In this document: positions 1-64,000 of the stretch, piece by piece
How the letters are laid out: every line of letters begins with the position of its first letter
Numbering within the stretch: position 1 is the stretch's first letter
From: an uncultured delta proteobacterium
GTDB lineage: Bacteria > Desulfobacterota > Desulfomonilia > UBA1062
NCBI GenBank assembly: GCA_963752595.1
Contig: CAVVYZ010000002.1
Coordinates: 192,001 to 256,000, forward strand
Direction: 5' to 3'
Length of the DNA: 64,000 nt
Translations under genes and position numbers: made by a program
The notes under the pieces: model-generated
Databases searched by the model: none
Told to the model about the DNA's origin: nothing
The model's input: the letters and a program-made list of their open reading frames with translations, nothing else

Positions 1-567
1 CCTCATCGTCACCCTGCGGGGGACGCAAAGCGGCCGTGGATTTCTACAAGGAACTCCTGAGCGAGATGAACGAGCGCATCGACGCAGGGCATCTGTGCCA
101 TCGAGAACGAACGGTACCGGATCCTGTGGGACAACCTGCCCATCTGGTACCGGCCTGAAGTGGCTCTCCGACAAGTTCGCATCCCACGACGCATGCCTGG
201 TGGCCGATACCTACACCACGGCCTGGTGCGGCTCCATGAAGTTACATAGACGAGAACAACTTCTTCGAGTCCATGGTCGAGGCCTATACCCGCATCTACC
301 TCAACATCGGCGATCGACGAGATGGCCAAGACCATCTTCGAGATGATCGACAAATACCAGGTGGACGGCCTCGTGATCCATTCCAACCGGAGCTGCAAGC
401 CGTACTCCTTCGGCCAGTACGATATCCAGAGGATGGTCCAGGAGCAGAAAGACATGCCCTGCATGATCATCGAATCGCACATGACCGACGAGCGGACCTT
501 CTCCGAGAGCCAGGCCAAGACCAGGATCGATGCCTTCATGGAGATCATCAAGCAGAAAAAGGGCTGA
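1..567 (+). CDS. 2-hydroxyacyl-CoA dehydratase family subunit (HgdB/FldB-like), 3' part, frameshifted in assembly
   Basis: C-terminal motifs DGLVIHSNRSCKPYSFGQ and IIESHMTDERTFSESQAKTRIDAF; upstream frames read RILWDNLPIWY. Confidence 0.75.
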
Positions 568-720
568 GCATCCCCGCATGACCCACTACGAGGCCCTTAT
601 GCAGACCGCGGACAAGGTTGCCTTCAACATCCTCGATGAAGAGGAAAGAGTCAGGCTTCGCGCAGATGGCAAATATGCGGGGAGATGGTTGTGCACTCCC
701 ATTGAGCCGGATAAACAAGA

Positions 721-1506
721 CTATAACAACCCTGTCGCCATGCCGGTTCCCACGAGGACGAGCATGAATCCCACGATCGCCTGCACGGTTCGGAGCGTCA
801 CTTTCTTCATGAGCCGGCTTCCCAGGAAAGCGCCGAGGAATGCGGCTATGGTCGCTGCGATGACCAGCCTTCCTATCTCGGTGGAGAATACTCCGAGCTG
901 CAGGGTAAAGATGCTCAGGCCGTAGACGATGAGCCGGGATATATCCACGATCACTGCAGAGACCGTGCTGGTCCCGATAAAGGCATCCCTGTCCAGCCCT
1001 GCATTCACGAGGAAGACTGCCCGCAGGGCACCCTGATTGCCTGACAGCCCGCCGAAGAAGCCTGAGATTATACCTCCCGGTACCAAATACTTTCTGCCGA
1101 ACGTCAGGTTTCCGAGCCCGGGGATGAGCTCGAAAAGCGAGAATCCGATGATGAGAACCCCGATTACGAGCTTCACGAGGGTAATGGTATGTTCAGTGCC
1201 GCTGATGGTGTACTTCACCAGAGGAGGCAAGCCGGAGAAATATCCCAGGAGCATGGCACCGGCAATAGCTGCGATTGCACCGGGGATGGCGAATTTTGCT
1301 GTGACCTTCCAGTCGGCATTCCTGCCCACGAGCACCACCTTGAATATATTGTCGGCAAGATGAACGACGGCAGTGGCGGCAACAGCCACCGGGACCGGAA
1401 AGAACAGGGCGAAGGCAGGCATGAGGATGGTCCCGAGGCCGAAGCCCGAAAACAAGGTCGTCATGGATACCAGGGCGGCTACGAAGCAGATGACCAGATA
1501 TTCCAT
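721..1506 (-). CDS. Sulfite exporter TauE/SafE family membrane protein
   Basis: Hydrophobic 261 aa, FSGFGLGTILMP and SGFFGGLSGNQGALR repeats. Confidence 0.8.
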   Translation of the reverse strand: MEYLVICFVAALVSMTTLFSGFGLGTILMPAFALFFPVPVAVAATAVVHLADNIFKVVLVGRNADWKVTAKFAIPGAIAAIAGAMLLGYFSGLPPLVKYTISGTEHTITLVKLVIGVLIIGFSLFELIPGLGNLTFGRKYLVPGGIISGFFGGLSGNQGALRAVFLVNAGLDRDAFIGTSTVSAVIVDISRLIVYGLSIFTLQLGVFSTEIGRLVIAATIAAFLGAFLGSRLMKKVTLRTVQAIVGFMLVLVGTGMATGLL

Positions 1507-1690
1507 GGATAATCCCCAATACTTTGTTGATTATGTAATAGGAATTATGAGAGATAAATCAAACGGCCGGTACACGGGATAGTATACCCCTGCTTAAGGT
1601 CAGGTGGATAATGCGGTGCGATTCTTTATAAGAATGAGAGGGTAAACGTCTGTCTGTGGATGTTCCGGATAAAAGAAAAGAGAAAGGAGT

Positions 1691-2422
1691 TTGGAGGTGG
1701 GAAAAACAGTTCTGTTTGAAGTGAAAGACGGGATAGCGGTGATAACGCTCAACCGACCTGAACGGCATAATTCTTTTTGCCGGGACCTGCTCATCAATCT
1801 GTACGATTGTCTTGATGAAGCGGCGCGTGATCCGGAGATCAGGGTTGCGATCCTGACGGGAAACGGCAAGTCGTTCTGTTCCGGGCTCGACCTGAGCGTC
1901 ATCGGCAAGGAAAATCTCCTGGACCCGCGCGGCGACGGCAAGGATATGCCGGACGTCCTGGGAAACTGCAAAAAGCCCATTATCGGGGCGGTCAACGGCA
2001 ATGCAATCACCGGCGGCTTCGAGCTTGCCCTGAACTGTGATTTTCTCATTGCCTCGGAAAATGCAAAGTTTACGGATTCCCACGCAAAGGTCGGCATCCA
2101 TCCGGGATGGGGAATGACGCAGCTCCTCCAGCAGGCAGTGGGCCGGAGGATGGCGAAACAGATGTCTTTTACCTGCAAGCCCATTTCCGCCCAGGATGCC
2201 TTCCGGCTGGGCCTGGTGAACGAGGTGGTCCCGCTTGCCGAGCTGATGCCCAGGGCCATGCAGATCGCGCAGGATATCTGCGCCGTGAATCCGGAGATCT
2301 TAAACAAGATGAAAACGTTGATCGAGCTGCGTGACGAGGTTTCCTTCGATGAAGCATTCCGGCGCGAGCGGGAAGGGTTCCAAGGCTTCATCGGGAAGGC
2401 GCAGGCGCTCTTCGGTAAATAA
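1691..2422 (+). CDS. Enoyl-CoA hydratase/isomerase (crotonase) family
   Basis: ITLNRPE, FCSGLDL, KPIIGAVNGNAITGGFELALNCD motifs; AAGGAG RBS. Confidence 0.9.
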   Translation: MEVGKTVLFEVKDGIAVITLNRPERHNSFCRDLLINLYDCLDEAARDPEIRVAILTGNGKSFCSGLDLSVIGKENLLDPRGDGKDMPDVLGNCKKPIIGAVNGNAITGGFELALNCDFLIASENAKFTDSHAKVGIHPGWGMTQLLQQAVGRRMAKQMSFTCKPISAQDAFRLGLVNEVVPLAELMPRAMQIAQDICAVNPEILNKMKTLIELRDEVSFDEAFRREREGFQGFIGKAQALFGK

Positions 2423-2515
2423 GGCTCTTCAAACCGGCATCATACCGGCAGACTGTCCGGTCATTGGTTATCCGGGGCCGGAGGGGAGATGCTTACAAGC
2501 GGAGGTTCGGTGTCT

Positions 2516-2944
2516 ATGGGTGAAGTAATAGAGCTCCTGGGGTGGATCATTGCAGCAGGGGTGCTGGGTGCGGCCTCTACATTCTTCCTCAAACAGATCG
2601 GCAGGGACTACGTGAAGAATCTACCCAAGAAATATGCCGAGTTCGCAGATTCGTACCGGAATTTCATGAAATTCATGATCAGAAGGCACCGGTACTTCGG
2701 CCTTGCCTCGCTCTCGATCTTACCCGTTCATGCCGTTTTCGTCATATCGCAGTCCGTGCTTTCCCTGACCGGGCTCATAGCGGCCTGCGCCCTGCCGGCG
2801 ACAGCGGCATTCGGGATATACGGATTTTATTTTAAAAAGAATATGCGCTCCGGCTGGCTGCCTCTCCATCGGACCTTCGGATCTCTCCTTTTCCTGGCTG
2901 CGATCGTTCACATCTTTTTTAAGGGATACTTTTTTCTTAAATAA
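2516..2944 (+). CDS. Hypothetical membrane protein, His-containing TM helices (cytochrome b561/ferric reductase-like)
   Basis: GGAGG RBS, about 4 TM segments, RRHRYFG and LHRTFG motifs. Confidence 0.5.
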   Translation: MGEVIELLGWIIAAGVLGAASTFFLKQIGRDYVKNLPKKYAEFADSYRNFMKFMIRRHRYFGLASLSILPVHAVFVISQSVLSLTGLIAACALPATAAFGIYGFYFKKNMRSGWLPLHRTFGSLLFLAAIVHIFFKGYFFLK

Positions 2945-3126
2945 TGTTCTTTTATTGAAAGAGGTTGAACCGAAAAAAAGCATAGCAAAACACCGATGGT
3001 TTTTTTTACCTCGATATGGCTGTCAACCCTATGAAAATCCGCGGAATATCGACCAATCACTCTGTTGACACCGTACAATATATATGATCTAGATGGAGGT
3101 TATCAATCCTTTAAGGGGGATAAGAA

Positions 3127-3357
3127 ATGGAAGAGAATGATTTGCAGCTCATTCGAAGGCTCATTCCCAAGAACAAGGAGCTGAAAGGGCTTTGGGATGA
3201 GCACCTCGAATATGAAGAAAAGCTTGATCAGTTGAATAAGCGGAGATACTTGAGCACCGAGGAAGAGATCCGGCGAAAGGAACTCCAGAAACTCAAGCTC
3301 AAGGGCAAGGACAAGATAGAGGAGATCCTGCGCAGATACCGGATCGTGAGTTCCTAG
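3127..3357 (+). CDS. DUF465/YdcH family small coiled-coil protein
   Basis: 76 aa, ELQKLKLKGKDKIEEIL; typical position upstream of ilvB. Confidence 0.75.
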   Translation: MEENDLQLIRRLIPKNKELKGLWDEHLEYEEKLDQLNKRRYLSTEEEIRRKELQKLKLKGKDKIEEILRRYRIVSS

Positions 3358-3396
3358 ACAGATCTGTACTGACGTATACTGGATTGAGGTAATGAA

Positions 3397-5103
3397 ATGA
3401 AGAAGATATCGGGGGCTCAGGCATTTATAGAAGCACTACGAAATGAAGGCGTCAAGGATGTTTTCGGGTATCCCGGCGGGGCGGTTCTCGACATTTTCGA
3501 TGCCATCATGGATGCACGACGACATCCAGTTTATTCTCTCACGGCATGAACAGGGTGCGGTCCATGCCGCTGACGGATATGCGCGTGCAACGGGAAGGTA
3601 GGCGTATGCCTCGTGACCTCCGGGCCCGGCGCCACGAACACGGTTACCGGCATTGCCACCGCCTGCATGGATTCCATCCCCATCGTGGTTTTTACCGGCC
3701 AGGTTTCCACGAACCTCATCGGGAACGACGCCTTCCAGGAGGCGGATATCGTAGGGATCACCCGGCCGTGCACCAAGCACAACTACCTGGTAAAGGACGT
3801 CGAGGACCTGGCCAGGGTCATCAAGGAGGCGTTCTACATCGCCCGGACCGGACAGGCCGGGGCCGGTGCTCGTGGACATCCCCAAGGACGTCCAGAAGAG
3901 CATGGTCAATTTCAAGTACCCGGAAAAGGTACGGCTGGAAAGCTACAATCCGACCTACAAGGGCCATGTCGGGCAGATCAAGCGGATCTTGAGCGTGATC
4001 CTCAAGAGCAGGCGGCCCGTCATCTATGCAGGCGGGGGGGTCGTCCTTTCGAACAGCTCGGAGGAGCTCACCGCCTTTGCCGGGAAGCATGCAGATCCCG
4101 GTGACCACAACCCTCATGGGCATGGGCGTTTTCCCGTCGGGCGACCCGCTTTCGCTCGGCATGCTCGGCATGCACGGCACCTATGCCGCGAACATGGCGG
4201 TCACGAATGCGGACTGTCTCATCGCCATGGGCGCGCGCTTCGACGACCGGGTGACCGGCAAGGTCGATGAGTTCGCGCCCAAGGCCAAGATCATCCATAT
4301 CGACATCGACCCGACTTCCATCAGCAAGAACGTGCAGGTGGACCTCCCCATCGTGGGGGACTGCAAGATGGTGCTCCAGGGCATGCTTGCACGAGCTCGA
4401 CGCGCAAAGGAGGCGAGATCTCGGAGCTGCACTCGCAGATCGGCCCGTGGCTCGACAGGTCGATACCTGGAAGAAGGAGCAGCCCCTGAGGTATGCCAGG
4501 GCGACGTATCATCAAGCCCCAGTACGTCATCGAGAAGATCGACGAGATCGCCCCCGACGACACCATCATCTCCACCGAGGTCGGCCAGAACCAGATGTGG
4601 ACCGCCCAGTTCTACAAATTCAAGGAGCCGAGGCTCTTCCTCACATCCGGAGGGCTCGGGACCATGGGCTACGGCTTCCCGGCAGCCATCGGGGCCCAGG
4701 TGGCATTCCCGGGCCGCACGGTCATCGACATCGCAGGCGACGGATCGATCCAGATGAATATCCAGGAGATCGCCACGGCCGTGCAGTACAAGCTCCCGGT
4801 CAAGGTGATGATCCTCAACAACGGATACCTCGGCATGGTGCGCCAGTGGCAGGCACTGTTCTACAAGAGGCCGCTATTCCCATACCTCCATGGCCGTCTC
4901 CCCGGATTTCGTGAAGCTGGCCGAGGCCTACGGCGCCCAGCGGGATCAGGGTCGAGAAAGCCCTCGATGGTCAAGGATGCCATCACGCCGAGGCCCTCGA
5001 GATCAAGGGGCCGGTGTTCGTGGACTTCGTGGTGGATCCGGAAGAAGACGTGTACCCCATGGTGCCTGCCGGGGCACCCATCAACAACATGCTTCTCGTA
5101 TGA
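3397..5103 (+). CDS. ilvB: Acetolactate synthase large subunit (several apparent indel errors)
   Basis: Across frames: [54 protein letters not shown]. Confidence 0.92.
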
Positions 5104-5115
5104 GGAATGATCCTA

Positions 5116-7244
<2,129 letters not shown>

Positions 7245-7248
<4 letters not shown>

Positions 7249-8037
7249 ACAGAAGATCCAGGCACAAGAGTGCGGAATAAGAAGCGCACGGTACCGTTTC
7301 TGCCCAATTTCATCACCACCATGAGCCTGTTCTGCGGCTTTTATTCGATATCGTTCTCCCTGAAAGGGAAATTCGGCATGGCGGCCGTCCTCATTCTCAT
7401 ATCCGGTTTCATCGACGGGATCGACGGCAGGGTAGCCAGGGCCACCAATTCAGTGTCTCGCCTTCGGCAAGGAGTACGATTCTCTGTCCGACCTGGTGGC
7501 ATTCGGCGTAGCGCCTGCCCTTATGGCCTATCTCTGGCAGGTCAATCAGTTCGGCACGCTTAGGCTTCATCGCGAGCTTCCTGTTCGTGGCCTGCGGCGC
7601 ACTCCGGCTTGCCCGGTTCAACACCGATACGTCGGACGACAATACCGACTTTCACCGGCCTTCCCATCCCCATGGCCGCTGCAGCGGTCTGCGGCATCGT
7701 GCTCTTTTCCGGTATCGTCGGATACATACCTCCCGTCCTTATCCTGGTGGGCATGTACGTTCTGTCTTTCCTCATGGTGAGCACGGTCCGGTATCCCAGC
7801 TTCAAGCATATCACGTACATCAAGGCCCATCCCTTCCAGCTTCTGGTTGCAGGCCTCCTGGTTCTCGTGGTCGTTGCACTGCAGCCCGAGGTGATGATTT
7901 TTGCACTGAGCATGGTATTCATCATCGGCGGCGTGATCTGGAACGGGGCCATGCAAGTCCGTGAGCATCTGCAGGAGAAGAAGCGCATGAAAGAGACATC
8001 ACACGAACACGCCGCACGGGAGGATCACCCTCTGTGA
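7245..8037 (+). CDS. pssA: CDP-diacylglycerol--serine O-phosphatidyltransferase (frameshifted)
   Basis: LPNFITT, DGIDGRVAR, FGVAPA, LRLARFN, FTGLPIP. Confidence 0.85.
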
Positions 8038-8198
8038 TGCCATGCTTCAAGGAGGCACACGAAAACAGTGCTTCCGGTTGAGAGCACGAGCACGGATGTC
8101 CGTGAAAAGGTACCCGCCGAAAAAACAGCACGATTTTTCTCTGCCGGCTTAAAAACCAGACGAACGTCCCTAGTCTGTAAACAGGAGGAAATACGACA

Positions 8199-9467
8199 TT
8201 GGGAATGACCATAGCTGAAAAGATACTCGCAGCCCATACGGATGCGAGGGGAATCAAACCGGGCGATATCATCAAGGTGAACGTCGATGTCGCATTGTCG
8301 AACGACATCACGGCACCTATCGCCATCAAGGAATTCGAGGCGAAGTCCAAAGGGAAGCTAGCCGATCCCGACAAGATCGTTTTCGTCCTCGATCACTTCA
8401 CGCCGAACAAGGACATCGCTTCGGCCAACCAGTGCAAGATGGTCAGGGACTTCGCCGGGAAGCACGGGTATAAGAATTTCTTCGACGGCGGCGAGGCCGG
8501 GGTCGAGCATGCCCTGCTTCCCGAGAAGGGGCTCGTCGTGCCCGGCGACATGTCATCGGTGCGGACAGCCACACCTGCACCTACGGCGCACTGGGTGCAT
8601 TCGCCACCGGCGTGGGAAGCACCGACCTGGCCGCGGCCATGCTGACTGCCCAGGCCTGGATGAAGGTGCCCGAGAGCATGAAGTTCATCTTCAACGGCGA
8701 GCTCCTCCCGTGGGTCGGCGGCAAGGACCTCATCCTCTACCTCATCGGGAAAATCGGCGTGGACGGCGGCGCTCTACCGCGTGCATCGAGATCGAGGGCC
8801 CGGCAATAGCCTCCCTCGATGTCAGCAACCGCCTGACCATCTCGAACATGGCCATCGAGGCAGGCGCCAAGGCGGGCATCATCGCGGCGGACGAGAAGAC
8901 CGTAAGCCTATGTGAAGGACAGGGCCATAGGCCCTACACGGTATATGAGAGCGACCCGGATGCCGCTATGAGTCGATCACCGAGTTTGACTGTGCGGATA
9001 TCGAGCCCCAGGTGGCGTTCCCGCATCTGCCCGAGAATGCCAAGGCATCAGCGAGGCGGGCGAGGTGACGGATCGACCAGGTGGTCATCGGCTCCTGCAC
9101 GAACGGGAGGATCGAAGACTTGCGCGTTGCAGCCGGAATCATGAAAGGCCGGAAGGTCGCCAAAGGCCTGCGCTGCATCGTCCTGCCCGCAACGCCCGCG
9201 GTGTTTCTGCCAGGCAGAAGGGGAAGGGCCTCATCAGGATCTTCCTGAAGTCGGGGGCCATCGTCGGCCCGCCGACCTGCGGGCCGTGCCTCGGCGGGCA
9301 CATGGGCATACTCGCCAAGGGCGAAAAGGCCCTGGCCACTACGAACCGCAATTTCGTGGGCCGGATGGGCGACCCGGCAAGCGAGGTCTACCTGGCAGGT
9401 CCGGCTGTGGCTGCCGCTTCGGCCGTTACCGGCAAGATATCGTCGCCCGAGGAGGTGGCTGTCATGA
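8199..9467 (+). CDS. leuC: 3-isopropylmalate dehydratase large subunit (frameshifted)
   Basis: [49 protein letters not shown]. Confidence 0.88.
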
Positions 9468-9959
9468 AATTTCACGGACGAGCCTTCCGCTTTGGAAACG
9501 ACGTGGACACCGATGCCATCATCCCGGCACGCTACCTGAACATGTCCGAGCCCGAGCACCTGGGAAAGCACTGCATGGAAGATGCGGACCCGGGTTTCCC
9601 ATCAAAGGTTCGGCCAGGCGACATCATCGTGGCGGGCAAGAACTTCGGGTGCGGCTCATCCCGGGAGCATGCCCCCATCGCCATCAAGGCCTGCGGCGTG
9701 AGCTGCGTGATCGCATCGAGCTTTGCCCGGATCTTTTTCCGGAACAGCTTCAACATGGGCTTGCCCATCTTCGAGTCCGACGAGGCATCGAGCGAGATCA
9801 ACGGAAGGCGACATCGTTGAGGTCGATGCCTCCACCGGCGTCATCCGCGACCTCACGACCGGGAAGCAGTACACGGCCAGGCCCATCCCTGCCTTCATGC
9901 AGCAGCTCATCGAGGACGGCGGACTCATGGAGCACATCCGGAAAAGAGGCGGGATCTAG
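9464..9959 (+). CDS. leuD: 3-isopropylmalate dehydratase small subunit (frameshifted)
   Basis: [34 protein letters not shown]. Confidence 0.88.
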
Positions 9960-10024
9960 AGCACGGCGGCAGTGCGTTTGAGAATATCCATCACTGTTTT
10001 TATTATTATGGAAAAAGGAATATC

Positions 10025-11035
10025 ATGGCATCAGCTTATCGAATAGCTGTCGTGGGAGCTACAACGGCAGCGGGAAATGAAGTCGTACGGATTCTCGAAG
10101 AACGGAACTTTCCGGTCAAGGACATCGTGCCCCTGGAGAGGAAAGGCTCGATAGGGGAGAGCGTTCAGTTCATGGATCAGGAGATACCGGCGAGGCATCT
10201 GGATGAAAAATCATTCAACGGCATCGATATCGCCATATTCACCGCCGGGAGCAAGGCAAGCGAGGAGTATGCCCGGCCGGCGGCAGCAAAGGGCTCCGTG
10301 GTGATCGATACCTCCGAGGCGTTCCGCATGGAAAAAGACGTGCCTCTTGTCGTCCCTGAAATCAATGCACACAGGATGGCCGGGCACAGGGGCATCATCG
10401 CCTGCCCGGGGGCTTCCGCTATCCAGCTGGCCCTGGTCCTCTATCCGATCCACAAGAAGGTAGGCATCAGAAGGATTATCCTCTCTACGTACCAGGCTGT
10501 CTCGGATGCGGGAGAAGGGGCCATGAACGAGCTCACCGAACAGATCGCGGATCTGTTCAACTTCCGTGAAACCCAGTCATCGGTATTCCAGCACCAGATA
10601 GCCTTCGATGCCATCCCGCAGGTGGGCAGCTTCCTCGATAACGCCTACACCACAGAGGAAATGCAGATCGCCGAAGAGACGAAAAAGATCATGGATGCCG
10701 ATAAGATCAGGATCTGCGCGACAACGGTCCACGTGCCGCTGTTCTTTTCCCATTCCCAGTCGGTGAACATCGAGACCATACGGAAGATATCTCCTGACCA
10801 GGTCAGAACCGTCCTGAAAGGCTCCCCGGGGATCAGTATCGAGGATGATCCTTCAGCCGGCACGTACCCGCTCGCGGTCTATGCAACCGGCAAGGATGAA
10901 TGCTTGGTGGGGAGGGTCCGGGAAGACCTCTCTGCGGAAAACGGCATCGTCCTGTGGACCGCCATGGACAACGTCCGCAAAGGAGCGGCCCTCAACGCAG
11001 TCCAGATAGCCGAGCATGTGATCTCCCCGGTTTGA
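10025..11035 (+). CDS. Aspartate-semialdehyde dehydrogenase-like protein (Usg-type; catalytic Cys absent)
   Basis: Asd fold motifs VPLVVPEIN, STYQAVS, DNVRKGAALNAVQIAE, but NPNC replaced by CPGA. Confidence 0.8.
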   Translation: MASAYRIAVVGATTAAGNEVVRILEERNFPVKDIVPLERKGSIGESVQFMDQEIPARHLDEKSFNGIDIAIFTAGSKASEEYARPAAAKGSVVIDTSEAFRMEKDVPLVVPEINAHRMAGHRGIIACPGASAIQLALVLYPIHKKVGIRRIILSTYQAVSDAGEGAMNELTEQIADLFNFRETQSSVFQHQIAFDAIPQVGSFLDNAYTTEEMQIAEETKKIMDADKIRICATTVHVPLFFSHSQSVNIETIRKISPDQVRTVLKGSPGISIEDDPSAGTYPLAVYATGKDECLVGRVREDLSAENGIVLWTAMDNVRKGAALNAVQIAEHVISPV

Positions 11036-11109
11036 TGCATCCGGCGGAGCAGCTTTATCGTATGAACGGCAAGAGGCAGAAATTAACCATATGTGAATAG
11101 TGAGGAGCT

Positions 11110-11888
11110 ATGAAAGCGACCCTTGGCCAGTACCTGCCCGGAGATTCGGTTGTCCATGAGGCAGACCCCAGGGTAAAGCTCTTCCTCATGGCGCTCTGGG
11201 ATCGGAGCGGCCTTCCAGATCGATACCGTTGCCGGCCTTGTCCTGTTCTTCCTCTTGTGCAGTGCCTTGAGCATGGCTTCCCGCATTTCCTTCAAACGGC
11301 TGATGGCAGGACTTGCCCCTTTTCTCTGGCTCTTTGCCATCACTGCCGTCCTCCACGTATTCATGACGCCCGGGGACCCCGTTGCATGGATTCCCTACGC
11401 CACGCGGCAGGGCCTGGAGAACGGGGGAAAGGTCGGGTTCCAGCTCATTTCCGCAATCTGGCTCTCTACGCTCATGACACTCACCACCTCTCCCCTTGAA
11501 ATGGTCTGGGCCATGGAGTGGTATATGAAGCCGCTCAAATACCTCAAGGTTCCGGTCGATGAGATTGCCCTGCTCATCATGCTGGCCATCCGTTTCATCC
11601 CGCTTTTGTTCGAAGAGACGGACCGCATCCTGAAGGCGCAGAAGGCGAGGGGTGTGGATATCGAATCCGGAGGATTGCTGCGGAAGGTGCGCTCCCTGGT
11701 GCCGATCCTCGTGCCTTTGCTCCACAGCGTATTCAGGCGCGCAGACGACCTTGCCATAGCACTCACGCTCCGCGGATACGACCCCGGGGATCGAGAGATC
11801 CAGGATGAAACAGGCGCACGCGAAAGGCGGCGATTACGCGTCGCTGGTCGTAATAACCGTAATTTTTGTGGCCCTGATCCGTCTCTAG
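11110..11888 (+). CDS. ecfT: ECF transporter transmembrane component T (frameshifted)
   Basis: GQYLPGDSVVH.DPRVKL, AIRFIPLL, AQKARG, LAIALTLRGY. Confidence 0.8.
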
Positions 11889-11958
11889 CCGTTCTCTCCA
11901 GTGGATATCGAACAAGCCGGGAATTGCAGAGAACGGGTGAATAAGCCGCCGGTTACTA

Positions 11959-11984
11959 TTGACATGATCCTGCCATGCTATAAC
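11959..11984 (+). promoter_or_regulatory. Candidate sigma70 (extended -10) promoter of pyk
   Basis: TTGACA at 11959 and TGcTATAAC at 11976-11984; the 14 nt spacer is non-canonical. Confidence 0.3.
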
Positions 11985-11993
11985 ATATGAATC

Positions 11994-13439
11994 ATGGATA
12001 CTCCATTGCCGAGCTATAAAACCAAGATCGTATGCACCATCGGCCCTGCCTCCCGGGATAAAGACGTGCTCAAGCAGCTCATCGGTTCCGGTATGAACGT
12101 GGCGAGGCTCAATTTCAGCCATGGCGATCCCGAAGACCACCGGAAGGATATCCTGGCCATCAGAGAGATATCAAAAGAGCTGAAAAAGAACGTGGCTGTC
12201 CTGGCCGACCTGCCCGGCCCGAAAATCAGGATCGGCAACCTCAAGGGAGGATCATGCAGCTTAAGGAAGGGAGATCGTGTGGTGCTTACCATACGGGAGG
12301 TCGAGGGAACCTCCTCGTTTATTCCGGTGCAGTTCGAAGAATTCCCTGAATGCGTGAATATCGGCGACAGGGTATTCCTGAATGACGGCTTCATCGAGCT
12401 CAAAGCCATACAGAAAACCGGAAAGGACGTCATCTGCGATGTGATTATCGGCGGGACACTGCTGTCGAAGAAAGGGATGAACCTCCCGGATTCTCACGTT
12501 ACGGCTGTGGCGGTGACGGAAAGGGACCTGGAACTCCTGGCCTTCGGCATGGAGCAGGGCGTGGACATGTTCGGCCTGTCCTTTGTAGGCAGCCGGGACG
12601 ATGTGGAGAAGGTCAGGGCATTCGCTAAGAAAAAGGGCGGTGAGATCTTTATCGTTTCCAAGATCGAGCGTAGCGATGCCCTGGAGAACATCGACGGGAT
12701 CATCGAGGCTTCCGACGGCATCATGGTGGCTCGGGGCGACCTCGGTGTGGAGATTGCCATCGAGGAAGTTCCCATCGTGCAGAAGCAGCTCATCCTCAAG
12801 GCGAACATGGCATCGAAACCGGTTATCACCGCTACCCAGATGCTCGAATCCATGACCGCCAATACCCGGCCCACGCGTGCCGAGGTCACCGATGCGGCCA
12901 ATGCCATCTTTGACGGCACGGATGCTGTCATGCTTTCAGAGGAGACAGCCATCGGCATATATCCCCTAGAAGCGTTTGCCATGCTCGCAAAGATCGCCAT
13001 GACAGCCGAGGCCAGGAGGTCGACCGTGGTTTCGGGCACGGTCGTACCGGATACGATCCTGCGAACCATTGAGCTCTCGGGTTGCTCGGTTGAGGATACC
13101 CTTTCCCTGAATGTCATCAGGTCGGCCGTCTCGCTGGGCATCCGTTCCGTGGTGGTCCCTACCCGGAGCGGTCTCACTGCCCGGAGGATTTCCCGGCTCA
13201 AAGGTGATGCATGGGTCCTTGCCTTATGCAGAGACAGCGGTGCGTTGAGGTCTTTATGCCTCTCGTACGGAGTTCATCCGATCCCCAGAGGAGACCTCTC
13301 CTCGGATGAGGATATCATAATACACCTCCGTGCCCTGGGTCTCATCGGTTCGCAGGAGGCAGTCATCCTGGTAAGGAGCGACCCGTGCATGAACCTGGGC
13401 ACTGCAAATACCATGCGGATCATCACCCCGGGGCCTTAG
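11994..13439 (+). CDS. pyk: Pyruvate kinase
   Basis: TKIVCTIGPAS, ARLNFSHG, DLPGPKIR, MVARGDLG, ATQMLESM, PTRAE. Confidence 0.95.
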   Translation: MDTPLPSYKTKIVCTIGPASRDKDVLKQLIGSGMNVARLNFSHGDPEDHRKDILAIREISKELKKNVAVLADLPGPKIRIGNLKGGSCSLRKGDRVVLTIREVEGTSSFIPVQFEEFPECVNIGDRVFLNDGFIELKAIQKTGKDVICDVIIGGTLLSKKGMNLPDSHVTAVAVTERDLELLAFGMEQGVDMFGLSFVGSRDDVEKVRAFAKKKGGEIFIVSKIERSDALENIDGIIEASDGIMVARGDLGVEIAIEEVPIVQKQLILKANMASKPVITATQMLESMTANTRPTRAEVTDAANAIFDGTDAVMLSEETAIGIYPLEAFAMLAKIAMTAEARRSTVVSGTVVPDTILRTIELSGCSVEDTLSLNVIRSAVSLGIRSVVVPTRSGLTARRISRLKGDAWVLALCRDSGALRSLCLSYGVHPIPRGDLSSDEDIIIHLRALGLIGSQEAVILVRSDPCMNLGTANTMRIITPGP

Positions 13440-13629
13440 GAATACTCCTTTAAGAAGAGCCGGGGACAAGCCTCCCTGACTATGCCTGCCCTTATGCTGC
13501 CTTTGGGATACTTCACAAGAAGAAACTTCTGCAAAAAACCTCTTACGGGAGTATGCCCTGCAGGCATACGATAGTGTTTGTAAGAGCTATGAAATTTAGG
13601 TATAAAGATATCTACACATAATGTGCCGC

Positions 13630-13663
13630 AAGGTTCTTTAATAGGGAAGGTTCTTTAATAGGG
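13630..13663. repeat. Perfect 17-bp tandem duplication AAGGTTCTTTAATAGGG x2
   Basis: Read directly at 13630-13646 and 13647-13663, abutting the RBS. Confidence 0.85.
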
Positions 13664-13672
13664 GAGGTTTAG

Positions 13673-14122
13673 GTGTCCGAAGGATTGGATATTCTCATAA
13701 TCGATGACGAAAAAAATGTGTGTGAAGTTTTATCCGAGCACATCGAGAAATTTTACACCTGGGGAGATATCACTACCTGTACCGACGTAGACAGGGCAAT
13801 CTCCTACTGCAGGAGCCGGAACGGCGGCATCATGATCTTTGTCCTGGATGTTTTTGTGGGGCAGAACAACGGGTTCTATTTCCTGGATGCCATTGCGGAC
13901 AAGTATCCCAATGCCTACCACGATACGATCATGATCACGGGCAATGCCAACGACGATATCGTGGACATGTGCGTGGCATCGGGAGTGAATCATCTCCTGG
14001 AAAAGCCCGTGAAGCCCTATGCGCTGCAGCTCGCCGTACGGGCGATCGTATCGAAGTATCTCAAGTTCGCCAAGATGCTCCTGAACGACCCTGAGTTCGC
14101 CGAGCATATCGAGAGGATCTGA
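13673..14122 (+). CDS. Single-domain response regulator (receiver)
   Basis: ILIIDDE, FVLDV, IMITG, LEKP. Confidence 0.85.
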   Translation: MSEGLDILIIDDEKNVCEVLSEHIEKFYTWGDITTCTDVDRAISYCRSRNGGIMIFVLDVFVGQNNGFYFLDAIADKYPNAYHDTIMITGNANDDIVDMCVASGVNHLLEKPVKPYALQLAVRAIVSKYLKFAKMLLNDPEFAEHIERI

Positions 14123-14249
14123 TGCGTATCCGGCATAATGAGGAGAGACTCAGTCCGTTTCCCCCCCGATGGTGCGGCTCTTGCCTGTCCGGGTAATTCT
14201 TACGGGCGATGCGGCAGGGATGAAGACCGGCAAAGTCAGTCTGCTGGCG

Positions 14250-14642
14250 CTAAGAGCCGCCTTCTTGATTGCAGATATGCTGCCAGAGCTCGTAATCGGA
14301 TACCTTGGTGATGATCACGGCCATCTCTTTCCCCTTTGAATCGAAGCGGATTACATCTCCCCACAGGGTCAGCGAAGGCTTTGAGAGGTGCACTTTGATG
14401 GACTTGCCCACAAGGGTATGGGCTTTGGCAGGCGTGAACCGGTTCTCCGGATCGCTGGGCACGGATGTGAACTTCAGGCAGAACCCTCCCCAACTGATAT
14501 CTTTCGTCTGGGCTATGAGCCGGATATCCTTGTCTTTTGTGGCCAGGCTCAGGGTAGGCCTTTCTTGATCTTCGAGATTGATGTTGATCATGGCCTTGAT
14601 TTTTTGCTGCTTTCGGGGATATTCTCTTTTGATATCATCCAT
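14250..14642 (-). CDS. PilZ-domain protein
   Basis: KREYPR (RxxxR) and DISWGG (DxSxxG); start at MDDIKR rather than the long ORF start. Confidence 0.7.
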   Translation of the reverse strand: MDDIKREYPRKQQKIKAMININLEDQERPTLSLATKDKDIRLIAQTKDISWGGFCLKFTSVPSDPENRFTPAKAHTLVGKSIKVHLSKPSLTLWGDVIRFDSKGKEMAVIITKVSDYELWQHICNQEGGS

Positions 14643-14762
14643 AACACCATCCTGCTGATGACCATTTTTATCTATTATAGCAATTTTGTTGAAATTTGCA
14701 ATCAAGCTTGAATGTCTTTGTTTTTGTAGGTAAATAAGCAGGTATGTGATAAGGAGCATTTC

Positions 14763-15533
14763 ATGGAAGTAATTGTAGCCGTATGCATATTTTTCGCCTT
14801 TATCGGCATGATCTGGTATCTTTCCAGAAAGTCGCAGGGGAAGAGCGATGCTGATTTCCTTCACAGCATCCGGAAGGCAGCGGATTGCGGAGACCCGATT
14901 GCACAGTTCAAGCTCGGCAGCATGTACTCCGAAGGCAGCGCCATAGACCGCAACGACGCTGAAGCTGCGAAATGGTATCTCAAAGCAGCAGAGCAGGATC
15001 ACATCGAGGCCCAGTTCATCCTTGGAATGATGTATGAGCGGGGCGACGGTGTGCCGAGGGATGATGACCAGTCGTATAAATGGATAGAAAAGGCTGCCCG
15101 CCAGGGATATGCCCGGGCACGGGTCATGCTGGAATCGGACAAATGGGTGAATTACCTTCAGGCAAGGAAGCCTGCAGAAGAAACTCCTGATTCGTCCGCC
15201 GGCAGTGGGCCCGCGGTAAGCAAAGAACAGATAGACAAATACCTGCAAAAGGCCGGGGACGGAGACGTGGATGCCCAGTACAACCTCGGGATAATATACT
15301 ACCATGGTGAAGGCATTCCCAAGGATTTCGCGCAGGCCATGATCTGGTTCCAGAAAGCAGCGGAGCAGGACGATGCCGATGCCCAGTACAACCTCGGGTT
15401 CATGTACGGCAGGGGCGAAGGCGTAAAGAAGAGTCATGGGCAGTCATTCGAGTGGTTCAAGAAGGCTGCCGCGCTCGGTCATGCCGGGGCGCAGGAAATA
15501 TTGGCAAAGATGCAGAAAAAGGCCGAATCCTAA
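14763..15533 (+). CDS. Membrane-anchored Sel1-repeat protein
   Basis: N-terminal TM; repeats AQFKLGSMY, AQYNLGIIYYHGEG, WFKKAA. Confidence 0.9.
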   Translation: MEVIVAVCIFFAFIGMIWYLSRKSQGKSDADFLHSIRKAADCGDPIAQFKLGSMYSEGSAIDRNDAEAAKWYLKAAEQDHIEAQFILGMMYERGDGVPRDDDQSYKWIEKAARQGYARARVMLESDKWVNYLQARKPAEETPDSSAGSGPAVSKEQIDKYLQKAGDGDVDAQYNLGIIYYHGEGIPKDFAQAMIWFQKAAEQDDADAQYNLGFMYGRGEGVKKSHGQSFEWFKKAAALGHAGAQEILAKMQKKAES

Positions 15534-15606
15534 AGAGAAGGGCCTCGGAAATCCTCATCAGGCTCCTGGTGAAGATTGGCGCAGGCCGGTTTTCTAAAAA
15601 CAATCC

Positions 15607-16380
15607 ATGGGAAAAAGTACAAAGCGATTTTACACCGTCATCAAGGGCAGGAAGCCGGGCATTTACAATACCTGGTTCGGTCAGGGCGGTGCCCAGGAGC
15701 AGATCTCGTCATTCCCCGGAGCTGTGTATAAAGGGTTCGCAACACTCCAGGAGGCCCGCGAATACGCGACTGGATCTTCGGGCGCTCAGAACCACAGGAA
15801 ACGTACCATGAAAGAACCCCCCGATCTTCAGCAGAAGGCCGGAAATCAGAATGAAATCCATGCCCAAGCCGCCAATGCAGACGATATCACGATTTATTCC
15901 GATGGCGGATGCATCAATAATCCGGGCCCAGGAGGATACGGGGTAGTCATCATCGACGGGGGAAAAAGGACAGAGCTGTCCGGAGGCTTCCGTCTCACCA
16001 CGAACAACAGGATGGAGCTCATGGGAATTATCATGGGCCTGAAATCCCTCGGCAGAAAATCCGGCAGGCAGGTCACGGTATATACGGATTCACGCTACGT
16101 GATAAACGGCATCACAAAGGGCTGGGCCAGGAAGTGGAGAAACAACGACTGGATGAGGGATGCCAAGCACCGCGCCGAGAACATTGATCTATGGGCAATA
16201 CTGCTTGATCTGTGCGATATATACACCCCGAAATTCATCTGGGTGAAGGGGCATGCGGGGAATGTGGAGAATGAACGTTGCGATGTCCTGGCAGGCCGGT
16301 CGGCACTCCAGGCCGATCTCCCGGCCGACCTTGCCTACGAAAAAGGCAAGACCGCGATCGAACAACCGACTCTTTTTTAG
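15607..16380 (+). CDS. rnhA: Ribonuclease HI with N-terminal hybrid-binding (viroplasmin-like) domain
   Basis: FYTVIKGRKPGIYNTW; YSDGGC, TTNNRMEL, YTDSRY, WVKGHAG..ENERCD. Confidence 0.92.
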   Translation: MGKSTKRFYTVIKGRKPGIYNTWFGQGGAQEQISSFPGAVYKGFATLQEAREYATGSSGAQNHRKRTMKEPPDLQQKAGNQNEIHAQAANADDITIYSDGGCINNPGPGGYGVVIIDGGKRTELSGGFRLTTNNRMELMGIIMGLKSLGRKSGRQVTVYTDSRYVINGITKGWARKWRNNDWMRDAKHRAENIDLWAILLDLCDIYTPKFIWVKGHAGNVENERCDVLAGRSALQADLPADLAYEKGKTAIEQPTLF

Positions 16381-16493
16381 AAGCCCATATACAGCGTCCC
16401 GTTCACCGGATCAAGGCACGCTTCACCCGGGGCGAGAGTATGTTCATTATCGGCTACGGCAGGCTGAATAAGGTTTTCAAAGCAGAGAAAGGT

Positions 16494-17138
16494 CTACGCT
16501 GCTTCAGATTCGAATCGCTGCCTCAGTTGTGCGCGAGCTGCATAAGCGTTGCTCCCCTGTATTATAAGCGGTACTCTCTTCACGGAAGCCGAGGTCTTCT
16601 TCAATTTTTTCATACCTGAGAGGCCGATGAGCCCTATGCCGCCCAGGAACATCATCATCGGTTGAGATGACGGTGCGGCATCACCCTGATCAGCAACGGC
16701 GAGGTCATCGATCAGAAGGCAGGCCGTATCCGGCCTGGAAGGATATGCAGAGATGTACCTGGCGTCTGACACAACGACGCAGAAGGTATGGGGATCGATT
16801 GAGTATGAGGCTTTCATGCCCCTGTGAGAATTGCCTGTGAAAAGCTCTGCGCCCTTTGATTGCAGGAAGTTCTCCGGCAATCCGTAGAAGCCTTTTCCGA
16901 TGGTTCCGGTCAAGAAACCTACACTGCCGATGCCCCCGGAAAATGTTCCATGGGGGCCGTATACAAGGCCCGAGCCTGAAAAGCTGACATCCCCGGCGAA
17001 CCGCTCCGGACAACTCCACTGAGTGTGTGCATCGTTTTCGACTGAGCTGCTAAAATCAATGACCTGAGAAAACGCCCCGGGTATGAAAACCGCAATCCAT
17101 GCTAAGGCCGCACATATCTGCACGACTACCCTTCTCAT
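16494..17138 (-). CDS. Exported protein with degenerate PEP-CTERM-like C-terminal anchor
   Basis: Signal peptide; PSSQPMMMFLGGIGLIGLSGMKKLKK. Confidence 0.5.
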   Translation of the reverse strand: MRRVVVQICAALAWIAVFIPGAFSQVIDFSSSVENDAHTQWSCPERFAGDVSFSGSGLVYGPHGTFSGGIGSVGFLTGTIGKGFYGLPENFLQSKGAELFTGNSHRGMKASYSIDPHTFCVVVSDARYISAYPSRPDTACLLIDDLAVADQGDAAPSSQPMMMFLGGIGLIGLSGMKKLKKTSASVKRVPLIIQGSNAYAARAQLRQRFESEAA

Positions 17139-17419
17139 TATTTTAGTCCTCCAAACAGGATTACACTGCTCATGAAACCACGTGATTATCTGTTACGACG
17201 ATCTTTATACGTGGTAAAAAAACATATTTTGCGGCAGGTTCAGGCCTTTAAACATGCATTAATAAATTTGTCAAGCAATAAAGTAATTATTTATAAGGCA
17301 CTGGTTATATAATGACTTTCATGAAACGAACAGGAATTATGAATATGATGGATATTTCTCTCCAACGTCCCTATATATGCAATGCTGATTCAAATCAAAG
17401 AATATAGGCAGGTAATATA

Positions 17420-17815
17420 ATGTTTCTGAAACTCTTCCTTGCTTTTACCCTCATACCGATAGCCGAGCTTTACCTTCTCGTCAAAGCCGGGCAGTATATC
17501 GGGGCACTCAATACCGTAGTCATCGTGATCATAACCGGAGTTGCAGGAGCATACCTCGCCCGCCTCCAGGGGATTCATACGCTCTATAAGATCAAATCCG
17601 CCCTGCAGCAGGGCAGGCTCCCTTCAGGTGAACTCGTTGATGCCCTGCTGATCTTTATCGCAGGCATGGCGCTTCTGATGCCGGGTTTTATTACCGATGC
17701 AGCGGGGCTCATACTTCTCTTCCCCCCGGGCAGGGCAGTGGTAAAGAAGCTGCTCGCTGAGAAGATCAGGGTCTGGATGGGGAGTAGAACCATCCATATC
17801 AATTACAATCCGTAA
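17420..17815 (+). CDS. fxsA: FxsA family membrane protein
   Basis: IPIAELYLL, LARLQG, LLMPGFITD. Confidence 0.88.
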   Translation: MFLKLFLAFTLIPIAELYLLVKAGQYIGALNTVVIVIITGVAGAYLARLQGIHTLYKIKSALQQGRLPSGELVDALLIFIAGMALLMPGFITDAAGLILLFPPGRAVVKKLLAEKIRVWMGSRTIHINYNP

Positions 17816-17838
17816 GTCGATTTTCGAGGCGAAAGATT

Positions 17839-18177
17839 TCACTCCGAGCAGAGCTTTGCCCACGCTTCATCGTCTGTGGTGCCGGTAATGGAGACCGCAC
17901 CCTCTCCCTTGGCGGGATTGATCCGTACAAGGGTGCCGTTTACCGTCAGTGATTGGGAAGGAAACATAATCTTTATATTAGCGCCGATATAATCGCTCAT
18001 CTGCGCCGGTTTTATTAACTTGAATATATTCGGCGCCACGAGACACATGCCCGACTTGCTGATGTCCCTGGCATAGCCTCTGCCGTTCAGGTATATGCCC
18101 ATCTTGAGGAGGGCGATGATTTTCACCTTCTTGCGGCTGTGTTTCCTTTTCTCCCGGCCTGTAAAATGAGTCGGCAT
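17839..18177 (-). CDS. PilZ-domain protein
   Basis: EKRKHSR and RDISKSG motifs. Confidence 0.72.
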   Translation of the reverse strand: MPTHFTGREKRKHSRKKVKIIALLKMGIYLNGRGYARDISKSGMCLVAPNIFKLIKPAQMSDYIGANIKIMFPSQSLTVNGTLVRINPAKGEGAVSITGTTDDEAWAKLCSE

Positions 18178-18409
18178 AGCAGCGTCCGTTCCCTTTTCCT
18201 TAAGACCGACGGGTAGCCCCCGGTCAAATATTATCAACTTGTAACTAATGAGATATGTATATCTTTTCTTTCCCGCCTTTGCAAGCGAAAGGAATTTCAC
18301 TCCATGATATGCAGGCATGATCGAATCCGGCCTGCGGTATGGGCAGGTACTGTCACGGCTGACCGGAGTCATCGCCGGCATCCGGGAAAGCGGTTATGAA
18401 CCGGGACGG

Positions 18410-19522
18410 TCAGGGCCGCCCCTTGTTTTCAAAGATGGGCAGGATAAGCTGCTCCGGCTTCTTCGGCCCTTTGGGGGGCAACTCGAAACCCGATACGGTA
18501 ATACCCAGGAGCCTCACCTTCCGTGAGCCTGCCTCGGTGTCCTTGAGAAGGATCAAGGTATTTTTCATGATCTCCTCGGCCTGATCGACCAAGTATTCGA
18601 GGGTGATGCTCCGGGTAATGCTCTGGAAGTCGTGGTACTTGAGCTTGAGCGTCACGGTTCTCCCCTTGAGGCGCCTTTCCTGCAGCATCTCCTGGACGTC
18701 ATCCGCGAGCCCGGAAAGGATGGATGCCATGAGAACAAGATCGTTGATGTCTTCATCGAGGGTGATCTCCCGCCCCAGGGATTTCCTCACCCGCACCGGC
18801 ATCACCGGCCTTTGGTCGATGCCGTGAGCGATGCAGTGAAAGTATGCCCCGCTTTTGCCGAAGATCCCGGTCAGCTCTTCCGGTGAGAATCTCCTCAGGT
18901 CTGCTCCGGTTTCGATGCCCAGCGACCGCATCCTCTCCTCGGTGACCCTGCCGACTCCATGGAACTTCCCGATGGGGAGCCTGGCAATGAACTCAAGGGC
19001 CTGATCGGGGGTCACCACCGTGAGCCCGTCCGGTTTGCGGAAATCCGAGGCCGCCTTTGCAAGGAACTTGTTATAAGAGACGCCTGCCGATGCGGTGAGG
19101 CCGGTCTTCTCCCGGATCTCCGCACGGATGAGGCGTGCGATCTCCGTGGCGATGGCGATACCCTTTTTGTTCAGTGTCACATCGAGGAATGCCTCATCGA
19201 GGGAGAGGGGTTCCACAAGGTCGGTATATTCATGGAAGATCTCCATGATCTGGCCGGATACCTCGTGATACATGTCGAACCGCGGCGGAAGGAAGACCGC
19301 CGGGGGACAGAGCTTCCTGGCTTGCGATGAGGGCATGGCGGAATGGATGCCGAATTTCCGCGCCTCATAGGAACATGCAGCGACCACGCCCCGTCTGTGG
19401 GGATCACCCCCCACGATAACGGGCCTGCCCCGGAGCTCCGGATTGTCCCGCTGCTCCACGGATGCATAGAAAGCATCCATATCTATGTGGATAATCTTGC
19501 GCCCTTCCTGCATGTACTTCAC
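18410..19522 (-). CDS. dinB: DNA polymerase IV
   Basis: IIHIDMDAFYASVE, SYEAR, LSLDEAFLD, KFLAKAASD. Confidence 0.95.
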   Translation of the reverse strand: MKYMQEGRKIIHIDMDAFYASVEQRDNPELRGRPVIVGGDPHRRGVVAACSYEARKFGIHSAMPSSQARKLCPPAVFLPPRFDMYHEVSGQIMEIFHEYTDLVEPLSLDEAFLDVTLNKKGIAIATEIARLIRAEIREKTGLTASAGVSYNKFLAKAASDFRKPDGLTVVTPDQALEFIARLPIGKFHGVGRVTEERMRSLGIETGADLRRFSPEELTGIFGKSGAYFHCIAHGIDQRPVMPVRVRKSLGREITLDEDINDLVLMASILSGLADDVQEMLQERRLKGRTVTLKLKYHDFQSITRSITLEYLVDQAEEIMKNTLILLKDTEAGSRKVRLLGITVSGFELPPKGPKKPEQLILPIFENKGRP

Positions 19523-19550
19523 ATATCGGAATCTTTAGATGCCGGATACC

Positions 19551-20021
19551 TTATTTCTCCGGCGCAAGGTCCTTTTTCGCCTTCAGCTTTGCCTCGATGA
19601 GCTGGGTGTGGTCCAGGTGCAGCAGATCAGCCAGATTATGCACGAGGTAATCTTCATACATATCGAGTCTGCCGTCTGCATAGATGACCTTCCAGATCAT
19701 CTCGACGATCCGGACTTTTTCTTGGGGCGAAAAATTCTGGTTGATAAGGCTTGTATACCGCCAGAGGTCGATGCTCTTTTTCACCTCATGGTCGGCTGCG
19801 TGCATGACCGATGCGATCTCCTGGTCGCTGAGTCCGTACTCGCCTTTCAGCGCCGTTATTATCCGCTGCCTCTCTTCCCCGGTAAACATGCCGTCGATAT
19901 GCGCAATCTCCAGCAGGAGGGCGCACGTGGCGATATGGAGCCTGTGCCGATGTGTCTTTTCATCAACTTCGTTTCTGCCTTCGGGCTGAATACCGAGCAT
20001 TTTTTTCATGAGATCGATCAT
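19551..20021 (-). CDS. TerB family protein
   Basis: ALLLEIAHIDG..EE, WKVIYADG..D.YE. Confidence 0.8.
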   Translation of the reverse strand: MIDLMKKMLGIQPEGRNEVDEKTHRHRLHIATCALLLEIAHIDGMFTGEERQRIITALKGEYGLSDQEIASVMHAADHEVKKSIDLWRYTSLINQNFSPQEKVRIVEMIWKVIYADGRLDMYEDYLVHNLADLLHLDHTQLIEAKLKAKKDLAPEK

Positions 20022-20072
20022 GGATTGGTTCCTTTTAGCTTTTAAAAAAACGGTTCCATACAGGGCAGCTTC

Positions 20073-20933
20073 CTATCCGGCAGAGAAGAACTCTTTGACG
20101 ATCCAGGTGATCCGGCCCGGCATCTCCATGGGAATGAGGTGACCGGCATTCTCCATGAGGATGTACTTTCCCCGGGGCATGATGGAGGCAGCCTTCTTGA
20201 GATCGATGAACGACCTGTTCTCGCTCTCGGAGCCCTCGATGATGAGCGCCGGGCATTCGACTTTCGGGATCAGGGGCCAGGGGTCAAAGTGCAGGCCTCC
20301 CATGAACAGGGAAGCCTCTCGTCTGGGCGAGCACGCAAGCGTCAAGCCGCCTGTCTCTCCATCCTTGAACCCGAAATCGAGGTATAACTTAAGCATTTCG
20401 TCATCCCATTTTTTGAAGAGCTCCCTCGATTTGAGGTACGAGAAGGCTTCATCCTTGTCTTTCCAGAAATCCCTTCTCTTGATTGACTTGGAGGCGAGGG
20501 GGTGCTGGTCCAGGCTTATCCGCATCTTGTAAAAATCCTGCGGCAGGAATATGGGCTCGATGAGAACGATCCCGGTGGTGTCCAGGCCGAATGCCGTATG
20601 TGCCATGGTAAGCACGGTGGCCCCCATGGAATGACCCACAAGCCCCGGCTTCTCGATCTTGAGGCGCGAGCAGAAAACAGCCAGGTCCTCTGCAACCTGC
20701 ATCCAGCTCAAGCCGCCTTTTTCCGGGTCGGCTTCCCGGTGGTCGCAGAAATACGGGGCGATTATTCTCCAGGAGCGGGACAGCTCCCGTGCTATGGGAT
20801 GCCACAGCCAGGGCAGGAACCCGGTGGCATGCAGAAGGATAAGGGTAGGGCCGTCATTTTCGTACAGCAGATAGGATAGATCAGTATCGCCGATGTTCTG
20901 GGTGAGAACCTGCGGCCTTACGTCATCGAGCAT
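20073..20933 (-). CDS. Alpha/beta hydrolase
   Basis: LLHATGF, GHSMG nucleophile elbow, GHLIPME. Confidence 0.88.
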   Translation of the reverse strand: MLDDVRPQVLTQNIGDTDLSYLLYENDGPTLILLHATGFLPWLWHPIARELSRSWRIIAPYFCDHREADPEKGGLSWMQVAEDLAVFCSRLKIEKPGLVGHSMGATVLTMAHTAFGLDTTGIVLIEPIFLPQDFYKMRISLDQHPLASKSIKRRDFWKDKDEAFSYLKSRELFKKWDDEMLKLYLDFGFKDGETGGLTLACSPRREASLFMGGLHFDPWPLIPKVECPALIIEGSESENRSFIDLKKAASIMPRGKYILMENAGHLIPMEMPGRITWIVKEFFSAG

Positions 20934-21165
20934 TACACCCTCCTTGTTCGTGAAAGGATCAAAAGTCGGTGTCTTTCTATTATAGTAAATACCTTCCTGC
21001 GTTCAATATGTCATGTGAAATCAAAAGCGGGCTGGTCCGTTCATTCCATGCAGAAAGGCTGGGGCTTTTCCGGATGGATGAGCGATGCAGGTATTGCATC
21101 CCGGGGGTAATGGGATTATTATAACAAATGTTTGTAATTATAAGTTTAATTTAGTCGAGGGCCTG

Positions 21166-22443
21166 ATGAAGATAGCTGTCTGTCACTACTCATGTCCGCC
21201 CGTTATGGGAGGGGTCGAGACAGTGGTGGAGCAGCAGGCGCGCCTGCTGAAAAGGCATCATCATTATACCAAGGTGATCGCCGGGTCCGGCGGCAAATTC
21301 TCCCGGCATATCGATGTCGATATAAACCCGATGCTGGGTTCGGGCATCATGGATATTTACCGGCACACCTCCGACCGCGACACCCTGGAGGCCATGGAGC
21401 CGCAGATCCTTTCCATTCTGAGATTTCTGGAATATTCCCTCTCATCGTTCGAAGTCCTCATTGCCCATAATGTCCTTACCATGCCCTATAATCTTCCGCT
21501 TACCCATGCCATCCTCCGGATGGCCGGAAGCCGCATGCTCAAAGTCATCAGCTGGAATCACGATTCGCCTTTCTTCTCGCATAAGCCGGGTCAGGCCTAT
21601 CCGGAATCATGGGAGGTCCTCAGGCAGGCCTCGCCCGACGTCCATTATGTGAGCATATCCCAGGCAAGGAAGCAGCATTTCGAGGAGCTCTACGGCAACG
21701 GCTCGAACATAACGGTCATTCCCAACGGCATTTCCATCTCCAACTTCCTCAAGCTCCAGGATATCACGCATCGGCTCATCGAAGAGAAGAAGCTCTATGA
21801 AGCGGACCTTATCCTTCTGCAGCCCGGACGTTTCCATCCCGGGAAGAACATCGAGTTCAGCATCCGGGTAGTCAAGTCGCTTCTGAAGAAGGGAATCAAT
21901 GCGGTCATCATGCTGACGGCCACGATCGACCCGCACGATCCGGGATCCATCGAATATCACCACCGGGTCAAACAGGTCGTTGCCGAGGAGGGGATCGCCG
22001 ACCATGTCCTGTTCATCTCCGAGTACGTGTACCGGCAGACGTCTTCGCCCAATATCGACCGTGCCCTGCTGAGGGATCTCTACCACGTGGCTGATATCCT
22101 CTTCATCCCGAACCGCCAGGAAGGCTACGGCATAACGCTCCTGGAGGCCGCTGTCGCCAGGCTGCCCATTGTCTGCTCGGACATCCCGCTCTTCAAGGAG
22201 ATGTGCGGCGGGAACGGCTGCGTTTTCTCTCTGGACGAGTCGCCGGAGAAGGTTGGAGAAAGGATCGAGGGCTTTGCCGCCCACGGCCCTACGAGGATGT
22301 TCAAGCGGGTCTTCAAGGACTACAGCTGGGAAAATATCTACCAGGCCAAGATCCTGCCGCTGCTTAAAGATACCGGGACCTTCTCTGCATTATCCCTCCC
22401 GCGGGGCACCCGCAAAGCGGGTCGTGAGAGGAAGAAGTGTTAA
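21166..22443 (+). CDS. Glycosyltransferase family 4
   Basis: GGVE, VIPNGI, EGYGITLLEA, SDIPLF. Confidence 0.85.
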   Translation: MKIAVCHYSCPPVMGGVETVVEQQARLLKRHHHYTKVIAGSGGKFSRHIDVDINPMLGSGIMDIYRHTSDRDTLEAMEPQILSILRFLEYSLSSFEVLIAHNVLTMPYNLPLTHAILRMAGSRMLKVISWNHDSPFFSHKPGQAYPESWEVLRQASPDVHYVSISQARKQHFEELYGNGSNITVIPNGISISNFLKLQDITHRLIEEKKLYEADLILLQPGRFHPGKNIEFSIRVVKSLLKKGINAVIMLTATIDPHDPGSIEYHHRVKQVVAEEGIADHVLFISEYVYRQTSSPNIDRALLRDLYHVADILFIPNRQEGYGITLLEAAVARLPIVCSDIPLFKEMCGGNGCVFSLDESPEKVGERIEGFAAHGPTRMFKRVFKDYSWENIYQAKILPLLKDTGTFSALSLPRGTRKAGRERKKC

Positions 22444-22534
22444 TCATTCAAGAGTTTAAGACATATGCGATGTGCGGAGTGATTCAGGGTTTCCCGCGGC
22501 CTGCTTTGGAAGACAGGCCGCGGGGATGTGTGCA

Positions 22535-23474
22535 TTATTTCTTGTTCATGAGCGTTTCAATGTTCCTCAGGATCTCCTCCTGCCCGTAGTTCGGCAGGGT
22601 GAATACATAGGGGCTTCCGGAAGAGGTTGCCGGGGTTTTGTCCCCCTGCTTTGCATGGAGGGAGAGGGTATACTCTTTTACCCCGGCGAGCGTTACCGTT
22701 GTTTCCGGCGCGCCCAAGCTCTCCCTGGCCGGGTCTTCGAGGTATCCACCGCACTCGAGCCTGCTCAGAGAGGAGAGCAGGGTATCAACATCGGCTTTCG
22801 CAGCCTCGCGACCGGAATCATCCGCCCACAGGGTCTGCTTGGCCGGCGCTGCTGCATTCGGCTTTCCTGCCTCTTCCGCCTTTTCCCGGCGGGTGAGTGT
22901 GAGGGGCTTGCCGCCTTTGACGATGCCGATCTTCTTGATCTCATCGGCAGGGAATGCCAGGACCTGCCTGTTTCTCAGCTCGTTGATCCCGAGCTGGAAA
23001 TCCTCCCGGAAGTTATCTTTTGCCTGGTAGACCTTTGCATCCCCCGGGAGCATCACAAAGGTGTGGCGTGATGAAGGGGCGACCTTGCCCACATCGAAGG
23101 AGCGGCTCATGGAGGTGCCCGCAAAAGCCTTTACCGTGATCTTTTCTTCGCTGCTCAAGTCATAGCGGATGTAGTTCTTTGACTCGGACACCAGATCGGT
23201 AAGCGTAAGACCGCCGATATCTTTGAGCATCTTCTCGACTTTTACCGTGTCCGCCGGGTACCCCTTGGGATCGATATACCAGGCATTGTCTTTTTTGCTC
23301 ACCGATATGATCAGGCCTTTCCGGGCGATCTCGATCCTGGATAATCTTCTTGGTATCGACCTCCCCCGGCTGCGGGACCCGGTAATGGACCTGGTCGGTG
23401 CGCTTGAAGTACAGATAAGCCCCGAGCGCCAGGATGAGAACGATCAGGATGATGTATTCTTTCTTGTTCTTCAT
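22535..23474 (-). CDS. DUF4340 domain protein (one frameshift near 23340)
   Basis: Two joined ORFs (23160-23474 and 22535-23302), N-terminal TM, last gene of the GldAFG-type cluster. Confidence 0.7.
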
Positions 23475-25654
23475 GCTGTCCCCCTCTTGCTGAACATGAG
23501 CTCGATGCGCTTCTTCCGGTAACGCCTTCTCGCCCAGACCATGAGGCCGAAGCCCACGACCAGGGAAGGAACAACGGCAATGTTGAATGTCTTGATGAAC
23601 ACCTTGGTCCGTATCTGGATGTCTTCCAGCGGGTTGATGGTCAGCGTCTTGCTTCTCATCAGGGAGATGTCCATACGGTCGTTGAGCACATCGATCATGT
23701 TCATGATGAACGTGGAATTGGGGCTCTGGCCCTCGCCGTCAAGCAGGTTGTTCGTGAGCATATGGGACGAGCCGATAAGGAATATCTTTCCCGGCTTCGT
23801 CGATGCGGGAAGGAATGCGCCGGTCTGCTCGATCTTTGAAAGCTCGGCATTGGGTGCAGGCATATCCTTCGATTCTCCGCCGACTTTCTGCTCTTCGGGG
23901 GCTGCCAGTTTTTCCGGGATCGGCTTGCCGGTAAAATAGCTCTTGAAATCGCCTTCCAGCAGATATGCCAGAGGCTTGCTCTGCATCCGGTCCTCGGAAG
24001 GAGGCCGTATCTGCATGGGGTTGAGCACGATGTTGTCGCGCATCTCCCAGCCCCTGTCCGAAGAAGAGAAGAGCTTTTGCGCTTTGATTTTGTTCTCGGC
24101 CATACGCTTTTCATCAACTTCGAGGGGCGACATGGCAAGGGTGATCATGCTCTTGATGTTCTTCATGTATTCGAGCTTATCGTTGATGTATTTGCCCTCG
24201 ATGATGGGCGCGAAGTAAACGTCCTGCTGGCCGCCGCCGTACTCGACAGGCACCCGCTGCTTGTAGCACTTCTCATCGAGAACGATTGCGCTCCCGACCT
24301 TCACCCCGTAGCTGTCAAGCAGCTTTTCCAGGCCGGTGTTGACCGGGACAAACTGGGACTGCGCATACGGGCTGCCGGGCCGGCCTAACTGGACCTCCTG
24401 GAACTTATCCAGGAACAGGGCCAGATTGGTTCCCTGCATGAGCGCCTGGTCGATCTGGAAGAGCTCATAGTCGGTGAAATTCTGTGTGGGGCTTGCAATG
24501 ACAAGGCACCTGAGGCTTTTGGGTATGCCGGTTTCGCCTAAGTTTACTTTTTTGAGGGAATAATTCTGGGACACGAGCTGCGAGAAATTGGTCAGGGGCT
24601 CTCTGGCTGCAGATCCCGGCATGGCATACGTCTGCAGCGTGCCGTGGTCATCGAGATAGCCGATGCTCTCGTTGATGCCGATGAGCGTCTCGATGGTCTG
24701 CGAGATCGTTTCTTCGAGCTCGTCGGGCTTGATGAGATTGTACCGCGTACCGAACAGGGGCAGGCGGTACACCTGGACCATCGGGAGCACGGACGTGCTT
24801 TCTCCGTACTGAATGATCATGCCGATGATGCCTTCTCCCGCCTTGACATCCGTGCCGTCGAGATTCGGCCACTTGAAGTGTATGAGGTTGTACGACTTCA
24901 CCAGCGCTTCGAGCTCGGCCTGGTTGCCGGGCTCGGAAGAAGAATACATAAGCCGGTTGTACATCTTTTTGTTGAGGTTCTCCACGATGAGCTTGACCGC
25001 GCTTGTGAGCTGCGGCATGTCTTTCAGCCCCATGTAGGGAGCCACGTCGTTGAGTGAAGGGGAGTAGTAGAACTTCACGCTCACGGGCTTGTCGAGCTTG
25101 AGCAGCGCGCTGATCTTGTTGTTGAGCTTCATGATGGAGGTGGTGATCTTGTATTCGATGCCGTCGGTGGACGTGATGGTGGGGATCCTTTCCATCATGT
25201 CTCCGTGGAGGATCACGAGGCCCATGTAGGCCTTCTTGAACTTCACCTCGTCCTTCTCGATAGCCTGGATCTGGACAGGGTAGAGCCCGTAGTCCTGAGC
25301 CATCTTGCGGTTTTCCGTGCTCTCCTCGTTGCCGCCTTCGTCTTCGGGCGTCACGTCATAGAACCGGTAGTTGAAGTTCTTGCCGCCGTAGAGGGCATAC
25401 TCGCCGAGCACGTCCTTGAGGTAGCGCTCCACCGTGTTGTAGGGCGCAGGCAGGTTCTTGGTGAAGAACACGTTGATGGTCAGGGGCTCGGACAGGGTGT
25501 GGACAACCTCCTTGCTCACCTTCGAAAGCGAGTAGACCTTGTTTCCGGTGAGGTCGATGCGGAAGAAGAGGGAAAGCCCCACGATATTGATGAGCACGAG
25601 GACGACGAAATATATGGCGAATTTCGCATATCGGGATGTGTGCTTTGCAGTCAT
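23471..25654 (-). CDS. GldG family ABC transporter auxiliary component
   Basis: RIDLTGNKVYSLS, AYMGLVI, DQALMQG, C-terminal TM. Confidence 0.85.
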   Translation of the reverse strand: MTAKHTSRYAKFAIYFVVLVLINIVGLSLFFRIDLTGNKVYSLSKVSKEVVHTLSEPLTINVFFTKNLPAPYNTVERYLKDVLGEYALYGGKNFNYRFYDVTPEDEGGNEESTENRKMAQDYGLYPVQIQAIEKDEVKFKKAYMGLVILHGDMMERIPTITSTDGIEYKITTSIMKLNNKISALLKLDKPVSVKFYYSPSLNDVAPYMGLKDMPQLTSAVKLIVENLNKKMYNRLMYSSSEPGNQAELEALVKSYNLIHFKWPNLDGTDVKAGEGIIGMIIQYGESTSVLPMVQVYRLPLFGTRYNLIKPDELEETISQTIETLIGINESIGYLDDHGTLQTYAMPGSAAREPLTNFSQLVSQNYSLKKVNLGETGIPKSLRCLVIASPTQNFTDYELFQIDQALMQGTNLALFLDKFQEVQLGRPGSPYAQSQFVPVNTGLEKLLDSYGVKVGSAIVLDEKCYKQRVPVEYGGGQQDVYFAPIIEGKYINDKLEYMKNIKSMITLAMSPLEVDEKRMAENKIKAQKLFSSSDRGWEMRDNIVLNPMQIRPPSEDRMQSKPLAYLLEGDFKSYFTGKPIPEKLAAPEEQKVGGESKDMPAPNAELSKIEQTGAFLPASTKPGKIFLIGSSHMLTNNLLDGEGQSPNSTFIMNMIDVLNDRMDISLMRSKTLTINPLEDIQIRTKVFIKTFNIAVVPSLVVGFGLMVWARRRYRKKRIELMFSKRGTA

Positions 25655-25664
25655 GGCTGTCTCC

Positions 25665-26369
25665 TTATCTCTTTGTCTGCATGACCAGGTGTGCGCCGTA
25701 GAGGGACACGAAGATCACACTGGCAAAATAGAGCAGGTCGCGCGAGTCGATGATGCCCTTCGAGATGTTCTCGAAATGGGAGCTCGCGGCGAGGTAGGTG
25801 AAGGCCTCGACGATCCGGTTGGGAAAGAAGAAGACCATCCTGTCGAAGAGCGTGAGCGTAAAGCAGATGATCATGCCCACGATGCATGCCACGATCTGGT
25901 TGCGGGTGAGCGCCGAGGCGAACACGCCGACAGCGCTGAATGCAGCGCCGAGGAGCACCGCGCCCAGGTAGCCGCCGATCACCGGGCCCCAGTCGAGGTC
26001 GCCGATGAAGGTTATGCTCAAGGCATAGGCGAGGGTGGGGACGAGCATGATGGCGGCAAAGGCAGCGCCTGCCAGAAATTTGCCGACGATCACGTCATTG
26101 AGCCTCACCGGAAGCGTGAGCAGCATCTCGTAGCTGCCGGTGTGGAGCTCTTCGGCAAAGAGCCGCATGGTCACCGCCGGGATTACGAGGGCAAAGGTCA
26201 GCGGCAGCAGGTTGAAGAAGCTTCTCAAGTTCGCCTCGGAAAAGATGAAGAATGTGGCGAAGAAGAACCACCCGGTGACGAGCAGAAAGATGCAGATCAC
26301 GATATAGCCGATGGGAGAGATGAAATAATCCCGTATTTCCTTTTTAAAGATATTCAGAACCTGGGGCAT
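25665..26369 (-). CDS. ABC-2 permease (GldF-like)
   Basis: KEIRDYFISPIGY, TMRLFAEE, GIIDSRDLLYF. Confidence 0.88.
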   Translation of the reverse strand: MPQVLNIFKKEIRDYFISPIGYIVICIFLLVTGWFFFATFFIFSEANLRSFFNLLPLTFALVIPAVTMRLFAEELHTGSYEMLLTLPVRLNDVIVGKFLAGAAFAAIMLVPTLAYALSITFIGDLDWGPVIGGYLGAVLLGAAFSAVGVFASALTRNQIVACIVGMIICFTLTLFDRMVFFFPNRIVEAFTYLAASSHFENISKGIIDSRDLLYFASVIFVSLYGAHLVMQTKR

Positions 26370-26373
26370 GGTT

Positions 26374-27312
26374 TTAAGCCTCCTTTGTGAGGTCGCGGAA
26401 GATGTTCTCAAGAGACTTGACCTCCTGGGTGAACTCCACGAGGACCCAGTCCGTATCCTTGACGCAGGCAAAGATCCTTTCCTGCAGATCGTCAGCACTG
26501 TCGGACACGATCTTGAGCCGCAGCTTGTCGGGCTCGGTTGCTTCGAGATTCTCGACCTTGCTCACGCCCTCGATCGCGCCGAGCTTTCTCAGGGCCGTAT
26601 CAAGGTCTGCCTTGAGCAGGGTGATGTTGATGATCTTCTCTTCGCCGTGGCTCTTCCTGAGGGATTCGGTGCTGCCGTCTGCAACGATCCTGCCCTTGTC
26701 GAGGATCACGATGCGGTCGCAGGTGGCCTCGGCCTCGCTCAGGATGTGGGTGGAGAGGATGATGGTCTTTTCCTTGCCGAAGCTGCGGATGATGTCCCTG
26801 ATCTCCACGATCTGGTTCGGGTCGAGGCCCGAGGTCGGCTCGTCGAGGATGAGGATTTCCGGGTCTTCCATCATGGCGTGCGCCAGGCCGACCCGCTGCT
26901 TGAGGCCTTTCGAGAGCTCGCCGATGGGCTTGTGCATGATGCCGCCCAGGCCGCAGAGATCGGCCAGCTCGTGGATGCGCCCTATCTTCCTCTTGCTGTC
27001 CAGGCCCCGGATTTCCCCGATATAATCGAGGTAGTCATAGACCAGCATGCCGTGATACAGCGGGGCGGATTCGGGAAGGTAGCCGATGAGCTTCTTGATA
27101 TCGAGCAGGTTGTCATCGATGGAATAGTCATTGATCCGGATGATGCCGGACGTCGGCTCGAGGTAGCCCGTGAGCATCCGAAGCGTCGTTGTCTTGCCTG
27201 CGCCGTTGGGCCCCAAGAGCCCTGTGATCTCCCCCTTGGAAACATCGAGGTTGATCTGATCCACAGCACAGAAATCGCCGTAATACTTGGTCAGCTTTTC
27301 CACATGGATCAT
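26374..27312 (-). CDS. ABC transporter ATP-binding protein (GldA-like)
   Basis: GPNGAGKTT, LSKGLKQR, ILDEPTSGLD. Confidence 0.92.
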   Translation of the reverse strand: MIHVEKLTKYYGDFCAVDQINLDVSKGEITGLLGPNGAGKTTTLRMLTGYLEPTSGIIRINDYSIDDNLLDIKKLIGYLPESAPLYHGMLVYDYLDYIGEIRGLDSKRKIGRIHELADLCGLGGIMHKPIGELSKGLKQRVGLAHAMMEDPEILILDEPTSGLDPNQIVEIRDIIRSFGKEKTIILSTHILSEAEATCDRIVILDKGRIVADGSTESLRKSHGEEKIINITLLKADLDTALRKLGAIEGVSKVENLEATEPDKLRLKIVSDSADDLQERIFACVKDTDWVLVEFTQEVKSLENIFRDLTKEA

Positions 27313-27780
27313 CGAAGTCCTCCTTATATGTTAACCCCTCAAGATGCGTATATGCGGTATTGAACTTTGCCCTGATAACAAAACCAGGTGAACTGGGGCT
27401 ATGATAAAGAAAATTTCACTGGGTTTGTCAAGCCCTGATAGACTACATTCGTCTTCTTTTCAAGGCCGGAAAAGCTCTTTGCCTGCAACCCCGGATGAAT
27501 ATACAAGGAATTCATATACCGGATTCAAAAGGGCTGCACACCGGGAAATTTCCATAAGCAGCATTTATAATTGCTGTAATTTCTTGACATAAAAGAAACG
27601 ATTGGACATAATGCAATGGAATACATCATGAATTGCATCAATTGAAATGGGGGCTGTTCTCTTCTCGAAACATTTCTTCACCTGTCCGGGACGGAGTCTG
27701 CCGTTATTATCCCGCCCGGTTTCAATCCTCACCGGCAGGGGAATAGATGGTGAATGGAGCTTTTTCTTGAATCGATGCAT

Positions 27781-28141
27781 TCATAAATGGTCCAGAGGGC
27801 TTGTGAGTTTCGCAAGGTCTTTCTGCATCACATGGGTATAAATTTCATATACAAGGCTTCTTTCGAAATCGAGGTCCTGGACCTGGAGGCGGATACACTC
27901 CATGAGTCTGAGCCCGCATCCATAGAACATTAAGGTGACTTAAAAAGGCATCGATATGTATTTTCCCCATATTCAAAGGGTGGGTTTTACTCCCATGAAA
28001 TTTGATGTACCGAAGGACCCACTCGCAGTAAGTCTGTTCGGTGCGATAGGCATAATGATGGTAACGCAGCACCTGGCGCACCTGATCCATCAATTTCAAT
28101 TTAGGATCGGGGATAAACTTCTTAATGCCATTATTTTCCAT
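27781..28141 (-). pseudogene. intI: Integron integrase with two large internal deletions
   Basis: N-term KLMDQVRQVLRYHHYAYRTEQTY..HP..MG, then (frame change) YGCGLRLMECIRLQVQDLDF joined directly to EIYTHVMQKD..SPLDHL*; divergent from the attC array. Confidence 0.85.
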
Positions 28142-28216
28142 GCTACCTATAAATTAACCGGCATACATGGAAAATACAATGTGCCGTTTTCCATGTTTTA
28201 TCATTGAATATGAGTT

Positions 28217-28284
28217 TAGATGGAAAATAATCCTTTTTATAAAGGCAATAGGTGGGAAATTTCCATCTATTGAGACTGTTCGGC
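28217..28284 (+). other. Candidate attI site (crossover G|TTCGGC at 28278)
   Basis: Inverted repeat TAGATGGAAA/TTTCCATCTA followed by GTT just before the first cassette ORF. Confidence 0.5.
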
Positions 28285-28298
28285 AAAGCAGCTGAATC

Positions 28299-30458
28299 AT
28301 GAGCTGGATATGAAGATTTCTCCATCGAAAGAAACGGGATGTACCCAAAGAAGACGGTGAATTGAAGCCGATTGCGGTCCCGGTTCGCAAAAGCAACGTA
28401 AGCATAGCTGCAGATAATCCAATCCAAAATCCTGAAGAAGATGCTCTAGGTCGAACCAGATCTGCCCAATCTTTCGCAAAGCAGGTCTTGTCGCTTGATT
28501 CAACAGAAGGTTTTGTCGTCGGCGTGTTGGGACCATGGGGTTCAGGAAAAACATCTTTTATCAACCTTGCTAGCGGGTACTTAAAGGACTACGGCGTCAC
28601 GCTACTAGATTTCAACCCTTGGATGTTCAGCGGAGCGGAGCAACTTATCGAAGCATTCTTCGTGGAACTCTCCGCGCAACTGAAGGTAAACCAAGATTTC
28701 GCGAAATTGGTAAGCTCCTAGAGGAATATGGCGAGAGTTTCTCTGGCTTGGGGTGGTTGCCTCTTGTCGGACCATGGGTTGAACGTGGCCAAGCCGCTAC
28801 AAAGGTTCTTGCTAAACTCCTTCAGCGTAAAAGGAAGGAATACGTGCTCGTCGGTCAAAAATTCACAAAGCTCTTGCATCCTTTGATAAGCCCATCGTTG
28901 TAATTCTTGATGATATTGATCGTTTAACATCTGTAGAAATCAGAGATGTCTTTAAACTCGTTCGGCTAACAGCAAACTTCCCTAACGTCATTTACCTTTT
29001 GGCTTTCGATCGGATTCGCGTCGAAGAGGCACTTAGGGAGCAAGGATTTCCGGGTCGTGACTCCTAGAGAAAATTCTGCAGATTGGGGTTGATCTTCCGG
29101 CAGTGTCTGCAGATGTATTGAACTCTCAAATCTTCAAGTCGATAGATGCTTCACTTGCTACCATTGAGAATCCAGGGCAGTTTGACCAGAATATTTGGCC
29201 TGATGTATTTATGGAGGTTATTCGGCCACTAATTCGGAACATACGAGATGTACGTCGTTATGTGGCCGCCATCCACGGCACCGTTCGGGATTTGGGTGGA
29301 CAAGTGGCTCTTGTGGATGTGCTAGCACTCGAAGCTATCCGTGTCTTCCTACCTGACGTCTTCAGTAGTATCTATAGAGCAGTGGATGGCCTTACTAGAA
29401 CCTCGGAAGGCTATGGAGGGTCATGACGACCCTCAGCATCTCAAACAACAGATTGACGGATTGATTAATGTGGCTGGCGAGCGTGGGGAGATTGTTCACT
29501 CGCTTATTCAGAGACTGTTTCCGGAGTTCAACGGCACATCGGCGGATCTCACTACAGTGGTGATTTGAAGAACCGTTGGCTTAGGGAGCGACGTATAGCC
29601 CATGAAGAAGTGCTTCGTCTTTATTTGGAGCGCGTTGTTGGAGAACGTCTCCAGGCCTTTATGGACGCAGAGAAGGCTTGGGAAAAGATGACAGATCGCG
29701 ATGCCCTTGAAAGTTATCTACGCTCGCTGGAACCTGAACGCCTGCAGGATGTTATTTCGTCACTCGAAACTTACGAGGATCAGTTCGGGCCTGAGCATGT
29801 GGTTCCAGCAACTGTAGTCCTGCTAAATATGTTGCCTGTTCTACCAGAACGACAGCTCGGATTTCTCGACTTAGATACCAGACTTGTCGTCGGAAGGGTG
29901 GTCTACAGGCTCATCCGCGCGATCAAGGACCCTCAAGCAGTAGAGTCTGCGGTGCGAGAGATCCTACCTCAAGTTCAGTCGCTATCCTCACAACTAGAAC
30001 TAATCACTGACGTTGGTTACCGAGAAGGGGCGGGTCACAAACTCGTGTCGGAATCCGCGGCAAGGACGTTAGAGAAGGAATGGCGAGCTAGAGTTCGTGC
30101 AGCCAGTGAAGACACGCTTGCGGGTGAAAAGGAACTCCTGAGAACCTTGATCGTCACCAAGAAAGAGGCTGAACCTGACGAACCTGATCTTGCGGTTCCC
30201 GAATCTCCCCGCGTGACATACGCACTACTGCGGTCAGCGAGGAGCGAAGTGCGGAGTCAGCCAATGGGAAGTCGGGCTGTACGCCGGTCTCCTCGACTAG
30301 CGTGGAATGTGCTAGTTGAGCTATATGGTGACGAAGCGCTCTTACGTCAGTGTATCGAGAAATTGAAGTCTTCACAGCCCGACGAAGCGTGTGATTTATT
30401 ACAGCTTGTCGAGAAGTACCTTAGCGGCTGGCGTCCCAGTGACTTCGGTGATGAATGA
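28299..30458 (+). CDS. KAP-family P-loop NTPase, first integron cassette (frameshifts and an early stop: error or pseudogene)
   Basis: GPWGSGKTS, FNPWMFS, ILDDIDRL, FPNVIYLLAFD, EKILQ; followed by attC R''. Confidence 0.8.
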
Positions 30459-30499
30459 TATGTGTCAGAGTTACCTAACACTTATAAGGCCTCCTCTTG

Positions 30500-31054
30500 T
30501 CAATAGATAAAACTTCCCCGAGACGAAAACGTTTTTCATTTTTCGTCTGCATGTGTGTCTATTGGCAAGACACTTCTGAACGGTGAGAGTTTCTTTTTTC
30601 CGTTCAACCATATCGCTCTTTGTCGGCTGCTCTGGCTTTGGTTTCATCAAGGGGTGCCAGGGAAATCAAATCCTGCACCAAACACTTATTGAGGTTCTTT
30701 TCATCATTCTTGCAAGCGGGTGGTTGCTCCCTCTACGAGAAGAATGCGACCTAGAAACAATGCTGTTCTCCCTCGTGCCGTCCCAGTCAAAAGCCGGGGT
30801 GTTGTTCTCCCCAGTTAGGCTGCGGGCTCGGGTAAGGGGCAGAACCTGACCAACAAGAGCTTGTATTGTTATGAAGGAGCGAGACGGATCTCCAATCAAA
30901 AGCAGTTGGCTGCCGGGTATCAATCGGGCACATCCTTTTTCCAGCACTCTTATGGTGCAAGGATATTCTATTCCTTTCCTGATCAAGGCGAATGCGTGCT
31001 CCATTCCCATATGGCTCCAGTTAGGCGTCGGACTGATCCGTCTCCTCCAATCTT
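30500..31054 (-). ncRNA. Predicted bridge RNA/seekRNA region of the IS1111-type element (ends approximate)
   Basis: About 570 bp non-coding region downstream of tnp; stem GAGACGGATC/GATCCGTCTC; two GCCTAACTGG...CTTTTGAYTGG modules matching the attC target. Confidence 0.65.
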
Positions 31055-32098
31055 TCAGTGGCTCAGGAATTTGTCCTGATCGAAAGCCACCTTGTTTTTC
31101 AGCATGTAATAGGCAGCTCTTCCGAGCTTGTGGGCCAGGATCGAGAGCGCTTTTCCTTTTCCGTGTTTCTGGGCAAGCCGGTCGAGGTATTTCTTCGCGG
31201 GCTCATTGCCCTTGATGAAGAGCACCGATGCTTCACTGAAAGCCCACTTCAGGTGAGCATTGCCGATCTTCTTGCCGCCGGTTCCATAGCTTTTGCCATT
31301 GGATTCTTTTTTGCATTTCACCAGACGGGCATATGAGGCAAAGTCCTGGACGGTTTCGAATCGATCGATGGTCTCTATTTCATAGAGCATGACTAGGGCG
31401 AGGATTCTGCCCACTCCCGGAATGGTTTGCAGGAGAGTGATAGGAAAGGGCGTCGTGTCCATTGGCGGTCTTGATGATCTCCCGCTCAAGCGGGATGAGG
31501 ATGCGGTCATAGGCTTCGATCATGGCGAGATCGACTTCCATGTTCTTCCTCACACTGGGATCGTCGAATCGCTCTGCAACGCCGCTTCTGTTCTGTGGCT
31601 TGGCGATGCGGCCGAGAGGATCCGGCAGGTTGTACTGGCTGTTGGTGTTCTGGATATGGGCAAAGAGCTCTGCCCTCTTCCTCACCAGATGATTCCGCCG
31701 CCTGAGAAGATCCCTGGTGGCGCGCATCTTTGCCGGGTAGACATATGCCTGGGGCAGCATGCCGCCCCTGAGCAGCACGGCGATCTTATGGGAGTCGATC
31801 TTGTCGTTCTTGCTCTTGCCGCCATGGATCGCTTTCATATAGAGCGCATGCCCCAGGACAAAGGGAATTCCCTCCTGCGCGCACAGGTCGGCCACCCAGT
31901 ACCAGGTGAACATGCACTCCGCAGCCACCACGATGTCCTCCCGAAAGGGAGCGATGAGCTCGAGAAAAGCTCGGGATCCGTATTCAGGTTCCGGTGAGCC
32001 ATGATCTCTCCATTGCTGCTGAGGACGCACACATACATTTTCTTTGTGTGCAGATCGATTCCGCAGTAATATTTGTGCTGTTTGGTGTAGAATCTCAT
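31055..32098 (-). CDS. IS110 family transposase/recombinase (two frameshifts)
   Basis: YCGIDLH, AAECMFTW, KNDKIDS, LQTIPGVG, KESNGK, GNAHLKWAF. Confidence 0.92.
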
Positions 32099-32875
32099 TT
32101 GGCCTCCTCCTTTGGTTGGTTTTTTGTTGTTGGCGCTTCAAATATACCACCCATTCGAGGAGGCCTTACATAGTATCAATGGCATGCAGCGGACGCGCTG
32201 CCGCGCGCCGCTGATGCCTAGCGTGTGTGCCGGGCATGGCACAGAGCTAGCGAGGTGAAAGTCCTCGCGCCAGGTATAAACGGAGCCGAAGGCTAGGAGA
32301 AGGGCAAGGGCGTCATCGCGAGGTGGGGTCTGGAGGAAGTCCAATCCAAAAGCTGCGGGGCGACGAACAGGAACCGGATATGAGGTGTGACGTACCCGGG
32401 ACGAGTCGGCACGTGACGACGAAGTCCTCCATCCGTGAGTTGTGTACGTTTTATAAATCCGGCGCTTATGCGCGAGAAAGCTCTGTGTCTTACCCCGGGA
32501 GATCTGTATGGTGTCCTTCACAGGTATGGCTGAAATATTGTGGCACCGCCTTAGAAACCAGGCGGCAAACAGAGAAAACAGATCTCAGCCTGAAGCCGGA
32601 AGGACTAGAGTTCTTGAGAGGGAGCTCTGACCGCCATGCAGAAGTCAGCAGAGGGCATAGTAGGTGGAAGTATCACTGAAGGCCCGAACGGTTGAGAGGG
32701 ATAGTGATCTGATAGGGGAGCGCTCATTAAGCCGGCACATAGTGTGGCCGCTTGCTAGAGATGGCAAGCAATTGAGAACTGGTCATGTCAGATGAAACGC
32801 CCGGCTGCCTCGTTGTAGGCAGAGTAATCAGCCGAACCGCCGTGTACGTGACCCGTACGCACGGTGGTGTGGGAG

Positions 32876-34821
32876 TTGCGCCTTGAAGCGCATGGAATAC
32901 AGTGACCTGGGATGGCCACCCTGGTAAAGCCTAGCCAGCAGCCAGGTACCGAGTCTTGCGTGGGGTGCGGTAACAATCTTCACGAAGCGTAGACAGGAAG
33001 GTGGCAGGCCGGAACCGAAAGATGAAGAGGAAAATTAGCCCCGAAATCGAACGTGTGCGGAGCAGTCGACCCTGTCTCTCAATGGGGAAGACGGAAATGT
33101 CATATTCGTTAGAAGGGCGAGAATATGAGATTGCTTCCGGGGTTCGTACCTACGGCATGTCATCAAGGGATTCCATGTGAACAAGGGAGATCCGGCGAGC
33201 TCAGGCGGAGCCTGTAGGAGCAAACAAGCCATCAAAGCGAGGATGCTCCGATGGTTCGTCGGAAGTCGGACTGGCTGATAGTACTTTGAGGCAGGGAGAG
33301 CCTACCACATGGGGAAGCGGCTAGCAGGATTTGAGCTCTTCTAAGGGAACATGAGCTCCATACAAAGGGAGGATACGAGCCTTCATGCAAAGGAGGGAGT
33401 AACTCAGTCATGGGAACGGGATTAGAAGGGATAGCAACGAAAGCTCGGAGTGAAACAAAGCTCAAGTTCACGTCACTATGCCATCATGTGACGCGGGAAC
33501 TGATCTGGGAGGGCCTGTGCAACATACCTTACCAGTCAGCGCCGGGAGCGGATGGCATCAGCGTGGAAGAGGCGAAGAGGACATTCAATGAATGGATAGA
33601 TGAGATGCACACGTCCATTCACCGGAAAGCATACCATGCACCACCAGTAAGGCGAGTATGGATACCTAAGCCGGGGAAAGCTGCCAAGCGACCGATAGGA
33701 GTCCCTTGCATAGCCGACAGAGCACTTCAGAGGAGTGTATCAGTGATTCTGTCGAGCATTTATGAGCAGGACTTTCTGCCGTGTTCGTTTGGAGGCCGAC
33801 CGAAGCTGAGCGCCCATCATGCCCTAGCAACATTCAACGAGATTGTAGTGGGCAAGAAGGTGGAATGGGTATTTGAAGCGGATCTAAAGAACTTCTTCGG
33901 CAGTTTGGACCATGGATGGATAGAACGCTTTGTGGAGCACCGAGTCGGAGACCCGAGGATAATGAGCTTGGTTAAGCGATGGCTAAAGGCAGGTGTTCTG
34001 GAAAATGGAGAGGTTAAACCGGTAGATGTGGGGACTCCTCAAGGGGGATCCATCAGTGTGCTGTTAAGTAATCTATATCTCCACTACGCTTTGGATCTAT
34101 GGTTCGAAAGGATTATAAAGCCAAATTTAAAAGGAGAAGCTTACTTGATAAGGTACATAGACGACTTTGTGGTATGCTTCCAATATCGCTCGGATGCAAT
34201 CTTCTTTCAGGATGCGCTGGTAAAGAGACTTGAGAAATTCAGCTTGGAACTAGAGCCTGAAAAGACCCGTTTGGTGGAATTTGGGCGCTTTGCTTCGGAG
34301 AATTCAGAAAAGCGTGGAAAGAGACTGGAGACGGTTTTCTTTCTAGGATTTACCCACTACTGCTCTCGCAACAAGAAGGGCAATTTCATGGTGGGGCGCA
34401 AGACTGAGAAGGCTCGATTCCGACGGAGCATATGCAAATTGCAAACACTGATGCAGGAGATCAGGCATCATTCCCTGAGAGGATCAAGTCCTGAAAATCA
34501 ACCAAGTACTTACGAGGCCACTATGCTTACTATGGTAGTAGGAGGGAACTTTAAATCGTTGTACATGATTTATCATTACGCCGAAAGATACTGGCATAAG
34601 ATGCTTAGTAGTCGGAGCCAAAAGAGCTACATTGCCTGGGAAAGATTCAAATTCCTCAAGCAGGTGTTTCCGTTACAGCGGCCAAAGCTTTCCGTCACTT
34701 ATAGGAGGATGAAAGCGTTCGCTGTGCTGTGAATCAAATTCTGAAGAGCGTAGTGCGGGAAATCTGCACGCTACGTTCTGTGGGGGTTGGGGCTGCCAAT
34801 TGGCAGCTCCTTCTACCCGGC
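32876..34821 (+). mobile_element. RT-encoding group II intron (inner intron of twintron)
   Basis: Starts TTGCG; DV GAAGAGCGTAGTGCGGGAAATCTGCACGCTACGTTCTG; ends CTACCCGGC; removing it rejoins outer DV and DVI. Confidence 0.85.
33410..34732 (+). CDS. ltrA: Group II intron reverse transcriptase/maturase (no endonuclease domain)
   Basis: APGADG, RVWIPK, RPIGVP, ADLKNFF, GTPQGG, RYIDDF, FLGFT. Confidence 0.93.
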   Translation: MGTGLEGIATKARSETKLKFTSLCHHVTRELIWEGLCNIPYQSAPGADGISVEEAKRTFNEWIDEMHTSIHRKAYHAPPVRRVWIPKPGKAAKRPIGVPCIADRALQRSVSVILSSIYEQDFLPCSFGGRPKLSAHHALATFNEIVVGKKVEWVFEADLKNFFGSLDHGWIERFVEHRVGDPRIMSLVKRWLKAGVLENGEVKPVDVGTPQGGSISVLLSNLYLHYALDLWFERIIKPNLKGEAYLIRYIDDFVVCFQYRSDAIFFQDALVKRLEKFSLELEPEKTRLVEFGRFASENSEKRGKRLETVFFLGFTHYCSRNKKGNFMVGRKTEKARFRRSICKLQTLMQEIRHHSLRGSSPENQPSTYEATMLTMVVGGNFKSLYMIYHYAERYWHKMLSSRSQKSYIAWERFKFLKQVFPLQRPKLSVTYRRMKAFAVL

Positions 34822-34877
34822 GAGGGGTGTCGTGAGGCGCCCCCCTATCCCGATTATGCATAGGAACTGGTTCAAAT

Positions 34878-35400
34878 ATGAGTGAACTCACTGACCATCA
34901 GCAGCAATACGTACAATTTCTTCGTGCGGATATTGAGTCAATAAAAAGGGAGATCGCACGTAGGGCGAATCTTCAGAGGGTTGCGCTTGCTACTTATATT
35001 GTTGTTATTGCATTTGTAGGAAAGGGTGTATCATTGCAAGAAATAACAGGCTCCATTGCTTGTCGGCTTTTGGGTAATTGGGTCATTATGCGTTTCAGTA
35101 CTATACTCGTGAAGGTCTAGAGATAGGCAGGCTTGCTTCTATTGTTCGAGAAAGGATAGCACCAATTGCCAGTAAGATATTGGATGTCCACCAGAGAGAT
35201 CTCTTCCCTTCAGAAACAAATAATGCATATCAAGAAAAAGACAGAATATACCATTCTCTATGATCATTGTTTCAATGGATATTATTTCTTTTTTTCTCCC
35301 AGCTGGCAATAAACTTTGTTATTAACTATACTGAGGATTGGTCCAGGCGTACAAAAAGTTCTGGATTTTTGCACAAGAGGTCTATTTACATGTAGAGTAA
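34878..35400 (+). CDS. Hypothetical membrane protein, cassette 2 (frameshifted; 3' end approximate)
   Basis: AT-rich ORF pieces 34878-35120 and 35078-35263 starting right after R'. Confidence 0.45.
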
Positions 35401-35620
35401 TCTCAGTGGCAATGCATGGTCGAGACTGATGGAGAATGGAGAAGGATTGGCAACTCATTAATTCCTCGTTGGGTTTGCGTTTTAATCGGTGTTTTAATAA
35501 TAGTTGTTGGCTTGAAAATGTTTTGTACGTTAAAACTTACCTTATAATCAAGTATTATTGAGCGTTTTCTCATTAAATGAATAAACTACCCGCGGCATGT
35601 ATTTTATCAGAGCAAACAAA

Positions 35621-35677
35621 ATCCAACCAGCCACTCCAGCCGACGGCCTATAGCCGCGGCTGACCGGCACGTTGAGG
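35621..35677 (+). other. attC site 2
   Basis: ATCCAAC...TCCAGCCG..CGGCTGA...GTTGAGG; 57 bp imperfect palindrome with R''/R' boxes. Confidence 0.8.
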
Positions 35678-35714
35678 CCATTGATTCATATCATTGCAAA
35701 AAATAGGAGGCATT

Positions 35715-36170
35715 ATGAATAAGTTACCTACCGAACAGACAACATCTCGACAGCTAATACGCCTTGGCATACTTCTGTTTTTTCTAGGGCTTCTCTCCGG
35801 CCTGGTCGTGCCAATGCTGTCCAACCCTCGCATGGGTCTTTCAAGCCATCTCGAAGGTGTGATGAATGGCTCCTTTCTGGTCATTCTGGGCCTGATATGG
35901 TCCAAGCTTCGATTGTCTCGAATGACCATGATAACCACGTTCCGGCTGGCCATCTATGGTGCCTATGTCAATTGGGCCACCACCTTAGCCGGGGCGGCAT
36001 GGGGGGCCGGTAATTCCATGATGCCTATCGCAGGCATGGGCCATAGGGGTTCGCCCCTCCAAGAGGGGATCATCAACTTTGGCCTGGTGTCATTCGCCAT
36101 TGCCATTCTCCTCACGTGCGTCATTGTCTTGTGGGGTCTCCGAGGTGCAGACGAGCCCAAGTCTACGTGA
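35715..36170 (+). CDS. Membrane protein similar to the styrene-oxide isomerase (StyC)-like family, cassette gene
   Basis: About 4 TM, NPRMGLSSHLEGVMNG; GGAGG RBS. Confidence 0.6.
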   Translation: MNKLPTEQTTSRQLIRLGILLFFLGLLSGLVVPMLSNPRMGLSSHLEGVMNGSFLVILGLIWSKLRLSRMTMITTFRLAIYGAYVNWATTLAGAAWGAGNSMMPIAGMGHRGSPLQEGIINFGLVSFAIAILLTCVIVLWGLRGADEPKST

Positions 36171-36213
36171 CCCCCCGAACCAATGAACCCGGCGGAATCA
36201 AAGGAGTTGCCCT

Positions 36214-36831
36214 ATGAAACGTTGTGAATGGGCTAATAGGAGCGAGTTGGAACAGTCTTATCACGATAAGGAATGGGGCACAGCAATCCATGACGACAGA
36301 AGCCTGTTCGAGTTTCTGGTGTTGGAAGGCGCGCAAGCCGGGCTGAGCTGGTCCACTATCCTTAAAAAGCGGGAAGGTTACAGAAAAGCATTCGACAATT
36401 TCGATGCCGGGAAAATCTCCCGATACTCCGAGCATGACGTCTCCATATTGCTGGCTAATCCGGAGATCATAAGAAACAGGCTCAAAATCAACGCGACCAT
36501 CACTAACGCCAGAGCGTTCTTGCAGGTGCAGGAACAATTCGGAAGCTTTGACCGTTACGTCTGGCAATTCGTTAACGGCAGAACTATCCAGAATTCATGG
36601 GAGAGGATTACTGATATTCCTTCCAGCACTCCTGAGTCCGGAGCCTTGAGCAAAGATCTGCAGAAAAGAGGGTTCAAGTTCGTTGGGACAACAATCTGTT
36701 ACGCATTCATGCAGGCCGTCGGCATGGTAAACGATCATGTCGCAGGTTGTTTCAGATACGAAGAACTCAAAAATAAGGACGAGCATAACCGGGCGGCGCA
36801 CCGAATCGCCGGGAAACCCGGCTCCCGGTGA
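36214..36831 (+). CDS. tag: DNA-3-methyladenine glycosylase I
   Basis: RCEW, YHDKEWG, LEGAQAGLSW, IIRNRLKI, GMVNDH..C. Confidence 0.93.
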   Translation: MKRCEWANRSELEQSYHDKEWGTAIHDDRSLFEFLVLEGAQAGLSWSTILKKREGYRKAFDNFDAGKISRYSEHDVSILLANPEIIRNRLKINATITNARAFLQVQEQFGSFDRYVWQFVNGRTIQNSWERITDIPSSTPESGALSKDLQKRGFKFVGTTICYAFMQAVGMVNDHVAGCFRYEELKNKDEHNRAAHRIAGKPGSR

Positions 36832-36845
36832 CCTTTGTGTCGGCG
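36783..36845 (+). other. Degenerate attC site 3
   Basis: GCATAAC...CACCG..GCCGGGAAACCCGGC..CGGTG...GTCGGCG (R' GTT changed to GTC). Confidence 0.55.
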
Positions 36846-36861
36846 ATTTTGGATATCTGAC

Positions 36862-37491
36862 ATGGAAAAATATCGAATTTACTGCTCCGGCCCACTGTTC
36901 TGCGCAGAAGAAATCGGCGGCATGAGTGCAATTGCCAAAGTGCTGGAAGATGCAGGCTTTCAAACATTCTTACCGCATCGTGACGGGATGGAAGCGTATG
37001 TCTTGCGTTTCTCAAACTCATCTTTTCCATCAACCGTTTCAGGGATACGCACACGCATTGATTACGCTATATTCTCCCTGGATGCATACGAGTTGATCGA
37101 AAGATGCAGCGCTGTAGTATGCAACCTGAACGGTCGTGTTCCCGACGAAGGAATGATTGTTGAAGCAACCCTTGCATATGCAGCCGGTAAGCCCCTCGTT
37201 TTTTTCAAAGATGATCTCAGGGCTCCTTTCGGCGGATATGACAATTCAATGCTGACGAGTCTGGTGCGCGGAAAAATTGTCAAAAGACTGAAGGAATTGC
37301 CTTCTGCACTCGAATATGAATTATCTCGGAAAACAGATTCAATACCCCTGTCGAACGGTTTAGAAAAAGCAATTTCATATGGGAAACGTATTTCATCGGT
37401 ATTGGAAAGCCTGCCGGAAAAGATGTTTAAAAAAAGGTGGTCGGACGAAATCCTCAGCCAGGTTATAGAAGAGGCACTCAAGGAGAAATGA
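36862..37491 (+). CDS. Nucleoside 2-deoxyribosyltransferase superfamily protein
   Basis: IYCSGPLF, FLPHRD, DEGMIVE..AYAAGKP. Confidence 0.75.
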   Translation: MEKYRIYCSGPLFCAEEIGGMSAIAKVLEDAGFQTFLPHRDGMEAYVLRFSNSSFPSTVSGIRTRIDYAIFSLDAYELIERCSAVVCNLNGRVPDEGMIVEATLAYAAGKPLVFFKDDLRAPFGGYDNSMLTSLVRGKIVKRLKELPSALEYELSRKTDSIPLSNGLEKAISYGKRISSVLESLPEKMFKKRWSDEILSQVIEEALKEK

Positions 37492-37508
37492 TCTTCGCTG
37501 GCCCCTCT

Positions 37509-37554
37509 CATCCACCGGAAGGCTTTCAGCCGCCGGTGATCTCAGTCGTTGACC
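37509..37554 (+). other. attC remnant (R'' eroded)
   Basis: CATCCACCGG..GGC TTTCA GCC..CCGGTGAT...GTTGACC. Confidence 0.5.
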
Positions 37555-37632
37555 TTTTGAATGGTCTTGATCTCAAGTGATGATAGGTATATTTCAGCAG
37601 GTGGAAAAGCATCAGAAAAAGGATCCCGAACA

Positions 37633-38184
37633 GTGTATGCACAATTCATGAAACTCATCGAGCTCAACGCCGAAGACATCACACAGAATCTTTTACAGGA
37701 ATTCCGGAAAAAGGGGGAGTTCCTGAATTATCGTGAGATCTCCGAGGACATTTTCCTGGAACGCATCTCCCAGGTGATTCGCAACGTGTACATGAGGCTT
37801 GGGAGCTGGCTCGATAAAAACAAACAGAAAAACACCTTGTTTGCCTATTATTCAAACCTTGGCGCCGAGAGATTCCGGGAAGGCATCCCGCTGGATGAGG
37901 TCATACAGCTCTTCATGACGATAAAGATGGAGATCTGGCACATGTTCAGGGAGCAGGTTGTGCCGGGCAGCGAGATAGACCTGAAAAGGCTCATGGAAAT
38001 AGATTTTTATGTGAATCTCTTTTTTGACCGCATTGTGACTGCCATCGTCAAGGGTTACCAGAACGAGCTCGTGAAGGCTTGCGAGAGATCGGGCGTCAGG
38101 ATGCAGGAAAGCATGACCTCTGGAAAGGATGACAAGCCCTCCATCGACACCGCCGGTTATATCGACAGATACATAAAGCCATAG
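37633..38184 (+). CDS. Hypothetical protein, RsbRD-N/globin-like helical domain
   Basis: YSNLGAERFREGIPLDEV, FFDRIV..IVKGY. Confidence 0.55.
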   Translation: MYAQFMKLIELNAEDITQNLLQEFRKKGEFLNYREISEDIFLERISQVIRNVYMRLGSWLDKNKQKNTLFAYYSNLGAERFREGIPLDEVIQLFMTIKMEIWHMFREQVVPGSEIDLKRLMEIDFYVNLFFDRIVTAIVKGYQNELVKACERSGVRMQESMTSGKDDKPSIDTAGYIDRYIKP

Positions 38185-38222
38185 CGCGCCCTTTCTATGC
38201 TTCATCGACAGGAGAATTGATA

Positions 38223-38693
38223 ATGCAGGAGACAGAACTGCGGTACGCTGGATTCTGGATTCGAACATGCGCAGCTCTGATCGACACCATACTGATAATG
38301 GTGATCATCTTACCCTTGCTCATATCTATCTACGGATGGGGCTACTTTGATGCAGACCAGACAGGGTTTCTCGCTGGTCCCGCTGATTTTATCATCTCGT
38401 GGGTCCTGCCGGCGATCGCTGTTGTAGTGTTCTGGATCGCCAAGCAGGCCACGCCGGGCAAGATGATCGTCTCCGTGAGAATAGTTGACGCGGCATCGGG
38501 GAATGCTCCAAGCTCCGGGCAATTGGTAGGACGCTATTTCGCTTACTTCGTTTCCTGTTTTCCTCTTGGCCTGGGTATCCTGTGGGTGGCTTTTGATAGG
38601 AGAAAACAAGGCTGGCATGACAAGCTCGCCGGGACAGTAGTTGTGCGGCAGGCGCGGCGTGGTCCCGAGCCCGTGAGCTTTGGGCAAGCCTGA
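38223..38693 (+). CDS. RDD family membrane protein
   Basis: YAGFWIR..AALID, TPGKM, KQGWHDKLAGTVV. Confidence 0.9.
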   Translation: MQETELRYAGFWIRTCAALIDTILIMVIILPLLISIYGWGYFDADQTGFLAGPADFIISWVLPAIAVVVFWIAKQATPGKMIVSVRIVDAASGNAPSSGQLVGRYFAYFVSCFPLGLGILWVAFDRRKQGWHDKLAGTVVVRQARRGPEPVSFGQA

Positions 38694-38730
38694 TCGCTGC
38701 AGCTGATAGTTTACCAAGCAGAAATACTAA

Positions 38731-38778
38731 TTCACCCGGGTAATATTGACAATCCTGATTTACCCGGGTATTTATAGT
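38731..38778 (+). promoter_or_regulatory. Promoter with two ACCCGGGT palindromic boxes flanking TTGACA
   Basis: ACCCGGGTA at 38734 and 38762; TTGACA at 38746-38751. Confidence 0.55.
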
Positions 38779-38804
38779 CCTTTCACCATTAAGGAGGAAT
38801 TCGA

Positions 38805-39437
38805 GTGATAGACGAGCAGAATATTACACGGTGTACCGCGTTCGAAGGCTCCCGCTGCATTGCTTCAGGAAACCTTGTGGAGGTCGCCGGGAAGGTAAAA
38901 GAGATCATCGATCGGGGGGAGCAGGCATCGGTCCTGATCTTTGACGATTTTACCAGCGAGCTTGTCGAGGTGGATTTTCGCGGCACGATGGAAGATGTCA
39001 TGAAGAGATTGGAGAAGCCGCTTGCGAGCGACGAAGCAGCTGCAGCACCGCTGAATACAGGCCAAAGCTCACCGCGCGGGCCGGGGCGACCCAGGCTGGG
39101 CGTTGTCTCCCGGGAAGTGACCTTGCTGCCGCGGCATTGGGACTGGCTCAACAGTCAACCAGGGGGTGCCTCTGTAGCTCTCCGCAAGCTTGTCGAAGAA
39201 GCGAAGCGTGTGAACGGCGACCGGGATAAGGTGCGCCAGTCGCAAGAGGCGGCGTACAGGTTCATGTCCGCCATGGCCGGTAACCTGCCGGGATTCGAGG
39301 AGGCAACGAGGGCTTTGTTCGCAGGAGATCCTGAACGTTTCAATGATTCAGTGGTTTCATGGCCTGCGGATATCCGGGATCATGCGCGAAATCTTTCAGA
39401 CTCTGCATTCCAGAATCGGGTGCACGGGAGTGCCTGA
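38805..39437 (+). CDS. DUF2239 family protein
   Basis: GRPRLGVVSREVTLLPRHWDWL..QPGGASVALRKLV, FEEATRALF. Confidence 0.88.
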   Translation: MIDEQNITRCTAFEGSRCIASGNLVEVAGKVKEIIDRGEQASVLIFDDFTSELVEVDFRGTMEDVMKRLEKPLASDEAAAAPLNTGQSSPRGPGRPRLGVVSREVTLLPRHWDWLNSQPGGASVALRKLVEEAKRVNGDRDKVRQSQEAAYRFMSAMAGNLPGFEEATRALFAGDPERFNDSVVSWPADIRDHARNLSDSAFQNRVHGSA

Positions 39438-39476
39438 TACAGCCGTCGATATGGTCGGTCTGTATGAGAGAACCGG

Positions 39477-40069
39477 ATGGAAACCCTTGAAGAGAAGATA
39501 GCCCGCGTGCTGAAAGAGGAAGTGGCAGTTGTGCCGTACGATCCCCGCTGGCCGGAGATGTTTGAACAGGAGCGGCTTCATCTGCTGTCCTGCCTGCCCG
39601 CCGACCTGGTCACGAGAATCGAGCATTTCGGCAGCACCGCTGTTCCCGGCCTCCCGGCCAAACCCATTGTGGACATTCTGGTCGAGGTGGCGAGCCTTGA
39701 CGGGACGAGGCAGAGAATTGCGCCCATTCTTGAAGCGCAAGGGTATGACTACTTCTGGAGGCCATCAGGGGAGATGATACGCCGCCGTTCTATGCCTGGT
39801 TTATCAAGCGTGACGAGTATGGAAACAGAACGCATCACATCCACATGGTTGAGCCCTGGTTCGAGCACTGGGACAGACTTCTCTTTCGGGACTACCTCAT
39901 CGAGCATCCAGCCGTTGCCCGGGAATACGGCAATCTCAAAATCAGGCTCGCTGGTGCGCACCAAAATGACCGCGTGGCCTACACGAAAGCTAAGAGTGAC
40001 TTTATCAGCCGGGTTACCGGGAAGGCTGAATTCTGCGATCAAAGGGTTTCCGGAAGGAGACGGCATTGA
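39477..40069 (+). CDS. GrpB family protein (frameshift near 39770)
   Basis: VPYDPRW, IEHFGSTAVPGLPAKPIVD, FRDYL, YTKAKSDFI. Confidence 0.85.
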
Positions 40070-40329
40070 GATTCCGCTGGATGTTGCAGACCCGGACTCG
40101 TGCTCTGCGTTTCAACTTTCCGCTGATCGTGCCTTGCCGCCGAGCTATCCGTTCGGATGGGCATCTCGGCGGCTTTCAGGGTGGTCTTGAAATGAAGCGG
40201 GTTTTACTCGAAAAGGAGGGGATCCGGTTCGACGGTTCGGGGAGGGTAGTCTGTGCGCAGTTTCATTATGAGGGGATAATGTCGGACAAAGGCATACCGG
40301 ATGAATTCATCCAGCCTGACCATCGATGA
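40030..40329 (+). pseudogene. Methylated-DNA--protein-cysteine methyltransferase (Ogt/Ada) remnant
   Basis: FPLIVPCRRAIRSDGHLGGFQGGLEMKRVLLEKEG (PCHR changed to PCRR); N-terminus and central part missing. Confidence 0.7.
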
Positions 40330-40409
40330 ATGCATACGCGTCATATCAGGCAGCCGATGGCTCCACGCTGTTTCCCATAATCCATAGAATATAAAAACAA
40401 GGAGAATTC

Positions 40410-41015
40410 ATGAGCGGTCATAAAACCGTAACTGCTATCATTGGAAGCTACCGCAAAGGCGGTGTCATCGATACGGCAGTGGATGAGATCCTCGCCTCGG
40501 CACGGAAAGAAGGCGCCGAGGTCCATAAGATATATCTGATCGAGAAGCATATCGAGTTCTGCACGAATTGCCGGAAGTGTACCCAGCAGGAAGGATCCAA
40601 GCGCGGAGAATGCTGCATTGCAGATGAAATGAGCGGCATCCTGGATACAATCGAACGGTCGGATGCCATTGTGCTCGCTTCGCCCATGAACTTCGGCACC
40701 GTAACGGCGGTCATGAAAAGGTTCATTGAACGGCTGGCCTGCTATGCCTACTGGCCGTGGGGGATGCATGCACCCAAGGTCCGGCATGCACAGCAGAACA
40801 AACGCGCCGTCGTGGTCGCTTCCTCGGCGGCCCCTTCCATTATCTCCCGCCTGCTGACAAAGATCGTGAGCCTGCTGAAGACCGCCGCCGGCGTGCTTGG
40901 GGCAAAGACGATCGGCGTGCTTTTCATAGGCCTTGCCGCTCAGCACCCGGAACAGAAGTTATCTGAACGGACAAGGAAAAAGGCACGCAGGCTGGGAAAG
41001 AAGCTGGTTGCTTAA
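40410..41015 (+). CDS. Flavodoxin family/NADPH-dependent FMN reductase (Fe-S flavoprotein-like)
   Basis: GSYRKGG, CTNCRKC..C, IVLASP, MKRFIER. Confidence 0.85.
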   Translation: MSGHKTVTAIIGSYRKGGVIDTAVDEILASARKEGAEVHKIYLIEKHIEFCTNCRKCTQQEGSKRGECCIADEMSGILDTIERSDAIVLASPMNFGTVTAVMKRFIERLACYAYWPWGMHAPKVRHAQQNKRAVVVASSAAPSIISRLLTKIVSLLKTAAGVLGAKTIGVLFIGLAAQHPEQKLSERTRKKARRLGKKLVA

Positions 41016-41018
41016 CCA

Positions 41019-41513
41019 ATGAAGCGCCCCTTAAAAACAAGGCAGTCAAGGCAGGTGCCCGCCTTGTCAAACCGCCTCGCTTCCCGCCGGTTGTTTTTGT
41101 ACTTTATGTTTATCCTCTTGTCCTTAGAGGCATGCAGTATGACCCGGAGATCCCGGATCTATCTCGATTCGTCGTACACGACTTCCGATGGAATGGTCAT
41201 CTCGAACTTCTCGACTGATGAGGTGGATGCATACATCCGGTCATTCGTACTTCAGAAGGGGTATGAGATCAGCTTTGCAGACAGTTCTCAATCCTGGATC
41301 CAGCAGGAACTTCCGGATGATTCCTCGCTGATCTGGCTTGCCGAAAAACCGGATGAGCCGGCGATCCTCTTCCTGGCAGCGGAAAGGAGATTGATCGTAA
41401 GCTTCGTTCGGAAGGGGCCGCTCCCCTCATCCAGGCTCAAAGATTACGTAAATGTCCTGTACAGGATTCTGGCCGCCAAGTTCGGCGATCAGAATGTTCA
41501 TATGTCGCAATAA
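41019..41513 (+). CDS. Hypothetical lipoprotein (start uncertain)
   Basis: Hydrophobic stretch ending LEAC; followed by a terminator-like hairpin and T tract. Confidence 0.5.
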   Translation: MKRPLKTRQSRQVPALSNRLASRRLFLYFMFILLSLEACSMTRRSRIYLDSSYTTSDGMVISNFSTDEVDAYIRSFVLQKGYEISFADSSQSWIQQELPDDSSLIWLAEKPDEPAILFLAAERRLIVSFVRKGPLPSSRLKDYVNVLYRILAAKFGDQNVHMSQ

Positions 41514-41895
41514 ACCTCTTCAGGCCTTTTTTGTATCTGCGGAAATAATTCCATACCCACTAAAAAAATAAGAAAAATGCGTAATGTATGTTATTACAAT
41601 ATGATAACATAAAAAATGTGTATTATGCCGAACCCTCCTTTCAAGGGTTGCATGGAGCGAATGAGTATCGTTCCTTCGGTACTCTCGATGAACGTTTGCG
41701 CTCACCGCCACTCGACGGGCTTTACCCGCTCGATCAAAATATCCGGCCGGTTCGTATCTCACAGGTTTCCTTGCATACTTCGCATCCGGTACACAGAGAG
41801 GATAGTGGAAACGGCTCAGGCAAAAAGGCTGCAAAGGGCATACTTGGCGTAAGAATTTTTTATGATCGTGTTTTAAAGGATAAAAGGAGGACTCG

Positions 41896-42834
41896 ATGAG
41901 AAGAATCAGTACGGTTGTTTCTATTGCTTTGATGCTGGTGTTCTGCTCCGGTGCTATTCACTGCCTTCATGCCCTGGATATAGGGGTGGCATGGGTCGGT
42001 AAATCCGGCATGGCAGAAAATGTCATGAAGGGATTCGAAGATGGGATAAAAGGGATGAACATAAACCTCGAGTACCAGAAGGACCTCCCTTCCAATGAAG
42101 CCCTTGCCAAGGTAATTGAAAGATTCACAAAGGAAAAGGGCGGGATTCTGGTGCTGCGTTCTCCCTGCGCGGAATGGTTAGTAAAAAACCCGCCTGCCGT
42201 TCCGACATTCATTGCAGCATGCAATAACCCCTCGCAGCTTGGGGTGATAAAGAATCTGAAGTCTCCTGAAGGAAAGATTACCGGGGTGACCTATTATATC
42301 CCTGCAAAGATCAACATGGATATCTTCAGGGCTATCCTTCCGCAGATGAAGACGGTATACCTCCTCATGGAAAAAGGGCATCCTTCAGCCGAAATTGAGG
42401 AACAGGAGACAAAAGTTGAGTGCGCCAAGCTTGGAGTTACCTATAACGGAAAGATGTGCACCTCGATCGATGAAGTAACTGCGGCAGTTAAACAGAATTC
42501 AGGGAAAGTATCCTGCTTCATCATAGGATCACAGGCCATGATCATGGATAATGCAGCACGGATCGTCAATGCTGCCGGGAAAACGCCGGTTTTTTCGTAT
42601 TCTGAAAAACCCATCAAGAGCGGAGCCCTGGGCGGGTATGTTGCCGACGACAAGAAGCTCGGCAGGATTCTTGCCGGGCAGGTGGTCGATGTGCTGGTAA
42701 AACATAAGGCCGTCAAGGACACACCGGTCAGGTTCGATCCCGAACCGGTCTTTTACCTGAACGGGCTTACGTATAAAAAACTCGGCCTGGAGATCCCTCC
42801 GAATGTGCTCGGTTCTGCAAAGATAATACAGTAA
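41896..42834 (+). CDS. ABC-type substrate-binding protein (ABC_sub_bind family)
   Basis: Signal peptide, P.GKITGV, GALGGY..D..KLG, LGLEIP. Confidence 0.75.
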   Translation: MRRISTVVSIALMLVFCSGAIHCLHALDIGVAWVGKSGMAENVMKGFEDGIKGMNINLEYQKDLPSNEALAKVIERFTKEKGGILVLRSPCAEWLVKNPPAVPTFIAACNNPSQLGVIKNLKSPEGKITGVTYYIPAKINMDIFRAILPQMKTVYLLMEKGHPSAEIEEQETKVECAKLGVTYNGKMCTSIDEVTAAVKQNSGKVSCFIIGSQAMIMDNAARIVNAAGKTPVFSYSEKPIKSGALGGYVADDKKLGRILAGQVVDVLVKHKAVKDTPVRFDPEPVFYLNGLTYKKLGLEIPPNVLGSAKIIQ

Positions 42835-43216
42835 TATTCAATTGAGGGGGAAGGGGGGAACTCATCTTAAATAATTGACATAAATAAGGATTGTCCGCAA
42901 CAGCGCAGCCGGCCGGGTCTTTATCCGGGCCGGCTGCTGTTTTTATAGGCGCAGAATGCAGATCGGGAAGGGGACCGGGGATCGGCATTTTAGAAATGCG
43001 CCGCTCTCATTATTATAAGCTTCTACCAATTGCTGCGGCGGTTCCCGGCAATTCCTGCTGGAAGATCCTCGCAAGATTTCTTTCGGAATATGAGGCCGTG
43101 CCAGGGTTCCTGATGCAGCAGGGCGGCCGGGCACGGAATAGATATCGAACCCATGAGATAGTGAAAAATGGCAGGCTTGACCCTCTTCAGATTCGGAATG
43201 TGAGAGCCCACAACAT

Positions 43217-44236
43217 ATGAGAAGAAATGCCGTCCTATTCATCTGCATCCTGCTCCTTGTCCTCGGGATATCATGCCCCAGCTCCGCTCAGGAAAAGACA
43301 TACAGGATAGAGGTTCTCCAGGTAACCGACGTGATTTCCTTCCAGATGGCATATGACGGTTTTCTCAAAGAGCTGGAGAAAAACGGCATAGTCCTGGGAA
43401 AGAATCTTAACGTCAAGCGCACCATTATTGATTTCGATATCCGGCATCCTTCTCTCTGGAAGAAAATGAAGGCCCTCGTCAGGATCAGGAGCGAGGCATC
43501 GCGGATTGCGGGAGAAAAGCCCGACCTCGTGCTCACCGTGGGAACGCCTGTCACCAGATACGCGAAGGATAAGCTCATCAAGGCCGGGATACCGGTGGTG
43601 TTCACGGCGGCGGCCTTTCCGATTGAAGCGGGGTGCAGGTCCATGACAGAGGCAGGGCCGGGGTTTACCGGTGCCACATCGTTCATGGACATGAGCGAAG
43701 CAGTCAGGATCGTACGGCTTGCGTTTCCCGCCATCAAAAGGGTGGGCATCGTTCACAGCGACGACAGCGGCATTGTATCCCACCTGGAGGAGGCGGAGAA
43801 GGAGGGAAAGGCACACGGATTTACCATCCTCACCGAACAGGCCGACATAGAGGATCCTATTACCCCACATCTGCAGGACCTCCAGGCAAAGGGGGTCGAG
43901 GCCTTCGCCGTACCCCCCGACCCTTACTACATCGTAAGGAACTATGAGGTTGCAGGCGAACTGGGAAGCTTTTCCAAAAATACCCATATCCCGATTCTGA
44001 GCCTGGTCATTGTCAGGTTCCCCGGCGCCCTCCTGTACGTGGGCACGGATTTCGAGCTCATCGGCGGCTTTTCCGGCAGACAGGCCGTGAAAATCCTCAA
44101 ACATGGAGTAAAGCCCGAAAGCCTCCCTGTCTTACGGCAGCAGGATCTCACGGTACTGGTAGACATGAAGCTCGCTCATGCCTACGGCCTCAAGCTCTCC
44201 CCGGAAATCCTCCGGATAGCCCGCCCCATCGAATAA
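43217..44236 (+). CDS. ABC-type substrate-binding protein (ABC_sub_bind family)
   Basis: Signal peptide, KPDLVLTVGTP, IPVVF, FTG, P.IKRVGIV. Confidence 0.8.
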   Translation: MRRNAVLFICILLLVLGISCPSSAQEKTYRIEVLQVTDVISFQMAYDGFLKELEKNGIVLGKNLNVKRTIIDFDIRHPSLWKKMKALVRIRSEASRIAGEKPDLVLTVGTPVTRYAKDKLIKAGIPVVFTAAAFPIEAGCRSMTEAGPGFTGATSFMDMSEAVRIVRLAFPAIKRVGIVHSDDSGIVSHLEEAEKEGKAHGFTILTEQADIEDPITPHLQDLQAKGVEAFAVPPDPYYIVRNYEVAGELGSFSKNTHIPILSLVIVRFPGALLYVGTDFELIGGFSGRQAVKILKHGVKPESLPVLRQQDLTVLVDMKLAHAYGLKLSPEILRIARPIE

Positions 44237-44362
44237 CCCTTTTAAGTACCATCAGCCTTCACGCTCGTGACCCGGTAAAGACCCATTCCGGGTGGAACTT
44301 CTCCTGCCGGCCATTGAGAAGCAAGAGGGATCAGTGCATCAGATTACTAAGGAGGATTAGGA

Positions 44363-45757
44363 ATGCAAGGAAGAAGATTCATGGCAGCTCTCCTGCTCAC
44401 AGGTGCCTTTTTCATGAGCAGCCCGGCTGAAGCTGACAGGATTCAGCCGAAGGAAGCGCGCGAGATTGCCGGAGAGGCATATATTGCCCTGTATCCGCTG
44501 GTCATGAATTACCGGATCATGTACCTTCAGGCAATCGATGGGAAGTCGGGTTCTTATACCGGCGGCTTCGGCACGTGGATCCATCGGGGCCTCGCTTCGC
44601 CCGGGGGCAAAGAAATCCCGATGCCGAATGTCGATACGCATTGTTCCTCTGCCTGGGTGGACTTAAGGGCCGAGCCGTGGGTGCTGACCATGCCCGCCAT
44701 AGACGAAGGACGCTACTGCACCAGCCAGTGGGAAGACCTGTGGGGGTATGTGCTCGACAACCCCGGAACGATCAAAGACGGAAACAAAGGCGGCACCTAC
44801 CTGCTCGTGCCGCCCGGCTGGAAGGGCGAGCTTCCCGAAGGCGTGAAGCGGGCGATCAGGGGAGAATCGGTATTCCTTGGTACCCTCACGAGGACCGAGC
44901 TCTTCAGTCAGCCTGACCTGCCCGAAGTACAGAAGATCCAGCTGGGCTATATCCTCAAGCCGCTCAGCGCATTCCTCCAAACGCCCAAGCCCGCGCCTGC
45001 TCCGGCCATTCAATGGCCTGCCTGGAACGATGGGTGCGTCACTACCCTTTCATTCTTCTCGTATGCAAATTTCCTGCTTCAGTTTACCCTTCCGAATCCC
45101 CAGGACAAAGCGCTTTTCGGACGGATGGCAGCAATCGGCATAGCCCCGGGGAAGCCGTGGAAACCCGAGGACATGAACCCGGCTGTCCGCAAGGCGATCC
45201 AGGCAGGTATCGACGACGCCCGCAAGGACCTCATGGAAAAAGCATTTCAGGTGTCCGCCTTCAACAGGCTGTTCGTGGGCAGCAGGCACTTGGACACCAC
45301 CTATATGGACCGGGCCCTGGGCGTATTCCTGCACCCTTTCGGGAATGTTCCGAATCAGGCGACCTATGTCATGGTGTCAAGGGACAGTCAGGGGGAAATC
45401 ATCGATGGGAGCAAGTTCAATTATACCATGACCTTCCGTGCAGGCAGCGCACCGCCCAGCAGGTTTTTCTGGTCGATCACGGTATACGGCATGCCGGACA
45501 AGTCCCTGGTGCCCAACCCCTTCGAACGGTATTCCATCGGCACCCACAGCCTGAAGGTGATCAAGGAACATGACGGCTCGTTCACGTTGTATCTGCAGAA
45601 AGATTCGCCCGGAAAAGACAAGGAGCTCAACTGGCTCCCCACTCTCCAGGGAAGGTTCGTTGCCGTGTTGAGGTCATACGGGCCGGAGCAGAGCGTGATC
45701 AACCATACATGGAAGCTGCCTCCGCTCAAGCGGGCGGAGCATATTGTCCATGAATGA
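44363..45757 (+). CDS. DUF1254/DUF1214 domain exported protein
   Basis: AYIALYPLV, PNVDT..S.AWVDL..EP, FWSITVY, DGSFTLY, NWLP. Confidence 0.85.
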   Translation: MQGRRFMAALLLTGAFFMSSPAEADRIQPKEAREIAGEAYIALYPLVMNYRIMYLQAIDGKSGSYTGGFGTWIHRGLASPGGKEIPMPNVDTHCSSAWVDLRAEPWVLTMPAIDEGRYCTSQWEDLWGYVLDNPGTIKDGNKGGTYLLVPPGWKGELPEGVKRAIRGESVFLGTLTRTELFSQPDLPEVQKIQLGYILKPLSAFLQTPKPAPAPAIQWPAWNDGCVTTLSFFSYANFLLQFTLPNPQDKALFGRMAAIGIAPGKPWKPEDMNPAVRKAIQAGIDDARKDLMEKAFQVSAFNRLFVGSRHLDTTYMDRALGVFLHPFGNVPNQATYVMVSRDSQGEIIDGSKFNYTMTFRAGSAPPSRFFWSITVYGMPDKSLVPNPFERYSIGTHSLKVIKEHDGSFTLYLQKDSPGKDKELNWLPTLQGRFVAVLRSYGPEQSVINHTWKLPPLKRAEHIVHE

Positions 45758-45808
45758 ATTATCAGACAGGAATGGAGAAGAGGCGAGGGCAGTGAAAGCG
45801 ATCCGTAC

Positions 45809-46825
45809 ATGAGAAGAATAACCCATATCCTCTGCATCGCTATCATAATGTCCGGGTTATCCTTGCCCCGCTCGGCCCATGGCAAAACGTACCGGGTGGA
45901 AGTGCTCCAGATTACCTCCCTGGATATGCTTCAGAAGCTCTATGAAGGCTTTATCAAGGAACTGAAAAAAAACGGCATCGTCAGCGGTAAAAATCTGGTG
46001 ATCAAGCGCACGATTATCGATTTCAATATTGAAAAAGCAAACTTGAGGAAAGAGATCGCCGCCTACTTGAGGATCAGGAAAGAAGCCTCGCGCATAGCGG
46101 GCGAGAAGCCCGACCTGGCGCTTACGATGGGGACCCCGGCCACGAGGTTTTCAAAGGACAAGATCATTGCTGCAGGTGTCCCATTGGTATTTTCCGCACT
46201 GGCCTTTCCAGCCGACGTGGGCAGCAGGTCCTGGACCGAGGCAGGCCCCGGCTTCACCGGCTCCATTACATATATGAGCATGAGAAATGCGCTTCTGGTT
46301 ATCAAAAAAGCCTTCCCCGGAATCAGGAGCATCGGCATCGTATACAGTTTTGATTCAAACAGTGTCGACCATGTGGATGAGGCAGGCAGGGCCGGCCGTT
46401 CCCTGGGATTGAGGATCATAGCGAAGCAGGTGGATATCAAGCAGCGGATCGTGCCGGTCTTGAGGGAGCTTCAGAAACAGGGGGTAGACGCCTTTGCCGT
46501 ACCTCCCGACCCGTACTATGCGATACGGAACTACGACGCCGCTCATGAGTTGATCGCATTCTCTGAAGCATCGAGGATCCCGGTGATCAGTTTTGTCATC
46601 GATAGATTCTCAGGAGCTGTCTTGAATATCGGGGTTGATTTCGAGATCATAGGCAGGCTGTGCGGCCTGCAGGCAGTGAGGATCATGAAAGAAGGTGCGA
46701 AGCCCGGCAGTCTGCCCATCCTGCGGCAGGAGAATCTGACCGTGTTTTTTGACCGGGAGCGTATAAAGGCCTTAGGCCTCCCCATGCCTCCCGGTATTCC
46801 TCATATTGAAAAACCAGTCGAATAG
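45809..46825 (+). CDS. ABC-type substrate-binding protein, close paralogue of 43217-44236
   Basis: Shared KEASRIAGEKPDL, EAGPGFTG, AFAVPPDPYY. Confidence 0.8.
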   Translation: MRRITHILCIAIIMSGLSLPRSAHGKTYRVEVLQITSLDMLQKLYEGFIKELKKNGIVSGKNLVIKRTIIDFNIEKANLRKEIAAYLRIRKEASRIAGEKPDLALTMGTPATRFSKDKIIAAGVPLVFSALAFPADVGSRSWTEAGPGFTGSITYMSMRNALLVIKKAFPGIRSIGIVYSFDSNSVDHVDEAGRAGRSLGLRIIAKQVDIKQRIVPVLRELQKQGVDAFAVPPDPYYAIRNYDAAHELIAFSEASRIPVISFVIDRFSGAVLNIGVDFEIIGRLCGLQAVRIMKEGAKPGSLPILRQENLTVFFDRERIKALGLPMPPGIPHIEKPVE

Positions 46826-47064
46826 CAGGTTTCCCATCCCCCTCTCCCTTACCTTCTCCCCCGTTTCCGATGGAGAGGGGAGATGATGAGCCTCCTGTTT
46901 CCCGATACTTGACAGGTAGTGCGGGAAGTGTTGAATATGATCCGGATTAACGTATAATAAGAGCAAACTGTAGGAATGGCTTAATATTGGATAGCTATGT
47001 TCCTTTTGGTAACCCAAAAGCAGTCCTACGAGCAATTCAATACTATATTCCGTGAGGAGGGAAA

Positions 47065-48749
47065 ATGAGCCAGGTATATTCGGTCAGCCCTGATGGAAAA
47101 CGGTATCCGCTTCCGAGGGAAGAAGATTATGGAAAGGAATTCGAACGGTTGAAGGCGATTGCAGAGGAACAGCGGAGCCTCGGCAAGGAGATCGTCGTGG
47201 TCATGGGACTCGGCTTCGTCGGTGCTGTAATGGCGGCAGTCGTGGCCGACAGCACGGACAGAAAAACGGGGGAGGCCAAGAAATTCGTCATCGGGATGCA
47301 GAGGCCCAGCACCAGGAGCTTCTGGAAGATCCCCATGTTCAATACCGGGGTATCGCCGGTCAAAGCCGAAGACCCGGAGGTGGACATCCTGATCCGGCGG
47401 TGCGTGATGGAGAGGAAAAATCTCATTGCAACCTACACCTACGATGCCTTGAGCCTTGCCGATGTGGTCGTTGTCGATGTGCAGTGCGACTTCCTCAAGC
47501 AGGACCTCGGGAACTGCACGACCGGCCGGGCGGAGATCGCAGCCCTGGAAGAGTCCATGAAGGTCATCGGGGAGAAGATCGAGCCCCATTGCCTGGTCCT
47601 CATCGAAACGACCGTGCCGCCCGGAACCACCGAATATATTGCCTACCCGACGTTGAAAAAGGCCTTCGTTTCGCGCAGCATCAGCAGCGAGCCGCTCCTT
47701 GCCCACAGCTACGAACGGGTCATGCCCGGGAGGGAGTATGTTAAATCCATACGCGACTTCTGGCGCGTCTGCAGCGGCATCAACGAGGAGAGCAAGCGGA
47801 AGGTGGAGCGTTTCCTCTCGGAAGTCTCAATGTCGAGAAATTCCCGCTGACGGTCCTGGACAAGCCCATCGAGAGCGAGACCGCCAAGATCGTGGAAAAC
47901 AGCTACCGCGCAACGATCCTGGCCTTCCTCGACGAATGGAGCAACTTCTGCGAGAAGAACGGCGTGGACCTCATCAAGGTGATCAATGCCATCAAGGTGA
48001 GGCCGACCCACAGCAACATGATCTTCCCCGGCCCCGGGATCGGCGGCTACTGCCTGCCCAAGGACGGGGGCCTGGGCGTCTGGGCGTACCGGCACCTCAT
48101 GGGGTTCGAGGACGACAATTTCAGGATCACGCCCGAAGCCATCAATATCAATGATACCAGGGCGCTCCATGCCGTGCACCTCATCCGGGACGCATTGCGG
48201 AACATGGGCAAGATCGTGGCTGCCTCCGTCGTGACCGTGCTCGGCGCCTCCTACCGCGAGGACGTGGGCGACACCCGGTACAGCGGTTCCGAGCTCATGA
48301 TCAGGAAGATCGCCGAGATGGGGGGCGATATCAGGGTTCACGACCCCTATGTGGAGCACTGGTGGGAGTTCGAGTCCCAGGAAACGTATCCGTCGGTGGG
48401 GGCAAGCTGGGCGCGGTTCTTCAGGAACCAGGAAGGCTTGAAGGACTTAAGGGTCGAGAAGGATCTTGCCGGAACCCTTGTCGGCTCGGATGCGGTGGTC
48501 CTGGCAGTCAGGCATAAGGAGTACCTCGACCTCGACCCCGACGATTTCATTGAGATGATCGGCTCGCCTGCTGCAATCATAGACTGCTTCGGGATATTGG
48601 ACGACCATAAGATCAGAAGGTTCTTCGAGCTCGGCTGTGAGGTGAAGGGCCTGGGCCGCGGGCATATCCAGAGGATCAAGGAAGAGGTGAGATCCCGGGA
48701 TATGGCTGATCCCGGCCAGGACAAGCCGGTATTTACCGTGATAAACTGA
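47065..48749 (+). CDS. UDP-glucose/GDP-mannose dehydrogenase family (frameshift near 47830)
   Basis: VMGLGFVG, ETTVPPGTT, ERVMPG, ENSYR, PGPGIGGYCLPKD, DTRYS. Confidence 0.9.
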
Positions 48750-49016
48750 TCGAAGAACGGACACAGGCCTTCCTATCCTCGAGCGCAAATTCCGGCCCAT
48801 CATCCCGGGAGGCAAAGGCGGATGGGGTGCACAGGGTGAGCCGGATCTTGAGTACATCCACTCCCTGGCCGGTTAGACTGAAAGAGCGCCGGGAAGATAA
48901 GGGCATGCCCATTCGGCAGGGTGCATGGACATGAGCCCGAAAGGAAAAGTATCTCTGCGGATTGACTTGACCGCCGGCGTCCTTCGTAATATACCATAGT
49001 TGAAATATGGAGGTGC

Positions 49017-49706
49017 TTGGTCGTTATGAATGGCGATATGTCCGTTTACCTGATTCCGACGCCCACCATGGATTGGGATAACAGCGCGGTTTTCGAATTT
49101 GCCCATGCCTGTTCCGGAGCAAAGACAGAACCCAGGGAGCAGGCAATAAGCCTGTTTTATGCCGTCCGTGACAGCATCCGGTACGATCCATACAGCATCG
49201 ATGTAACCTTAGAGGGCTTAAGCGCGAGCACTACGCTTAAGCAAGGGAAGGGCTGGTGCGTTGCCAAGGCGATCCTCCTCGCAGCCTGCTGCAGGGCTTT
49301 GAAGATACCGGCTCGGCTCGGCTTCGCTGATGTGAGGAATCACCTGTCGACAGAGCGCCTGCTGAAGTCGCTCAAGACAGATATCTTTTTCTGGCACGGC
49401 TATACCTCGATCTATCTTGACGGGGCCTGGCTCAAGGCAACGCCTGCCTTCAATGTCGGGCTTTGTGAGCGTTTCGGGATAAAACCGCTTGATTTCGACG
49501 GGAAATCCGATTCAATAATCCACCCGTACGATCTTCAGGGGAACAGACACATGGAGTACCTGAACTACCGCGGTGAATTTCCGGATGTCCCCATTGACGA
49601 GATGGTAGAGACGTTCTTCAAGGAATATCCCGGTGCCCTCTCCTGGAGCAGGCCGGACTTCGACCAGGAAGTAGAGCAGGAGATGAAAAACCGCTCGAAA
49701 ACATAA
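49017..49706 (+). CDS. Transglutaminase-like superfamily protein
   Basis: VRDSIRY, GWCVAKA, WHGY, WLKATP. Confidence 0.85.
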   Translation: MVVMNGDMSVYLIPTPTMDWDNSAVFEFAHACSGAKTEPREQAISLFYAVRDSIRYDPYSIDVTLEGLSASTTLKQGKGWCVAKAILLAACCRALKIPARLGFADVRNHLSTERLLKSLKTDIFFWHGYTSIYLDGAWLKATPAFNVGLCERFGIKPLDFDGKSDSIIHPYDLQGNRHMEYLNYRGEFPDVPIDEMVETFFKEYPGALSWSRPDFDQEVEQEMKNRSKT

Positions 49707-49969
49707 GGCCGACCGGTCCACGTTTCCTGCTATAATACCTGTTTTACACATATTTGCATAACTGCCGGGTTTTATCTCTTTTTTTCTGTCATGAGACTTA
49801 GGTTGTTCCCCCGCCTTCCTGTTTATCCGGGATCCCTAACCTCCCGCAGTCCCGCATGAGAGTTGAGAGTTACAGGATAATGCCACATTATTTTAACTAT
49901 GCTGAGTCGCTTAAAAAATACATTCGTTCAGCTTACTCATATTCTCAGTCGGAAAGGAGGATGTATCCG

Positions 49970-50845
49970 ATGGAAGAAAGAATAAACATTATACCCGAAG
50001 TAAGATCGGTGAGCCATGTCTCCTGGGGAAGCATCTTTGCGGGTACAGTTATCGCTCTGGTAGTGCAGTTCACTCTTATCATGCTGGGGTTTGCCATAGG
50101 ATTCGGAACCCTTGCAGCAGTCGAAGGCAATGCTCTTGGCGGTGTCGGGGTCGGCGCTGCCGTCTGGTGGATACTGAGCAGCATCATCGCCCTGTTTATC
50201 GGGGGGTGGATTTCCAGCAGGCTGGCAGGCATGCAGCGAGTTTTTGACGGCCTGCTGCATGGCCTAGTCACCTGGAGCCTCGTAACCCTTATCAGCGTGT
50301 ACCTTCTCACCAGCGGAATCGGTGCTGTCCTCGGCGGTGCTTTCGGGGTGGTAAAGGGTGCGCTGACCCTCTCTGCACAGGGAGCCGCTTCGGTGCTGCC
50401 CCAGATTGTCGGGCAGGTTACCGGGGGGCAGGGTGGTATGTCGAATGCTCTCGAGCAGGAAATAAGGCAGGCCCTGGGACAAGGAGGTGCAGGAAGTGAG
50501 GCAAAGAGACAGAATGTCATCAACGAAGTCCGGAACGACGCACAGAAAATGCTCCAGGGCAGTTATACACCTGCAGACCGCCAGAGGCTCGTCGGTACAA
50601 TCGTGAGCAACAGCAATATGAAGCGGCCTCAGGCTGAGGAGCTTGTCATGAGGATCGAGAGTACCGTGCAGCAGGTACCGAACCAGATTCAGCAGGCTCA
50701 GAATACGGCAAAGCAGGTTGCGGAGAGCGCCTCCAGGGTATTGAGTGCTGCTGCTGTCGCGTCATTCATCATGCTTATCTTCACCGCTGCTGCAGCAGGA
50801 TTTGGCGGATGGATGGGGAGAGTAAGGGGAATAGTAGAAGTCTAG
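49970..50845 (+). CDS. Hypothetical membrane protein
   Basis: VSWGSIFAG, GLLHGLVTW; AAGGAGG RBS. Confidence 0.7.
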   Translation: MEERINIIPEVRSVSHVSWGSIFAGTVIALVVQFTLIMLGFAIGFGTLAAVEGNALGGVGVGAAVWWILSSIIALFIGGWISSRLAGMQRVFDGLLHGLVTWSLVTLISVYLLTSGIGAVLGGAFGVVKGALTLSAQGAASVLPQIVGQVTGGQGGMSNALEQEIRQALGQGGAGSEAKRQNVINEVRNDAQKMLQGSYTPADRQRLVGTIVSNSNMKRPQAEELVMRIESTVQQVPNQIQQAQNTAKQVAESASRVLSAAAVASFIMLIFTAAAAGFGGWMGRVRGIVEV

Positions 50846-50875
50846 AGTCTTGTAAACTTTGTATATGGGACAGTA

Positions 50876-50931
50876 ATGCCCCCCCTCCCTCTTCGCCGTT
50901 TCCGGGGGAGAGGACAAGGGAGAGGGGGCAT
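50876..50931. repeat. REP-like GC-rich palindrome (related copy at about 46836-46885)
   Basis: ATGCCCCC..TCCCTCT...GGGAGAGGGGGCAT. Confidence 0.45.
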
Positions 50932-51020
50932 CCTCCCCTATGAATTCAATGTTGGCGAACCGCCGGCATGTCCTGCAGATTGTCTGTAAAAAAGCAACGT
51001 GTCATGCCCTTAAGCTTGAG

Positions 51021-51362
51021 CTATTCAAACAGCTGCTCGAGGTCGTTATTCCCCTGGATGTAACCGGCGTTTTTCTGCCCGGAAAATTGCTTGGAAAACG
51101 GTGCGAATGACGTTTTAGGCAATGCTGCCGACGGTTTGCCCGCGTATACCCATATAAACTTGTTCGTGCCTTGTTCGCCGGTCAGTTGCCAAACATCGCC
51201 CGTGTCGCAGTTGATTATCCAGGTGGAAGCGCCTGTGGTTATCTGATAGTGACCGGGGAGGCTCTCCGGTGCGTTCCGGTCCTGTGCCGCTATCAGTATG
51301 GCGACCAAACCGAGTAAAAGACCGATCATCAGGCTTTTCCAATCAATCTTTTGTTCAGCCAT
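51021..51362 (-). CDS. Hypothetical protein with N-terminal TM
   Basis: GGAGG RBS before MAEQKIDWKSLMIG. Confidence 0.55.
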   Translation of the reverse strand: MAEQKIDWKSLMIGLLLGLVAILIAAQDRNAPESLPGHYQITTGASTWIINCDTGDVWQLTGEQGTNKFIWVYAGKPSAALPKTSFAPFSKQFSGQKNAGYIQGNNDLEQLFE

Positions 51363-51547
51363 TTTACCTCCTCTCGTGCAATGAATACCCTTTACGATGC
51401 TGATAATAATATGAAGAATTCCAATCAACAGGATAGGTTTAAAAATCGGAACGTTGCAGATCCCATTATTATATGTTTTTATGAACTTTTGATAATGATG
51501 CATGATTCTGATGATTACGTGGTAGTTTTCATGAAAGAGGTGCGAGA

Positions 51548-51961
51548 ATGACTGATATTGCTGAGAAGATCGTACGTGACCCCTATGCCCGGTTCCTGGG
51601 AATCTCGGTTGATAAGATAGAGGAGGGCTATGCCTGCTGTTCGGTGACGATTACCGGGGATATGCTCAATTTCCTCGGTATGGTCCATGGAGGACTTATC
51701 TTCAGCCTGGCCGACGTCGCCTTCTCTGCCGCCTCGAACAGGGACCATTCCCCCTCATTCGCCCTTGATGTGAGCGGATCGTTCCTCAAGACGGCAAAGA
51801 TAGGGGATAAGATCACGGCAGAAGCCGAGCTCATCCACACCACGAGAAGGACCGGATTATACAGAATGAGCGTACGCAGCGGCAAAGACCTGATCGCAAC
51901 ATTCAACGGCACGGTTTTCAGGAAAGTCGAAAGCTGGAAGCTTTTAGGGGGCGGTGTATGA
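51548..51961 (+). CDS. PaaI family hotdog thioesterase
   Basis: DPYARFLG, NFLGMVHGGLIFSLAD. Confidence 0.88.
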   Translation: MTDIAEKIVRDPYARFLGISVDKIEEGYACCSVTITGDMLNFLGMVHGGLIFSLADVAFSAASNRDHSPSFALDVSGSFLKTAKIGDKITAEAELIHTTRRTGLYRMSVRSGKDLIATFNGTVFRKVESWKLLGGGV

Positions 51962-52569
51962 ATAAATATGAGCAGGCAGCGCTACTGGCAGTCGGTATGG
52001 CGGCTCTGGTTGTTTCCGGGATAGGTCCCTATGACAGGGCTACCTGGATAATGGAGGTTTTTCCCATTTTCATCGGGGTTCCGATTCTCATCGGCGTCTA
52101 TCCCCGCTTCCGGTTCACTCCTCTTGCCTACCGTCTCATATTCATCCACGCCCTGATCCTGATGATCGGAGGCCACTATACCTATGCCCGTGTGCCCATA
52201 GGATTCTGGGTGCAGGATCTCTTCGATCTGGGCCGCAATCACTACGACCGTCTGGGTCATCTTGCCCAGGGATTCATCCCCGCCATTCTGGTGCGAGAGG
52301 TCCTTATCAGAACGTCTCCCCTGAAACCGGGAAAGTGGCTGTTCTTTCTCGTGACCTCGGTCTGCCTTGCCGTCAGTGCCTGCTATGAATTCATTGAATG
52401 GTGGGCTGCATTGATCGGCGGCGAGAGCGCACAGGATTTTCTCGGTACACAGGGAGATGTCTGGGACACGCAATGGGATATGTTCCTGGCCTTCATCGGC
52501 GCCATGCTCGCTCAGATCCTGCTTTCCCGCATGCATGACAGGCAGCTGAGAGATTTTGATCATCAATAA
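51958..52569 (+). CDS. DUF2238 (YjdF-like) inner membrane protein
   Basis: GGHYTYARVP, RNHYDRLGH, GTQGDVWDTQWDM. Confidence 0.88.
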   Translation: MNKYEQAALLAVGMAALVVSGIGPYDRATWIMEVFPIFIGVPILIGVYPRFRFTPLAYRLIFIHALILMIGGHYTYARVPIGFWVQDLFDLGRNHYDRLGHLAQGFIPAILVREVLIRTSPLKPGKWLFFLVTSVCLAVSACYEFIEWWAALIGGESAQDFLGTQGDVWDTQWDMFLAFIGAMLAQILLSRMHDRQLRDFDHQ

Positions 52570-52662
52570 ATGATAGCCGGCCCTTTCTTACCCCTCTTCG
52601 ATTTCGCCCCGAGGGATGCTTCGGTGAGGTTGCGGGGACGCGTACCCTGTGTCCCTGAATAT

Positions 52663-53202
52663 TTATGCGCCGCCCTGGGATGAGATAAATCCCCGGGGAG
52701 TAGAGCCCGTATCGGACGGGGTCCCGGCAATCTGCGCGAGGAATGCCCCGTTGAGCTCTTCTATGTGATCGCCGACATTGGTGAAATAGTTAAAGTGTAC
52801 CTGCTCCTCATCGATGATCGTCTCAAAAAGCTTCATGCTGGTGCTGTCATTGTTTTCCCGGCAAATCTCCCGCAGCTCGTTGTAGACGTCGATGGTATTC
52901 CCCTCTAGCTGGGCGTCGAAAGGAAAGATCGCATCTATTTTCTGATTCTTCACAACCTTGTCCGAAGGGTTGACAGTCGGCTCACCGTCGAGCTCTTTGA
53001 TCCTCTCGGCAAACATCTCTGCATGGCGCATCTCGTCAATGGCGATAAGCTTCACCTTTGCGGCGAGATCGCCGTAATCCATGTCGGCAAGGTCATAATG
53101 CTGGATCATGTATTGATAAATGGCGCGCAGTTCCATGGACCTGCCTTTGTTGAGCGCATCGATCACCTTTTTCTTCCTATCATCTTTGAGCTTCTGAGCC
53201 AT
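52663..53202 (-). CDS. bfr: Bacterioferritin
   Basis: EL.AIYQY..QH, IDEMRHAE, DEEQVH. Confidence 0.8.
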   Translation of the reverse strand: MAQKLKDDRKKKVIDALNKGRSMELRAIYQYMIQHYDLADMDYGDLAAKVKLIAIDEMRHAEMFAERIKELDGEPTVNPSDKVVKNQKIDAIFPFDAQLEGNTIDVYNELREICRENNDSTSMKLFETIIDEEQVHFNYFTNVGDHIEELNGAFLAQIAGTPSDTGSTPRGFISSQGGA

Positions 53203-53305
53203 ACATACCTCCCCTCTTAAGCCTATAATAATAAGTAAGCCCGGCAGAGAAGCTCACAAGCCCTGATGACGATCATCATAAACGTGGCTCGCAGGGTACT
53301 TTGAT

Positions 53306-54448
53306 TTAATAACGCAGGTGGACGAGATCGATTATTGTGACCTCGGGCCTGGTGAGGAACCGGATGGGTGGACCCCAGGTGCCGGTTCCCTGGCTGACGT
53401 ACAGGTGGGAGCCCTTCGAAAGATCGTGCCGGCCGGTCACGCGGGAGAAAAAGATCCGGACGAGAAGCTTGAACGGGAAGATCTGCCCGTTGTGGGTGTG
53501 GCCGGAAAGCTGAAGGTCGTACAGGCCCAGGGCATTTTCAGCGACATACGGCTGGTGCTTGAGCAGGAGGATGAAAGTGTCTCTCGGAAGCCCGGAAAGA
53601 AGCTCTGTTTCCTGCGGTGTCGGCTTCAGGCCGAAATGTTTTCCTGTCGGGTCGTCTATGCCGGCGATCGTGATGAGGTTTGGAATAGTCGCAACCTCTC
53701 CCCTGAGCAGGGTGAAACCCGCCCTTCTCGTGATCTCCAGGGAATGCGGGAGCCCTGCGTAGAATTCGTGGTTCCCGGTGACGGCAAATTTACCATACCG
53801 GGGTCGAATCTCTGCGAATGCGTCTGCCGGATTCGCCAGGCTGTCGATCTGCCCGTCCACGAGATCACCCGTGGAGATGAGGATGTCCGGGTCAGCCTCC
53901 CTGATCACCTGAAGAATCCTTTCCACCCTCTCTTGCCGGACGATGAGGCCGAGGTGGACGTCGGATATCTGCGCGATCCGCAAGCGACCAAGGGAAGCCG
54001 GGATCTTGGATGTCCGGATGACAATCTCATGAGGCCTGATGCGCAAGGCCTCGAAATATCCGTATGCCGAGAAAACAAGGGCGAGAATCAGCGGGGCAAG
54101 GAAAGCCTCCCGTGCAGAGGGCATGAAACATGCAGGATTCCAGCGGAATATCATACCGGCCCCGGAGAGGGACAAGCGGTACAGATCGGTCAGGATTGAT
54201 ACGCTGAAGAAGAGAAAGAACACCCCCATCCAGGTGTAGCCAAGGTAGGAGAGCAACCGTGCCGGTGTATCATACCCATGCCGTTCCAGGATACGGATCA
54301 GGATGGGAGCCACGATCATGGCTGTCATGAACAGAGCGAGGAGTGCCCCTGTGAAGGCCCCGAAGGGAAAGGCCGCCTTTATTCTGAAGAAGGCATAGAC
54401 ATGAGCGGCACTGTAGATGCCGAGGATAATGAGCAGAAACAAGGACAT
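53306..54448 (-). CDS. Membrane-anchored metallophosphoesterase
   Basis: SDVH, GDLVD, GNHE, LSGHTH. Confidence 0.9.
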   Translation of the reverse strand: MSLFLLIILGIYSAAHVYAFFRIKAAFPFGAFTGALLALFMTAMIVAPILIRILERHGYDTPARLLSYLGYTWMGVFFLFFSVSILTDLYRLSLSGAGMIFRWNPACFMPSAREAFLAPLILALVFSAYGYFEALRIRPHEIVIRTSKIPASLGRLRIAQISDVHLGLIVRQERVERILQVIREADPDILISTGDLVDGQIDSLANPADAFAEIRPRYGKFAVTGNHEFYAGLPHSLEITRRAGFTLLRGEVATIPNLITIAGIDDPTGKHFGLKPTPQETELLSGLPRDTFILLLKHQPYVAENALGLYDLQLSGHTHNGQIFPFKLLVRIFFSRVTGRHDLSKGSHLYVSQGTGTWGPPIRFLTRPEVTIIDLVHLRY

Positions 54449-54710
54449 GGTGGTCTCCCTTAAGATTCTTTTTCCTCACACCATTCAATAATACCCTACA
54501 TGGCCGGCTAGGGGAACCCTTTCCGGGGGGAAGGCCGCCGCCCGCAGGCCCCTGATGATGGGAATCCGCAGATCACTCGTGCCTGGCATGGACAGCCCCC
54601 GAGCATGGCGAAAATCTGAAAGACCTTGCTCCATATGGATAAAATTGCTGGCATTGTTATTATAGGAATTAGATAAATCTAATCCGTCCGGAATGTGAAA
54701 AGGGATTCAT

Positions 54711-55469
54711 ATGGCTCCGTTGTGGGTACAGGCAGGTTTCTGGGGATTTGCAGCCGGTTCCGCACTGCTCATCGGGGTGGCGGTTGTGTATCTCTTCAAT
54801 CTGCCGCAGCGTGCTATTGCATCTGTGATGTCATTCGGCAGCGGGGTGCTCATTTCGGCCCTGTCGTTTGAACTGATGGAAAATTCATTCCGGCTGGGCG
54901 GGCTTGATTCGGTAGCCGTCGGCTTTATTACCGGTGCAACCGCGTATACCGTTGCCAACTTTTATCTCTCCTACAAAGGTGCAAAGCACCGCAAGCGCTC
55001 AGGAGATCAGCAGTTATCCGAGAAAGAAGAATGGGGAAGCGGCACTGCCATCGCCATCGGCTCGCTGCTCGATAATATCCCGGAATCTCTTGTCATAGGG
55101 TTGAGCATGCTCGGCGGCGGCAAGGTAAGCTTTGCCCTGGTGACGGCCGTCTTCATCTCCAATTTCCCTGAAGGGCTCTCCAGTGCAGCAGGTATGAAAA
55201 AGGCAGGGAGGTCGGCGAATTACATTTTTCTTGTATGGGGATTTATCGCCTTGTCCACAGGCATCGCATCTCTTGCGGGCTACTGGTATTTTCAGGATGC
55301 CTCGCCCGAGTTGGTTGCAGCAGTCACTTCCATGGCTGCAGGAACGATGCTTGTGATGATAGCAGACACCATGATTCCTGAAGCATTCAGCGAGAGTTAT
55401 GAATTTGCAGGGTTTATTACCGGTATCGGCTTTCTGATATCCTATGCATTGAGAAAATCCGGGTGGTGA
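54711..55469 (+). CDS. ZIP family metal transporter
   Basis: LDNIPES, SNFPEG, DTMIPEAF. Confidence 0.85.
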   Translation: MAPLWVQAGFWGFAAGSALLIGVAVVYLFNLPQRAIASVMSFGSGVLISALSFELMENSFRLGGLDSVAVGFITGATAYTVANFYLSYKGAKHRKRSGDQQLSEKEEWGSGTAIAIGSLLDNIPESLVIGLSMLGGGKVSFALVTAVFISNFPEGLSSAAGMKKAGRSANYIFLVWGFIALSTGIASLAGYWYFQDASPELVAAVTSMAAGTMLVMIADTMIPEAFSESYEFAGFITGIGFLISYALRKSGW

Positions 55470-55601
55470 TGAAGAAACCTGTGGCGATTGAAAGGTACGT
55501 CGGCGTTATTTCCGATACCCATGGGCCGATCAGGGCAAAGACGTATCCGGAAATAATCGAAATAGCGGTATAAGACAAAGGAAGAGGGGACATACCTTTT
55601 T

Positions 55602-56276
55602 ATGACACATCCTATGGGCCTGCAATTAGGATGGTATGGGAAGAGGGCACTCCTCTTTGTTGAATGCATTGTCCTTTTTTTCATCATTCCTGCAGCACTC
55701 TATTTCCACAGGCATTGGTTTGCTTGGCGGATAACCCCCATCGTCCTCGTGATTGCAGCAGGGTGCTTTCTCTATCTGATCGCCGACAAAAGCTTCGATA
55801 AGAGGAAATTGTGGAATACCCGAAATATTTCAGAACATATCGGGAAGATCATCCTGACCTTCGTTGTCCCTGCCGTCATGGTCGGCATGTTTACCTATTT
55901 CTTTCAGAAGGTCCATTTTTTATACTTCGTGTCTGCCGAACCTTGGCTGTGGTTGGTATTTATCCTGATTTACCCCTTGCTTGCCGTATATCCGCAGGAG
56001 ATCGTATTCAGGGCTTTCTTCTTTCACAGGTACAAAAGCCTGTTTACGGACAGGGTAACCATGATCCTCTTCAGCGGGATAAGCTTCGGAATCGCCCACC
56101 TCTTTTATGCCAACTGGTTTGCCCCCGTTCTGTCCACATTCGGCGGGATGCTCTTCGCCTATCGGTATGCAAAGGCGGATTCACTCGTAGCTGCCGCCAT
56201 AGAACATGGGCTCTGGGGAAATTTCCTTTTCACCGTCGGATTGGGATGGTATTTTTACAGCGGTTCGATCCCCTGA
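55602..56276 (+). CDS. CPBP (CAAX/Abi) intramembrane metalloprotease
   Basis: QEIVFR, FGIAH, IEHGLWGN. Confidence 0.85.
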   Translation: MTHPMGLQLGWYGKRALLFVECIVLFFIIPAALYFHRHWFAWRITPIVLVIAAGCFLYLIADKSFDKRKLWNTRNISEHIGKIILTFVVPAVMVGMFTYFFQKVHFLYFVSAEPWLWLVFILIYPLLAVYPQEIVFRAFFFHRYKSLFTDRVTMILFSGISFGIAHLFYANWFAPVLSTFGGMLFAYRYAKADSLVAAAIEHGLWGNFLFTVGLGWYFYSGSIP

Positions 56277-56552
56277 TACGACATCTATAATTGCCTTATG
56301 ATAATTGCCGGTTAAAAAATAATGTGAACGCCGGCGCTTGCAATGAAAAGCTGGGAAATGAGGATGCAAGCCTGATTAGAGCAGATCGGCATTGTATTTT
56401 CGCCTTGGTGTGATAATGGAGATTTTGCCGCGCCATTGTGCATGGAAAATGCATTTACATCACGATCGGCACTATTGCGAACATATGAGGAAGAGAGATA
56501 CAGGAAACATCCTAAAAAAAGATGCCGTCTTAATCGGCTGGAGATAGAAAAA

Positions 56553-56741
56553 ATGAAAAGAATCTGTGCTTGGTGTGGAAGGGACATGGGACTGGTGGAT
56601 ACTGCCCTCTACCCGGAATCAACAGTTACCCACGGCATCTGCCCGAGTTGCGCCCGTAAATACTTTCATGAACCGAAGAGATCGTTGCGCAATTTCTTCA
56701 TGCGGCTCATGGTGCCCATCTTCCATCTCGTAAAGACGTGA
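56553..56741 (+). CDS. Small CxxC...CxxC (zinc-ribbon-like) protein, 62 aa
   Basis: MKRICAWC...THGICPSC; GGAG upstream. Confidence 0.6.
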   Translation: MKRICAWCGRDMGLVDTALYPESTVTHGICPSCARKYFHEPKRSLRNFFMRLMVPIFHLVKT

Positions 56742-57114
56742 TGAAGCACTGATACCATTTTTGTACGCGGCATGTACAAAAATGAATGCAGAATTGATCG
56801 TTGGCGAGAAAAGCGGTTTTTAGTTTTCATGCACTTAAAGATTGCATCACGGGAAATGATATCAAAGAAGACCTCTTAAGGGTTCGTAAGGTTTTTCAGT
56901 ATTACCTCCGGTTGCCTTTTTTACGTATCATTGATCCGTGCGCCTTTTTTCCCAAAAAAGCAGGTCCGGAAATGACGGCCACCTTCATCCCTAAAAGGGC
57001 GTGCTTCCCTTGTGCAGCGATTCGTGCTCACTTGATTTACCACATGAATACTTTTATACCATTCTATACCGGAGCTCCGCGTAAGGCTTACTTTTTACAA
57101 GAAGGGGGAAGCCC

Positions 57115-57860
57115 ATGGAAAACGGTGCTGCAAAGATCGTAAAGGTCGAGAAGGAAAATCAGGAAATAACATCACTTTACATCGAAGAGTTTGATGAATC
57201 TTTCCGTAAGCGCCGGGCAGGCAGCTTCCTTACGCTGAAGATCATGCAGAATGGGGAATGGAGCAAGCCGCATCCGTTTACGATATCGTGCGCCCCGGAA
57301 GATCAGCAGCTCCGGGTGACCATGAAAAAGCTGGGTGCCTTCACGACTGCTGCGCACGAGCTCAAACCGGGGGACGAGGTCATCTGCACCGGTCCGTATG
57401 GCCTGTTCTGCAAGGACATCGATTCCCGGATCCTATCATCATGATCGCCGGCGGTGTGGGAATCACACCTTTCTTGAGCGTCCTGAGGCATTTCAGAAAC
57501 ATCAAGTCCGGCAGCCGGGTGCTCCTCATCTGGTCCAATAAAACGATCGAAGATGCCTTTGCGCTGGACGAACTGAAACAGATGACCCGTGAGATTCCCT
57601 TGAAGGTCGTGCATAACCTGAGTAGGGTAGAAGAAGGTACGGATATAGCAGGGTATGCGGAAGATGATTATCCTGAAGCCTTCTATGAGTCGGGCAGATG
57701 CACGAGGGACCTGATCAGGAAATACCTGCCCCCGAACAGCACAGCCATGTACCTCTGCGGGCCGCCCCCGATGCAGGATTTCGTCATCGGAGAGCTGGAG
57801 TCCTTAGGTGTGGACCCCAAGAGTGTGAAAAAAGAGAGTTTCACCTGGAAGACCTCATAG
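57115..57860 (+). CDS. FAD/NAD(P)-binding ferredoxin-reductase-type oxidoreductase (frameshift near 57430)
   Basis: HPFTIS, GPYG, IAGGVGITPF, YLCGPPPM, KESF. Confidence 0.85.
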
Positions 57861-58009
57861 GCGGGTTCTGATGGCTGAGGCAAACGTACTCCAGGCGCTG
57901 ATCATTACCACGGGGGCAGGGCTCTCCACTGCCATCGGCCGTGCCTTGGGGCTTTTCTCAAAAGAGCCGTCAGCCCGGTTCCTGTCCTTTTCGCTCGGAT
58001 TCTCGGTGA

Positions 58010-58762
58010 TCACCCTTTCAGGATGATCCCCACCGGGCAGTGATCCGACCCGCGGATGTGCTTGAAGATGAAGGCATCCTGAAGCGCACTTTTCAGGGAT
58101 GCGGATATCCAGAAATAGTCGATCCGCCACCCGATGTCCTTCGTGCGTGCATCGAAACGGTACGACCACCAGGTATAGTTGCCCGGTTCCTTGTTGAATT
58201 CCCTGAAGGTATCGATGAAACCGCTTTCCACGCACCTGTCCAGCGCGGTGCGCTCCTCGATGGTGAACCCGGGATTGCGCATGTTCGATTTGGGGTTCTT
58301 CAGGTCGATCTCCTTATGGGCCGCGTTGAGATCACCGCAGAAGATCACCGGCTTCTGCCTGTCCAGCTTCTTTAAAAATGCGAGAAAATCCGCATCCCAC
58401 TTCATGCGGTAATCGAGTCTCGCGAGCTCATGCTGGGCGTTGGGCGCATAGACGTTCACGAGAAAGAACCCGTCGAATTCGAGGGTAACGATCCTTCCCT
58501 CGCGGTCATGCTCGGGGATTCCTATTCCGTAGGAGACCGAGACAGGCTCGATCCTGGAGAAGACGGCCGTGCCGGAATACCCCCTCTTGTCTGCGCAGTT
58601 CCAGTACTGCAGGTATCCGGGCAGGTCGATCTTTATCTGGTCAAGCCCTATCTTGGTTTCCTGAAGGCAGAGGATATCCGGGTCCATTTCTGCCATAGAG
58701 GTAAGAAAGCCGTTCTTGATTGCAGCCCTGATGCCGTTGACATTCCACGATACAAGCTTCAC
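58010..58762 (-). CDS. xth: Exodeoxyribonuclease III
   Basis: SWNVNGIRA, LQETK, GDLNAAH, YTWWSYR, WRIDYF, SDHCP. Confidence 0.95.
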   Translation of the reverse strand: MKLVSWNVNGIRAAIKNGFLTSMAEMDPDILCLQETKIGLDQIKIDLPGYLQYWNCADKRGYSGTAVFSRIEPVSVSYGIGIPEHDREGRIVTLEFDGFFLVNVYAPNAQHELARLDYRMKWDADFLAFLKKLDRQKPVIFCGDLNAAHKEIDLKNPKSNMRNPGFTIEERTALDRCVESGFIDTFREFNKEPGNYTWWSYRFDARTKDIGWRIDYFWISASLKSALQDAFIFKHIRGSDHCPVGIILKG

Positions 58763-58979
58763 CCCGTCACTCCTCCTGCACATGTGCGTAAAACAAAGCT
58801 CTGTCACGCCTGCCGCGTCAGGCGGTCAGGTTTTGCCTTTATATACCAAAGCTTTTTTTCTTTCTATTCCGGATTACAAAGGCCAATGTCCCATAACGTG
58901 CATTGATTCTTTTTACACCATTGATCTCGATGATACTTTGGGTATTATGGAGATATCTCTCCTGGATGATGAGGAAGCT

Positions 58980-60134
58980 ATGGCTGAAGTATCGCTCTTG
59001 AGGTGCGAGGGATATTCTCCCGGAGAACTCAAGGAAAGGATTATCGAGGGCCTTAAGGGATGCCGTTTCCCTCTGAAATCTTTTCAGAGCGCACGCGTTG
59101 TGCTGAAGCCTAATCTCCTGTCAGCTGCCGATCCTGAAAGCGGGGTAGTGACCCATCCCGGCTTTTTCCGGGCAGCTGCAGAGATCGTCCTCGACTACGG
59201 GGGAAGGCCGGTGCTGGCGGAGTCCCCTGCCGTGGCGTCCCTGCACAATGCCTTGCGGGCCACCACGTATGACGCGATCATGCGGCACCTCGGGATCGAG
59301 GCGGCGGATCCGTCAAAGGTCCATAGGATCTCGTATCCTGAGGCAAAGAGATTCAAGAGCTTTGAGATTGCTCAAGCTTTCTTCGAAGCGGACATTATCG
59401 TCAACCTGCCGAAGTTCAAGACCCACGGGTTAACCTATGTGACGGCGAGTGTAAAAAACCTCTTCGGCGCTGTGCCCGGGATGAGGAAATCGCAGATGCA
59501 CATGAAGCTTCCGGAAAGGGGAGAGTTCTGCGAGGCAATCCTCGACCTCTATGGCGCCTTCCTCAGAGGCTTTCATCCGGAGAAGCCGCTTGTTCATATC
59601 ATGGATGCAGTTACCGCCCTTGAAGGAGACGGACCGGGAACCGGCGGGAGGCCGAGGAAGATGAATGCGGTCATCGTAGGGATCGACGGTCTGGCCGTGG
59701 ACTGGGTGGCGACCTCCGTGAGCGGACTCGATCCCCGCCTTTCTCCCATCCTTACCCTGGGATTCCGGAGAGGCCTTGGTGTGTCTTCGGAAAAGGAGAT
59801 CACCGTTATCGGCCGTGAGATCAAGGATATGCTCATCCAGGGTTTTGTCCCTGCATCAGGCCCCGGGATGACCGGCCTCCTTCGCGTGTCTCTGATAAAG
59901 TCACTGCTGAACAAGCTTTTTATCGGAAGGCCTGTTCCGATCGAGGATCGCTGCAGCCTATGCTACCAGTGCATGAAAATCTGCCCCGTGCAGGCGATCG
60001 ACAAGGCACTTCCCGGTCAGAGCAGGCCGTATATCGACTACGATCGGTGCATCAGGTGTTTCTGCTGCATGGAAGCGTGTCCTGAAGACGGAATATCGGC
60101 ACGGAAGGGAATGCTTCAACGGTTGATGAGGTGA
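58980..60134 (+). CDS. DUF362 domain protein with C-terminal 2x[4Fe-4S]
   Basis: LKPNLL, THP, PKFKTH, KNLFG; CSLCYQCMKICP, CIRCFCCMEACP. Confidence 0.88.
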   Translation: MAEVSLLRCEGYSPGELKERIIEGLKGCRFPLKSFQSARVVLKPNLLSAADPESGVVTHPGFFRAAAEIVLDYGGRPVLAESPAVASLHNALRATTYDAIMRHLGIEAADPSKVHRISYPEAKRFKSFEIAQAFFEADIIVNLPKFKTHGLTYVTASVKNLFGAVPGMRKSQMHMKLPERGEFCEAILDLYGAFLRGFHPEKPLVHIMDAVTALEGDGPGTGGRPRKMNAVIVGIDGLAVDWVATSVSGLDPRLSPILTLGFRRGLGVSSEKEITVIGREIKDMLIQGFVPASGPGMTGLLRVSLIKSLLNKLFIGRPVPIEDRCSLCYQCMKICPVQAIDKALPGQSRPYIDYDRCIRCFCCMEACPEDGISARKGMLQRLMR

Positions 60135-60284
60135 AGGGGCGCTTTCATGACTCCATAAGACAGCATGCATGTCAAAGGATATCGGGTCAGGGGGCAAAAA
60201 AGCAAAGGAAACCCTGGAAAATGCAACGAATCTATTGTAATCTTTTACAAGATCCCTTACACCCATCAAAGGGAGGTGGTTTCT

Positions 60285-60566
60285 ATGAAGTCCCGACATG
60301 AACTGCAGAAGGTTTTTGCCGATATCAGGGATTATCAAGAAATGATATCCTTTTTTGAAGAAATATTCACGCCCAAAGAGATCAATGACCTTGAACTCAG
60401 ATGGGAACTCCTGAAGGAACTGCATGCCGGACATACCCAGAGGAAGATCGCGGCAAAGCACAATATAAGCCTTTGCAAGATAACGAGAGGCTCAAAAATA
60501 TTAAAAAAGCCGGGCTCCATCACGAAGAGGCTGCTCGATGCCTCCTACGGGCCAAAGAAAGAATGA
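60285..60566 (+). CDS. TrpR/YerC family transcriptional regulator
   Basis: TPKE..DL.LRW, TQRKIA, SLCKITRGS. Confidence 0.8.
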   Translation: MKSRHELQKVFADIRDYQEMISFFEEIFTPKEINDLELRWELLKELHAGHTQRKIAAKHNISLCKITRGSKILKKPGSITKRLLDASYGPKKE

Positions 60567-60635
60567 TGCCCCGGGCAGCCGAAGGCACCGTATCAACCCG
60601 GCCGTGGTGATCCTTATGATCGGGGAGGGGAACCC

Positions 60636-61373
60636 ATGGAAGAAACGATCGGCGAGAAGTTCCAGAGAGATACCAAGTATGACCGAAAGCGGATGCCCAG
60701 AGGGTCTGTGGACCTGGATGGGAAGCCTCCCATGTACAAGGAATACCCAGAGGCGAGAAAGATCGCTCTGAACGCCGTGGAGAGATGCGGCGACATGAGC
60801 CTCCATGAGGCCCTTCTCCGCAGGAAGAGTCAGAGGCGCTTTATAGATGCGCCGATCTCCCTGGATATGCTTTCCTGTGTCTTATGGTCATCGAGCGGCA
60901 TCCAGCGGAAGGAAATGGGTTTTGAATTCCGCACGGCCCCTTCTGCAGGTGCCCTTTATCCCATCGAGACCTACATCATCGCCAATCGGGTTGCAGGGAT
61001 TGAAAATGGTGTGTACCACTACCAGGTGAAGCATCACCTCATGGAAGAATTGCAGCTGGGCGATTTCGGCGGGAGAATCGAGCATGCAGCCCTCGGCCAG
61101 CAGATGTGCGCAGGCGCTGCGGCTGTAATCGTATACACTGCCCTGTTCGAACGATCGGTCTGGAAATACAAGCAGAGAGGGTTTCGTTACATCTATCTCG
61201 ATGCCGGGCACATGGCGCAGAACCTGGCGCTTGCCTCGACCAGCATCGGCCTCGGGTGCTGCCACATCGGTTCCATGTTCGACAACGAGGTGAATGAGAT
61301 CATCGGGGCGGACGGCATACGTGAAAGCGTCCTGTACATGAGCGTGATCGGCCAGACCGGAATGGATGTCTGA
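60636..61373 (+). CDS. SagB/ThcOx-type nitroreductase family protein
   Basis: RRKSQRRF, RTAPSAGALYP, YLDAGHMAQN. Confidence 0.88.
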   Translation: MEETIGEKFQRDTKYDRKRMPRGSVDLDGKPPMYKEYPEARKIALNAVERCGDMSLHEALLRRKSQRRFIDAPISLDMLSCVLWSSSGIQRKEMGFEFRTAPSAGALYPIETYIIANRVAGIENGVYHYQVKHHLMEELQLGDFGGRIEHAALGQQMCAGAAAVIVYTALFERSVWKYKQRGFRYIYLDAGHMAQNLALASTSIGLGCCHIGSMFDNEVNEIIGADGIRESVLYMSVIGQTGMDV

Positions 61374-61713
61374 TTCTTTTAAAAAATCAGCCTCGGGTTC
61401 CTTTCAAGTGAGGGTCTATGGGGAGATACTCAGCTTGATTTGTGAACCCAAGGCTTAAGGGTTAAAATAGGAACCAGAGAAGGGAAGTCAAGGGCACCGG
61501 CATCAGATTTTTGATCCTCTCCGGCAAAAGACTCTGGTTTCATACCTCGGACACCTTTTTGCTCATAATCCGTACGATTCACGATTAATAATTATTTCCC
61601 GGTAAATTTCCGATATGTCCGGGATGCATCAATCTGTTTCACGGAGGTTTTGTGTTCGTGCTCTACACAAAAACGGAAAAGGATCACTGTTCTGATATTT
61701 GAGGAGGAGGGGA

Positions 61714-63075
61714 ATGAACAAGAAGCCGACGTATGATGAGCTGCTGGCAAGGCTTAAGGAGCTCGAGACAAAGGTCTTACACGATACGGAGCGGTTCGCC
61801 GAAATATGCAAGAATATCTCGGAGATTATCTTTGAGCACGATCTGGAAGGCACCTTTTCCGATATCAATCCCCATTACCTGGGCCGGCTCGGATATTCCC
61901 GGGAGGATATGATCGGGAAAAACACCAGGAACATGATGCCTCAGCGTTACCGGAAACAGTTTGACGATTATCTCCAGCGGGTGATTTCACATGGAAAAGA
62001 TGAAGGACTCATGCAGGTCATGGCAAAAGACGGGAGCGTACATATCATCGAGTACAAGAACGCCCTGAAAGATGACGGCAAGGGGAACAAGTCCGTGCTC
62101 GGCATTGCACGTGACGTTACCGAGCAGCTGGAGACCGAACAGTCGCTCATCGAGAGCGATACCCGGTTCAGGCTAATCATCGATTCGATCGAAGACGGAT
62201 ATTTTGAAGTCGATCTCGGAGGTAATTTTACCTTTTTCAATCATCGTGTCCACGAACACCTGGGATATACCCAAGGAGAGCTGATGGGGAAGAATTACAA
62301 GTTGCTGATGGATGAGAAGAACGCGGAATACGTCTTTAACTCCTTTCATAATATTTTCATATCAGGAGAGTCGATCCAGTCCATGGAATGGGAGCTCATG
62401 AAAAAAGACGGGACCTTTATCTATGTGGATACATCCGTCTCCCTACGGAAAAACCGGAAGGGCGATCCAATCGGTTTTCAGGGCATTATCCGCGATGTCA
62501 CGGAACGGAAGCGAACCGAGCAGGAACTGGCCTATATGGCGTACCATGATCCTCTCACCGGCCTCTATAACAGGAAGGCTTTCATGGAGAAGCTCGTCGA
62601 CACGCTCCGGGAAGCAAAGCGCTATGAAAACAGGAGAGGGATTCTGTACCTTGATCTGGACTCATTCAAGAAGGCTAACGATGTTTACGGCCACGAGATC
62701 GGCGACAAGATTCTCATCGAGGTCGCTTCCCGGCTGAAGGACGCCTTAAGGGGCAGCGACTACATCAGCAGGCTGGGCGGCGATGAGTTCACCGTCATCC
62801 TCACCAATTCCCAGGATCTCCATGCGGAACGCGTTGCCGAGAGGATCGTCCAGTATGTCTCGGAACCGTACAAGATTGGGGGAATTTTCATTGATTTTAT
62901 CTCGGCGAGTGTAGGCATCAGCATCTTTCCCGATGACGGTTACGATGCGCAGCTGCTCCTGAAGCATGCGGATTCCGCCATGTACAAGGCCAAGGAGCAG
63001 AAGGGCTGTTTCATGCGCTACAGCAACGTTATCCCTTATCCGGCGGGCCAGGCAAGGGCCAAGAAGAATTCCTGA
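61714..63075 (+). CDS. PAS-PAS-GGDEF diguanylate cyclase
   Basis: Two PAS/PAC (RDVTE), HDPLTGLYNR, RLGGDEF, ADSAMYKAK. Confidence 0.92.
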   Translation: MNKKPTYDELLARLKELETKVLHDTERFAEICKNISEIIFEHDLEGTFSDINPHYLGRLGYSREDMIGKNTRNMMPQRYRKQFDDYLQRVISHGKDEGLMQVMAKDGSVHIIEYKNALKDDGKGNKSVLGIARDVTEQLETEQSLIESDTRFRLIIDSIEDGYFEVDLGGNFTFFNHRVHEHLGYTQGELMGKNYKLLMDEKNAEYVFNSFHNIFISGESIQSMEWELMKKDGTFIYVDTSVSLRKNRKGDPIGFQGIIRDVTERKRTEQELAYMAYHDPLTGLYNRKAFMEKLVDTLREAKRYENRRGILYLDLDSFKKANDVYGHEIGDKILIEVASRLKDALRGSDYISRLGGDEFTVILTNSQDLHAERVAERIVQYVSEPYKIGGIFIDFISASVGISIFPDDGYDAQLLLKHADSAMYKAKEQKGCFMRYSNVIPYPAGQARAKKNS

Positions 63076-63190
63076 TCCTGCCCCCTGGCGGCCTGCAAGG
63101 GTGTGGTACGTTTTCCTCGGATGCCTTGCCGGCTGTTCCACAAATTCCGGCCGAATGATCCGGACTCACGAATAAACATCAAGTTACGTA

Positions 63191-63216
63191 AAAGCCCCCT
63201 GCCGGGCAGGGAGCTT
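63191..63216. terminator. Hairpin between convergent DGC and htpG
   Basis: AAGCCCCCTGCC GG GCAGGGAGCTT. Confidence 0.5.
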
Positions 63217-63232
63217 CACATCTTATATCTTC

Positions 63233-64000
63233 CTAAACCTCGATGGCGTCGCCTTCCATGAGTTCTTCCACGGTAATGGCCTCGGCCATGATATTGCCGA
63301 TGGTCTTCGAGAAAAACGACGGGTCTTCGACTTTGCCGCCTTCGGAGACGACCGCCAGGTCGAAGAGGAGCCGTGCATAGTCCTTCAGGAGGGGGTCCTT
63401 GCTGTTCTTCTCGTAGATGAATTTGATGTTCGCGAGGCAGGGTGGTCCATGTTGATTTCCAGGACCCTCTTTGCGGGCTCTGGCTTCTGGCCGGTGGCCT
63501 TGAGGATCTTTTCCATGTAGGCGCTCATGTCGTACGCATCGCCGGACAGGCAGGCCATGGAATTCTTCAGGTGCGTCGAGGGCTTTACATCCTTGACCTT
63601 GTCCTTCAAGCTCGTCCTTGATGAATTCGAAGAAGTCCTGTACTCGTCTTTCTTCTTGTCGTCGATTTTCTCGATGTTCGAGATCGCCCTTCTCGGCGCT
63701 CTTGAAGATTCTTTTTATCGAATTCGGCGCAAGATCCCGGACAACCCACTCGTCGATGGGGTCGGTCATGAGGAGCACCTCGATATCCTTTTCCTTGAGC
63801 CGTTCCAGGTGCGGGCTGTTCTTCAGGGTCGTGGTGTTTTCTCCCGTGATGTAGTAAATCTCTTCCTGGTCCGGCTTCATGCGGTCCGACATAATCGCTT
63901 GAGGGAAATCAGGTTGCCGTCGGATTTCGTGGTCTGATACCGGAGCAGCTTCGCGATCCTGTCGCGGTTTTCGTAGTCCGTCGGAGATGCCGATTTTGAG
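63233..64000 (-). CDS. htpG: Molecular chaperone HtpG (Hsp90), 3' part, frameshifted
   Basis: IYYITGEN, SPHLE, TDPIDEWV, KRVLEIN..HP. Confidence 0.88.
   Translation of the reverse strand, partial: LKIGISDGLRKPRQDREAAPVSDHEIRRQPDFPQAIMSDRMKPDQEEIYYITGENTTTLKNSPHLERLKEKDIEVLLMTDPIDEWVVRDLAPNSIKRIFKSAEKGDLEHRENRRQEERRVQDFFEFIKDELEGQGQGCKALDAPEEFHGLPVRRCVRHERLHGKDPQGHRPEARARKEGPGNQHGPPCLANIKFIYEKNSKDPLLKDYARLLFDLAVVSEGGKVEDPSFFSKTIGNIMAEAITVEELMEGDAIEV

Follow-up and report, generated by a model that had tools for sequence, protein, structure and literature searches.

A group IIC intron without a protein gene lies in the top-strand core of an integron attC site

The invaded attC site and its introns

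The window (the whole 64,000-nucleotide stretch that was analysed) includes an integron cassette array. A 5′ fragment of an integron integrase gene, intI, lies at 27845–28141 on the minus strand (NF011946, E = 6e-14; TIGR02249, E = 3e-12) and scores far under the model cut-offs because only a fragment is present. Since this gene runs divergently from the array, the plus strand is the cassette (top) strand. The first cassette (28362–30458) resembles a KAP-type NTPase, with a weak QatA match, and is spread over several frames. Just past the stop codon of this upstream cassette ORF (30458) comes the R″ box of the invaded attC, ACCTAAC (30473–30479, plus strand). It is parted from the rest of the site by an IS110-family element on the minus strand (30480–32177, boundaries approximate), which sits between R″ and L″ and matches NF033542 in two pieces. 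This IS110-family element has three further copies at 88 per cent identity. Two of these occupy the equivalent point of an attC site, and other IS copies in the genome likewise begin there after an AAC. At another locus (L148) the same IS end adjoins the same intron lineage as is found here, so individual attC sites gather several parasites. The broken cassette frames, the split IS transposase and the RT of the inner intron (below) suggest decay or indel errors in the assembly.

The L″–L′ hairpin and the first two R′ bases follow at 32178–32224 on the plus strand. Without the IS and the introns, the invaded site folds as a normal 59-bp attC; the DNA fold of the joined top strand has an energy of −20.5 kcal/mol, and its stem closes 6 nt upstream of the insertion point. 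The IntI crossover in an attC falls at G|TT. An outer intron splits R′ between GT and T on the cassette strand (CGT|T), one base past this crossover, and the rest of R′ (TATGC, 34855–34859, plus strand) resumes after it, its first base being IBS3. The original prediction of a top-strand insertion at this point is upheld by the orientation of the intI fragment, the R″ box and the joined 59-bp site. It had also named the next attC as a further target: that site (35621–35677, plus strand) is real and empty, with a perfect ACGT|T target in CACGT|TG (35668–35674).

The outer intron starts at 32225 (GTGTG), directly after its IBS1, GCGT (32221–32224). Its 5′ part (32225–32875, plus strand) holds DI, a long DII, DIII, a mini-DIV, DV and the start of DVI; its 3′ part (34822–34854, plus strand) holds the remaining DVI, with a bulged A at 34847 and an AT end. 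The break in DVI, between 32875 and 32876, was placed by comparison with uninterrupted relatives. Joined, the two parts (651 and 33 nt) give 684 nt followed by TATGC, the reconstituted length that had been predicted. The range first given for the element, 32221–32875, did capture an intron; its start wrongly took in IBS1, and it stopped short of the 3′ end, leaving out the inner intron and the IS as well.

The assignment to group IIC, also part of the prediction, agrees with what was found: a GUGYG 5′ end, an AY 3′ end, six domains, a DV (32836–32870, plus strand) with a CGC triad (32838–32840) and an AC bulge, and a 4-nt EBS1–IBS1 pairing with a stem-loop upstream, EBS3 being placed by analogy alone. 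EBS1, ACGU (32411–32414), is offered by an Id3-type loop on the predicted hairpin at 32405–32420 and pairs with IBS1 through one G–U wobble; it matches NCGT. The Rfam group II D1–D4 models RF02001 and RF01998 match at 32312–32488 and 32605–32684, and the intron fold has a z score of −4.85. DV and DVI are intact, and DV is identical to that of an RT-bearing relative at 48 of 48 positions. Domain IV (32689–32834, plus strand) measures 143–144 nt, close to the roughly 140 nt expected, with a fold z score of −3.25; it belongs to a structured family common to protein-less relatives, and tblastn found no RT match, and hence no class C RT in DIV, in the joined outer element. The outer copy is thus a top-strand group IIC intron without a protein gene, set in the R′ core of an integron attC. 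Domain II bears an extra arm of about 80 nt (32515–32627), present in some relatives with or without an RT and lacking in others; we discarded the long DII as a sign of ORF loss, since the RT-bearing L052 and L154 have one too. A promoter and terminator scan gave chance-level results only. DNA contigs from four sequencing runs covered just pieces of the region, none bridging the junctions under a 31-base rule, and carry no weight.

The insert in DVI is a second group II intron of 1,946 nt (32876–34821, plus strand; Rfam RF02005 and RF00029), positioned at the DV/DVI junction of the outer intron. It carries an RT ORF (33410–34732, plus strand; TIGR04416, E = 6e-81). The RT match breaks off at residue 356, pointing to a frameshift or to an error in the assembly. 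This intron is not IIC: it has an AGC triad and a 6-nt EBS1, CUCUCA (33076–33081), that pairs with the conserved TGRGAG at the DV/DVI junction. In four of four homologues with a reported 5′ end (L177, L181, L178 and L179), that end lies at the DV/DVI junction of an unrelated intron; a fifth match, L182, gave no 5′ end. A relative is also inserted at this very base in another protein-less element (L313/L239). Judging from these junctions, the inner intron appears to be specialised on the DV/DVI junctions of other group II introns. The arrangement is like that of the bacterial twintrons described in the available part of PMC4424553, where one group II intron sits within another and the inner must splice first; unlike those, the inner intron here appears to be specialised on DV/DVI junctions. 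With the inner intron in its DVI, the outer copy could splice only after the inner one leaves.

The top-strand attC lineage

We scanned genome contigs with a pattern from the first 35 intron bases, which is blind to EBS1 and to the flank. At least 119 stretches matched (about 220 estimated), and 114 among the matches listed have a readable start. CGT precedes the intron in 110 of these 114, so the homologues occupy the same attC position, as predicted. A simple attC score (at least six of seven L-box pairs, with 150 bases of flank needed) called the flank attC-like in 76 of the 103 loci with enough flank among the matches listed. As controls, 25 of 1,500 CGT sites drawn at random from this genome reached that score, as did 103 of 1,783 CGT sites within the flanks. 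Of the 60 alignable copies among the matches listed, 57 have ACGT as their EBS1. Neighbouring terminator-type IIC introns have EBS1 AAAA after TTTT, and AUGU or AUGA after TCAT; EBS1/IBS1 covariation is visible only against these neighbours, EBS1 being nearly invariant within the lineage. The hosts, among the matches listed, are Gammaproteobacteria, deltaproteobacterial groups, Acidobacteriota, Nitrospirota, Planctomycetota and NC10. Among the matches listed there are 35 complete top-strand elements, of which eighteen have a near-full RT, seven have RT remnants and ten have none. The lineage as a whole had been taken to be non-autonomous, and the eighteen RT-bearing elements contradict this.

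This genome (G000) holds a second copy on contig C16 (14330–14031, minus strand), 95 per cent identical over 290 nt and at the same position of another attC. It is a 3′-truncated remnant that breaks off just into domain III, where it is cut by the 5′ remnant of another element starting GTGCG, which had no other match in the genome or the fetched loci. Both copies lie on the G-rich strand of their contigs, a placement that, with n = 2, fits insertion into the lagging-strand template. On contig C17 (about 30265, minus strand), the 5′ stub of an ordinary IIC intron lies directly after a terminator hairpin.

Members with an RT are found in class 1 integrons on pR148 and pPp47, where they run in the direction of the cassettes. 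In a ribozyme-core tree with three outgroups, a 100/100 branch joins the outer intron to the pR148 intron and sets terminator-type IIC introns apart. The pR148 intron has the same GCGT|T site and the same EBS1 loop as the outer intron, and 236 of 290 DI bases are identical. It lies at an aadA1/qacEdelta1 junction. An element at that junction was reportedly described by Rodriguez-Martinez, Nordmann and Poirel in 2012 and is said to have been shown to be mobile. Going by these reported details, the pR148 intron is presumably the same Enterobacter cloacae element. The features of this type, namely the GT|T of R′, co-orientation and EBS1 ACGU, all recur in the window.

Top-strand attC targeting is already published, so the original prediction erred in treating it as undescribed. 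The available text of PMC7923331 (citing Rodriguez-Martinez et al. 2012, J Bacteriol 194:150) mentions an unusual IIC intron in E. cloacae in an attC top strand, in cassette orientation, and that of PMC9229058 mentions a group IIC intron in Shewanella algae KC-Na-R1 in the same orientation as the cassettes. Unlike these, the outer intron lacks an ORF, its DII is long and its mini-DIV is conserved across a family; it also lies in an environmental chromosomal array and is interrupted by a second intron. With the IIC-attC introns S.ma.I2 and Kl.pn.I3, as described in the available parts of PMC3001079 and PMC7923331, it shares the IIC ribozyme, the attC hairpin target, a 4-nt EBS1 and T as IBS3. 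Those introns, however, run antisense to the cassettes and enter R″ on the bottom strand, at TTGT|T; the outer intron does not.

A tree of RTs (28 rows, made without the two broken RT frames of L035 and L065 and also without L327) separates the two kinds. Four antisense integron introns, all on plasmids and classed by gene orientation in the annotation rather than by located 5′ ends, form their own clade (100/100). This clade groups with terminator-type and other IIC RTs, and a 99/97 branch excludes all seventeen top-strand RTs; the sister RTs therefore fall outside the clade of the S.ma.I2 lineage. The root of the tree is unreliable, with one distant outgroup, and a joint clade of top- and bottom-strand RTs was rejected narrowly (p-AU 0.042). 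Because the RT tree parts top- from bottom-strand introns, we regard the former as a separate lineage and not, as had been proposed, a retargeted IIC-attC intron. What is new relative to the literature we found is the breadth of the lineage, together with a conserved protein-less subfamily.

Protein-less elements and their domain IV

The domain IV of the window intron resembles that of ORF-less copies in two other genomes, G160 and G335. We scanned metagenomes with a pattern at the DIV/DV junction (the 3′ end of DIV), which selects this DIV type by design, and obtained 98 loci, three of them with RT sequence. DIV length in the 58 metagenome loci with a DIII anchor was 133–149 nt in fifty-five, 170 nt in two and 1,420 nt in one. 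Metagenome and genome copies together give 29 distinct protein-less insertion sites, twenty-six of them after CGT; twenty-two of twenty-six scored as attC-like. The DVI branch motif is present in 25 of the 29, and a T stands directly 3′ of the intron in all 26 protein-less relatives with a readable 3′ end. EBS1 is ACGT in nineteen of the 29 copies, unreadable in four and different in the other six, and several copies have deletions in DI. The non-ACGT EBS1 sequences and the DI deletions indicate that many protein-less copies are decaying. Seven loci (L216, L246, L275, L220, L226, L231 and L253) have an extra insertion or replacement within DV with a shared starting sequence. We set aside a second protein-less type (L003, L061, L158), which is a plain deletion that retains the RT leader.

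The mean column identity of 25 non-redundant DIVs is 63 per cent. Their common fold has compensatory changes in 23 of 35 pairs (counts that ignore relatedness), and 92.6 per cent of cells pair, compared with 80.0 per cent when shuffled and 29–40 per cent when slid. The window DIV matches a leave-one-out profile from the 24 other protein-less elements with E = 2.4e-10. A covariance model places the central arm of DIV, with weak scores, on the hairpin that covers the RT start codon in the RT-bearing sisters L154, L046 and L052 and in the part-deleted L189 (E from 5e-5 to 4e-3 overall, 32 sources). When a profile of sequence alone was used, 26 RT-type domains IV showed no DIV homology. The structure of the E. 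rectale-type IIC intron includes a maturase-binding D4a arm. In the IIC structure presented in the available part of PMC10190682, D4a is the high-affinity maturase arm; by analogy, the mini-DIV likely keeps an RT-binding role.

The protein-less elements do not form one clade on the DI plus DV core tree (p-AU 2e-7, with L242 left outside the tested group), and a single origin of the protein-less forms is therefore rejected on the ribozyme core; recombination or repeated origin is needed. Compared with RT-type relatives in its family, the window copy has a DI identity of 94–95 per cent; with other mini-DIV copies the figure does not exceed 87 per cent. No other DIV is more than 65 per cent identical to its own. 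Across 22 protein-less copies, identities in DI and DIV are weakly correlated (r = 0.36, Mantel p = 0.015). These comparisons suggest that the window copy is a mosaic, with a catalytic core closer to its RT-bearing kin than to protein-less copies. The simplest reading is that DIV or the core was exchanged by recombination at conserved anchors.

The original prediction held that the intron must borrow an RT, and neither tblastn with a sister RT nor the TIGR04416 model found a cognate RT in this genome, an 84 per cent complete draft. The RTs that were found, that of the inner intron and a CRISPR-linked one, are 34–36 per cent identical to the sister RT. The latter (G000:C7:55001–55810, minus strand) is a stand-alone RT followed by a cas1-like gene and, read by eye, is probably CRISPR-associated. 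Given that neighbour and, for the RT of the inner intron, an identity of only about 34 per cent, neither is likely to act as helper. In G160 (98 per cent complete) and G405 (95 per cent), draft genomes that also host protein-less copies, the search gave no group II RT. Repeats are often missing from draft assemblies. By comparison, G335 combines an RT-bearing sister with no fewer than four protein-less DIVs in one genome. In G160, two 613-nt protein-less copies, 99.7 per cent identical, occupy different attC sites. When full-length protein-less copies were compared, this was the single near-identical pair split between two sites; in the remaining eight, both copies share one site. No recent second-site copy of the window intron was found.

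ORF-less group II introns have been described in bacteria; they encode no IEP and are proposed to use related IEPs in trans (Simon et al. 2008, via the available part of PMC4424553). According to the same source, they are rare, usually found beside a related RT-bearing intron, and not long-lived. The protein-less elements here differ in having many divergent copies, a fixed-length structured DIV and some hosts in which no RT was found. We found no paper on an ORF-less intron family in attC cores in the open-access literature, the scope of our search.

Explanations and meaning

We consider it reasonably probable that the outer intron is a protein-less member of a widespread IIC lineage that inserts at CGT|T of R′, and that it moves by means of an RT from full-length relatives, with the conserved mini-DIV as the predicted binding arm for that RT. 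According to the available part of PMC10190682, the target of a IIC RNP is made up of a DNA stem, a short spacer, a 4-nt IBS1 and IBS3, and the D4a arm is where the RT binds. Applied to the integron, transcription of the array would supply the intron precursor RNA, and this RNA, helped by the borrowed RT of a full-length sister, would take as its target a folded attC top strand, whose L-box hairpin would serve as the stem. After the L-box stem and a short spacer, EBS1 would read CGT and EBS3 the following T, and reverse splicing would then take place, perhaps into single-stranded top strand at a replication fork. Such an insertion would turn GTT into GTG, block IntI at that site and fuse two cassettes. 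The core of the window copy also appears to have been swapped against that of local RT-bearing copies, through recombination at conserved anchors in DIII and DV. The copy in the window is itself probably dormant, since no matching RT was found in the assembly and the inner intron must splice first.

The mosaic pattern also allows an explanation with no RNA homing at all, in which DIV spreads by DNA recombination through DIII/DV crossovers that replace the ORFs of RT-bearing introns already in attC sites, and the cassettes move by IntI and horizontal transfer. The window DI lies close to RT-type kin (94–95 per cent, against at most 87 per cent for other mini-DIV copies) and its DIV is no more than 65 per cent identical to any other, monophyly of the protein-less forms is rejected, and several hosts have no RT that we could find. 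Recombination alone, however, leaves the compensatory upkeep of the DIV fold unexplained; the weak correlation between DI and DIV fits some inheritance as a unit, and the G160 copies are near-identical from end to end. We think this explanation unlikely.

Still less likely is that the window holds an ordinary dead copy, produced by a one-off deletion of the RT from a known intron and later struck by the IS and the nested intron. Internal RT deletions are common in the lineage (seven of the 35 complete elements among the matches listed have RT remnants), the site has been struck three times, and the second genomic copy is a 3′-truncated remnant. Yet DIV contains no RT remnant and matches the protein-less profile at E = 2.4e-10, and DV and DVI are intact. 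It is very improbable that the intron is a splice-only element tolerated by its host, leaving array transcripts while locking cassettes in place. Co-orientation with the array, intact catalytic domains, the destruction of the GTT triad and the hosts in which no RT was found would all suit such an element, but at an intergenic site splicing is not needed for coding, the 29 insertion sites point to mobility, and many copies have decayed.

Beyond movement of the outer intron with a borrowed RT, we tentatively put forward a wider reading, to which we give somewhat less than an even chance: that protein-less IIC introns make up a long-lived, MITE-like family living as a parasite on the integron arrays of many bacteria, with a portable, conserved, RT-recruiting mini-DIV that is swapped onto local cores for compatibility with the local RT, and that its insertions silence attC sites while staying removable from transcripts. 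In most sedentary arrays (25 of 30 in the available part of PMC5371416), the bottom strand of attC is on the leading-strand template; the top strand would thereby be exposed at the fork, which may explain why the lineage is common in environmental arrays. Protein-less introns are invisible to gene-based annotation, and because they break attC sites they obscure where cassettes begin and end and may fix the order of the array. With its conserved 145-nt DIV, a protein-less subfamily spread this widely would be a natural minimal RT-binding module, and it would be a clear case of non-autonomous retroelements in bacteria.
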